Source of the DNA: a virus
Taxonomy: Duplodnaviria; Caudoviricetes
Reading direction: 5' to 3' (one strand)
Length of the DNA stretch: 40,636 bases
IMG/VR virus record: IMGVR_UViG_3300017937_000055
Location: 1-40,636 of that record
The notes beneath the pieces were generated by a model. The model was not told the origin of the DNA and did no database searches. It saw only the letters and a program-made list of their open reading frames with translations. The translations under genes and the position numbers were made by a program. Below are positions 1 to 40,636 of this stretch, piece after piece (positions within the stretch are counted from its first letter, which is position 1; each line of letters begins with the position of its first letter).

Positions 1-1230
1 TTACCGCACGTTACCGCTGTTGTTACCGCTCCGTTCCCGGCCTCGAACTCGAGCCTCCGCGAATCGGTCGGCAGCCTCCAGTACGGCGCGGTCATAGATC
101 GTCTTCGTCGTCCTGGTTCCGCTGTGGCCGGCGACCTTTCCAGCATCGTCAATCGACGCATCGTAGGCCCTACCCTCGGTGATGCCCGAGGCCCGTAGAT
201 CCCTCGCCCACACATGGCTGGCGATTCCTGCCGCCTTCCGGTCTCTGTTGAATCGCTTCCGCCACGGCTGTTCCGTGTATGGCAATTTCGTCACTGGTGA
301 AACGATCACCGGCCCTACGCGGGCATCTTCCGGCCAATGTCGCAGTTCTTCCATGACCATCGGTGCTTTGGTCAACGGATAGACCATGGACTTCCCGGAA
401 GTCCCGTCTGTCTTGGAAGGGGTATATTCCAGCAGAAGATTGGCGTCGATATCCTCCCAACGGAGGCCGTGCCACTTCTCGCCCCGATCGCTATCGATGA
501 CATCGGACACGCCGACGGCATCGATCGGCACCCACTGCCCGATGACATCCCACAGTCTCAAGACTGTCTCGAATGCCAGGGCATAGGCGAGCGCCATGAT
601 CGGCTCGCCCCGGTTGTGAGCAGCCTGCCGCAAGCGGATCACTTCCTCCGCCGTCATTGACACGTCGCGAGAGCGCGGGCCCGGCAATTTCTTTCGTGTT
701 TCCTTGAGGATCGCCGATAGTTCCGGGCACCCGGCAAAACGAAGCATGATGCCAAAACTGATGGCCGCGTCCAGAACAGATCGCGCCATGGAGGCAGCGG
801 CAAGATGCTTGCCGCCTTCCGACCAGAGTTCATGCCAGTTCAGAAAATCAACCCCGCTTATGTCGTCGATCCGGATGGCCCCGATGTGGCCGCGCAGGTT
901 CTTAAGATAATGATTGTATGGCCGTCGGGATGCCGGTTTCAGCTTGCGGTACGGGCTGCGCTCATGGACCTCGTACACGTCCAACAACGATCGCACCGTG
1001 CCGTCAAATTTCAGGAGATCGCGCCGATAGCCGGTGCGCCACAGGAGCATGTCCGCCTGGAGCGCATTGCACTTTGCAACGAGCATGTCTGGCTGATCGG
1101 CAATGTGCTTGAGATTGACGGTCTTCGGCTTATAGCCGTTCTTCACGTCCGTCTCGTCGGCAACCCACACCGGCGACATCCCACCGGCGAGTTTCCGCCA
1201 TTTTAGGCCCGGCGCCTTGACGGTTTCCAT
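1..1230 (-). CDS. int: Tyrosine recombinase / phage integrase
   Basis: Catalytic-type motifs LRLWD (R), PSKT (K), RDLRAS (HxxR variant), AGHS and TIYDR (Y); 409 aa; at the prophage end. Confidence 0.9.
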   Translation of the reverse strand: METVKAPGLKWRKLAGGMSPVWVADETDVKNGYKPKTVNLKHIADQPDMLVAKCNALQADMLLWRTGYRRDLLKFDGTVRSLLDVYEVHERSPYRKLKPASRRPYNHYLKNLRGHIGAIRIDDISGVDFLNWHELWSEGGKHLAAASMARSVLDAAISFGIMLRFAGCPELSAILKETRKKLPGPRSRDVSMTAEEVIRLRQAAHNRGEPIMALAYALAFETVLRLWDVIGQWVPIDAVGVSDVIDSDRGEKWHGLRWEDIDANLLLEYTPSKTDGTSGKSMVYPLTKAPMVMEELRHWPEDARVGPVIVSPVTKLPYTEQPWRKRFNRDRKAAGIASHVWARDLRASGITEGRAYDASIDDAGKVAGHSGTRTTKTIYDRAVLEAADRFAEARVRGRERSGNNSGNVR

Positions 1231-1502
1231 GCCCTCACATCCTCTACGCCACGCGGGCCGGGAGCGCCGCTCTTCCCTACCCCAAGATACTCATCATAGA
1301 AGCGGGCGACCAATTTCACCGGTCTCCCGCCATGGAAAGGATCAATAGGCGGGAAACCGGGCTTAGATGCAAGTGTCGGCAGGCGCTCTCGCATCCACTT
1401 TTCGGCTTTATCCTTACCGACGATGGCCTCTGCGATCTGCCGATCCGTGGCGAACATGGGCAGATCGTCCAGGCGCAAAGGCTGGTTGGCCGGGCGCGTC
1501 AC
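1203..1502 (-). CDS. Excisionase-like small DNA-binding protein
   Basis: GTG at 1502 overlaps the upstream stop (GTGA); 99 aa; GFPPIDP motif typical of Xis/AlpA-like proteins; overlaps int start. Confidence 0.55.
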   Translation of the reverse strand: MTRPANQPLRLDDLPMFATDRQIAEAIVGKDKAEKWMRERLPTLASKPGFPPIDPFHGGRPVKLVARFYDEYLGVGKSGAPGPRGVEDVRAWKPSRRRA

Positions 1503-1693
1503 CGCCAAGCCCTCATGCAAATCCATATCCAAACGCCGCAGATGAACATGCCGGCGATCGAGGAAAGCAGGATCCATTCGGCGGCGCGAAGGTGTATGCG
1601 TGACACATATACCTTGGGGTGTGGGCATGATGCCCATACCTTTGGCGTGCGTGTGTCATGCACGTCCCTTTCGGTTTCAAGACTGTCGATCAT
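1499..1693 (-). CDS. Small hypothetical protein with C-terminal TM helix
   Basis: ATGA overlap with upstream gene at 1690-1693; hydrophobic WILLSSIAGMFICGVWIWIC. Confidence 0.55.
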   Translation of the reverse strand: MIDSLETERDVHDTRTPKVWASCPHPKVYVSRIHLRAAEWILLSSIAGMFICGVWIWICMRAWR

Positions 1694-2430
1694 GATGCGC
1701 CTCCCGCCTCGCCGAGCAGCGAACGAAGGAAAACGTTCATGACGGGCTCGTCGCGAATTGTGCAATTCGTCAGGCTGTCCATCATCATATCGTCGGCGAG
1801 CGCGAGTGCAGCCTTGCGCCGGACCTCAGCGAGTGTTGTGCATGGATGCGCGATGACCGCGAGTTCGGCATCGGCCATTGCATTGTAGGCCTCGTCGGTT
1901 CCGCGAGAATCGCAGTCGATTTCGTACTGGCGGCGATATTCGGCTCTCGTCTCCTCAAGTTTCGTGATGAGCGTTTGCAGGGTCGCCGACTCGGCTTTGA
2001 CGACCTTCGCCATATCGTGGGCGAGGCGGTAAAGCTCCCGCTCGGCAACGTCAGCCGGGACCGAATTGCCAACCTCAAAATCAGCCTGGTCGAACGCGAT
2101 CGCCGTAGCCTTGACGGCGAAGCCTTCCAGCGTCGTCGCCTTGGCACGGTGGATCGCCTTCATCAGGCGGATCAGCTTGCCGTGCAATTTGCAGAAGGAA
2201 TCGTATTCCGAGCTGTAGATGGTCTCGCGATGGAGTTTCTTGACCAACTCGTCCTGCTCGGGCGTCCTCTCCGAGGAAGAGTTCGGTATGCCAGCTTTCG
2301 CAATGGCTTCCTCGCAGGCAGCGTGTGCGTCCTTACACTTCCGATCAAGCGGAAGGACCTCGGCCCGGAGAGCCTCAAACTGCCGTCCGAGTTCGATCAG
2401 TTTGGCGTCGGGGTGAAGGAGATCAGCCAT
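1690..2430 (-). CDS. Hypothetical early protein with internal repeat
   Basis: 246 aa ORF, GGAG upstream, coupled to neighbours; motif KATTLEGFAVKA / PCTTLAEVRRKA occurs twice. Confidence 0.75.
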   Translation of the reverse strand: MADLLHPDAKLIELGRQFEALRAEVLPLDRKCKDAHAACEEAIAKAGIPNSSSERTPEQDELVKKLHRETIYSSEYDSFCKLHGKLIRLMKAIHRAKATTLEGFAVKATAIAFDQADFEVGNSVPADVAERELYRLAHDMAKVVKAESATLQTLITKLEETRAEYRRQYEIDCDSRGTDEAYNAMADAELAVIAHPCTTLAEVRRKAALALADDMMMDSLTNCTIRDEPVMNVFLRSLLGEAGGAS

Positions 2431-2641
2431 TCGACTGCCCTCCCGTCATGCGGATAGGACGATCATCGTCGCTCTTCGTCAGCCCCTCAACCATTTCGCG
2501 AGCGATCCAAAGGAGATCATCAACGCGGGGATCGGTCTCGCCGACCTCGAGATCGAACTGGAGGCTGCAAATGACATTCATCAAAGTGGTTAGGCGATGC
2601 ATGTCGCTATTGAAATCGTCTACGATCCATGCGGCGCTCAT
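2423..2641 (-). CDS. Hypothetical protein
   Basis: 72 aa; ATGA overlap with upstream gene, GGAAGG upstream. Confidence 0.7.
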   Translation of the reverse strand: MSAAWIVDDFNSDMHRLTTLMNVICSLQFDLEVGETDPRVDDLLWIAREMVEGLTKSDDDRPIRMTGGQSNG

Positions 2642-2886
2642 GCTGCACCGCCTTCCTGCCCCGGCCGGATGGCGTCCTTAACGCGATCAAGAAGTTCCTG
2701 GACCGCGATGCAGCCCCACGCGATAGCGTTGCCAGCCTCGCCAGTGACGTTTCCTGATTCAGCGGCCATGTTGATGAGTTCGATCTGGCTCCATGCCCGC
2801 TCGAGAAGGTCGACGGCTTCGCCGATGTCGGGCAAAGCTTCTCTGTTCGCCCGCGTGGCGTCGCTCGTGTTCATGGAAATCTCCAT
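2638..2886 (-). CDS. Hypothetical protein
   Basis: 82 aa ORF in operon; real start may be ATG 2874 after GGAG. Confidence 0.65.
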   Translation of the reverse strand: MEISMNTSDATRANREALPDIGEAVDLLERAWSQIELINMAAESGNVTGEAGNAIAWGCIAVQELLDRVKDAIRPGQEGGAA

Positions 2887-2933
2887 TCAGAATTGGTGGA
2901 GCGCGGGCCAGCCGCGCGATTATGCGGTGGCGG

Positions 2934-3722
2934 TCAGGCAGCAGTCTTTAGGTGTTCGCGGATGCGGTCGATCACGCTGGCAGGCCATTTGATCTGCTTT
3001 ATGGGCGTCCCGTCACCGTGCTTCTTGCCGGTGTCCAGATATTCGCCGCCAGACTTCCGGCCTTCCGCAGTCAGTTCCCAATAGGCATGCTTGCCGCGTT
3101 TCCGATGATCGACCTGTAGTCCGGCCGCTTCCAGCGCCTTGTTGACGCGCTGCGCTATGACGGGCGGAATTTCGCGCTCGCCGATCTGGCGCGGCCCGAG
3201 ATACTGTTCCTGAACCTCGGCAACGATGTGCGTTGCGTCAATCAGAGCCAGCGGATCGGTGCCAGTGATCTTGCGAGCCGCCTGGGCCGCAGAAAGAATC
3301 GACGAATTGCCCTTGAGGCCGGCGAGGCGCGCGATGCGCTTGAGGCCGCCAAAGATCGAAGCCAGTTCATTGACCTTGCCGCCGGCGGAGACAGGCTTTG
3401 CAGCCCCGGTTTCGAGTTCGATCCAACGATCAATGATCTTGGCGCGAAGCTCGACGCTGTAGCCGGATACCAGGATCAGGCACTCGCGCTTGGGAAGCGC
3501 AAATTCCTCTTGCTGGCGGCCGGCGGTATCAACATAGGTCCGTCCAAAATTGGACGCATCAATGCCAAGCGATGTGAGCATTGCTCGAATGTCACGGCGG
3601 ACATGTTGGTGCTGCTTATCTGTGAGTTCCGCGATCTCGCGGCTGCTCATCGTGATCGGGACGTTCCCGATCCGTGCCGGTAGAAATCCCGGCGAGCCGG
3701 TGCTATCTATCTGTCTGTCCAT
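2934..3722 (-). CDS. Rha-family regulator / antirepressor with KilAC-like C-terminus
   Basis: [21 protein letters not shown]...[19 protein letters not shown] is the Rha pattern; C-terminal VNKAL..GLQ..WELT..G; strong GGAGG RBS. Confidence 0.85.
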
Positions 3723-3830
3723 TCAAACCTCCGCGGTTTTGGACGTTGCGAGGAGCCTCCTGGCAGAGGCTTTTCTATTCAGACGGCGATCACTCTGCCC
3801 TGGCAGGCTCGGTGGTCGCCGTTTTCGTTT
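3715..3830 (+). ncRNA. Putative antisense RNA to the antirepressor leader (sar-like)
   Basis: Two plus-strand hairpins (3754-3771, 3783-3822) each followed by a T tract; complementary to the RBS and ATG of the Rha gene. Confidence 0.4.
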
Positions 3831-4023
3831 ATTCGGGCTGCTTGCTGGTGCCTCCCTTCTCTCGATGATCCCGAAGCAACTGGCGAAACGCCTCGGCCCG
3901 GGATCGGAACCCTTTTTCTTCCGCGACACCATCAACAATCGCCAGTTCCGAAGCTGTCAACAGGACAACTACTCTATGGGTGCTGGCATTGGTGCCTTTA
4001 ATGTTAGACAATGCGTTTACCAT
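3829..4023 (-). CDS. Ribbon-helix-helix (CopG/Arc-like) regulator
   Basis: 64 aa: HRVVVLLTASELAIVDGVAEEKGFRSRAEAFRQLL fits the RHH strand-helix-helix pattern. Confidence 0.75.
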   Translation of the reverse strand: MVNALSNIKGTNASTHRVVVLLTASELAIVDGVAEEKGFRSRAEAFRQLLRDHREKGGTSKQPE

Positions 4024-4107
4024 GAATTGACATCCTAAGTGACATTGCTTGTGCAATTTCCTAATGTCAAGCGGTGTGTTAACGCTGATGATACTCTGGT
4101 GTGCACA

Positions 4108-4599
4108 ATGGCTGACAAAGACAACGTCCCGGAAGATTTGCTTGGCGATGGCCCCGCCTCGCCGCCTGCATCGGCAGCAAACGACACGCAACGGCGGGTG
4201 TATGCTCTGCCGGTCGAACTCGTTGAACGAATCGTTGAGTTTCAGCGAGAGAAGGCATTACCATCCGAGGTTGAGGCTGTGCGACGCTTGCTAGACGATG
4301 CACTGAAGTCTCGCGACGACCTGACCCGGATAATAAACCGCTTCCTCGGCAAGCTAAAACATCTGCGAATTGCGTCCGAAGTCGCCAAGGATGTTCTGGT
4401 CGGGCACCCTCTGGTAGCGTCGATGAGCTTCGAAAAGGATGTTGTCCAGTTTCGTTTGAAGGACGGATGGACAGCATCGATTTCAGACGCCGGCTGGGTG
4501 TCTGTCTACGATGACAAGAACACAATCCAGTTATGGAAAGCGCCGAAAGGCGATCGCTTCGCTCCAGGCATTCTGGAAAGCGACGAGATTCCGTTCTAA
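4108..4599 (+). CDS. RHH-domain regulator with extra C-terminal domain (Mnt-like position)
   Basis: RRVYALPVELVERIVEFQREKALPSEVEAVRRLLDDAL fits RHH; divergent from 3829-4023. Confidence 0.7.
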   Translation: MADKDNVPEDLLGDGPASPPASAANDTQRRVYALPVELVERIVEFQREKALPSEVEAVRRLLDDALKSRDDLTRIINRFLGKLKHLRIASEVAKDVLVGHPLVASMSFEKDVVQFRLKDGWTASISDAGWVSVYDDKNTIQLWKAPKGDRFAPGILESDEIPF

Positions 4600-4752
4600 C
4601 GCCAACCGGCGCAATTCTGCGCCGATCGTCCTGACTGTGGTTGGCGGTTGCGGTCATGACGGCTCCGTTGACGCGGGTCATTCTGCACAAATCAGCGCGC
4701 GTGTCGGGGGACCGATTTCGGTCTACCAAATTGCTGATATCGACCAGCGCTT

Positions 4753-5145
4753 TCACGAGGGCTCCATCGAAACACGTTGGCCTTTATGGTCGCGGTCCCT
4801 GCGCTGATCTAGTGGCAACGGTTTGTGACTACCCTGGCCAATCATCGACTGGAGCAGGCGGCGCGTCAGATCGAAGTCGCCGTCGCTGTATTCCGTCAGA
4901 TAATCGATCAAGCTTGACCGATCAGCCACCGTGCCGTTGACGAAGTAGTCGATCTTGGCAGCAACATTCTCGACTGAGAGACATGGCGCGCCGACCAGGG
5001 CGATGAAGGCTTGCCTTTCGACTTCCTCGGTGGCTTTGGCACCCGCACCACTGAGGCAACGGCAATCGTCCGCGAACATGGCCTCGCCGGCCAGAACGGC
5101 GGTTCGGTGAGCTAAGATCAGGGATGCGATTGACGGGTTAGGCAT
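4753..5145 (-). CDS. Hypothetical early protein (first gene of the PL-like operon)
   Basis: ORF downstream of the predicted promoter; contains APCLSVENVAAK motif; start uncertain (5145 or 5157). Confidence 0.65.
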   Translation of the reverse strand: MPNPSIASLILAHRTAVLAGEAMFADDCRCLSGAGAKATEEVERQAFIALVGAPCLSVENVAAKIDYFVNGTVADRSSLIDYLTEYSDGDFDLTRRLLQSMIGQGSHKPLPLDQRRDRDHKGQRVSMEPS

Positions 5146-5173
5146 GGCGGGTTCCATCGGTGACGATAGATTA

Positions 5174-5222
5174 ACCGTAATGCAGGAATTTTCCGACGTC
5201 AATATGAATGCGAGAACTTTCC
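5174..5222 (-). promoter_or_regulatory. PL-like promoter with two OL-like operators
   Basis: TTGACG (5202-5197), 17 nt, TACGGT (5179-5174); GGAATTTTCC 5185-5194 in the spacer and AGAACTTTCC 5213-5222. Confidence 0.65.
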
Positions 5223-5223
5223 G

Positions 5224-5979
5224 TCAAATCGGAAGAGCACGGGTTATTCGTCCCACGACGCCCTCCACCGAGATCGAGCCGCCGTCTTTTAGAAAATAGG
5301 AGTTGCTGAGGATCGCCATCTGGTCGCCTGGATGTCTGTCCGACATATTGACGATCAATCTGCTGCTGCTGCCGCTCGCCGGCCGACTTGCGAGATGAAC
5401 CTCGTCGCCGTGAATTTCCACAATTCGAGCGCTTATCTCATGCGCCACCGGCTGCGTAATTTCTCTTCTCACCACAACGAGCATGCCGCTTCGAAGAACT
5501 ATCTCTTCATCAAGCGACGGCACAAGAACGGTAGCGTAATCGCCCTTTCGAATATCAATCCCCGCGAGCGTCTCATCGCCTATAAGATAAAGATTCGCGC
5601 TCCAATGCGGGCGTCGAGGATCTCGATAAACAACTGCATTTTCCTTCGAAGCCGCTGGAGTAAATCGATTCTCCCGAAAAACGCCGGTCTCTAAAGATTC
5701 GGAAGGACTCGTGATAGTCGTGTCCAATAGAGCATAAGTTCGCTCTGCATCGGGGGAAGCTCCGGGGTCGTCACTGCCGCCGGTGAGATATTCCAAACTG
5801 CATTCAAGAGGACCAGTTAGTTTCTGGAGCGTATCTAGCCTCGGGCTCGCCGCCTTACCTCTAAGGATGTCTTGGACGGCGGACCTATTCAAACCCGCCT
5901 CCAGCGCTACCGCCGAAGGGTTTTTACCGAGTTCTTCGAGACGGTTACGAATACGCTCTGCGATTGATTGTTTTTCCAT
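5224..5979 (-). CDS. CI-like repressor (XRE HTH plus degenerate S24-like domain)
   Basis: IRNRLEELGKNPSAVALEAGLNRSAVQDILRGKAASPRLDTL HTH; C-terminal ISVEGVVGRI; divergent from cro-like gene. Confidence 0.85.
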   Translation of the reverse strand: MEKQSIAERIRNRLEELGKNPSAVALEAGLNRSAVQDILRGKAASPRLDTLQKLTGPLECSLEYLTGGSDDPGASPDAERTYALLDTTITSPSESLETGVFRENRFTPAASKENAVVYRDPRRPHWSANLYLIGDETLAGIDIRKGDYATVLVPSLDEEIVLRSGMLVVVRREITQPVAHEISARIVEIHGDEVHLASRPASGSSSRLIVNMSDRHPGDQMAILSNSYFLKDGGSISVEGVVGRITRALPI

Positions 5980-6017
5980 GCCGGAGTTATCCACCAAAAT
6001 CCGGCGGAAAGCCAACC

Positions 6018-6067
6018 GGAAATTTCCCGCGTTTCCACTTGCAATTGCCGGAAACTTCCAGCATGCT
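6018..6067 (+). promoter_or_regulatory. PR-like promoter with two OR-like operators
   Basis: GGAAATTTCC 6018-6027 and GGAAACTTCC 6050-6059; TTGCAA (6039-6044), 17 nt, CATGCT (6062-6067). Confidence 0.65.
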
Positions 6068-6073
6068 TAACGG

Positions 6074-6337
6074 ATGGAAAACGAACTCCGTGCAATTTTA
6101 CTCGAAACCGCACACGCCTACGCCGCTGCTGACGCGTGTGCAATGTCAACTATTTCCCGCCGCTGCCGCAACGACAGTGGGTTTTTCGCGCGGATCACCG
6201 ACCCGTCGAAGAGCTTCACCGTCCGCACATATGACGAGGTGATGGGCTGGTTCGTTGTCCACTGGCCCGAAGGCAAGAGCAAACCCTTCTGCCTGCTGAA
6301 ATGGTCCGAGGAAACCCGCGTGAGGCGCGCCACATGA
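6074..6337 (+). CDS. Cro-like repressor
   Basis: 87 aa, divergent from cI; MSTISRRCRNDSGFFARI...FTVRTYDEVMGWF..HWP pattern of alphaproteobacterial phage Cro-like proteins. Confidence 0.75.
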   Translation: MENELRAILLETAHAYAAADACAMSTISRRCRNDSGFFARITDPSKSFTVRTYDEVMGWFVVHWPEGKSKPFCLLKWSEETRVRRAT

Positions 6338-6477
6338 CCTCCATCATCTGCACCCGAACCGAAGACGGCACTGTGATCGCATTCGATCCCGCAACCGGGC
6401 TTTCCGCTTCTGGCCGTACCGTCGCGGAAGCCACTGCCGAGCTGCGCAGGCTCATTTCCGGGAGGCAAGCGGCGTGA
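6334..6477 (+). CDS. 47-aa protein, HicB-N-like motif (not in ORF track)
   Basis: MTSIICTRTEDGTVIAFDPATGLSASGRTVAEATAELRRLISGRQAA; ATGA and GTGA overlaps on both sides. Confidence 0.65.
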   Translation: MTSIICTRTEDGTVIAFDPATGLSASGRTVAEATAELRRLISGRQAA

Positions 6478-7352
6478 TCTCCATCATCAACATCGCTCCC
6501 GACAAAATATCCCGAAGAGCTGATGGCCGCCCGCTCGACAGCGGCACCCTCGATGCGCTTGAGGCGAGCATCGCCGAGGTCGGGCTCATCAACCCGATCC
6601 GCGTCCGCAAGATTGGTGATGGTTACGAGATCGTCGCCGGCCATCACCGATTTGCCGCCTGCGACCTGAACGGCTGGACGGAAATCCCCTGTATCCTCGT
6701 CGAGGATGATGATCTTCGCGCCGAACTGGCGATGATCGACGAGAACTTATGCCGATGGGAACTGTCCATCGCGGAAAGAGCAGACCAGACGGCACGCCGG
6801 AAAGCCATTTATGAATCGCTGCACGGTCCAGCGAAGGCCATCGGAGGGCGCGCTTCGGCAACTGCGCAAGGGAGAGAAGTAGCAAACGAAAAGTTTGCGC
6901 CTGCGTTCACCAGCAGCACAGCGGCCGTCACTGGACGAAGCGAACGTATTGTTCAGATCGACGCCGAGCGTGGCGAAAAGATCATCCCGGTGGCGCTGAA
7001 CCTCATCAAAGGCACTAAGCTCGACACCGGCACCTATCTCGACAAGATCAAGAAGCTCCCGCCGAACGATCAGGTAGCCGCCGTCAAGCGTGATCTGGCG
7101 TGGGAGCATCGCAAACAGGTCGAGCCGCCACCGGATCAGTCCAAGGTCCGCCCCGGCGGCATCGCAGGACAAATCCAGCAGAAGCCGGAACCTACATACG
7201 AAGAGCTTCGCTCTGCGATCCTGTTCCTCGCGGACCTGAAGCCCGAGGATTATTCCCGCCTCTGTCCGCCGGCCAAACGCGCCGCCATGTGCCAGAAGCT
7301 CTCGCATCTCGAACGGGTTTTCGAACAGGTGCGGGAGGCCGTGTCCGCATGA
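6474..7352 (+). CDS. ParB N-terminal domain protein
   Basis: SIAEVGLINPIRV...IVAGHHRFAA...AMIDENL ParB/Srx motifs. Confidence 0.85.
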   Translation: MISIINIAPDKISRRADGRPLDSGTLDALEASIAEVGLINPIRVRKIGDGYEIVAGHHRFAACDLNGWTEIPCILVEDDDLRAELAMIDENLCRWELSIAERADQTARRKAIYESLHGPAKAIGGRASATAQGREVANEKFAPAFTSSTAAVTGRSERIVQIDAERGEKIIPVALNLIKGTKLDTGTYLDKIKKLPPNDQVAAVKRDLAWEHRKQVEPPPDQSKVRPGGIAGQIQQKPEPTYEELRSAILFLADLKPEDYSRLCPPAKRAAMCQKLSHLERVFEQVREAVSA

Positions 7353-7912
7353 GCAAGGAAGCGAGAGAATGGTTGAAACGCCAGCGAATTGCCGACGCCT
7401 CGCTTAAGGCGGTAGTCCGCGCAATCGCTTGGAGTGCCGATAAGGGCGGCGGCGAATGTCGCGCCGCGCAAAGCGACCTCGCCGAAGAGGCATCAATGAC
7501 AGACAGGGCAGTTCGTGCTGCGCTGGTCGTCCTTGAACGTCTGGAAATCGTCCAGCGCAAATCCCGCAGCAAGGGGAAATACGGCCGCACGACTGACTTG
7601 GTGGTTCTGGCCCTCGATCGCAATTTCGACGTGTCGAAGGCGTCAATCCGGGCTGTCCGAAGGAGCCTTCGTCCGGCTCTGCAACCGGAACCGCGTTCCG
7701 GTAACGAGAAAATCTGCAACCGGAACCGCGTTCCTCTGCAACCGGAACCGCGTTCCGGGGAATATAACCCGGTTGACCCAGAACCGCCTTATCAGGAAGG
7801 GAACAGTACTGAGGTTGAAGGTTATGCTCGGCATTGGGGAGAGGCACACCCCCATGACAGGGACACCCCTACTGCCAAGGTGATCACGCTGCCCGTGCGA
7901 GGTGCGGCATGA
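7349..7912 (+). CDS. HTH replication initiator (lambda O-like)
   Basis: ATGA-coupled start; QSDLAEEASMTDRAVRAALVVLE winged HTH; contains iterons. Confidence 0.75.
   Translation: MSKEAREWLKRQRIADASLKAVVRAIAWSADKGGGECRAAQSDLAEEASMTDRAVRAALVVLERLEIVQRKSRSKGKYGRTTDLVVLALDRNFDVSKASIRAVRRSLRPALQPEPRSGNEKICNRNRVPLQPEPRSGEYNPVDPEPPYQEGNSTEVEGYARHWGEAHPHDRDTPTAKVITLPVRGAA
7678..7756 (+). repeat. Three exact 22-bp iterons, putative replication origin
   Basis: TCTGCAACCGGAACCGCGTTCC at 7678-7699, 7713-7734 and 7735-7756, each with dyad GGAAC-CGC-GTTCC. Confidence 0.8.
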
Positions 7913-9415
7913 CCCTGTGGCCTCACCAAGCGACCGCCATCGACCTGATCTGGCAATCCATGGCAACGGGCCATCGCCGTCCGGTCCTGATGATGGCGAC
8001 CGGAGCCGGCAAGACGAAAACCGCCGCTGCGATCATCAAGCGGGCTCTGGCGAAGGGCAAGCGGGTTGTGTTCGTCGTTCCCGCGCTGGAGCTGATCGAC
8101 CAAACGATCAAGGCCTTCCGCAAGGAGGGCATTCTCGAGATCGGCGTCATCCAGGCCAATCATCCCGAAACCGATCCGTCTCGCTCGGTTCAGGTCGCCA
8201 GCGCACAGACATTGGTGCGGCGGGCATTCCCCGAAACCGATCTCGTGATTGTCGATGAGGCTCACCGGGTGCAGCGCCGGATTTTCGAGTGGATGAAGCT
8301 CTGCCCGAAACTGCCGTTCATCGGGTTGAGCGCCACGCCGTGGACCAAGGGTCTCGGCAAGCACTATGACGATCTGATCATCGGCGCGACGACGAAGCAG
8401 CTGATCTCGATGATCAACCCCGATACCGGCAGGACATACCTCTCGCCGTTCCGGGTTTTCGCGCCAAGCCATCCCGACCTGACAGGGGTCAGCACCGTCG
8501 CCGGTGATTACCACGAGGGGCAGTTGGCCGACGCCATGGGACAAGCCGCAGATCACGGCTGATGTGGTCTCGACCTGGCTGAAGCTCGGCGAAAACCGGC
8601 CGACTCTTTGCTTCGCCGTCAACAGAGCGCATGCCCGCAGCCTGGAACGGGATTTTCGTCAGGCAGGCGTCGGGGTCGGTTATGTCGATGGCAACACCGA
8701 TCGTGATGAGCGGCAAGCGATCCGGGAAGCGTTCGAACGCGGCGACATCAAGGTGGTCGTCAATGTCGGCGTGTTGACGACGGGCGTCGATTGGGATGTG
8801 CGCTGCCTGATCCTGGCGCGGCCGACCAAATCGGAAATGCTCTACGTCCAGATCATCGGACGTGGCCTTCGCTCAGCGCCGGGCAAGCAGGATTGCGTGA
8901 TCCTCGACCATTCCGACACGACGCTGAACCTCGGCTTCGTGACGGATATCCATCATGAGCGGCTGAGCGACGGGACAGAGCGCAAAGCTTCCATCAGCAA
9001 GCGGCGCGAGCGCCCGACGCCTCTGCCGAAGGAATGCCCGTCTTGTCATCACGTGAAGCCGATCGGCGTCCATAAATGCCCGGCCTGCGGCTTCGCACCG
9101 CACCGGGTGCAGGATGTACATACCGCTCAAGGGGAACTCGCCCATCTCGGCGGCAAGCAGCTCAGGGCCGATATGGAAACCAAGAGGAAATGGTTCGCCA
9201 TGCTGCTGTGGTACGAGGAGGAAAAGCAGTACCGGCACGGTTGGGCCGCGAACAAATATCGGGAGAAATTCGGCGTCTGGCCGAATGGCATGCACGTCAT
9301 GCCCGTCATGCCGGATGTCCAGGTGAACAACTGGATCAAATCCACGCAGATCAGGTGGATCAAGGGCCAGCAGAAGGCGAAGAAATTGGCGGAGGCCGCG
9401 CAGCATGCGGCATGA
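7909..9415 (+). pseudogene. SF2 DEAD/DEAH helicase with Zn ribbon, split by a 1-nt frameshift
   Basis: ATGAGKT, DEAH, SAT in 7909-8562; TTGVD, QIIGRGLR, CPSC..CPAC in 8504-9415; removing one G at 8538-8540 restores ...ADAMDKPQITAD... Confidence 0.8.
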
Positions 9416-10358
9416 AACGCCTCTTCGTGATCGCGGGCATGGCCGATGGCCCGGCATTCTCTCGGCGCTTGGTGTTCCTGCAACGGCGCTGAACACGCGC
9501 AAGCATCATCCGTGCCCATGGTGTGGCGGCAAGGACCGGTTCCGCTTCACAGACAAGGATGGATCGGGTGCGTTCTATTGCGGCCAGTGCGGGAGTCACA
9601 GCCCCGTCGATTACCTCATGCAGGTGAACGGATGGGACTTCGCGAAAGCAGCCAGGGAAGTCGAATCCGTCATCGGAGACGTGAAGGTCAGACCGGCGAA
9701 AAGCAAGTCCGGCGACGGCAGTCGGAAGGCAATGCAGACCCTGTGGGACCATGCGCAGCCTATCAGCGCTGATGACTTTGTTGACCAATGGTTTGCCGGA
9801 CGCGGTATTCGGCAACCCTCCTATTGCCGGTGGCTACGCAAGATTGATCGCTGCGAATATGTCGATGAAGATGACGCGAAATCTTCCCATCCGGCGATGG
9901 TGGCGAAGATCCTCGCGCCGGATGGAACGCCGACGAATATCCACCGCACCTATCTCACCCTGAACGGGCAGAAGGCTTCAGTCGGTTCGGCCCGCAAGGT
10001 GATGGCCGGCGGCATCGCAAAGGGTTCCGCAATCAGGCTGTTCGATGCCGGCCCGGCGCTCGGCGTTGCAGAAGGCATAGAGACGGCTTTTGCGGCGGCC
10101 GCGCTATTCGACGTGCCGGTATGGTCCACGATCAATTCGACGATTTTATCCAGCTGGGAAGCGCCTGCCGGAGCCGAACAGATCATCATATTCGGCGATA
10201 ACGATCCGCAGTTCGGCGGACAGGCCGCGGCTATGGCATTGGCTCACCGGCTCGCCTGTAACAAACGCCGGCCCGTCTCGGTGCGGATCGAGATACCGCC
10301 TGTCACCGGTCAGGATTGGAACGACGTTCTCCTTGCTAAGGGAAGTAAGGCTGCATGA
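9405..10358 (+). CDS. DNA primase (Zn-binding domain plus TOPRIM)
   Basis: HHPCPWCGGKDRFRF..CGQC; VAEGIETA; IIFGDND; DWND. Confidence 0.9.
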   Translation: MRHETPLRDRGHGRWPGILSALGVPATALNTRKHHPCPWCGGKDRFRFTDKDGSGAFYCGQCGSHSPVDYLMQVNGWDFAKAAREVESVIGDVKVRPAKSKSGDGSRKAMQTLWDHAQPISADDFVDQWFAGRGIRQPSYCRWLRKIDRCEYVDEDDAKSSHPAMVAKILAPDGTPTNIHRTYLTLNGQKASVGSARKVMAGGIAKGSAIRLFDAGPALGVAEGIETAFAAAALFDVPVWSTINSTILSSWEAPAGAEQIIIFGDNDPQFGGQAAAMALAHRLACNKRRPVSVRIEIPPVTGQDWNDVLLAKGSKAA

Positions 10359-10440
10359 TGACCTGCAATGGCAACAGCAAGAATGACACACGGCGCGTCG
10401 GATTTGGCTGTCGCCTTATCGGCATGACAGGGGAATCGGC

Positions 10441-11109
10441 ATGACGGATCGCAAGCCCGGTATCCGTTTCGACGGCGGCAAGAGGCGCGACCTCAACAAG
10501 GAACGTGTTGCCGGTCGCATGGCAGCATTACCCGAACAAGCGCCTACGTCTGAGCAGACCGCAATTCGCCGAAAAGCGATGCAGGAGCGCGCTCGGATGG
10601 AACGAAAGGCTGCCAAGATCGGGCATGAGGGCGCGATAACCTCGCGGATAAAGGTTCGTGACCTTCAAGGTCAACGAGCACGGTCACTGACGCAAACCAT
10701 TCGCTGTCGCCCCGGCACGTTCGAGTGGCGATACGGTCGAAATAGACAGGATGCTTATTTTCACGCCGGAAACCACTTCGCCATTCTGTGGGAACGTGCC
10801 GGTATAGCAGTGCAGAGTTCGGCGCAATTCCTACGTGGCATCAAATCAGGGTATGCTGCGGGAATCTCGGACGGCAGGGTCGCCGCGATAGACTCGCTTC
10901 GCGGCCTCGTTGAAAGAATTGGCCATTCGGGCTTCGAGCGCCTGATGGCTTACTGCGTGCACGGAAAATCTGCGGCTGAGATTGCTTCTCTCGAAATGCA
11001 GACGCAGCGGAATATAGCGACCATCCTCCACAATGACCTGCGTCAGTGCGCCATCCATTTCAAATTTCTCGGTGTGAATAAATGTCATTCCGAGTCCGAA
11101 ACGAATTGA
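10441..11109 (+). CDS. Putative late transcription regulator
   Basis: Last gene of the replication operon; C-terminal HTH-like CVHGKSAAEIASLEMQTQRNIATIL. Confidence 0.55.
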   Translation: MTDRKPGIRFDGGKRRDLNKERVAGRMAALPEQAPTSEQTAIRRKAMQERARMERKAAKIGHEGAITSRIKVRDLQGQRARSLTQTIRCRPGTFEWRYGRNRQDAYFHAGNHFAILWERAGIAVQSSAQFLRGIKSGYAAGISDGRVAAIDSLRGLVERIGHSGFERLMAYCVHGKSAAEIASLEMQTQRNIATILHNDLRQCAIHFKFLGVNKCHSESETN

Positions 11110-11230
11110 CCTTTCGACGCGAAACCCCTATACGGATTGTCACAGTGCATAGTTGTGCCTTTCCACATTTTCCTGTTTTGTTCCCCAAGGCTTGTGCGAT
11201 AATTCCTCGGACTGATGAGTCGGAGAATTG

Positions 11231-11701
11231 ATGATGCGCGCGAGCGATGCGCTATTCCCGGTCAGAGAAGCTGAAGGGGTCCAGCGTCTGGACGATGGGC
11301 TTCTGCTCTATGACAACGGTCGTGGCGAGGTGCCCCTGCAGGTCGATAGCTTGCTTAACTTCGTTTCAGCGAGCCTTTTCGGTATCAAGAGGTCTGAAGT
11401 TTACGTTGCTCGGGAGGATTTCAAAGACGCAGCCGAGGAATGGGAGTACGAGCAGGCTTTTGAGACCAGTGTCATGGACAACTATGACGCAGCGACGTTT
11501 CTTCTTGAGTTTGGGCTGGATTTCACCGACGGACGCGGCGAACCTCTTCGTTGCACGCGATTTCTGAAGCTTCAAGCTGAGGCCGCAGCAAAGGGTTATT
11601 TGGGTCACATGCCCGACAGAAAGACTCTGTCCTTGGAAAGGTTTGCCTCATCATTGGAGGCGGAAGCGGCCGCCTTTAAGGCGAAGAAAGCAGCTCGCTA
11701 A
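11231..11701 (+). CDS. Hypothetical protein (moron-like)
   Basis: About 156 aa; GGAG RBS at 11222-11225; start may be TTG 11228, ATG 11231 or ATG 11234. Confidence 0.7.
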   Translation: MMRASDALFPVREAEGVQRLDDGLLLYDNGRGEVPLQVDSLLNFVSASLFGIKRSEVYVAREDFKDAAEEWEYEQAFETSVMDNYDAATFLLEFGLDFTDGRGEPLRCTRFLKLQAEAAAKGYLGHMPDRKTLSLERFASSLEAEAAAFKAKKAAR

Positions 11702-11908
11702 CTGCCCAACGAGGCGGGTTTTCGCATCGTGAGATAGCCAGTCTCACCGTAGGTTGGTCGGGTGCGCGGCCCGCGCGGCGGCTATGGGTTGCGGATCATG
11801 GCTCTGTCCGTTCCCGCGAAGTCGTCGGATGCATACGGCGCAAAGAGGCGGCAGGCCATCGCCTGTGAAGGCCGGGGGATGTTCCCAGCCGTTCCGCCTC
11901 ACCGTTTC

Positions 11909-11985
11909 AGCAGCGTAGAGCAGCCCGGTAGCTCATCAGGTTCATACCCTGAAGGTCGCGCGTTCGAATCGTGCCGCTGCAACCA
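11909..11985 (+). tRNA. tRNA-Met (CAT), initiator-like
   Basis: Cloverleaf: GAGC/GCTC D stem, TCAGG-TTCATAC-CCTGA, GCGCG-TTCGAAT-CGTGC, encoded CCA, unpaired 1:72. Confidence 0.9.
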
Positions 11986-11998
11986 AACACAGTCCGCG

Positions 11999-12072
11999 TG
12001 GTGCGTCGGCAGGGCTCGAACCTGCAACCTCAGATTCGAATCTGATGCTCTATCCAGTTGAGCTACGAGCGC
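11999..12072 (-). pseudogene. Degenerate tRNA-Arg(TCG)-like gene
   Basis: GCGCTCG-TA-GCTCAACTGGATAGAGC-A-TCAGA-TTCGAA-TCTGA-GGTT-GCAGG-TTCGAGC-CCTGC-CGACGC-A-CCA; 6-nt anticodon loop and one base missing from the 3' acceptor strand. Confidence 0.75.
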
Positions 12073-12089
12073 GGTGCCCCATCCGGATG

Positions 12090-12183
12090 AAAAAAAGCCG
12101 GACTGAGAAAGCCCGGCCAGGTTGAAGGTAAGAACCTCCAGAGGGGAACGCGTCAAGCACAATGGGAGGAGCGCCCGACGCAT
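12090..12183 (-). ncRNA. AbcR-like (alpha-r15 family) sRNA with intrinsic terminator
   Basis: 13-bp stem with loop UCCUCCCAUU, then GUUCCCCUCUGGAGGUU, a second hairpin, and terminator GCCGGGCU/AGUCCGGC-U7; -10-like CTACAT at 12195-12190. Confidence 0.75.
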
Positions 12184-12303
12184 CTTGCCATGTAGGTATT
12201 TGAGCCTCTTCGACAGTAGGCCACAGACAGCAACGACCTGATGCCAAGGCGCGAACGCGTCGGCCGTATCTCCCGGCTATCGAGGCAGGCTAACTCCGTC
12301 AGA

Positions 12304-12843
12304 TCACGCGGCAGCCACTCTGCGCAATCCCGGTGTAAGCCACAGGCCCGCCGCCGCGATGATCACCACGCCCATAATAGTCACGGTTGTCCAGTCACCT
12401 ACTTGTGGCTTGAGCACCATATCGGCGACAACGACGAATAGTGCTGCGCAGTCAAATTTAACGAGGGTCACTGTCTGTCTCGAAATCGCGACGGTTTCTG
12501 GTGTCACGGCGTCGGTGCTCGCCACCTTCTTAACGCGCGGCGACAGAACCAGAATGCCAAGGGCCATGGTGATTGCGACACCGGCCAGGCCAAGGATAAC
12601 CCAGAGATCACCCCACATTTGGCCGAGCGTGGCCACAATCAAGCCCAAAACGGTGGTGGCGATGCTGCCGGGAACAAAGACGCGCTCAGCGGCCCAACCC
12701 ATTTGCGCCACCGTGCGAACGAGTTCCGCTTCGTCACGCGACCGTAGCGCCTGCATCGCGATCATAAGCATGATGAAGACACCGCCAATCCAGAGTATCG
12801 CGGCCAAGACATGCAGAAGTTTGATAAGCGTGTACCAGTCCAT
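12304..12843 (-). CDS. DUF2269-like integral membrane protein (moron)
   Basis: LIKLLHVLAAILWIGG start and MVLKP motif; about 5 TM helices; GGAGG RBS; opposite strand to late genes. Confidence 0.75.
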   Translation of the reverse strand: MDWYTLIKLLHVLAAILWIGGVFIMLMIAMQALRSRDEAELVRTVAQMGWAAERVFVPGSIATTVLGLIVATLGQMWGDLWVILGLAGVAITMALGILVLSPRVKKVASTDAVTPETVAISRQTVTLVKFDCAALFVVVADMVLKPQVGDWTTVTIMGVVIIAAAGLWLTPGLRRVAAA

Positions 12844-12902
12844 CCCATCCTCCCCTCGGGCGCATTGTGACTGCGGCCCAAATGATCAAAGCACCATGGC
12901 CG

Positions 12903-13241
12903 ATGCCAAGCAAGCCACCCGTCCATCGGCCTGCCGGAATAGGCGGCAAGCAGGAGCAGCGCCGCGCCTATGACCGTCAGCGTGACAAGCAGGATTGGCG
13001 CCGCTGGTACAAGACGGCACGATGGCAGCGCCGCCGCGAAGAGCAGCTTATTAGACAAGCATTATGTGAGAACTGCCTAAAGTATGGACGTGTGACGGCG
13101 GCTACGGTCGCCGATCATCCGATCCCACACCGAGGCGACTACGATCTGTTCTGGAACCAGCCGCTGCAATCACTCTGCGACGAAGCACCATGGCGCTGCC
13201 ATTCGAGCGAGAAACAGCGGCAGGAGAACGACACGTTATGA
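12903..13241 (+). CDS. Terminase-associated HNH endonuclease
   Basis: LCENC...VADHPIPHRGD..LFW...LQSLC...CHS; upstream of terS. Confidence 0.85.
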   Translation: MPSKPPVHRPAGIGGKQEQRRAYDRQRDKQDWRRWYKTARWQRRREEQLIRQALCENCLKYGRVTAATVADHPIPHRGDYDLFWNQPLQSLCDEAPWRCHSSEKQRQENDTL

Positions 13242-13435
13242 TGCCCGATCCTCGCAAGGCAGAGACGCTCGACGAAGCGGCACGCAATCCTGACGGCACG
13301 TATAACGGTGCTCGCGCGCTGTCATGGCTGTCGGACGTGCTGACGGGAGGCAAGGGCATCACCGAATACGAGGTTCGGCAGATGTTCGCAGATGCGGAAG
13401 CGAAGCGGACGAATGGTTGCATCGCGAAACGCTAA
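13238..13435 (+). CDS. Small hypothetical protein
   Basis: ATGA overlap with HNH stop, GGAG upstream; 65 aa. Confidence 0.6.
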   Translation: MMPDPRKAETLDEAARNPDGTYNGARALSWLSDVLTGGKGITEYEVRQMFADAEAKRTNGCIAKR

Positions 13436-13535
13436 TATTGCGTTGCGGGGTAGCCCCCTTGAAAGTCTGGAGGGCTGGGTGCCTAGACCGGTCCGGGGTC
13501 AGATTTTCACACCGTCAAAATGAAACAGATTTTCC
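13436..13535 (+). other. Probable cos/packaging region
   Basis: Non-coding gap between HNH and terS, the usual cos location in HK97-like phages; exact cut site not determined. Confidence 0.4.
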
Positions 13536-14015
13536 ATGGCCGGTCGCAAACGCAAACCTGAGCACCTGAAAGTCGTTGCCGGGACCGATCGTCCGGACCG
13601 TTCCAATCCGGATGCGCCGAAGCCGGCGGCGGCATTGCCCGAGCCTCCGGAATGGCTTTCCAGCCGGGCGGCGGCGATCTTCGAACAGCTTGTTTCGATT
13701 GTCGGCCCGATGGGAATCGGATCGGCGTCGGACGCCGCGATGCTGGCCCTGGCGGCATCCCGGTTGGAAGAGGTTGAGATTTCCACGGCCATGATTGAGG
13801 ACGGCGGTCGAACCTTCGTCAGCAACATGACCTATGACGAGGAAGGGCGGATCGTCAGTCAGCAGATCAAGGGCCATCCGGCCGTGGCCCAGCGGAGCGA
13901 GGCCATGCGTCATGCGCAGTCCCTTCTGGCGGAATTCGGCTTATCGCCAGCGGCGCGCTCCAAGGTGTCCGTGAGTACGCCTGATGAAACGAATCCGTTC
14001 GCGGCACTCGGCTGA
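13536..14015 (+). CDS. terS: Terminase small subunit (P27 family)
   Basis: MAGRKRKP..LK..GT; PEPPEWLS; HPAV; LAEFGLSPAARSK. Confidence 0.9.
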   Translation: MAGRKRKPEHLKVVAGTDRPDRSNPDAPKPAAALPEPPEWLSSRAAAIFEQLVSIVGPMGIGSASDAAMLALAASRLEEVEISTAMIEDGGRTFVSNMTYDEEGRIVSQQIKGHPAVAQRSEAMRHAQSLLAEFGLSPAARSKVSVSTPDETNPFAALG

Positions 14016-15711
14016 GTTCCCGCACGTCGAAGCCGGCAACCGCTATGCTGAGGAAGTCGTTTCAGGGAAGATACCGGCCTGCAAATGGGTCCGGCTGGCA
14101 TGCAAGCGCCATCTCGACGATCTCGAATCGAGCAAGGGGCACAACTACCCCTATCGCTTTGATGCGAAGACGGCGGAGAAATGGTGCCGGTTCCTCGAAC
14201 TGCTGCCGCATACCAAGGGCGAGTGGGCGCGAAAGGGAGAAAAGCTCAGGCTTGAGCCGTGGCAGTGCTTCAAGACGATCTGCCTGTTCGGCTGGCTGCG
14301 AAAGCAGGATGGCCTTCGCCGGTTCCGCAAGGCGCTGATCCTCGAACCGCGCAAGAACGCAAAATCGACCTGGGCGGCCGGGATCGGCCTTGGCATGATG
14401 TCGATCGACGGCGATCACGGTGCGGAGGTCTATTCCGGCGCGACAACGGAAAAGCAGGCGTGGGAGGTGTTCAAGCCGGCCCGGCTGATGGCAATGAAGA
14501 CGCCAGCCTTCGTCCAGCACTACGGCGTAACGGTCGGAGCGAAAAATATCCACCGGCTGGCGGACGGATCGAAGTTCGAGCCGTTGATCGGCGATCCTGG
14601 GGACGGCGCATCTCCTTCATGCGCGATCGTGGATGAATATCACGAACACGCCACCGATCGGATGGTCGATACCATGGAAACGGGCATGGGCGCCCGCGAA
14701 CAGCCGCTGATGCTGATCATCACGACTGCTGGCGACAATCTTTCGGGGCCGTGCTTTGCCGCCGTTCAGGACGCGGAGAAGGTATTGGAGGGGATCGTCG
14801 AGAACGACGAACTGTTCGCCTTGATTTTCACGGTAGACAAAGACGACGACTGGAGTTCCGACCTCGCCCTGAGGAAGGCCAACCCGAACTACGATGTCAG
14901 CGTGCGGGGCGATTTCCTGCGGGCCCGGCAGCGGGACGCAAAGCAAAACCCGCGCAAGATCGGCGTGTTCAAGACCAAGCACCTGAACATGTGGGTGCAG
15001 GCAAGAAACGCTTATTTCGATGTAACCAAATGGCAGGCAGCGGCGAATCCGAAACTTCGGCTGGAGGATTTTCGCGGGCGACCCTGCAAGATCGGCCTCG
15101 ACCTGGCGTCCACCATCGATATCGCCGCTATGGAGCTGACGTTCGAGCATGAAGGCGGATATGCGCGGTTCGGCCGATATTATCTGCCCGAGGCTACGAT
15201 CGAACTGCCGGAAAACGCCCACTATCGCGGCTGGCGGGATGCGCCGGAGCGCTGGATCACGCAAACCGACGGCGACATGATCGATTACGTCACGATCCGC
15301 GATGATCTTTTGGGCCTCCAAGACCCGGAAGGGCTGGGGCTGATCATCGACGAAGTGGCCTTCGATCCTCACCAGGCCCACATGATGATGGCGGAACTGC
15401 GCGAGGAAGGCATCAACACGGTTGAGGTTCGGCCGCTGGTGTTGAACTTCTCGCCGGCAATGAAACAGATGGACGGTCTGATCCGCTCGCACAAGATCGC
15501 TCACAACGGCGATCCGGTCTTCACATGGATGCTGTCCAACGTGGTGGCGAAAGCCGACGCGAAGGATAACGTCTACCCGCGCAAGGACCGCGAGCAGAAC
15601 AAGATCGACGGTCCGGTAGCGCACATGATGGCGCTGGCACGGTGGATGTCGGGCGAGATCGAAGGCCCATCCGTTTACGAGACGCGCGGCATCCTGGAGA
15701 TCGAAATCTGA
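13984..15711 (+). CDS. terL: Terminase large subunit
   Basis: LEPWQ, PRKNAKS (Walker A), IVDEYH (Walker B), IITTAG, GLDLA, KIDG. Confidence 0.95.
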   Translation: MKRIRSRHSAEFPHVEAGNRYAEEVVSGKIPACKWVRLACKRHLDDLESSKGHNYPYRFDAKTAEKWCRFLELLPHTKGEWARKGEKLRLEPWQCFKTICLFGWLRKQDGLRRFRKALILEPRKNAKSTWAAGIGLGMMSIDGDHGAEVYSGATTEKQAWEVFKPARLMAMKTPAFVQHYGVTVGAKNIHRLADGSKFEPLIGDPGDGASPSCAIVDEYHEHATDRMVDTMETGMGAREQPLMLIITTAGDNLSGPCFAAVQDAEKVLEGIVENDELFALIFTVDKDDDWSSDLALRKANPNYDVSVRGDFLRARQRDAKQNPRKIGVFKTKHLNMWVQARNAYFDVTKWQAAANPKLRLEDFRGRPCKIGLDLASTIDIAAMELTFEHEGGYARFGRYYLPEATIELPENAHYRGWRDAPERWITQTDGDMIDYVTIRDDLLGLQDPEGLGLIIDEVAFDPHQAHMMMAELREEGINTVEVRPLVLNFSPAMKQMDGLIRSHKIAHNGDPVFTWMLSNVVAKADAKDNVYPRKDREQNKIDGPVAHMMALARWMSGEIEGPSVYETRGILEIEI

Positions 15712-17117
15712 TGGGCATTATGGAGACCCTTTTCGGTCGCCGCGCCGAACCGCTGGCGGTCCGCCAGGAGCCTGATATGGGCGCGATCACCTATGGCGCG
15801 CCGGTCTCGCTTGGTGCCGAAACGGGTTGGCTCGTGCGCGCCATCAATGGCGGCCGTACGAATGCTGGCGTGCATGTCTCCGAATTCATCGCCATGCATC
15901 TGCCGGTCGTCTATGCCTGCGTGAACCGGATTTCCAATCCGGTCGCACGCTTTCCGCTGACGATCATGCGCCGCCTCGATGATGGTAGCCGGCGACCCGC
16001 CAAGACCAGCGAACACCCGATGGCGGCGACGATCGGCACGCGTCCGAACGACTATATGAGTTCCCGCACCGTTCGAAAGACAGCGCAGCAACATGCGCTT
16101 CTTTGGGGCAATGGGTATCTGGAAATCGAGCGCAACAATCGAGGGCAGGCGGTCGGGCTCTATCCCTTGCAGCCATACCTGACGCGGCCGGTGCGCGAGG
16201 GAAGCGATACATTTTTCCGCTCCAACATCAACGGGCAACTGGTCGAGTTCGATCATGACGATGTCATCCACATCATGGATCAGTCGCAGGATGGCTATTG
16301 GGGTATCTCACAGATCGCCATGGCCCGTCAGGCGATCGGATGGGGCCTCGCCATGGAGGAATTCGGCAGCAAGTTCTTCGCCAACGATGCCAAGTCAGGC
16401 GGTTTTCTGCTGCATCCCGGCAAGTTGACGCCGAATGCGCGGCAGAACCTGACCGGGCCGAACGGGGAAAAGCGGCCGAACCCCGACAATCCGGCGACCG
16501 GTCTTCAGTCGCAAGGCGGCCTCGACAATGCGCATAGGGTCAAGGTGCTCGAAGAGGGGATGAAATTCGTCCAGACGACGATCCCGCCCGAAGATGCGCA
16601 GTTTCTTGGCAGCCGCGAATTCCAGATCGCGGAAATCGCCCGGATTTACGACGTGCCGCTGGTCCTCCTGCAGAGTCATGAGAAGACCACGTCTTGGGGG
16701 TCCGGCATCGAGCAACTGATGATCGGGTTCCTGCGCTCGACGATTGATCCATGGGTCGATGCCTGGGAGCAGGAGCTGAATTTCAAGCTGTTCACGGCCG
16801 AAGAAATCGACCGCGGCTTCTATGTGAACTTCAACATGAACGCGATGCTGCGCGGCGACATGGCGGCGCGCGCCGAGTTCTATTCCAAGCTTTTCGGCGT
16901 CGGCGGCCTTTCCGCCAACCAGATCCTCGCGCTGGAGGACATGGACGGCATCGGCGACGTCGGCGACTACCATTTCGTGCCGGCGAATTACGTCACGCTC
17001 GAACGCGCCACCGACCCAAACTATGAGCCCAAGCGCTCCCCGCCCGTGCCGCCGGTCCCGCCCGGAAATCCGAAGCCGAAACCGAGCGACGTTCAGCCGG
17101 AAGAGGAAGCCCAATGA
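15711..17117 (+). CDS. HK97-family portal protein
   Basis: VYACVNRIS, LLWGNGY, DAQFLGSREFQIAEIARIYDVP; follows terL. Confidence 0.95.
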   Translation: MGIMETLFGRRAEPLAVRQEPDMGAITYGAPVSLGAETGWLVRAINGGRTNAGVHVSEFIAMHLPVVYACVNRISNPVARFPLTIMRRLDDGSRRPAKTSEHPMAATIGTRPNDYMSSRTVRKTAQQHALLWGNGYLEIERNNRGQAVGLYPLQPYLTRPVREGSDTFFRSNINGQLVEFDHDDVIHIMDQSQDGYWGISQIAMARQAIGWGLAMEEFGSKFFANDAKSGGFLLHPGKLTPNARQNLTGPNGEKRPNPDNPATGLQSQGGLDNAHRVKVLEEGMKFVQTTIPPEDAQFLGSREFQIAEIARIYDVPLVLLQSHEKTTSWGSGIEQLMIGFLRSTIDPWVDAWEQELNFKLFTAEEIDRGFYVNFNMNAMLRGDMAARAEFYSKLFGVGGLSANQILALEDMDGIGDVGDYHFVPANYVTLERATDPNYEPKRSPPVPPVPPGNPKPKPSDVQPEEEAQ

Positions 17118-18019
17118 AATACGCGCACATCCTGCTTGCCGTAACCGAGGAACGATGGGCGATCGAGCCATCGAAGATGCAGGCGATCCTCGATTTCCTC
17201 ACCGACCAGGCCTCGGGCGTCAAATATTCCGCCGAGGAGATCGAGGCGCGGCTGACGCAGAAGGCAGAGAAGGAAGTGGCGCGCCGGGATGGACAAGTTG
17301 CCATTCTGCCGCTTCGGGGCGTCATCGCCAACCGCATGTCCATGATGGATGACATCTCCGGCGGCACCAGTTCGGAAGGATTCGGCAAGGCATTCCAGTC
17401 CGCGCTGCGTGACGACGCGGTGAAGGCGATTATCCTCGACGTGGATTCGCCCGGCGGCGCTGTCAGTGGCACCGATGAACTGTCCTCGATGATCCACGGC
17501 GCTCGTGGCCAGAAGCCGATCATCGCCCAGGTGAACGCTAAAGCGGCTTCGGCGGCGTACTGGATTGCCAGTGCGGCGGATGAGATCGTCGTGACCCCCA
17601 CGGGCTCGGTCGGCTCCATCGGCGTTCTTGGGCTTCACACCGACCAGTCCGGGGCGCTCGAACAGGCAGGTATCAAAAAGACCATCATCAGTGCCGGGAA
17701 GTACAAAGCCGACATGAATCCCTATCAGCCGCTCGATGAGGGCGCTCTTGCTCGCGCCCAAGCCAGCGTCAACGCCGCCTACGACATGTTCGTACGGGCG
17801 GTGGCGCGCAATCGCGGCGTCAACCTCTCGGCCGTCCGTGACGGCTTCGGTGAGGGTGATATGGTCGATGCCGAGCCGGCCGTGTCCATGGGCATGGCGG
17901 ATCGTGTCGGCACGCTTGAGGATACCTTGAACCGTTTCGGCGCCTCGCAATATGGCGCACCGCAATCCAAGCGCCGGGCTTTCGCGATCGAACGCGAAAA
18001 GCGCGCCCTGACGCTCTGA
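17114..18019 (+). CDS. S49-family prohead protease
   Basis: LDVDSPGG, AASAAYWIAS, GSIGV, AGKYK. Confidence 0.92.
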   Translation: MKYAHILLAVTEERWAIEPSKMQAILDFLTDQASGVKYSAEEIEARLTQKAEKEVARRDGQVAILPLRGVIANRMSMMDDISGGTSSEGFGKAFQSALRDDAVKAIILDVDSPGGAVSGTDELSSMIHGARGQKPIIAQVNAKAASAAYWIASAADEIVVTPTGSVGSIGVLGLHTDQSGALEQAGIKKTIISAGKYKADMNPYQPLDEGALARAQASVNAAYDMFVRAVARNRGVNLSAVRDGFGEGDMVDAEPAVSMGMADRVGTLEDTLNRFGASQYGAPQSKRRAFAIEREKRALTL

Positions 18020-18113
18020 TTGATCCGACATCGTTGAAGAAATCGCGCTCCCGGGGCCGGCCGGGGCGATTGCGAAGTCCTACCCGGCGTTCAGCACACG
18101 AAAGGGAAATTTC

Positions 18114-19409
18114 ATGCTGAAGAAGCTCCGTGAGAAGCGCGCAAGCCTCGTTGCCGAGATGCGCGGTATCGTCGAAACGGCGGAAAGCGAGGATCGTGAC
18201 CTGACCGCCGAGGAACAGACGGCTTTCGACGAAAAGAAGGCTGAAAAGGATGCGCTGGACAAGCGTATCGAGCGACTGGAAGGTGTTGACGCCGCTTCGG
18301 CCGCGCTGGAAGAGATCGTTCCGGCGGCTTCCCGCCGCTCCGGCATCCAGCGTCCGAACGGTCCCGAGGCCAAGAAGGAATTCGAGAACATGGGGGAATT
18401 CCTCCATGCGGTTCGCTTCAATCAGAACGACCAGCGGCTGAACTATGTCGAGAATACCGCCGCTCTCGGCGAGGATGGCGAGCTTCGTGCCGAGATGCGC
18501 ATGGACGACAATGCGAGCGGCGGCTTCATGGTGCCTCCGCAGTTGCGCACCACCATCATGTCGGTTCCTCCGCAGGATGCATTGGTTCGTCCCCGCGCCA
18601 ACGTCATCGAGGCCGGCAGCCCGCCGGATGCGTCCATCACCATGCCGGCACTTGACCAGACTGGCGAAAATCCCGCCAATATGTTCGGCGGTATGCAGTT
18701 TTCGTGGATCGAGGAAGGCGGCGACAAGCCGGAGACGGATGCCAAACTGCGCAACGTCACCCTGACGCCGCACGAGATCGCCGGCTTCGTGACCATCACG
18801 GACAAGCTTCTGCGTAATTGGACCGCAGCCAGTTCCTTCATCGAAAACCTGATGCGACAGGGCGTCACGGCGGCGGAAGACTACAACTTCATCCGTGGCG
18901 ACGGGAACAAGAAGCCGCTCGGCGTCCTCAATTCCGGCGCGATGTACTGGATCAACCGCGCCACCGCCAACCAGATCGGCTATCTCGACCTCGTCAATAT
19001 GGTGGCGCGTCTCCTGATGCGTGGAGGTCAGTCGCCGGTGTGGTCGATGCCGCAGTCGGCAATCACGCAGATCGCCACCCTGCAGGACCCGATGGGCCGC
19101 TACATCTGGCAGGCGAACGCCGTGAACGGCATGGCCGGCCAGCTCCTCGGCTATCCGGTGCGCTGGAACAACCGTGCTCCGGCGCTCGGCAGCAAGGGCG
19201 ATGTCCTGCTTGCCGATTGGGACGACTATCTGATCAAGGACGGTTCCGGTCCCTTCGTGGCCGCCTCGGAGCACGTCAAGTTCACCTCGAACAAGACCGT
19301 GATCAAAATCTTCTGGAACGTCGACGGCGCGCCCTGGCTCACCGCGCCGATCAAGGAAGAGAACGGCTACGAGGTTTCGCCCTTCGTCGGCCTCGACGTT
19401 CCGGCCTGA
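18114..19409 (+). CDS. Major capsid protein (HK97 fold)
   Basis: Coiled-coil delta domain, GGFMVP, WIEEG, GDGNKKPLG, LLGYPV. Confidence 0.95.
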   Translation: MLKKLREKRASLVAEMRGIVETAESEDRDLTAEEQTAFDEKKAEKDALDKRIERLEGVDAASAALEEIVPAASRRSGIQRPNGPEAKKEFENMGEFLHAVRFNQNDQRLNYVENTAALGEDGELRAEMRMDDNASGGFMVPPQLRTTIMSVPPQDALVRPRANVIEAGSPPDASITMPALDQTGENPANMFGGMQFSWIEEGGDKPETDAKLRNVTLTPHEIAGFVTITDKLLRNWTAASSFIENLMRQGVTAAEDYNFIRGDGNKKPLGVLNSGAMYWINRATANQIGYLDLVNMVARLLMRGGQSPVWSMPQSAITQIATLQDPMGRYIWQANAVNGMAGQLLGYPVRWNNRAPALGSKGDVLLADWDDYLIKDGSGPFVAASEHVKFTSNKTVIKIFWNVDGAPWLTAPIKEENGYEVSPFVGLDVPA

Positions 19410-19426
19410 TAGCCGACACAGAAGCC

Positions 19427-19454
19427 GAGAGCCGGCGTTGAGCCGGTTCTCTTC
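19427..19454 (+). terminator. Weak terminator/hairpin after the capsid gene
   Basis: GAGAGCCGGC-GTTGA-GCCGGTTCTC followed by TTC. Confidence 0.45.
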
Positions 19455-19494
19455 ACCCCGTCCTCCATAACAAACCCGATGAAAGGAGTTCGCC

Positions 19495-19926
19495 ATGCGC
19501 GATCTCGCAAGTCTCGTTTCGGCTGCCGTGCTTCTGCCCGCCGCCACCTATGCCGCCGACAATACGCCGGCCGCCGTCGATCTCAGCGGCTATGAGAGCG
19601 CCGTGATCCTGCTCCATGTCGGCGTCGGCGGCATCACCTTCGACGATACCAACAAGATCGAGTTCAAGCTCACGCATTCCGACGACGGCACCACTTACGA
19701 TCCTGTCGATGCAACCGATGTTCAAGGCGTCGCAAGCGTCGGAACGGGCGGCATCGTCAAGGCACTGAACGCCGCTCATGCCGCCGATGACGTGACCAGG
19801 ATCGGCTATATGGGCGGCCGCCGTTATCTGAAGCTGCTGGCGGATTTCTCCGGCACGCACGGCACCGGCACGCCGATCGCCGCCACCGTCGTGAAGGGCA
19901 ACCCCCGCTTCGCGCCGGCCGCCTGA
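19495..19926 (+). CDS. Virion protein, possible head decoration
   Basis: 143 aa beta-rich, AGGAG RBS, directly after the capsid gene. Confidence 0.65.
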   Translation: MRDLASLVSAAVLLPAATYAADNTPAAVDLSGYESAVILLHVGVGGITFDDTNKIEFKLTHSDDGTTYDPVDATDVQGVASVGTGGIVKALNAAHAADDVTRIGYMGGRRYLKLLADFSGTHGTGTPIAATVVKGNPRFAPAA

Positions 19927-19985
19927 TCAGCAATGCCATCGATCCCGGTGCCCAGACGCCGGGCTCTCAATCGGAGAACAGGATA

Positions 19986-20306
19986 ATGACGAAAGCATTG
20001 ACCGTGCTTGCCGAATGCGTGGATAAGCGCAGCGGCAAGCGTTTCCAGCGCAACGACGTGTTCGATCCCGCGCCGAACCCGGAACAGGCCCGTCGTCTCA
20101 TTGCGGCCGGCTGCTTGCCGAAAGTAGCATTGGACGTGGCCGTTGCCGCGCAGACGGAAGCCGAAAAGACCGCCGAGGAAGCCGCGAGGAAAAAGCGCGA
20201 GGAGGATGAGGCGGCGGCGAAGGCCAAGGCTGACGCTGATGCGAAAGCCAAGGCCGAAGCGGATCAGAAGGCCGCCGAGGAAGCCGCGAGGAAGGACGGC
20301 AAGTAA
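19986..20306 (+). CDS. Hypothetical head-region protein with A/K/E-rich tail
   Basis: 106 aa; repeated AEEAARK. Confidence 0.7.
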   Translation: MTKALTVLAECVDKRSGKRFQRNDVFDPAPNPEQARRLIAAGCLPKVALDVAVAAQTEAEKTAEEAARKKREEDEAAAKAKADADAKAKAEADQKAAEEAARKDGK

Positions 20307-20310
20307 GCTG

Positions 20311-20982
20311 ATGCTCCGCGTTGTCACCCCGCCTGATCCAATCGTCAAGCCGTCCGATCTGTCGGGCAGCTATCTCGACACGGACGCATCCGCCCTTGCG
20401 ACCATCGCGGCGGTGACGGAAGCGATCGACGGCCCGACCGCCTGGTTAGGCCGGGCTCTCGGCCCGCAGACGCTGGAACTCACGCTCGATAGCTGGCACG
20501 CGCACCGTCACCACCATTATTGGTACTATCCGCATGACCATGTTCTCGCATTCCGCCTGCCATGCCCACCGATCATTGCGATCGAGAGCGTGATCTATCT
20601 CGATATTGATGGGAATGAGCAGACGGTCGATGTGGCCAACTATGGTCTCAGGGATGACCTGCTCTGGTTCCAGCCGGGCTGGTCAGCGCCGGAGCTCGGA
20701 TGCTTTCCGGAGCCGATCCGGGTCCAGTATAAGGCCGGCTATAACGGCACGGATGGTGCCATAGTGGGTGAATTGCAGACCGGCGCCGTCCCGGCACGCG
20801 CCAAACAGGCGATCATCCTGACGGCTCAGCACATGCTCAACACGGCGGCGGAGAACCTCTTTCTCAGCGTCGATGAGGTCGCTGGCGTCGGTCGGCAGCA
20901 ATATGTCGTGTCGGACGCAGCGCGCCAGACAATAGAAAACACCTGTGGCCGGCTTCTGTCGGGGTTGAGGGTGTACTCATGA
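20311..20982 (+). CDS. Head-tail connector (adaptor)
   Basis: LGRALGPQT, LPCPPI..IESV.Y, YKAGY, VPARAKQAI. Confidence 0.8.
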   Translation: MLRVVTPPDPIVKPSDLSGSYLDTDASALATIAAVTEAIDGPTAWLGRALGPQTLELTLDSWHAHRHHHYWYYPHDHVLAFRLPCPPIIAIESVIYLDIDGNEQTVDVANYGLRDDLLWFQPGWSAPELGCFPEPIRVQYKAGYNGTDGAIVGELQTGAVPARAKQAIILTAQHMLNTAAENLFLSVDEVAGVGRQQYVVSDAARQTIENTCGRLLSGLRVYS

Positions 20983-21314
20983 CCCCGGCCACCGCGCAGG
21001 CGATGTACCGGCGCCAGTTCGACCAGCATGGCCGCCGCGTCTCCATCAAGCGTCCCGGCTCGGACAATCTGGAGAATGTTCGCGTCCGGATCATCGCTTT
21101 CACGCCGCAGGAAATCGCCAGCGGTGTCGCTGTCGGCAGCCGCAAGGTGATCGTGCTTGCCGAGGACGTGCCGGACAGCTTCGCACCATTGAAGAAGGGC
21201 GATTCCGTCCTGGTCGATGGCAAGTCGCTGATGTTCACGCAGACCCCGGATGATCAGACCCGGCGCGTCGGCGAGACGCTGATCGCCTATGAGTGCGTCG
21301 TGGCGGGCGCGTGA
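20979..21314 (+). CDS. Head closure / head-tail joining protein
   Basis: 111 aa, position and coupling; LKKGDSVLVDG. Confidence 0.65.
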   Translation: MTPATAQAMYRRQFDQHGRRVSIKRPGSDNLENVRVRIIAFTPQEIASGVAVGSRKVIVLAEDVPDSFAPLKKGDSVLVDGKSLMFTQTPDDQTRRVGETLIAYECVVAGA

Positions 21315-21970
21315 TGGGCCAGCTCGACGATTTCGTGAAGGACATCAAGGTCGTCGTTTCCGACCTGAAATCGCCGGAAGAGAAGTCCAAACGGCTTGCC
21401 GCCTTCGCCCGAAAACAGATCGCCGAAGCGGTCCAGATCAATCAGGTGGCAACGGGCCAGCCAAGCTCGTACCAGGTCGCCGTGGACGGGCGCATCGGAG
21501 CGCCGATCGACAGCGTGAAGCCGGATGGCGTGATCGTCGCAACATTCGATCTCATCGCCGATGTGCTGGATTGGATCGGTGCGATGCTGGTGAAGGAATC
21601 GCCGGTCCTGACGGGCGAATACGCGGCCTCGCACCGGTTGTTTGTGGATGGTGTCGAGCACGAGCCTGGCGATGTGGTCCCGGAAGCGGACGAATATGTG
21701 TTCGTGAGCGTTGTTCCCTATGCCCGGAAGATCGAGCGCGGTCTCTCGTCTCAAGCGCCGGATGGCGTTTATCAGGCCGTCGCGGCCGTGGCGCGCAATC
21801 GCTTCGGCAACACGGCGAAGATCAGCTTCGGCTATCGTTCGGTCAAGGGCGGCGAAAGCCATCTGGAGAACTGGGCCAGCCGCACGAAGCTTACGCGGAA
21901 AGGGCTCAACGAGAAAAGCCGCCCGGACTGGTTGCGCCGGCAACCCGCAATCCTCGTTTATCCGAGATAA
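21314..21970 (+). CDS. Neck protein
   Basis: SPVLTG and VPYARKIERG motifs of HK97 gp10-like proteins. Confidence 0.7.
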   Translation: MGQLDDFVKDIKVVVSDLKSPEEKSKRLAAFARKQIAEAVQINQVATGQPSSYQVAVDGRIGAPIDSVKPDGVIVATFDLIADVLDWIGAMLVKESPVLTGEYAASHRLFVDGVEHEPGDVVPEADEYVFVSVVPYARKIERGLSSQAPDGVYQAVAAVARNRFGNTAKISFGYRSVKGGESHLENWASRTKLTRKGLNEKSRPDWLRRQPAILVYPR

Positions 21971-21973
21971 GAA

Positions 21974-22399
21974 ATGGCTCATCTGTCTGTGGTCAATGCC
22001 GTCGCGGCGCGCGTGGCGGCCAACTTTACCCATTGCCCGATCATCGGAGAGAACAGCAATCAGGATGTGCCGGCCGACGGTTCGGCCTTCCTCCAGCTCC
22101 AGTTTCCGTTCTCGACAACGGAATGGGTCGAGGTGGAAGGGCCGGACGGCTCGATTTTTCGGGAGGAGGGCGCGTTCCGCTTCGTCCTTGCCGTCCCGCG
22201 TTACGATGCTGCCGCCACAGCAACCGGCCGGCAATGGCTTGAGGAACTAGCGCAGCTCTTCACCGGCGTCGCTTTCGATGGTGTCCAGACCTTCGCGCCG
22301 GATAGCCCTGTTGCCGACGATAACAACGACGATGCCTCCTATTACAGGCTGAGCATGGCCGTGGCCTACCAATTCCACTTCGTCTCTGCCGCAAACTGA
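21974..22399 (+). CDS. Tail terminator-like protein
   Basis: 141 aa, position upstream of the tail tube gene. Confidence 0.6.
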   Translation: MAHLSVVNAVAARVAANFTHCPIIGENSNQDVPADGSAFLQLQFPFSTTEWVEVEGPDGSIFREEGAFRFVLAVPRYDAAATATGRQWLEELAQLFTGVAFDGVQTFAPDSPVADDNNDDASYYRLSMAVAYQFHFVSAAN

Positions 22400-22430
22400 G
22401 CGGCTTTCCCTCACATCATAGGAGACTGTA

Positions 22431-22835
22431 ATGGCCGATCTCACGATCACGGCGGCGAACGTCGTCAAGGGCAGCAATGCCATCACTGTAAATGGAACCG
22501 CAGGGGTCGCGATCACGGCAGGGCAGGTCGTCTATCTCGATACGGCAAGCGGAAAATGGAAGCTCGCTGACAATGACCTCGCCGCAGCGAAAAATCCGGG
22601 CGGTATCGCGCTCAATGGCGCATCCGATGGCCAGCCGCTTGTCGTGCTCACCTCGGGGGATGTCACCATGGGCGCCGCGCTGACTGCCGGCACCGCCTAT
22701 TACCTCTCGGCGACCGCCGGCGGCATCTGCCCCGTCGCCGATCTCGTGACCGGCGACAACGTTGCCCAGATCGGCATCGCCAAATCGGCCTCGGTCCTCG
22801 CCGTCAAGATCATCGTTCCCGGCGTCACGCTTTAG
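22431..22835 (+). CDS. Cement/decoration-like virion protein
   Basis: AGVAITAGQVVY...GIALNGA..GQP...LTAGTAYYLS beta-rich pattern; AGGAG RBS. Confidence 0.6.
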   Translation: MADLTITAANVVKGSNAITVNGTAGVAITAGQVVYLDTASGKWKLADNDLAAAKNPGGIALNGASDGQPLVVLTSGDVTMGAALTAGTAYYLSATAGGICPVADLVTGDNVAQIGIAKSASVLAVKIIVPGVTL

Positions 22836-22892
22836 GCGCGCCGCAAGCCCTTCCGCCCTTGGGCAAGGCGTTAGCACAGGAGAAAAGCCATC

Positions 22893-23354
22893 ATGGCTAA
22901 CAATCCTCTTCCCGTTGCCCGCACGACGGTCTCGATCGGCGGCGTCACAGGCACCTATGACCAGACAACCCTGGCGGCCGATACCTACGTCAAGATTGCT
23001 GGTGTCCGTACCGTTCCCGGCTTCGGCGACACGTTCCAGGATGTGACCGTCGAGGAGGTCGAGGACGGCCGCACCCGTCATGCCAAGGGGACCGCAAACG
23101 GCCAATCCATGCAGATCGTGTGTTCGCGTCGCTCCGCCGATCCCGGCCAGGTCGCCATGAATGCCGCGGCGGCTGATACCCAGCAGGCCTACAACCTCAA
23201 GATATCGATCCCGAACGGCGCCGGTGACTTCGACATCTATTACCTCAGCGTCCTCGTCTCCTCGAACGAGAAGGGCATGGGCGGTCCGAATGATACCCAG
23301 ACCATAACCTTCACCTGCCAGCCGCAGGAAGCGCCAATCGAGGTGCTTGCGTAA
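22893..23354 (+). CDS. Major tail tube protein
   Basis: GRTRHAKGTANG, DPGQ..M.AA motifs; upstream of the chaperone genes. Confidence 0.8.
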   Translation: MANNPLPVARTTVSIGGVTGTYDQTTLAADTYVKIAGVRTVPGFGDTFQDVTVEEVEDGRTRHAKGTANGQSMQIVCSRRSADPGQVAMNAAAADTQQAYNLKISIPNGAGDFDIYYLSVLVSSNEKGMGGPNDTQTITFTCQPQEAPIEVLA

Positions 23355-23446
23355 TCACGCGCGTGAAGGGCCGGTGGCGTTGTCGGAGCGCCGCCGGCCT
23401 GCCTTCCGACATCTCCGGCACAATCCGACCATAGGATACCAACAGC

Positions 23447-23836
23447 ATGTCTCAGCTCAATTCCGAAGTCGCCATCACCTTGAACGGCGACGACTATACC
23501 CTGCGTCCCAGCCTCAAGGCCGCGACGGCGATCAGCACCCGTTTTGGCGGGCTCAATGACGCCTATGTCGCCATCGGCCGGCTTCAGCTCGATGCCTACG
23601 TCTTCATCGTGCGGTCCGGCCTGCCGAAAGAGCAGTTGAAGAAATTTCCCGACGAAAACGATCTTCCCACCGCCGTATGGCGCACCGGCATGGATAATCT
23701 TGCCGAGCCGCTGGCGAAATTCGTCAACATCCTGCGGCACGGTGGCCGCAACCCGGAAGTCGTTCAGGACGATGAGGACGAGGAAGGCGGAAAAGGCGAG
23801 GGCGCCTCGGGAAACGATCCCCTGCACGTCTCCTGA
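23447..23836 (+). CDS. Tail assembly chaperone (gpG-like)
   Basis: ITLNGDDYTLRPSL; between tube and tape measure; slippery site near the end. Confidence 0.8.
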   Translation: MSQLNSEVAITLNGDDYTLRPSLKAATAISTRFGGLNDAYVAIGRLQLDAYVFIVRSGLPKEQLKKFPDENDLPTAVWRTGMDNLAEPLAKFVNILRHGGRNPEVVQDDEDEEGGKGEGASGNDPLHVS

Positions 23837-24105
23837 CGCCGGAGGACGTGCTGGACAGCACCTACGAGGCGGCGGTTTCATCGCTTCGCGGATGGTCAGA
23901 CAAGGCCATCATGGAGTGCGATCTCCGGCGTCTCTGCTTCGCGATCGACACAGCGGAGAAGGTCAATCGGGACGAATGGCGTCACCGCTATCGTCTTGCT
24001 GGTTGGAAAGTCGAAGAGCCGGTTTATGAGCCCGAGACCGATGAAGAGTTCAACGAACAGGTCCGGGCGACAATGCGGATGTTCAGCAGGAGCAGAGGGG
24101 CTTAA
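23809..24105 (+). CDS. gpT-like extension expressed by -1 frameshift (G-GT)
   Basis: G GGA AAC at 23809-23815; the -1 frame is open to the stop at 24105. Confidence 0.75.
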   Translation, partial: GKRSPARLLTPEDVLDSTYEAAVSSLRGWSDKAIMECDLRRLCFAIDTAEKVNRDEWRHRYRLAGWKVEEPVYEPETDEEFNEQVRATMRMFSRSRGA

Positions 24106-24359
24106 TTGTTGTTCTTTGGGTGAAGCGCCGCTTGGAATTCAGCTTCTGAGATGAAGCCGGAGCTGACGCAGTTGCCGATCTTCTCGGAATCCCCTTTCCA
24201 AAACCGTCCCTCTTTGGTGCGATTAAGCGCCCTGAGGCATTCCTCGCGGGAACTGGCATCCGAACTAGCCTGCGCTGACTGGCTGACCTGATTGTAGAGA
24301 TAATACGATCCGGCCGCTATCACGACGATGCAGGCCGCCCCCACCAGAAATTTCAGCAT
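24102..24359 (-). CDS. Small membrane-anchored moron protein
   Basis: GGAGG RBS; N-terminal TM, two further Cys; antisense between chaperone and tape measure. Confidence 0.7.
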   Translation of the reverse strand: MLKFLVGAACIVVIAAGSYYLYNQVSQSAQASSDASSREECLRALNRTKEGRFWKGDSEKIGNCVSSGFISEAEFQAALHPKNNN

Positions 24360-24418
24360 TTCTTCCACCTCCCTTTTCGAGGCGAAGGTAAGCCTCATCC
24401 TGTCAAGGATCAATCTCC

Positions 24419-27400
24419 ATGGCAACTGAACAGGTCCGCGTCCTTCGCGTCCGTTCTGAAGAGAGCGGCAGCGACAAGGTTGCGGCGGCTCTCAATAAGG
24501 TCGCTGCAGGTGCGACGGCGGCGGATAAAGCCGTCCAGAAGTATATCGACGATGCCAATGCGAGCGTGAGGCCCGTGGCGGAGGCGCTGGCAAAGTCGCA
24601 GGACGATTTTGCGAAGGCGACGCTCTCGACGGCGCGCAGCATTCAGAGCCTTGAGCAACGTATCGATCCCGTGGCACGGGCGCTGAGCGACTACGAAAAA
24701 GCCCAGAAGCGCGTCAATCTCGCGATCGATTCAGGTCAGATCAGCGCAGAGAAGGGCGCAACGATCCTCGCCGGCTATGAGAGCCGCTACGTCAAGGCTT
24801 CGCAGAGCGCGAGCAAGTTCGCCAACGACAACGAGAAGGCGTTCGCTCTCAATCGTGCTGGCATGATGGAACTGCGCGCCGCCGGCATCAATGCGTTTCA
24901 GGCACTCGCGTCAGGTATGAGCGCGACGCAAGTCGCGATGATGGAGGGCAGCCAGGTCATCGGCGCATTCGTCCAGGGGGCAGAGGGAGGCATCGGCGGG
25001 GCGCTGAAGGGCCTCGGCAGCAGCCTTCTCGGCGTCGGCTCCGGTATCCTTGCGACTTTCGGGACATTCCCCGTGGTCGCGATCGGCGCGACAGCCGCTG
25101 TTGCCGGTCTTTACAAAGGTTTCAGCGTTCTCGACGACTGGATGACGCACACCACTGCCGACGCGAAGGAATTCGCGACCTGGCTGGACAAGATCGGGCA
25201 GGGCGCAAACACGACTGCGGATTTCATCGATAAGGTCGGCAAAGCCATCCATGGAATGTCGCTCGTCGATCTCAACAAGACGGCGCGCGGATCAGCCGAG
25301 GATATCAAGAAACTTCAGGGCCAGCTCACAAATCCCTTGGCGGAAGCGGCTGGATGGGAGGGCAACATTTCCAACCCGGCGTTCGTTCGGACCTATCAGG
25401 AAATCGACGCTATCATCGATAAATTGAAGGGGGACGGCTACGCGAGCTTGGAAGATTTACATGCCGCGCTCGACAAAGTCGTTCAGGAACGCCCTGGCTT
25501 GCAGCGGCAGGCTGAGACATGGGAAAAAATTGGTGAGGAAATCCTTAAAGCCAAAGAAGCGGGGAAACAGTTTCAGCAACAGCAGGAGCGAATTGCCCAC
25601 GGCTACGGCTCCTATCAGCCCCGCGACAACGCCGCGTTGCAGAAATACTTCTCGGGTGATGCGCTTGCCGACGCGAAGGCACAGCAGGCGGTCGCGCTCC
25701 AGTCGATCAACGCCCGGACCGTAGCGCAGAGAGCTGCGGCCGCCGCCGCAGAAGTCGCAGCACGTCCGTTCGACCCAAATCAGAATCCCAATGTTCGCCT
25801 TTTCGAGGAAGGAGCCGCAAGCGCGAAGGTTTTTGCCGAGGCCACGCGGCAGGCCAACGATGCTCTCCGGGACACGCAGGATGCGCTGAAAACAGCCGGT
25901 CTCGACGGCTATGCGCGTTCTCTTGCCGAGATCAACGTCCAGCTTCAGCGCCAGATCGAACTCAACCCCGAGAACGCGGCGACATGGGAGAAGGTCGCCG
26001 ACGCGCAGAAGAAGGCGCTCGCCATCAACACGGTCAAGAGCTTTTATGATCCGCTGCAGGAGCAGCTTGGGTCATTGAAGGCAGAGGCCTCGACGATCTT
26101 CGCCAGCGACGACGCCCACCGCAAGCTGCTGGCGACCTTGCAGGCGGAAAACGATCTTCGGCGTCAGGGCATCGACCTCGGCTCTTCCTTCGCCCAGGGC
26201 TATGAGCATGACGTCGTCGCGATCTCCAATTATGCGGCGGCGGTCGGGCGGATCAAGGACGCGTGGGATCAGGTCAAGCAGGGCGGCGGCCAGGCCATCG
26301 ATGATCTTGTGAACGGCCTGACCGATGGCACGTCCAAGATCAGCGACGTGCTCAAGAACGTCACGAATGACCTGCTGAAGACGTTCACGCATCTTGGCGT
26401 CTCAAATCCGCTGAAGAACCTGATCTTTGGACAGCACCTGCCGACGCTTTCCGATCTGTTCAGCCCGACGCCGCAGGCACCATCATTGTCCACGCCGGGC
26501 CTCGGCTCGCTCGGCACTGTCATGAACCCGATGTACGTCGTTCCAGTCGCAGGCGCTGGCGGACTTGGTGGCGGCACCGGTGGCTTAGCTAGCCTGTTCA
26601 CCGATCCCATTGGCACGGTAAGCAAGTGGCTTGGCCTCGGCGGCACGGCGGGCGGCAATCCGACCATCGGCGCTGCGGCGACCGCGATCAAGGGCATCGA
26701 AAGCGGCGGCGACTACAGCGTCGTCAACAAGGTGACGGGAGCCTTGGGCGCATACCAGGTCATGCCGGAAAACGTCGCGTCGTGGACGAAGCAGGCGCTC
26801 GGCTATTCGATGACGCCGGACCAGTTCCTCAATTCATCTTCTGCGCAGGATAGCGTCTTCGCCAAGATCTTCGGCGGCTATATGTCGAAATACGGCCCGA
26901 GCGGCGCGGCGCAGGCATGGTTCGGCGGTCCCGGTTCGGTCGGCAAGAACGTTTCCGACGCCCTCGGCACGACATCGAGCGCCTATGTCGACAAGTTCAA
27001 CGCGGCGCTTGGCAGCGCGACGGACGCTACCGGCATCGCCGCGAAGGGCCTCGGCGCGCTCGGCAGCGGCTTCGATCGCTTTGGCCAAAGCCTAGCCAAT
27101 GTCTTTCCTGCCGCTCCATCCAGTGGTGGCGGAGGCATGTTCGGCTGGCTGGGCAATTTGTTCGGAGGCAGCTCGCCTACGTTTTCCAGCACCGCAGATG
27201 AACTCGCCTATTGGGGCTTTGCGGCAGGAACGCCGGCAGCGCCTCCGGGGTGGGCATGGGTCGGCGAGCAGGGGCCGGAGCTGATGCGCTTCAGGGGCGG
27301 TGAGACCGTGCTGCCGCACCCCGTCTCGATGGGCCTTGTTCGCGGCTATGCGAATGGCACGCCTGATGTTGCGAAAGGTCTCAAACCGCCGAGCGGCGCT

Positions 27401-27607
27401 GGCGGCAATGTGAATGTGAACATCCAACCACCGGCGGGCTACGAAGCCCACACGAACAAAACGCCCGATGGCAAGGGCGGCATGAACGTCAATGTCATGT
27501 TCCGGCAGATCAAGGGCATGCTGGCGAAGGACATCGCGGAGGGCGGCCAGACCGCCAAAGCCATCGGCGGCCGCTTCGGCATCGCCATGCAGCCGCAGGG
27601 TATTTGA
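24419..27607 (+). CDS. Tape measure protein with lytic transglycosylase-like domain
   Basis: 1062 aa Ala-rich helical; IESGGDY..GAYQVMP; WVGEQGPEL. Confidence 0.9.
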   Translation: MATEQVRVLRVRSEESGSDKVAAALNKVAAGATAADKAVQKYIDDANASVRPVAEALAKSQDDFAKATLSTARSIQSLEQRIDPVARALSDYEKAQKRVNLAIDSGQISAEKGATILAGYESRYVKASQSASKFANDNEKAFALNRAGMMELRAAGINAFQALASGMSATQVAMMEGSQVIGAFVQGAEGGIGGALKGLGSSLLGVGSGILATFGTFPVVAIGATAAVAGLYKGFSVLDDWMTHTTADAKEFATWLDKIGQGANTTADFIDKVGKAIHGMSLVDLNKTARGSAEDIKKLQGQLTNPLAEAAGWEGNISNPAFVRTYQEIDAIIDKLKGDGYASLEDLHAALDKVVQERPGLQRQAETWEKIGEEILKAKEAGKQFQQQQERIAHGYGSYQPRDNAALQKYFSGDALADAKAQQAVALQSINARTVAQRAAAAAAEVAARPFDPNQNPNVRLFEEGAASAKVFAEATRQANDALRDTQDALKTAGLDGYARSLAEINVQLQRQIELNPENAATWEKVADAQKKALAINTVKSFYDPLQEQLGSLKAEASTIFASDDAHRKLLATLQAENDLRRQGIDLGSSFAQGYEHDVVAISNYAAAVGRIKDAWDQVKQGGGQAIDDLVNGLTDGTSKISDVLKNVTNDLLKTFTHLGVSNPLKNLIFGQHLPTLSDLFSPTPQAPSLSTPGLGSLGTVMNPMYVVPVAGAGGLGGGTGGLASLFTDPIGTVSKWLGLGGTAGGNPTIGAAATAIKGIESGGDYSVVNKVTGALGAYQVMPENVASWTKQALGYSMTPDQFLNSSSAQDSVFAKIFGGYMSKYGPSGAAQAWFGGPGSVGKNVSDALGTTSSAYVDKFNAALGSATDATGIAAKGLGALGSGFDRFGQSLANVFPAAPSSGGGGMFGWLGNLFGGSSPTFSSTADELAYWGFAAGTPAAPPGWAWVGEQGPELMRFRGGETVLPHPVSMGLVRGYANGTPDVAKGLKPPSGAGGNVNVNIQPPAGYEAHTNKTPDGKGGMNVNVMFRQIKGMLAKDIAEGGQTAKAIGGRFGIAMQPQGI

Positions 27608-27610
27608 CCG

Positions 27611-27982
27611 ATGGCGATTCCCGCATGGCCTGACGGACTGCCGTCGCGTCCGCGCGCCGGCACATTCCAGATCCCGAAGCCGTTCCGCGAACCCTTGCGC
27701 ACCGAGATGGATGAAGGCGAGCCAAGAGCCCGACCGCTGACTTCCGTTCGCGTCGCGACGTTGAGTTTCAGCATCTTCATGACGCCGGCGCAATGCGCCA
27801 CGTTCCTCGACTTTGTTGAGAATACCCTGGCGGACGGCACCATGAAATTCACGATGCCGGTGCTCAAGCCGGGTGCCGGCATGCAGACGCGCACCGTGCA
27901 GTTCGTCCAGACGCCTCAGCCGAAGGACGATTCGGTGCTCTATTACGACGTTCCCATGACAATCGATGTCTGGAGCTGGTGA
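27611..27982 (+). CDS. Distal tail / minor tail protein
   Basis: WPDGLP..RTEMDEG..RAR; follows the tape measure gene. Confidence 0.7.
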   Translation: MAIPAWPDGLPSRPRAGTFQIPKPFREPLRTEMDEGEPRARPLTSVRVATLSFSIFMTPAQCATFLDFVENTLADGTMKFTMPVLKPGAGMQTRTVQFVQTPQPKDDSVLYYDVPMTIDVWSW

Positions 27983-28524
27983 TGGCGACCGTTACCGAAG
28001 CCTGGCAGGAAGCGATTGCGTCGGCGCCGGCCGATATGGTCGTGCTCTCGACGCTGGAACTGATCCATCCGACTTTTGTCGATGACCAGGGCAACCCGGA
28101 TTCGATCCGGGTCGTGCTCGACGAAGAGGATCACACCTTCACGCTTGAGGCGACGGCGCCGCTCCATGCCGGCCAGCAAGTCCTTTTCGAAGCACTGGCG
28201 CTGACCGTAACGCAGCCCGAGCAGGAAGATGGCAAGCTTGGCGGTTCGCTACAGATCGAACTCGATAACGTGCCTCGTACGATCCTGCCCAGCCTGCATG
28301 CGGCTGCATCGGTCAGGGCGCGCGCGCAGATCATCTACCGCGAATATGTGCTCGACGACACGACCGAACCTGATCTCGTCATCGACGGGCTTTCGGCCAA
28401 GATCGTCCAGATCACGCAGACGAAGATCACCTGTTCCGCAACCTTCCTCGACCTGCTGAACGCGTCGTTCCCGACGCGCATTTTCAGCCAGGAGGACTTT
28501 CCCGGACTCTTCGACGGATCATGA
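27982..28524 (+). CDS. DUF1833-like tail tip protein
   Basis: TLELIHP, IELDNV, FPTRIF...FPGLF. Confidence 0.75.
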   Translation: MATVTEAWQEAIASAPADMVVLSTLELIHPTFVDDQGNPDSIRVVLDEEDHTFTLEATAPLHAGQQVLFEALALTVTQPEQEDGKLGGSLQIELDNVPRTILPSLHAAASVRARAQIIYREYVLDDTTEPDLVIDGLSAKIVQITQTKITCSATFLDLLNASFPTRIFSQEDFPGLFDGS

Positions 28525-28931
28525 TCACGCCCGAATTCGTCAACAATCTGATTGGCAGACCCTACAAGCCCGGCGCCACCGGCCCGGACGCCTTCGACTG
28601 CTATGGGCTCACGCGTCTCGTCCAGTCGGTCGGCTGGGGTCGCGACCTGCCGGATATCGTCGTGCCGGAGATCGACGACAGGCGCATCTTCATTGCGCTG
28701 TTCCGCCAGCATGCCGGCGACCATCGCTGGCGGCAGGTTGAGCGCTTTGGCCATGGCACGATCGTCACCATGGCCCGCCACGATAACGCGCTCCACGTCG
28801 GGACGTATCTCGATTTCGACGGCGGCGGCGTCCTGCACGCGCTGGAGAGACCGGGCGTCCAGTTCGATCCGCTGCCCTGCCTGAAAGCGACCGGCTGGCG
28901 GCGCTTCCGCTTCTACGAGCCGGTGACATGA
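28521..28931 (+). CDS. NlpC/P60 tail assembly protein
   Basis: IGRPY..G..GPDAFDCYGL, HVGTY, VLHA. Confidence 0.88.
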   Translation: MITPEFVNNLIGRPYKPGATGPDAFDCYGLTRLVQSVGWGRDLPDIVVPEIDDRRIFIALFRQHAGDHRWRQVERFGHGTIVTMARHDNALHVGTYLDFDGGGVLHALERPGVQFDPLPCLKATGWRRFRFYEPVT

Positions 28932-29002
28932 TCGCAACTGTGTCCACATCATGGGGCGACATTCGGGTCGATCTATCAGAGCCGACGCCGGAAGAGATCG
29001 CG

Positions 29003-29245
29003 TCAGCTCTCGCCTCGTTCAACGACCTTCAGCCCGTTGATGAAAGCGCGGATGGCATGCTTGTCGCCCATCACCATGCCGTCCGTCGCCATCGTTCGGG
29101 CAACCGAGTGTTCGATCCCGTCAATGACGCGCCGAACGGTCTCTCTACCGCCGGTATGCCTCAACTCGACGAGAATTTCACGAAAGCAAGTGAGGGCGAA
29201 GAACGAAAGATCAATACCACTGATTTGGTCTTTTTCGCTGGCCAT
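29003..29245 (-). CDS. Small hypothetical moron protein
   Basis: 80 aa preceded by GGGAGG 6 nt upstream of ATG. Confidence 0.6.
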   Translation of the reverse strand: MASEKDQISGIDLSFFALTCFREILVELRHTGGRETVRRVIDGIEHSVARTMATDGMVMGDKHAIRAFINGLKVVERGES

Positions 29246-29270
29246 CTGTTTCCTCCCATAGGTGACGGCG

Positions 29271-32200
29271 ATGACCGTTGATCAGTTGACGCCGAGAGTC
29301 CAGCGATGCGCGCCGCGCGTCCTGCATTTCCGCGAGGTCCTGGCCGATCGGCCGCGCGGCATCCTGCTCGCCCGACCGATGACGATCGCCGAGGTGATCG
29401 AAAAGCATCACATCGATGTCAACCGCCTACCGACCATCGCCATGATTGGCGAGGAAGCGGTGCTGCGCGGCCAATGGAACGTCAGGCTGGTGCGCGAGAA
29501 CGAGGTGCTGCTTTTCATCGCCATGCCGCGTGGCGGCGGCGGTGGCGGCAGCGGCAAGCAGATCGCCGGCCTGATCGCCAGCCTGGCGCTCGTCATCGCC
29601 GCGCCCTATGTCGGCGGCGCGGTGGCCGGGCTCTTCGGACTGTCATCGACCGGCGCTGTCGCCGGCATTTCCTCCGCAGCCTTCCTCATTGGCGGCCGAC
29701 TGCTCCTGAATGCTGTCCTGCCGAGCCAGTCGGCGAAGAACACATCGGTTCCGTCCGTCAGCGCCGGGAGCAATCAGGCGTCGCCGCTCGACGTTGTACC
29801 GGTCCTCTATGGCAATAGGCGCTATGCGCCGCGCTTCGCGTCGGCTCCCTATTCCGAGTACCAGGACAACGATCAGTATCTCTATCAGCTGCTGGCCGTG
29901 ACGTTGGGTTATTGCTCGATCAAGAAGATCGAGATCGGCGACACGCCGATGTGGACGCCCGACGGCGGCGTCAACACCACCTGGCCGGATACGGAGGTGC
30001 AGATCTGCGCGCCGGGCGAGGCGATGACGCTCTTCCCGGCCAATGTGGAAACGTCCTCGGAAGTTTCCGGTCAGACGCTTCCGAGCGCGGTGGACGGCGC
30101 AATTCAGTGGCTCGGTCCTTATGTCGTCAACGCGGCCGGCGCGACGATCGATAAGCTCGCCATCGACTTCGCCTGCCCTTCCGGTCTCTACAAGACCGGC
30201 AGCAGCGGCAGCATCAAAAGCGTCACGGCCGAACTCGATGCCGAATATCGTGCGGTTGATGATGCCGGCGATCCGGTGGGCGACGGCACATGGTCGACGC
30301 TCTATGCGGAAAATCTGTCAATGGCGACGCGCACGCCGCAGCGCTTCACCAAGACAATTGATGTTGCGCCGGCGCGCTACGAGGTCAGGTTCGGCCGTCA
30401 TGACAGCCAGACGGACGCCGGAACCGATACGATCGTGTGGGCCGGCCTGCGCGGCTATCTCCGGGATTTCAAGCTTGCGGATGGCGTCACCTATCTCGCC
30501 ATCAAGATCAAGGCGAACGACCGGCTGAGCCAGCAATCGGCTTCGCAGATCAATGTGACGGCGACGCGCATGTTGCCGGTCTATGATCCGGGCACCGGCG
30601 TCTGGTCAGCGCCGCAGGAAACGCAGTCGATCGCCTGGGCGGCGGCCGATATCTGCCGCAATACCGATTACGCGGCGGCGCTCGCCGATTATCAATATGA
30701 TCTCGCCTGGCTGGCGACCTATGATGGCGTCTGGACCACGCGCGGCGACACGTTCAACTTCGTCTTCGACAGCAAGCAATCGATCGAGGCGGCGTTGCGC
30801 ACCGTGCTGCGCGCTGGCCGCGCCCAGCCGATCCGGCTCGGCGGCATGCTGGGCTTCGTGCGCGACGAGCCGAAGACGATCCGCCGCGCCGTGTTCACGC
30901 CGCGCAACGTCGTCAAGGGCTCCTTCCAGGAGAAGATCGTCCTCTTCGACGACACGAGCCCCGACAGCGTGCGGGTGCAGTACGTATCCGACAACACATG
31001 GCGCACCGCTTCCGTCGTCTGTCAAGCGCCGGGCTATTCCGTCGATCAACCCGCCGATCTCCAGCTCGACGGCATCACCGACTATCATCAGGCATGGCGC
31101 GAGGGCACCTATGCCGCCGCTTCAAATGCCTTTCGAAGGCGGTTCTTCAGCTTTCAGGCCGAATGGGACGGCCGCATCCTGACCAAAGGCGCCCGGGTGC
31201 TTGTCCAGCATCCGATCCTTGAGGCCAATCAATCGGGAGCCATCCTCGCCCTCGATGGCGACACGCTGACGCTCGATCGCGATGTGACGCTCGATGAAGG
31301 CGACAATTACCTGACGATCCGAACCAAGACGGGCTTCGAATGGGGCATGGTCAAGGTGACGACCGGCGGCGACGCGCGGACATTGGTGATGGATGCCGCA
31401 AGCCGCGCCGATGTGGAAACGGCTATGGGCGCGCTCGCCGACCAGATGCCGGCGGAATCCGCGGAGGACGCGCACTTCATCCTCTATGGCCAGTCAGGGG
31501 AGGAATTTTCGGCCCTGGTCGTCTCTTGCGAACCTGACGATCCGGACCATGTGACCGTCACCACGGTCATCGACGATTCGCGCGTCCATACGGCCGATCA
31601 GACGCAGACGGAGCCGACCCCGCCGATCGGCAATCAGCTGCCGGTCATCCCGTCGCGTCCGGTCATCGATGTCACGACAGTCAGCGCCTCGGTGCAGAAG
31701 GGAACGCTGTCCTATCAGGTTTATGTCGGCTATTCGCCGGCAGTCGGGGCCAAGAGCTACAATGCGGAGGTCAGCTATGATGATCAAGCGACCTGGCAGC
31801 CGGTCTATGACGGGATTGCCGTGCATTGGTCCGCACCCGTTCTGGCAACTGCGTTCTTTCTGCGCATCCAGGCGATCGGCGAGCAAGCCGGGCCATTTGT
31901 TGTCGTATCGATCAATCAGGACCAGCTGCCCGATCCGCGTTTGAGCGTTGCCGATGGCGATCTCTATCCCATCACGGATGCCCAGGCAGACCAGATCCTC
32001 AAGGGCGTACTCTCCTTCATCGGCGACCAGGCCAAAGCTGCCCTTCATGCGGCGCAATCGCTATCGAGCCTTGTCGCCGATCATGTCTCGACAGCCTATG
32101 AGAACGTCCAGCAAATCCAAACCGTCCTGACCTCGCAATATCAGGACGCCGATGCGAAGGTCACGGCGGCCTATACACAGGCGATCCTTGTCGCGACCGG

Positions 32201-32798
32201 ACCTGGGTCGGCCATCGTACAGCAGTTGACGACGTTACAGGCCACTATACCGACGCTGGCGACGGCAACAGCACTCAATGCTCTTACAGCCCGCGTCTCC
32301 ACCAATGAGGGCGATATCGACAGCATCTCAGTCGCGCTGACACAAGTGCAAGCGACCTTGCCGAACAAAGCTGATGCCAGCACGGTTTCCGATCTTAGTT
32401 CGGAGGTGAGCACTCAGGGTGGACAGATCACCGCCAATTCGAACGCCATTACCCAGACGAACGCGACGGTCGGAAAGTTTTCAGCAAGCGGGCTCTCACG
32501 CATCTATGCCACGGCCACCAATAGCGGTGCAGCTGCAACAGTTGCTTACGGTGCAACGGCATCTTCTGGCGCTGGGAATCCGACAGTTGCGGCATTCTAT
32601 GCCGATGCGATGTCTGATGGAACAAGCCGGCTCGTCTTGCTGGCGAACCAGACGCTGATCATGGATGCAAATGGCAATCTGGCAGCTATGTTCCAGGCAG
32701 GCACCGCGTTCCTTAATTCGACTGTCATTGGCACGGCGACCATCACCTCACCAAAGCTGTACGACATAGAGGCCGAAGATCTTGCCGAGGCGGCATGA
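29271..32798 (+). CDS. Tail tip / host-specificity protein J-like, with N-terminal ubiquitin-like (gpI-type) domain
   Basis: N-terminal domain ending PRGGGGGG; VPVLYG; coiled-coil C-terminus; about 1175 aa. Confidence 0.88.
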   Translation: MTVDQLTPRVQRCAPRVLHFREVLADRPRGILLARPMTIAEVIEKHHIDVNRLPTIAMIGEEAVLRGQWNVRLVRENEVLLFIAMPRGGGGGGSGKQIAGLIASLALVIAAPYVGGAVAGLFGLSSTGAVAGISSAAFLIGGRLLLNAVLPSQSAKNTSVPSVSAGSNQASPLDVVPVLYGNRRYAPRFASAPYSEYQDNDQYLYQLLAVTLGYCSIKKIEIGDTPMWTPDGGVNTTWPDTEVQICAPGEAMTLFPANVETSSEVSGQTLPSAVDGAIQWLGPYVVNAAGATIDKLAIDFACPSGLYKTGSSGSIKSVTAELDAEYRAVDDAGDPVGDGTWSTLYAENLSMATRTPQRFTKTIDVAPARYEVRFGRHDSQTDAGTDTIVWAGLRGYLRDFKLADGVTYLAIKIKANDRLSQQSASQINVTATRMLPVYDPGTGVWSAPQETQSIAWAAADICRNTDYAAALADYQYDLAWLATYDGVWTTRGDTFNFVFDSKQSIEAALRTVLRAGRAQPIRLGGMLGFVRDEPKTIRRAVFTPRNVVKGSFQEKIVLFDDTSPDSVRVQYVSDNTWRTASVVCQAPGYSVDQPADLQLDGITDYHQAWREGTYAAASNAFRRRFFSFQAEWDGRILTKGARVLVQHPILEANQSGAILALDGDTLTLDRDVTLDEGDNYLTIRTKTGFEWGMVKVTTGGDARTLVMDAASRADVETAMGALADQMPAESAEDAHFILYGQSGEEFSALVVSCEPDDPDHVTVTTVIDDSRVHTADQTQTEPTPPIGNQLPVIPSRPVIDVTTVSASVQKGTLSYQVYVGYSPAVGAKSYNAEVSYDDQATWQPVYDGIAVHWSAPVLATAFFLRIQAIGEQAGPFVVVSINQDQLPDPRLSVADGDLYPITDAQADQILKGVLSFIGDQAKAALHAAQSLSSLVADHVSTAYENVQQIQTVLTSQYQDADAKVTAAYTQAILVATGPGSAIVQQLTTLQATIPTLATATALNALTARVSTNEGDIDSISVALTQVQATLPNKADASTVSDLSSEVSTQGGQITANSNAITQTNATVGKFSASGLSRIYATATNSGAAATVAYGATASSGAGNPTVAAFYADAMSDGTSRLVLLANQTLIMDANGNLAAMFQAGTAFLNSTVIGTATITSPKLYDIEAEDLAEAA

Positions 32799-33790
32799 CC
32801 GCGATCAATGCTGTGGTGCTGGCGAATGAGGCGCATCTCTTCACTGACGCCGGCCATTATGATCCAAACAGCCTCATCCTGCGCTCGATCGGCGGCAAGG
32901 TGCATATTCTGGCGCGTATCCCGGCCGTGGTGGCGTTCACCGGGCCGTCGCGGGGCGGTGAAGCGATCCTGCGGGAACTGGAGAGACGCGACGCGACGGA
33001 CCCGTTCGCCGCAATCCAGGCCTTCTGCGGGGCGGTCGGAGAAGAAATCAAAAGGGAGAAAATAGAAGGCCGCTATTCGGCGCTCCTGCTTGGCGCACAG
33101 CGCGGTGTGGTGATCGATGAAGCGGGCAAGTTGACGCCGCTCTTTCCCGGCCGCGTGATCAAGTCCCTGCCGTCACCCATCCGGTTCGATCCGGAGGATG
33201 TCGTTTCGAGCGGACTTGCCATGGTCATCGATCAACGGGCGCGGCATGGTGTCGTCTCAGGCTATTGCCAGCATACGGTCGTCCGGGAAAGCGGGATCAC
33301 GTCGAGAATTCTGCACCGCTGGCCGGATGTGCCGGTAGCAGCCGAAGCCGCGACGATCGCTGCCATGATCGCCGATCTGACGGTGGACACGATCAATTTC
33401 GCGCCGGGAGCCGTGACCGGCGTCGTTTCGGCAAGCGGCTCGGCAAGCGATATCCAGGCCGGCAATGTCTCGGTCAATTGCCCGAACCCGTTCGGCTTTC
33501 CGATCAAGATCCTGACGGACATCGCCTATTCCTATTCCGGGACGGCAGGTTCTTCGAGTGCTTCGATCGAGATCATCATCAACCGGGATGGCGCGCAGCT
33601 CTACGACAAGACCATCACTTTCACCGGCAGCGGCAGCAAGTCCAGCAATCTAGCTCCGGCCTTCCTCGATCAAACCACGGCAGGCCACACCTATTCGATG
33701 AAGATCACCGTCCACGGCGATCCGAACGGTTCGGGCGGCATAGCCTCCGCCTCGGGCGGCAATCTCGTCTGCCTCTACACGCAGAAATGA
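32795..33790 (+). CDS. Ntn-hydrolase/proteasome-beta-like domain fused to a tail-tip module
   Basis: After Met removal T1, D17, K34, G49; C-terminal beta-rich domain begins AMIADLTVDTINFAPGAVT. Confidence 0.55.
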   Translation: MTAINAVVLANEAHLFTDAGHYDPNSLILRSIGGKVHILARIPAVVAFTGPSRGGEAILRELERRDATDPFAAIQAFCGAVGEEIKREKIEGRYSALLLGAQRGVVIDEAGKLTPLFPGRVIKSLPSPIRFDPEDVVSSGLAMVIDQRARHGVVSGYCQHTVVRESGITSRILHRWPDVPVAAEAATIAAMIADLTVDTINFAPGAVTGVVSASGSASDIQAGNVSVNCPNPFGFPIKILTDIAYSYSGTAGSSSASIEIIINRDGAQLYDKTITFTGSGSKSSNLAPAFLDQTTAGHTYSMKITVHGDPNGSGGIASASGGNLVCLYTQK

Positions 33791-33791
33791 C

Positions 33792-34241
33792 ATGGCGAAC
33801 ATAGGCGTTGCGCAGGTCGAGGCTTTCCACATTCCGGACGGCGCTGTCTCCGAATATACGACCGGCAGCCGGGCGAGCGACAGCAGCCAATTCGGGACGA
33901 AAACGCAGGATGTGACGATCGCGAATGAAGCCGGAACGCCCGTCGAACTGTGGGTCGATGGGCTGTTCACCATCAATTCGGCCAGCGGAGCGACGGTTCA
34001 GGGGAGCGCGACGGTCGGCATCAAGAGAAAGAGCGATGGGGTCTATCTCTTTAATTCAGCGCCGGACCACAGCACGAGAGGATCATATTCCAGCCCGGTC
34101 AACGGCCAGGCGATCGATCTCAACGCTGCAACGAACCAGACCTACACGATCGAAGTTTCGGCCTCCGCTTCGGGGGGTACGCTGAGCGCGGATAAGACAA
34201 CCATATCCTGCAACCTGACGCTCATCGCGTCAAAGAAATGA
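33792..34241 (+). CDS. Tail-tip module 2 (putative receptor-binding domain)
   Basis: Begins ANIGVAQVEAFHIPDGAVS; Ser/Thr/Gly beta-rich. Confidence 0.6.
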   Translation: MANIGVAQVEAFHIPDGAVSEYTTGSRASDSSQFGTKTQDVTIANEAGTPVELWVDGLFTINSASGATVQGSATVGIKRKSDGVYLFNSAPDHSTRGSYSSPVNGQAIDLNAATNQTYTIEVSASASGGTLSADKTTISCNLTLIASKK

Positions 34242-34543
34242 CCATGGCCAATATCGCCCAACTCGCCGTCGAGGGGATCAAGATCAAGAACGGCTCGTTG
34301 ACGCATTTCGTAAGCGGCGGCGGGACATCGATCACGGTTGCCAATGACGGGGAGAACCCGACCTTTCTCTGGCTGGAGAACGCGTCGGGCTCGATGACGG
34401 TAACACGCTCGCGCGACGGCGCGGTCATATTCGAGGGCGACGGCTATTTCCGCTCGGTCGCAGCCGATCGCTCTCACCAGGCAACGGAAACCTACACGGC
34501 CAACCAGGGCGTCATCCGCGGCGCGAATTTCCGCTGGCGCTGA
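34238..34543 (+). CDS. Tail-tip module 3
   Basis: Begins ANIAQLAVEGIKIKNGSLT; ATGA-coupled. Confidence 0.6.
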   Translation: MTMANIAQLAVEGIKIKNGSLTHFVSGGGTSITVANDGENPTFLWLENASGSMTVTRSRDGAVIFEGDGYFRSVAADRSHQATETYTANQGVIRGANFRWR

Positions 34544-34559
34544 TCATCAAGAGGAAATC

Positions 34560-34823
34560 ATGACGGACAAAAGGGAACAGCCTGGCGCGGCCGCGCCGGG
34601 AACGATCGCCATCGATCCGCGCGTGGCGCTGGAGGAACAGGTGGCCCTCGCGGAGTTCTGGCGCAACCGCGCCCTACTCAACGGGCAGAAGGCTTTCGAG
34701 CGCGAGGCGGCCATCAACACCGTGCAGGAAGCGACTGCCAAGGTGATTGCCGAGAACGAAGAGTTGCGCAAGGCGGCAGAACAGCCTGCCAACGTCGCGA
34801 AGCCCGACAAGAAGGTGAACTGA
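34560..34823 (+). CDS. Small coiled-coil tail-region protein
   Basis: 87 aa, GAGG RBS. Confidence 0.65.
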   Translation: MTDKREQPGAAAPGTIAIDPRVALEEQVALAEFWRNRALLNGQKAFEREAAINTVQEATAKVIAENEELRKAAEQPANVAKPDKKVN

Positions 34824-34826
34824 TCC

Positions 34827-35669
34827 ATGGCTGTCATCAACTTGCCCGATTGGGTCGGCGGAACGATCACGCTCACCGCTGGCCAGACCGGCTTTTCCGT
34901 CAGCGGCGTCGATCTCACGGTGATCGATGTCCAACCCGGCGATCAGATTTATCACACGACAACCGGCCGTTGGCTCATCATCGGGGCTGTCACCGGCACG
35001 ACGACGGGCGATCTCGCCTATGCCTGCCCGGCCGATCTGGCGGGAACCGGCCTGGCACTGCGCATCCGCTATCAGCCCGATGTGACCCGCATGCTGGCGG
35101 CGCTCCAGAAACTGCAGGCGCTCCGTGCCGGCGGCAATCTCGATGCCTTGGCCGGTCTGACCGGCGCTCCAGACACCGGATTCGCTTTCAACGGCGCCGG
35201 CACGATGTTTGAGTATGATTTGCCATCCATAGCGCGCGACTTTCTCGCCGCCGATTTCATGCCCGTCGAACAAGGCACCCACAAAATCAAAATTGATTGG
35301 AATTCTGCGGGTTATATGGAGAGCGACATCGACAATGGAGCTGCACTTCTCGGAAGAATCTGGGCCGATTTTGAGGCTGGTCGCAGCCTTTCCTCGCCCG
35401 CCGGCTATCAGAAGTTTCCCGGCGGCTTTGTCTTCCAGTGGACCTATCTGACGAACATCTCTGATGTTGCGTGGACGTTTCCCGTCGCGTTTCCGACCGA
35501 ATGCCTGGGTGCCAGCGCAATCGTTTCCAGAACGCTATGGACGGACGAGTCTCAGGCTTTCGTGCAGACCGACACCAAATCCGTCAACACGGTGAACATA
35601 AGGGTAAGGAACACAATTTCAGGTCTCACCGACCCGAGGAACGTTTCTGCTTTTGCATGGGGACATTAG
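34827..35669 (+). CDS. Tail fibre protein
   Basis: C-terminal GYQKFPGGFVFQW..FPVAFP..AWGH fibre tip pattern. Confidence 0.8.
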   Translation: MAVINLPDWVGGTITLTAGQTGFSVSGVDLTVIDVQPGDQIYHTTTGRWLIIGAVTGTTTGDLAYACPADLAGTGLALRIRYQPDVTRMLAALQKLQALRAGGNLDALAGLTGAPDTGFAFNGAGTMFEYDLPSIARDFLAADFMPVEQGTHKIKIDWNSAGYMESDIDNGAALLGRIWADFEAGRSLSSPAGYQKFPGGFVFQWTYLTNISDVAWTFPVAFPTECLGASAIVSRTLWTDESQAFVQTDTKSVNTVNIRVRNTISGLTDPRNVSAFAWGH

Positions 35670-35673
35670 AGCA

Positions 35674-36234
35674 ATGCGATACGCGACTTTCGACGCCAAC
35701 GGCATGCCGACCGGCTTCTATTCCGACGACGTGCACGGGCCGCGATTATTGCCGGTTTACGGACCTATTCCAGAGCCGACAACCGACGATCCCAACCCCG
35801 TCGCGCCCATCATTGGCACCAAGCCAAATCCAGCCTGCATGATCCCGGCCGGAGCCATCGAAATCACCGATGTTCAATGGCAGGAATTCCTTGCGAACCC
35901 AGGCCTGCGCAAATGGCAGAACGGCCAACTGGTCGAATATACGCCGCCACCGCCAGTGCCGACAGAGGCCGACTATGGCCGCGCGGTCCAGATCATGCTC
36001 GATGCTAAGGCTCAGGAGCGGAGCTACGACAGCATCGCGACTGCCGTCAGCTACAGGGACGATCCGAACGCGACCTATTCTGCCGAGGGGGCCGCCCTGT
36101 TCAACTGGCGCTCAGCGGTCTGGACCTATGTCTATCAGCAGCTCGCGGCGGTGCAGGCCGGGACGCGTGCGCAGCCGGCGGTGGCGGATTTCGTGACGGA
36201 GGTGGGGACGCAGTGTCCGTTTGAATGGCCGTAA
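35674..36234 (+). CDS. Tail fibre assembly protein
   Basis: GFYSDDVHG..IPAGAIEIT..W; LDAKAQERSYDSI..WRSAVW. Confidence 0.75.
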   Translation: MRYATFDANGMPTGFYSDDVHGPRLLPVYGPIPEPTTDDPNPVAPIIGTKPNPACMIPAGAIEITDVQWQEFLANPGLRKWQNGQLVEYTPPPPVPTEADYGRAVQIMLDAKAQERSYDSIATAVSYRDDPNATYSAEGAALFNWRSAVWTYVYQQLAAVQAGTRAQPAVADFVTEVGTQCPFEWP

Positions 36235-36236
36235 TG

Positions 36237-36271
36237 AAAATGGCCGCTCTCTCCGAGGTAAGAGAGCGGCC
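36237..36271 (-). terminator. Perfect 11-bp hairpin, terminator-like (possibly bidirectional)
   Basis: GGCCGCTCTCT-N8-AGAGAGCGGCC, preceded by AAAAT on the plus strand. Confidence 0.6.
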
Positions 36272-36364
36272 GCCGCTGCTGGAATGGCGGGCCGCGTTGC
36301 TGGGGTGAACGGGAATGATGCGGCCTGCGTGGCACGAACCACGACGCAATCGATTGGTTCCAAT

Positions 36365-36445
36365 AAAAAATGCCGGCGGTCGGAGGTTGGTGCGTCCTCA
36401 GAGGGTGACCGCCGGCGTCCACCCGTGCGTATCGAGTGTGGACTG
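36365..36445 (-). ncRNA. Putative sRNA unit A
   Basis: AUACGC-loop hairpin, then 10-bp stem with a 25-nt loop and U6; two TTGACG upstream. Confidence 0.55.
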
Positions 36446-36542
36446 ATTTTCTGCTGCGTCCGTCAATGCGTCAATTGCCGTTCTCTTCATCACAAAGGAT
36501 GACGGGCTGGACCTCCCGTCCAAATGCGCTGTGCGGAAGAGG

Positions 36543-36620
36543 AAAAACGCCGGCGGCGCAGGGCAAACTTGGGGGCTTGTCGGCCGCCGGCGGTGCACCC
36601 GGGCGTATTCAGGTGCGACT
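36543..36620 (-). ncRNA. Putative sRNA unit B (paralog of A)
   Basis: AUACGC-loop hairpin, then 10-bp stem with a different 25-nt loop and U5; two TTGACG upstream. Confidence 0.55.
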
Positions 36621-36694
36621 TGAGCTTCAGCCCCGTCAAAAATCGCGTCAATTAAAATTTATAATTCCAACACTCTGACATCAAAGGTGATCCC

Positions 36695-37381
36695 ATGGAC
36701 CTCTCGTTCAAGGGCGCTGTCGTGCGCCTGAGCGATACCGACCTGCCGCGCATCGGATACGGGATCGGGGTAGGCGAGGACGAAATTCATGCCTTCCTCG
36801 ATGTCGAGACGGCCGGCGGCGGCTATGATGCTGAGGGCCGGCCGAAGATGCTGTTCGAGCCGCATGTGTTCTTCCGCAACCTTGCCGGCAAGGAACGGGA
36901 TCGTGCCGTTGCCGCCGGGATCGCATATGCCAGATGGGGCGAGAAGCCTTATCCGAAGGACAGCTATCCTCGTCTGGTGCAGGCCATCGCCATCAATGAG
37001 GCGGCGGCGCTCAAATCCGCATCGTGGGGCATCGGCCAGGTGTTGGGCGAGAACTTCGTTGCCGCCGGCTTTGCCTCACCGGAGGATATGGTTACGGCCA
37101 TGGTCAATGGCGGTGAGGCGGCGCAGCTTCAGGCGGCCGTGAACTTCATCAAGGCCGAGCATCTCGACGATGAGCTGCGCAACCATCAATGGGCGGCCTT
37201 CGCGCGCGGCTACAACGGCCCCGGATACGCGAAGAACGGCTATGACAAGAAACTCGCCGCCCGCTTCGCCTGGTGGCAGGGCAAGCCCGACACGCCATGG
37301 TCACCGCCCAGCGCGGCCGATCTCGACGCGGCGGCGAAGGCGAGCATCTGCACGAGCTGCGGTAAGGCGCTGGCTGTATGA
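36695..37381 (+). CDS. Endolysin, DUF3380-type N-acetylmuramidase
   Basis: VET..G, LFEPHVF, SASWGIGQVLGEN, FARGYNGPGY. Confidence 0.9.
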   Translation: MDLSFKGAVVRLSDTDLPRIGYGIGVGEDEIHAFLDVETAGGGYDAEGRPKMLFEPHVFFRNLAGKERDRAVAAGIAYARWGEKPYPKDSYPRLVQAIAINEAAALKSASWGIGQVLGENFVAAGFASPEDMVTAMVNGGEAAQLQAAVNFIKAEHLDDELRNHQWAAFARGYNGPGYAKNGYDKKLAARFAWWQGKPDTPWSPPSAADLDAAAKASICTSCGKALAV

Positions 37382-37386
37382 GCGAA

Positions 37387-37794
37387 TTAAGACACGCCCA
37401 ACAGGTTCGAAAGCTCGCCAATCAGTTCGTCTTTAGAGGGCTCGAAGAGCGAATCGAGAATTGATCTCATGCTTTTTCGAGCAATGATCTCATTGACCTT
37501 TTCGGTTGGTATGATCGGGTCAAACTGACATCGCACCACATGGTCATCGCGCGCCACCAGGTAGCACCCGATCAGTTCCGCGGGTATATCCGCGTCAAAC
37601 TGCATGTAGAAAAAATCTGGAACGGTTTTCGTCATTCCAAGATCGATGGAAGCCCCGTCCTCCGATATAGTCTGCAACGGGAACGTGGCCGAATGCACTT
37701 CGCGAATTCCTCGTGTGGGATAGATCAACTGCACCAGGAAATTCACCTCACGTCTAGGCCATTTCCGTCTTTCAACTCGCGTCGCCCGTGCCAT
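37387..37794 (-). CDS. PilZ-domain protein (moron)
   Basis: ERRKWPR (RxxxR) and TISEDGA (variant of D/NxSxxG). Confidence 0.75.
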   Translation of the reverse strand: MARATRVERRKWPRREVNFLVQLIYPTRGIREVHSATFPLQTISEDGASIDLGMTKTVPDFFYMQFDADIPAELIGCYLVARDDHVVRCQFDPIIPTEKVNEIIARKSMRSILDSLFEPSKDELIGELSNLLGVS

Positions 37795-38061
37795 GTGGGA
37801 AGTCCTTATTTACTGCTTTTTTTACCAGAGTGTCCCGAATACATTTCAGGTGCGTTTATAATACTGGCTGCATTTTAACGACCAAGACATCAAACTGCTG
37901 AAGATCAGCAGCTCGTCGCTTCACCTGCGCATTCCGCGCCCTGATCTCAAACAGGAAGCTCCCTACGCGCATGCTGCTTTTCGCGGCCTGAACCTTTTTG
38001 CACTTTCTGCAAAGATCCCGCGCGCGCCGGGTCAGCGCGTAATCTCAAAAGGAAAATCCCC

Positions 38062-38445
38062 ATGAAACGACTGTTCGCGAGCCTCGCGCTCGCCACGGTG
38101 CTGCTTGTCCCTGCCGGATGCGCAAAGCTCACCGAAATCCTCAATACACCGGTTCCCGCCGGAACGCTGGAGGGGCTTGTCACGACCGCCAACGCAGCGA
38201 TCACGACTGCGGACGGCTATATCGCCTATTGCATGCCGAATCCGGCACCGGCCGGTTGCGACGACAGCTTTATCCAGAACCAAGTCTTTCCGGATGTCGA
38301 AAAGCTGAAATCGGCCCGGAACAACGCGCAGTCATGGATAAAGGCCAACAACGGCAAAACGCTGGCTCCGGCCACGATCTACGATGCGCTGAACACAGCC
38401 CTCAACACCGTCAAGAACCTTGGACTCGCAGGAGCGAAGAAATGA
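38062..38445 (+). CDS. Lipoprotein of the lysis module (possible o-spanin role)
   Basis: Signal peptide ending LLVPAG-C; AAGGA RBS. Confidence 0.6.
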   Translation: MKRLFASLALATVLLVPAGCAKLTEILNTPVPAGTLEGLVTTANAAITTADGYIAYCMPNPAPAGCDDSFIQNQVFPDVEKLKSARNNAQSWIKANNGKTLAPATIYDALNTALNTVKNLGLAGAKK

Positions 38446-38813
38446 CCACAACCCCGACCACTCTTGAAGTCACGCTTTCCGAAGCAAGCGGTGCGGCGGC
38501 TGCCATTCTGGCGCTCGCGCGACAGATCATCCCACTGCTGCCGAGCATTCCGAACGGAGTCGGCATGGTTCTCACGGCGCTGGAAAGCGCGCTGCCGCTT
38601 ATGACCGATCAGATCCCGATGCTCTACCAGGAGATCAAGACCCTGATCGAAGACTTCAAGTCCAAGGGTGCTGCTACTGCAGATCAGATCGCAACTGCCG
38701 ATGCTCTTATCGCTCAGGTCGATGCGCATTGGGCTGCGACCAAAAGTGCGTACCTCGCCAACCATCCGGCACGCGCTGGAGGTGCGGCCACGGACCCTCA
38801 GAAAGCGGCGTAA
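38442..38813 (+). CDS. Hypothetical lysis-region protein
   Basis: ATGA-coupled, AGGAG RBS, 123 aa. Confidence 0.6.
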   Translation: MTTTPTTLEVTLSEASGAAAAILALARQIIPLLPSIPNGVGMVLTALESALPLMTDQIPMLYQEIKTLIEDFKSKGAATADQIATADALIAQVDAHWAATKSAYLANHPARAGGAATDPQKAA

Positions 38814-38887
38814 CGGCGGCGGTGGCTCTGCCATCGCCTACGCCGCTTCATCGGCTCTTCTCGATCGTTCCACCGGAGATCAAATCC

Positions 38888-39115
38888 ATGACTTGGCTCA
38901 ATTCGAACACCTTCCACAACCTGATGTCGCTGATCCTGCTCGTGATCGGCGCTCTCGGCACATTCGACTGGACATCGCTTGGCGCGACACCGGAGACGGC
39001 GGTTCACATCGTCAGCGCTCTCGCGCTCATCACAAGCGTTCTCAAGCTTGTGGTGAACGTCTCGCGTGATGGCGTCACAGGGCTGGTGAAGCCCCAGCCG
39101 CCGGTAAAGCAGTGA
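38888..39115 (+). CDS. Putative holin (2 TM)
   Basis: GGAG RBS; two hydrophobic helices; C-terminal RDGVTGLVKPQPPVK. Confidence 0.65.
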   Translation: MTWLNSNTFHNLMSLILLVIGALGTFDWTSLGATPETAVHIVSALALITSVLKLVVNVSRDGVTGLVKPQPPVKQ

Positions 39116-39216
39116 ACGACGATCATCGCGAGGCCTTTCGCGACCTCTTCTGGCCGTGCCTGCTCTTTCTTGTGGCCGGCACGGCCTTCTTCATAGCCGC
39201 GCTCTTCGTCGGCTGA
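39112..39216 (+). CDS. 34-aa single-TM peptide (not in ORF track)
   Basis: MNDDHREAFRDLFWPCLLFLVAGTAFFIAALFVG; GTGA overlap with holin stop. Confidence 0.45.
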   Translation: MNDDHREAFRDLFWPCLLFLVAGTAFFIAALFVG

Positions 39217-39241
39217 ATTCAGTGCATGAAAGGGCCGGTGG

Positions 39242-39580
39242 ATGCTGACTGGAGACATCACCTGGGGCGACATCACGACAGTGGCCGCAATCGTAGCTGC
39301 TGCATTCGCGGTATGGTGGAGGATTGAAAGCCGCGCTGATCAGGTCGGGGACGATGCCGAGAAGTCGGCCAATACGGCCCATGCGGCGGCGTCGCTCGCC
39401 CTTACGCAGCTCGCCGAATACAAGACCCATGTGGCCGAAACCTACATCACCAAGGCCGGCATGAAGGAAACGACTGATCAGATACTCGGGGCGGTTCACG
39501 GAGTGAAGTCGGACGTGCACGGTCTCAATGAGCGCATCGACCGCATCTTGGAAAACCGCCCGCGAACCGGGCGAAGTTGA
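39242..39580 (+). CDS. Membrane-anchored coiled-coil lysis-region protein
   Basis: N-terminal TM then coiled coil; last gene before the terminator. Confidence 0.65.
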   Translation: MLTGDITWGDITTVAAIVAAAFAVWWRIESRADQVGDDAEKSANTAHAAASLALTQLAEYKTHVAETYITKAGMKETTDQILGAVHGVKSDVHGLNERIDRILENRPRTGRS

Positions 39581-39610
39581 TCGCGCACCGTACTTCCATT
39601 CCCGTATGTT

Positions 39611-39642
39611 GCCCCGCCGCCTTTGGGTGGCGGGGCCTTTTT
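39611..39642 (+). terminator. Rho-independent terminator of the late operon
   Basis: GCCCCGCCGCC-TTTG-GGTGGCGGGGC then CTTTTT. Confidence 0.8.
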
Positions 39643-39709
39643 GCGTGCGGAGCAATTCCGCCGATTTCCCTTTGTACCGCATGGTGGCGATAGGCGCCCC
39701 CGTGAGGCA

Positions 39710-40636
39710 TCACTTCTTTCCCGGCAATGCCTTCGGCTTAAAGGCTTCGATTGCCGCGGCGGCTTGTTTAGCGGCTATCTGGCCTTGGCTGACCTTCGTG
39801 TTCAGATATTTTGGAAGCCCGACAGTCAGATACGTTTTCCTTAGCCACTTTCGAAATTCGCCCAAGGCGTCGTCTGGGTAGCAATATGCGGGCTGAGGGT
39901 TGGAAAGAGCCTGGGGGAAGTACGTAGGATAATTGTGATCATATTGGCGGCGTTCTCCGTAGATTATCTCCAGGCTGTTTTCCTTCCAATATTTTGCCCA
40001 TGCGGAGCCGACGCTGATGTCCGGGATGAATTTATTCCCTAAATTCGCACCCTGCCGGATCATAGTCACTAAGACCTCCGCAATTTCCTTGAATACGGAG
40101 AAGTAGCCATCCGGAACAGTGTGGTAGGACAGGGACACGCGATCGTGAAACTGGCGCCATGCGATATCGACGGCACCTGTTGGATTGTATCCGACTTGGG
40201 AATAGATGAAGTCTTGGAAGCCTTTACGGGCAAGAGTCCGATAACTTTTCAACGCTTGGGCTTGGTTCGCCGTATTCGCTTCGAATGCATAGTATTCGAG
40301 GATCGCCATACAGACGACATCCGGAACAATGTGCTGAATGACCCCATCTTTCTCGAGAGCCCAGAAGGCAACTGTGTCGTCTCCGCCATTTTCGCGGATG
40401 ATTTCGCGGATGCGCTTTTCCCGTGGTTTCAACGGTTCATCAAGCCACTGTGCTGTGATCCTCACAATCATGGAATGGTCTACGCCGCACATCAGAGCGA
40501 GGCCACGAAGGGTGAGATAAGGAGTGCCATTGCTCAGCACGCCCATTCCGACGCCGTCGCGCTCTGTTTCAAGTACGATCGAAAAGTCGAACTGGCCCTG
40601 TGATGAGGCGGTGCTCGGGAGATTGTCGTTTGACAT
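39710..40636 (-). CDS. bstA: BstA-family abortive-infection phage defence protein
   Basis: 308 aa; MGVL.NGTPYLTLRGLA..CG, PDVVCMAILEYYA, YFSVFKEIA, SVG..W.KYW, YP..ALGEFRKWL match my recollection of Salmonella BTP1 BstA; position at prophage end after lysis genes. Confidence 0.85.
   Translation of the reverse strand: MSNDNLPSTASSQGQFDFSIVLETERDGVGMGVLSNGTPYLTLRGLALMCGVDHSMIVRITAQWLDEPLKPREKRIREIIRENGGDDTVAFWALEKDGVIQHIVPDVVCMAILEYYAFEANTANQAQALKSYRTLARKGFQDFIYSQVGYNPTGAVDIAWRQFHDRVSLSYHTVPDGYFSVFKEIAEVLVTMIRQGANLGNKFIPDISVGSAWAKYWKENSLEIIYGERRQYDHNYPTYFPQALSNPQPAYCYPDDALGEFRKWLRKTYLTVGLPKYLNTKVSQGQIAAKQAAAAIEAFKPKALPGKK

Follow-up and report, generated by a model that had tools for sequence, protein, structure and literature searches.

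The window (the whole 40.6-kb virus record, analysed here as a single contig) carries an integrase-like gene, replication genes, an HK97-like head, a siphovirus tail, an endolysin and BstA, with the labels of its left half assigned by eye. In its tail region (Table 1), a central tail fibre gene, J, ends without a tip domain and is followed at once by a gene in which a proteasome-beta-like enzyme domain is fused to a jelly-roll tip module; two free tip modules and a small closing gene come next. Several genes outside this array also deserve a record. The tape measure protein (24419-27607, +) matches the unnamed phrog_24990 and contains, around residues 740-870, a segment whose motif we take to be lytic-transglycosylase-like. 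An orphan of 117 residues (28928-29281, +), between the NlpC/P60 gene and J, has a GC3 of 0.58 versus about 0.75 and no family match in Pfam, PHROG or NCBIfam. A helicase-like gene (label by eye) stands in two overlapping frames (7909-8562 and 8504-9415, +), reflecting either a frameshift or a sequencing error. After the endolysin lies a 135-residue gene (37387-37794, -) that has no Pfam or PHROG family match and an RxxxR start, presumably PilZ-like, and the abortive-infection gene BstA occupies 39710-40636 (-; phrog_6287, E 1.3e-100).

Table 1. Features of the tail-tip region, in window positions
Feature	Positions	Strand	Basis or remark
NlpC/P60-only tail assembly gene (K-like)	28521..28931	+	PF00877 E 9e-8; outside the cassette
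Central tail fibre J, gpI-J fusion layout, no tip domain	29262..32798	+	phrog_31 E 5e-98, NF040662 E 4e-116
J terminal motif ITS with a 15-residue tail starting PK	32742..32795 (tail 32751-32795)	+	predicted substrate
Proteasome-beta-like Ntn enzyme domain	32795..33328	+	AlphaFold model, fold matches, conserved residues
Enzyme catalytic codons	Thr1 32798-32800, Asp17 32846-32848, Lys34 32897-32899, Gly49 32942-32944	+	numbering after Met removal
Linker, enzyme to module 1	33329..33361	+	lowest-confidence part of the AlphaFold model
Tip module 1, fused to the enzyme; TNF/C1q-like jelly roll after AMIADLTV repeat	33362..33790	+	fold match
Tip module 2, separate gene, starts MANI	33792..34241	+	sequence paralog of module 1
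Tip module 3, short separate gene, starts MANI	34244..34543	+	module profile E 5e-9; alternative ATG at 34238
Small cassette-closing gene	34560..34823	+	IDP.VAL...EF.RNR motif, read by eye
Side tail fibre	34827..35669	+	PF21882 E 1.5e-9, phrog_4209; outside the cassette

The gene at 32795-33790 codes for 331 residues, begins with MTAINAVVLANEAHLFTD at a start codon that shares ATGA with the stop codon of J, and closes its enzyme domain with VSGYCQHTVVRESG...RW. Its AlphaFold model (pLDDT 93) has two domains, of which the first, residues 1-178, matches proteasome beta (Z 19.1, rmsd 2.4, 168 aligned), Anbu (Z 17.1), HslV (14.8), BPH (13.9) and Connectase (10.2). An earlier note, made from the sequence alone, had read this part as a proteasome-beta/HslV-like Ntn hydrolase with Thr1, Asp17, Lys34 and Gly49 after Met removal, and both the fold and the positions of the four residues hold. 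The conservation in homologs on which it made its reading depend is likewise found: the four residues are kept in 17/17 fused relatives, and T/S, D, K/R and G occupy these positions in all 132 aligned relatives (132 of 152 proteins, with 20 omitted as fragments or longer forms). The extent that it gave, 32795..33340, captures the enzyme domain and misses the three tip modules that explain the enzyme. Helices 53-64 and 70-87 (H1/H2) are present in the model, and helix H3 is missing, strand 121-123 leading to helix 136-151 with no other helix on the way (pLDDT 97 in this region); only a short loop, at 23-28, stands where Connectase has its two-helix insert (S3-S4). For the second triad, sequence register places Ser at position 124 in 11/17 fused relatives, His, Tyr or Ser at 151, and Val at 154 in 16/17; by this register the equivalents of Asp166 and Ser169 are not kept.

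Pfam, PHROG and NCBIfam hold no family naming the enzyme or the modules (for the whole reading frame, one PHROG row at E 0.085), and a PDB sequence search gave no match to the enzyme. The ESM Atlas returned hypothetical clusters of ~200 residues at 0.96; in one of these, 27% of the members carry the Proteasome family. From a scan of 1.84 billion representatives came 293 enzyme relatives at E<=0.001; 16 of the best 150 are fusions of 315-332 residues like the query, and another search added one further fusion. These 17 fused proteins have 27-52% identity to the window's own, with a median of 38% among fused enzyme domains, and in all of them 10-15 residues separate a conserved Trp from the module start. 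Cultured phages gave no match by tblastn or blastn, plasmids a single match that we judged due to chance, and viral contigs none with a single enzyme domain, a 3-row alignment or J as query. On the enzyme tree fused and free forms are mixed, with 5-6 label changes, only 1-2 of them being required by strongly supported branches, and 9 free short relatives are interspersed with the fused ones. The junction of the J stop and the enzyme start is not an assembly error, as contigs of two runs from other studies bridge it with 0 changes. Contigs from RNA runs overlap parts of the cassette, though such contigs can be DNA.

The C-terminal domain of the fusion (residues 208-331) is matched by a TNF-like lectin (Z 9.6, rmsd 3.4, 112 aligned) and has a TNF/C1q-like jelly-roll fold; in Foldseek the same region also matches the C-terminal part of lambda gpJ (gpJ713). 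Module 2 is related to it in sequence (BLASTP in the locus set, E 6e-8; module profile E 8e-15), and the jelly-roll model of module 3 is middling (Z 7.5 at best, and 7.4 to a TNF-like lectin). At their N-terminus the modules have an A[KN]IxxLxV-like repeat, and their starts are exact: MA[KN]I in 9/10 of the gene-called matches shown, the tenth being a fragment. Across loci the modules group by position rather than by locus (6 label changes vs 18.4 when shuffled), and module 3 forms a clade of its own (support 98/97) that includes the first module of locus L006. Lambda J is a trimer, as is its tip (PMC11101478), and by analogy these three old paralogous modules suggest a single heterotrimeric knob.

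The J gene ends in a 10-residue repeat that aligns with one-piece J genes (those that carry a tip module as their last domain) just upstream of that module. Six J ends (5 distinct) are visible among the cassette loci; T-S-x-K is invariant in all six, and the J/enzyme junction is in each an ATGA or GTGA overlap. The tails are ragged, 9-15 residues across cassettes, and their likeness to the module starts is expected from periodicity alone, because the J end is itself a 10-residue repeat. Against a module-start profile, three of the six tails score poorly (the window -4.6 bits, rank 48 of 1171; L001 and L005 -0.8). Pro stands at P1' in 1/6 J ends. Before the candidate site J has ITS and the linker T-x-A, and the linker P1' varies among A, V, S and L.

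The earlier note also drew in the ubiquitin-like start of J. A glycine run after about 90 residues and an NlpC/P60-only gene upstream make this start fit, by layout, the described gpI-J fusion, in which such a gene lies upstream (PMC1779556); Pfam, NCBIfam and PDB searches gave no confirming profile or structure match. The proposed link of this start to the enzyme falls away, since that layout is missing from 4/5 of the cassette J starts read. The N-terminal parts of J differ widely among the cassette loci, and hence the cassette travels with the J end. The pair L001:5281-8004 and L005:4412-7003 has unlike J N-terminal parts, an identical C-terminal tail and a near-identical cassette, showing that the whole tip cassette was recently swapped.

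The conserved tail-tip cassette is real. In 7/7 cassette loci with the short enzyme seen in context (the window, L001=L004, L002, L003=L007, L005, L006 and L009), the layout is J end, enzyme and three modules. The synteny with J that the earlier note had asked about is thereby found, with the enzyme directly after the J end in 6/6 loci where J is visible. Its picture of a domain inserted between J and its tip stands in part: the enzyme lies between the J end and the modules, as a separate gene and not as a domain in J. A single ancestral cassette may lie behind the seven loci, of which L001 and L005 are close. Named cassette relatives are alphaproteobacterial (Aliihoeflea, Mesorhizobium). The L006 contig begins at the enzyme, here a free gene of 162 residues with three free modules behind it, and stops about 100 bases beyond module 3; given this free form, and the mixture of fused and free forms on the tree, the enzyme-module fusion is optional. 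The modules of this locus (L006:493-1687) stand in a different order, two of them coming from the short-module clade.

Comparison with J genes that hold their own tip is instructive. Among 400 genomes of the Aliihoeflea family (1 unscored), the module profile matched in 6, of which 1 has a split cassette and 5 have six one-piece J genes with a single module as the last domain. At the boundary, two of these (L033 and L037) read IANAAITS-AKIGDLQV and a third (L032) AAITT-AKI, and these sequences keep register with the ends of the split J genes. No enzyme lies within 1.5 kb of the one-piece J genes, and the short-enzyme profile matched in 0/5 of the one-piece-J genomes (positive control G001, 2e-69). 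Conversely, module-start pattern scans of viral contigs returned 19 and 44 loci with true modules on only 3 contigs, and the enzyme is present on 3/3 of these. A second genome scan (n=301) for split cassettes found only G002; two weak matches among the 301 genomes were rejected as transglycosylase-like. Sets of 4 and 8 genus genomes held no additional split cassettes, and in 401 order genomes the enzyme profile marked 1 short-type and 5 long-type places. A split three-module array without the enzyme was found in none of the genome and contig scans, a small sample in which the module searches were seeded from enzyme-bearing cassettes. The small gene that closes the cassette has no Pfam or PHROG family match; a look-alike lies 3' of the one-piece J in L031, its motif being common to both by eye.

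Longer relatives of the enzyme (205-280 residues) occur in satellite-like elements (L010, L040-L044, L092, L096-L123), some of which carry two, and have tape-measure-like genes, side fibres and gpI-like fragments as neighbours; they are present in 21/251 genomes of one genus. None lay between a J end and modules (neighbours of 34 loci inspected by eye, two giving no output), and we therefore treat them as a separate subfamily, possibly with a second tail-processing or tail-hijacking role. In one protein, P0088, a linker containing ITS connects a long-type enzyme to a different J-tip-like domain; this comparable fusion appears to have arisen independently.

To place J relative to the active site, a complex of enzyme residues 2-178 with the last 32 residues of J was modelled from custom-made alignments. 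It scored 0.75, the best of 3 controls reaching 0.01, with runs agreeing in at least 74% of contacts and a partner pLDDT of at least 61; the mark set for this score is reached by 116/157 solved pairs and 2/215 mismatched pairs. The modelled interface comprises Thr1, Lys34, Gly49 and strand 119-126, which is exposed for the J tail because helix H3 is missing. Residues 14-30 of the 32 contact the enzyme and residues 21-28 pair with this strand. The J tail is thus predicted to lie across Thr1 in the manner of Connectase binding its substrate, the model speaking to the placement of the tail and not to bond or chemistry. The high score may stem from resemblance to solved complexes of Connectase with peptides, 6zw0 being among the fold matches.

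We propose that the enzyme is a Connectase-like ligase that would swap the J tail for the modules, giving each J chain a different knob and the phage a three-part heterotrimeric tip. To this reading, in which the ligation itself is a prediction, we assign a probability of roughly 0.55; it is backed by the three-module cassette, the one-piece J controls and the complex model, and corresponds to one of the earlier note's suggestions, a transpeptidase attaching tip modules, which the new evidence favours. Connectase cuts R1-KDPGA... between KD and PGA, holding R1 as an amide on Thr1/Ser1, and then transfers R1 to whichever protein begins with PGA... once its Met is removed; one motif is common to the donor tail and the acceptor, both of which bind as an induced beta-strand (PMC7980362). 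The anatomy of the cassette is alike, with a donor J-ITS/xK... (the slash marking the candidate cut) and acceptors (M)A[KN]I..., and the exact module starts set against the ragged J tails recall the donor/acceptor asymmetry of Connectase (PMC7980362). By this analogy, the enzyme likely works as Connectase does.

We infer the cut site, the ligation, the heterotrimer and the release of module 1 as follows. Met removal would free Thr1 of the enzyme and the N-terminal Ala of the modules. The enzyme would then bind the J tail as an added beta-strand, as predicted, and cut J after ITS (between Ser and Pro in the window), releasing the tail. J would be passed to the A[KN]I amine of a module, resulting in an ITS-AKI sequence such as the one-piece J genes encode directly. 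On the J homotrimer, the three TNF-like modules would together form a heterotrimeric knob. Where the enzyme is fused to module 1, this module would have to be freed beforehand at the linker, in which the xKIxxLxV motif recurs; as an alternative, a single J chain might remain amide-linked to Thr1 of the fusion. Two further points concern the chemistry. Proteolysis by the proteasome suffers when Asp166 is lost, and a nucleophilic Thr1 amine is then favoured (PMC4792962); hence, the positions of Asp166 and Ser169 not being kept, by register, counts for a ligase. Further, Pro in the donor and Ala in the acceptor at P1' make Connectase one-way (PMC11745163), and the window has a donor Pro and acceptor Ala residues. 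Counted against a ligase are the absence from the enzyme of the two hallmark features of Connectase, the poor profile scores of three J tails, the occurrence of Pro at P1' in a single J end, and the unlike residues that precede the candidate site in J and in the linker.

The main rival is the maturation protease that the earlier note had named as another option. Such an enzyme would trim the J tail after ITS and cut itself from module 1, leaving the modules to dock non-covalently on the J trimer and continue its beta-repeat. This fits most of the data: the fold, the conservation, the co-occurrence and the complex model are equally compatible with it, most characterised proteasome-like enzymes hydrolyse (PMC8665760), and non-covalent docking has been proposed for separate-gene J tips lacking an enzyme in Dhillonvirus and other phages (PMC12309495). 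However, it leaves unexplained why J keeps a tail that has to be removed, given that a stop codon placed behind ITS would make the enzyme needless; the positions aiding hydrolysis, Asp166 and Ser169, are by register not kept; and a free enzyme persists in L006, where no module needs release. We regard trimming as a possible, though less likely, reading.

Other explanations fit worse than a trimming protease. An enzyme borne on the virion tip and directed, as the phage adsorbs, at an amide or peptide of the host surface would account for its fusion to a tip module in the 17 proteins, but we hold it improbable in light of the free form in L006 and the free relatives on the tree, its absence beside one-piece J, and a predicted ligand that is J's own tail. 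Still less probable is a counter-defence role. The central tail fibre is the target to which Bil attaches a ubiquitin-like protein (10.1101/2023.09.04.556158), and an enzyme encoded next to J might strip such tags off; yet this does not predict so strict a link with a split J and three modules, and a ubiquitin-like layout is missing from most of the cassette J starts read. The earlier note's suggestion that the enzyme removes host-added adducts accordingly found no support in our analysis. The two remaining possibilities we consider very remote. A passenger gene inserted into J and carried along without a tip role would accord with the frequency of the longer relatives in satellite-like elements, but not with catalytic residues that are invariant at the median identity given above, a fixed position and a GC3 of 0.73, like that of other tail genes. 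Joining of J to modules at the DNA or ribosome level, by repeat recombination or a frameshift, with the enzyme only excising itself, is invited by the repeat-like J end and module starts and by the overlapping junctions, yet no slippery heptamer occurs at 6/6 junctions and no joints appear in contigs of 4 runs (contigs drop rare variants).

Turning to known systems, the enzyme has the core fold and the triad with Gly47 oxyanion hole by which Fuchs, Alva and Lupas (2021) delimit the proteasome-like family; it is a member of this broad family and not a Connectase, a 20S beta/HslV subunit or a PPH. With Connectase it shares the Thr/Ser1 Ntn fold, a prime-side motif common to donor and acceptor with the acceptor made by Met removal, and, as predicted here, a substrate bound as an added beta-strand across the active site. 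It differs in having 12% identity, in keeping H1/H2 while lacking both the two-helix insert and H3, and in being phage-encoded beside its likely substrates and known from sequence and models; whereas Connectase recognises KDPGA of MtrA, the candidate sites here are TSxK and A[KN]I. The core fold and the Thr1-Asp17-Lys33-Gly47 set are common to 20S beta, HslV, Anbu and BPH, unlike which the window's enzyme has no propeptide and sits within a tail cassette. In 20S beta and HslV, H3/H4 serve ring-ring contact and a second triad comprises Ser129, Asp166 and Ser169; here H3 is absent and, by register, the last two are not kept.

Phage-borne proteasome homologs, PPH and AAH, have already been published, and the C-terminal domains of the Firmicute FC4 are said to resemble phage tail proteins; the available part of that survey gives no telling gene context or function for PPH, AAH or FC4 (PMC8665760). 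Compared by description, PPH has about 140 residues and lacks H2 (PMC8665760), whereas the window's domain has 178 residues and H2; FC4 is from Firmicutes, in contrast to the alphaproteobacterial origin of the named cassette relatives. Lambda gpJ and separate tips show the same J trimer, beta-prism fibre and trimeric beta-sandwich tip (PMC11101478, PMC12309495), and in Dhillonvirus, Traversvirus and Littlefixvirus the tip domain can be a separate downstream gene, as here (PMC12309495, PMC11101478). Tips of the Dhillonvirus type are modelled as homotrimers of one gene that dock non-covalently without an enzyme (PMC12309495), unlike the three position-specific paralogs and enzyme of the cassette. 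A heterotrimer in the T1 structure paper was rejected as a parallel, being a head cement protein. Searches of the open-access literature turned up neither an account of the three-module cassette nor one of a phage tail ligase. Phage heads offer a precedent for the covalent joining of structural proteins after translation, as in the lambda gpE-gpC fusion products and the HK97 cross-links; to our knowledge these concern the head and not the tail, use other chemistry, and involve no dedicated Ntn enzyme or choice of acceptor.

If the ligase reading is true, virion assembly would include a dedicated protein ligase, and phages would have a new way to build the tip with which they recognise their hosts: the three-fold symmetry of the J tip would be broken, leaving three subunits free to evolve separately. 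It would also provide the first concrete function, substrate and assay for phage-borne proteasome homologs, for which the 2021 survey, in its available part, offered no functional clues. Further, it would establish a second natural family of Connectase-like ligases, small and with a short tag encoded alongside, working on swappable knobs. Even a trimming protease would still leave an undescribed cassette for tail-tip maturation.

What the first reader, a model, noticed from the sequence alone, without database searches (positions are those of the whole stretch)
36365..36652. Paired sRNA-like units with conserved scaffold and different 25-nt loops
Seen on the minus strand, both units read TTGACGC..TTGACGG, then a hairpin with loop AUACGC and 3' arm CGGGUG (G:U pairs fit this strand), then a 10-bp GCCGGCGG stem closing exactly 25 nt, then a U tract. 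The loops are unrelated: ACCCUCUGAGGACGCACCAACCUCC (36406-36382) and CGACAAGCCCCCAAGUUUGCCCUGC (36582-36558). Both are C-rich and one carries anti-SD CCUCC. Inference: a modular guide-like sRNA family with a constant handle and variable targeting loop, expressed in the lysogen antisense to the late operon. I found no obvious in-window target and do not recognise the family.
Basis: partly seen in the sequence, partly recalled or inferred. Interest (0 to 1): 0.8.

Follow-up and report, generated by a model that had tools for sequence, protein, structure and literature searches.

The report
Duplicated prophage small-RNA gene pair
Just before its lysis gene, this temperate phage of a likely rhizobia-type bacterium carries two copies of a short, highly structured sequence made by a local duplication; they are predicted to be small regulatory RNAs that would pair with host messages through their different loops, a new family of a known kind rather than a programmable guide system.

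Summary
Two ~75-nt units on the minus strand each have a TTGACG-17-nt promoter motif, a small hairpin with loop AUACGC, and a 10-bp stem with a U tract (fold z about -4). They are a tandem duplication: the repeat also covers a decayed copy of the endolysin's first nine codons (21 of 27 nt identical). Stems keep all 15 pairs, while the long loops are no more alike than shuffles. A third, unrelated unit with a stress-sigma-like promoter follows. There is no Rfam match and no true homologue in any search; only ~97%-identical relatives exist, and their loops are unchanged. The loops show no protospacer-like match and no in-phage target, and no effector gene is adjacent. Best reading: sibling trans-acting sRNAs in a lysis-proximal moron slot, with fixed, different C-rich seeds, working like the EHEC prophage anti-sRNAs/Pas RNAs but not members of those families. 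A programmable guide is not supported. Transcription and targets are untested.

The parts
36623..36651 (-). Unit A promoter motif, TTGACG-N17-GAAGCT (sigma70-like, weak -10)
   Evidence: Sequence; both hexamers unchanged in X2, X8, X10 while five spacer letters differ
36543..36616 (-). Unit A predicted sRNA (~74 nt): 7-bp hairpin with loop AAUACGCC, 10-bp stem enclosing 25 nt with exposed CCCCAA, U tract
   Evidence: Fold z -4.25; unpaired probabilities
36507..36533 (+). Decayed copy of endolysin codons 1-9 (start codon lost), marking the tandem duplication
   Evidence: 21 of 27 nt identical to 36695-36721; LDLPSKCAV against MDLSFKGAV
36446..36474 (-). Unit B promoter motif, TTGACG-N17-GAAAAT
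   Evidence: Only promoter-like site in 35500-38200, 9 of 12 matches; shuffles give 0.9 such sites, so weak on its own
36365..36439 (-). Unit B predicted sRNA (~75 nt): 6-bp hairpin with loop AUACGCA, 10-bp stem enclosing 25 nt (exposed ACCCUCU and ACGCACCAA), U tract
   Evidence: Fold z -3.98
36337..36361 (-). GGAAC-N18-TT motif, like the general-stress (EcfG/RpoE2) promoter (consensus recalled), in front of unit C
   Evidence: Only match in the window; 1.79 expected by chance, so weak on its own
36237..36330 (-). Unit C, a third unrelated sRNA candidate: 6-bp stem with open 24-nt C-rich loop, then 12-bp hairpin (36271-36242) and short T tract
   Evidence: Fold z -3.80, 0 of 200 shuffles; terminator scan; the longer stretch folds better on the plus strand
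35677..36234 (+). Upstream late gene after the tail fibre (probable tail-fibre assembly protein; no Pfam or PHROG hit)
   Evidence: ORF list; 14 phage relatives
36695..37381 (+). Endolysin (N-acetylmuramidase PF11860), divergent from the unit A promoter

Best explanation
Two copies of a ~180-nt segment lie in tandem between the tail genes and the endolysin, and each likely encodes a ~75-nt small RNA made from its own promoter against the late operon, which would act in trans by pairing the C-rich part of its long loop with G-rich stretches of host mRNAs. Shown: the duplication, the two-hairpin fold with minus-strand U tracts, conserved stems, unrelated loops, loops unchanged in close relatives. 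Inferred: transcription in the lysogen by host sigma70; termination at the long stem; Hfq-type binding at the U tail; after duplication the copies kept the scaffold and came to carry different fixed seeds (CCCCAA in A; CCCUCU, CACCAA or CCUCC in B), so that they would repress different target sets.
For: Anatomy of promoter motif, hairpins and U tract twice, folding far above shuffles. U tracts and G:U pairs favour the minus strand; unit A folds at z -4.25 on minus against -1.46 on plus. The only ORFs over the units are 30-95 aa, overlapping on both strands, and relatives carry single-base indels at 36488, 36505 and 36543. In relatives 1 of 17 variant sites falls in the RNA bodies, which are 36% of the stretch (p 0.005 by site). 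Loops align no better than shuffles (91% of shuffles as good) while the dead endolysin remnant is 21/27 identical (Fisher p 0.0009), which suggests loop change beyond drift. The slot is a moron slot: the 89%-terminase relative G001 has a minus-strand P63C gene there, and two other phage loci hold unrelated minus-strand C-rich hairpin RNA candidates there (L016/L219, L368). Precedent: prophage moron sRNAs with conserved and variable parts (PMC4104026), and C-rich loop seeds in alphaproteobacterial sRNAs (PMC8844928, PMC5869019, PMC12559287).
Against: No expression evidence: the RNA libraries are contigs that also span the endolysin and tail genes and give no strand. The -10 motifs are poor. No target was found and the host genome is not available. 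The anti-SD CCUCC of B is predicted mostly paired. The constraint signal vanishes if variants are counted as six clusters (p 0.30), and loop identity (8/27) does not differ from that of the promoter spacer (8/17; p 0.34). Unit B folds nearly as well on the plus strand (z -3.20). In known siblings (AbcR1/2, SisA-D) the seed is the conserved unpaired part, which here would be AUACGC. Only two sequences, so no covariation test passed.
Confidence: 0.5

Rival explanations
1. The units are sRNAs, but the working part is the conserved hairpin loop AUACGC (shared seed or protein-binding site); the long loop is only the unconstrained top of the terminator, so A and B are redundant siblings.
For: Loop core plus 3' arm is 12 of 13 identical between copies and fully unpaired in the loop; known siblings use their conserved single-stranded motif (PMC8844928, PMC12559287); loop divergence is not different from the promoter spacer (p 0.34).
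Against: Long loops are unchanged in relatives whose spacers vary; both stay C-rich and 25-27 nt, long for a plain terminator; a 6-7-nt loop is a short seed.
Confidence: 0.2
2. The RNAs act in cis: convergent transcription and perfect pairing with the late mRNA just upstream of the endolysin cut or dampen the transcript entering the lysis cassette.
For: Position and orientation between tail and lysis genes; no plus-strand U-tract terminator at the long stems, so the late transcript would pass through; loop sequence would not matter, which fits unrelated loops.
Against: The RNAs do not overlap the endolysin ribosome-binding site (promoter is divergent, RNA starts ~80 nt away); most endolysin loci lack such a cassette (1 of 139); loops appear conserved in relatives.
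Confidence: 0.12
3. No functional RNA: a minus-strand terminator insulating the late operon was duplicated with its flanks and is decaying.
For: The duplication is proven by the dead endolysin start; weak -10 motifs; no homologue anywhere; GCCGGCGG-type terminators with long loops occur in unrelated phages and genomes.
Against: Both copies keep the -35, the 17-nt spacing, the first hairpin and all 15 pairs although the remnant has 6 changes in 27 nt; variants in relatives mostly avoid the bodies.
Confidence: 0.1
4. Programmable guide-like RNA: the AUACGC hairpin and long stem are a handle for a protein effector encoded elsewhere, and the ~25-nt insert is an exchangeable targeting sequence.
For: Constant scaffold with inserts of similar length and random-level identity, beside an 78%-identical neutral remnant.
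Against: No third insert found; inserts invariant in relatives from up to three studies; no match better than E about 7-10 in 50,697 phages or 72,556 plasmids; no in-window complement above shuffles; inserts have internal helices; no effector next door.
Confidence: 0.06
5. CRISPR-repeat mimic (Racr): hairpin 1 imitates a type I-C repeat.
For: Promoter-driven intergenic phage RNA, as for solitary repeat units (PMC10651486); unit A starts GTCGCACC...CGGGTGC, loosely like type I-C repeats (recalled).
Against: No Rfam match at E up to 10; the recalled 3' GAAAC-type end is absent; the GTC start of A and the GTGGA of B are changed in relatives (36618, 36419).
Confidence: 0.02

Closest known systems
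EHEC prophage anti-sRNAs AgvB/AsxR/EcOnc03 (Tree et al. 2014, PMC4104026; passages and section 13 read)
   Same: Short prophage sRNA genes in a late-region moron slot, homologous copies with a conserved part and a variable part that sets the partner.
   Different: There 51-60 nt, variable 14-18 nt at the 5' end, copies in different prophages downstream of PR', partners are host sRNAs. Here ~75 nt, variable part inside the terminator stem, tandem copies in one phage, alphaproteobacterial host, no sequence likeness, no partner known.
Pas sRNAs of EPEC prophages (Zhu et al. 2026, 10.64898/2026.05.13.724894; abstract, introduction and passages read)
   Same: Intergenic prophage sRNAs ending in a stem-loop and U tract; related genes with different seeds; narrow distribution.
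   Different: The paper finds multiple pasA/pasD copies far apart and not made by tandem duplication; here the duplication is local and dated by a gene remnant. Restricted to Escherichia/Shigella.
AbcR1/AbcR2 (alpha-r15) of Sinorhizobium meliloti (PMC8844928; passages read)
   Same: Tandem homologous sRNAs in Rhizobiales, C-rich motifs in loops pairing with ribosome-binding sites.
   Different: 114-121 nt, chromosomal, identical seeds CUCCUCCC and UUCCCCUC but different promoters; here similar promoters, different loops, neither motif present.
alpha-r8 siblings SisA-D/MmgR (PMC12559287; passages read) and GsrN (PMC5869019; passages read)
   Same: Alphaproteobacterial sRNAs with hairpin, C-rich seed and terminator; GsrN-like RNAs follow an EcfG promoter, as unit C may.
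   Different: The alpha-r8 10-mer UUUCCUCCCU is absent; GsrN-like genes sit near the phyR/ecfG locus, not in a phage.

Membership tests
Any Rfam family (release 15) | Covariance-model match | tested here: not met
   35000-38000 at E up to 10: one match, mir-1181 inside the endolysin, 18.4 bits against 95
EHEC-type prophage anti-sRNA | Intergenic in a late-region moron slot of a temperate phage, own terminator | tested here: met
EHEC-type prophage anti-sRNA | 51-60 nt with conserved 3' ~42 nt and variable 5' 14-18 nt | tested here: not met
   ~75 nt, conserved 5' hairpin, variable part within the 3' stem
EHEC-type prophage anti-sRNA | Hfq binding and pairing with a host sRNA | not testable with these tools
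   Host genome not held; needs co-IP or RIL-seq
alpha-r15 (AbcR) | Motifs CUCCUCCC and UUCCCCUC shared by both siblings | tested here: not met
   Absent from both units
alpha-r8 (MmgR/Sis) | Single-stranded UUUCCUCCCU before the terminator | tested here: not met
   Absent
Trans-acting base-pairing sRNA (general kind) | Own promoter motif, structured body, intrinsic terminator | tested here: met
   (motifs only)
Trans-acting base-pairing sRNA (general kind) | Discrete transcript detected | tested here: inconclusive
   RNA runs held only as contigs, no strand or ends
Trans-acting base-pairing sRNA (general kind) | Target pairing through an exposed seed | tested here: inconclusive
   No phage target above shuffles; host mRNAs not available
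RNA guide of an effector (CRISPR, OMEGA, bridge, TIGR-like) | Targeting part varies among relatives and matches targets | tested here: not met
   Loops unchanged in relatives (these are ~97% identical, so power is low); no spacer-like hit
RNA guide of an effector (CRISPR, OMEGA, bridge, TIGR-like) | Adjacent nuclease, recombinase or RNA-binding effector gene | tested here: not met
   Neighbours are tail and lysis genes; several small window proteins remain unannotated
Racr / solitary repeat unit | Sequence and structure match to a CRISPR repeat | tested here: inconclusive
   No Rfam hit; SRUFinder's repeat set was not available
Host repetitive palindrome | Many copies in host-clade chromosomes | tested here: not met
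   Only short or coding chance hits in 400 family and 401 order genomes

The most novel reading that the evidence does not exclude
A phage RNA scaffold whose terminator stem displays an exchangeable ~25-nt targeting cassette, read by a dedicated protein that binds the AUACGC hairpin, so that phages gain new specificities by duplicating the unit and replacing the insert.
Probability: 0.06. Interest if true: 0.85.

Novelty: new member of a known kind. Interest (0 to 1): 0.38.

Why it matters
Phage sRNAs are known mostly from enterobacterial and Vibrio phages; my paper searches found none described for the lysis-proximal slot of alphaproteobacterial prophages (open-access library only). This pair is a clean natural experiment: a duplication dated by a dead gene fragment, the same scaffold, and two different loops. 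A loop swap would show directly whether a terminator loop can be a modular seed and how sibling sRNAs gain new targets, and the scaffold could serve for synthetic sRNAs in rhizobia. Without transcripts, homologues or targets the interest stays moderate.

Tried and rejected
Homologue searches that found none: pattern scans of viral contigs (0 hits; 5 hits, none with the second stem and U tract, one lying in an apparent retroelement region; 24 hits, none with hairpin 1); metagenome contigs (27 hits, 1 the source contig, 26 without the architecture); nhmmer and model R1 on 80 viral and 80 genome endolysin loci; R1 on 5, 151, 151 and 121 genomes (best 25-28 bits, coding or non-equivalent on inspection; self scores 126-131); R2 on 151 Mesorhizobium-genus genomes (33 with weak hits, best 31.7 bits, the 20 inspected mostly coding; only 30 of several hundred candidates per genome were scored); R2 on 50+50 phage records (best 23.5 bits); blastn on 400 of 401 genomes, phages and plasmids; patterns on 401 genomes (for the latter 20 genomes with a match, all chance on inspection). 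These genome samples overlap and are samples, so this is 'not found in those searched'. Both models rest on two sequences and are weak. Tail proteins gave no loci. An IS110-associated hairpin matches only the 3' arm of unit A and pairs differently: rejected as homologue. L350 and L368 share the outline (hairpin, GC stem, C-rich loop of about 25 nt) but not the AUACGC loop or promoter: analogues at most. Target scans of the window and of 33 start regions were no better than shuffles (some starts are first-start guesses). The twin-stem count (4 of 144 against 2 of 137) had a flaw that missed L016 and is not used; one row (stem 2 3' arm) was off by one base and is not used. PDB search of the PilZ-like ORF gave nothing. 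Repressor search did not name a host.

Full report
Setting. The window is a 40.6-kb temperate phage: integrase, antirepressor, repressor, terminase, portal, capsid, tape measure, tail fibres, an N-acetylmuramidase endolysin at 36695-37381 and a BstA-like gene. A capsid cluster member is named from a Rhizobiaceae MAG and the closest endolysins in genomes are from Methylobacterium, Mesorhizobium, Aureimonas and kin at up to 69% identity, so the host is likely in the Rhizobiales; it is not identified. The finding lies in the 460-nt gap between the last tail gene (ends 36234) and the endolysin.

Observation. Both units are present as described. Each has TTGACG, 17 nt, and a weak -10 (GAAGCT, GAAAAT), then a 6-7-bp hairpin with loop AUACGC, a 10-bp GC stem, and 5-6 U. 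The alphaproteobacterial sigma70 consensus is CTTGAC-N17-CTATAT (PMC8844928, passage) and its -10 is poorly conserved (PMC3616915, passage). The minus-strand folds have z -4.25 and -3.98; on the plus strand A gives -1.46 and B -3.20. A promoter+stem+T cassette was found three times before this endolysin and in 1 of 139 other distinct endolysin loci, with controls 1 of 139, 1 of 141 and 0 of 131. All 15 pairs are kept in both copies, one by a two-sided change, which two sequences cannot make significant. Between in-register pairs the inserts are 25 and 27 nt, and both hold a predicted inner helix, leaving CCCCAA (A) and ACCCUCU plus ACGCACCAA (B) exposed; most of B's CCUCC is predicted paired.

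Origin. The similarity runs past the RNA: promoter, spacer and a dead copy of the endolysin's first nine codons at 36507-36533 (21 of 27 nt identical, ATG lost, four of six changes non-synonymous). The pair is thus a tandem duplication of a ~180-nt segment, or an unequal crossover between related phages, which by itself explains the shared scaffold. The loops align no better than shuffles (91% as good). That is lower than the remnant (p 0.0009) but not lower than the promoter spacer, 8 of 17 (p 0.34), so replacement or selection in the loop is suggested, not shown.

Relatives. Near-identical phages occur in public runs. Of those laid, contigs of study P2 cover both units, P3 covers B and part of loop A, and P4 covers B with no difference. 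No change is listed in either long loop. Of 17 variant sites in 36316-36694, one lies in an RNA body, in the linker at 36419 (p 0.005 by site, 0.30 by cluster); a one-base insertion in B's stem seen in one contig at depth 2.2 was left out of that count. Five changes fall in A's promoter spacer while both hexamers are kept. These relatives are about 97% identical, so the test is weak. The RNA libraries are contigs that also span the endolysin and tail genes and show neither strand nor ends.

Wider homologues. None was found: no Rfam family; pattern scans of viral and metagenome contigs gave only the source contig and chance hits; two covariance models on endolysin loci, on samples of 121-151 Rhizobiales genomes and on 50+50 phage records gave 16-32 bits against 74-131 for the units themselves, and the hits inspected were coding or lacked the hairpin loop; blastn and patterns on about 400 genomes, phages and plasmids likewise. 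The slot itself is variable: G001 (89% terminase) has a minus-strand P63C gene there, and L016/L219 and L368 have unrelated minus-strand C-rich hairpin elements there. In the window a third unit follows B, with a GGAAC-N18-TT motif (consensus recalled; 1.79 expected by chance) and an open C-rich loop (z -3.80). RpoE2-dependent sRNAs are known in S. meliloti (PMC3616915, passage).

Targets. Neither loop pairs with the phage genome better than shuffles or with 33 start regions. Neither has a spacer-like match in phages or plasmids (best E about 7-10). Host mRNAs could not be tested because the host part of the source contig is not held.

Mechanism. Most likely (0.5) the two units are sibling trans-acting sRNAs made in the lysogen, terminated at the long stem, stabilised through the U tail, and pairing through different C-rich loop stretches with G-rich host mRNA regions. 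The duplication, structure and loop difference are shown; transcription, chaperone and targets are inferred from anatomy and precedent. Rivals: the conserved AUACGC loop is the working part (0.2); cis-antisense control of the late-to-lysis transcript (0.12); a decaying duplicated terminator (0.1); a programmable guide (0.06); a CRISPR-repeat mimic (0.02).

Comparison. It would work like the EHEC prophage moron sRNAs, which share a conserved part and differ in a partner-determining part (PMC4104026, passages and section 13), and like the Pas RNAs (10.64898/2026.05.13.724894, abstract, introduction and passages), but it fails their length, layout and sequence features. It resembles AbcR1/2, SisA-D and GsrN in host clade and C-rich loops (passages) but lacks their motifs. 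A review of phage sRNAs was read only in its first part of six (PMC12197685) and the Racr paper in passages (PMC10651486). Paper searches for such a family gave nothing relevant; supplements were not read. Earlier AI notes of this scan describe similar tandem sRNA slots in other prophages; they are leads, not support.

Verdict. Real feature; a new, so far lineage-restricted member of a known kind (prophage moron sRNAs), with an unusual layout in which the divergent part sits in the terminator loop. Interest 0.38.

Noticed in passing
window 36237-36361 (-): Third sRNA candidate (unit C) with a GGAAC-N18-TT motif and an open 24-nt C-rich loop; relatives X3/X4 carry about 11 inserted bases at 36351-36364, inside that motif's region.
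   Followed up: partly
L016:2640-2900 (-), same as L219 (Hansschlegelia MAG prophage): Unrelated pair in the same slot and strand: two TTGAC motifs, C-rich hairpins and a shared 10-bp GGCTCAGCGC stem with different loops; only the first has a U tract, the second precedes an ORF; no Rfam family.
   Followed up: partly
L368:3775-3915 (-): Phage tail-to-lysis slot with GGAAC-N18-TT and three C-rich hairpins (fold z -5.29), no Rfam family.
   Followed up: partly
L317, L319, L334, L337, L340 (about 1440-1750): Conserved non-coding element of Rhizobiaceae genomes with a long stem around a variable AT-rich loop; in L340 it precedes an IS110-family transposase fragment (PF02371); no Rfam match; possibly an IS110 end or bridge-RNA region.
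   Followed up: partly
L288, L290, L292 (about 1430-1560): Phage promoter-leader family in which CCACAAC near the 5' end could pair with GTTGTGG inside a long terminator hairpin (attenuator or pseudoknot-like); no Rfam match.
   Followed up: no
window 37387-37794 (-): Lower-GC (49%) moron ORF of 135 aa after the endolysin with RxxxR and DGA motifs recalling PilZ domains (motifs recalled); no Pfam, PHROG or PDB hit.
   Followed up: partly
window 39710-40636 (-): BstA-family abortive-infection gene (phrog_6287, E 1e-100) at the prophage end.
   Followed up: no
window 7909-9415 (+): The helicase appears split over two frames (7909-8562 and 8504-9415), by frameshift or assembly error.
   Followed up: no
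   Followed up: no
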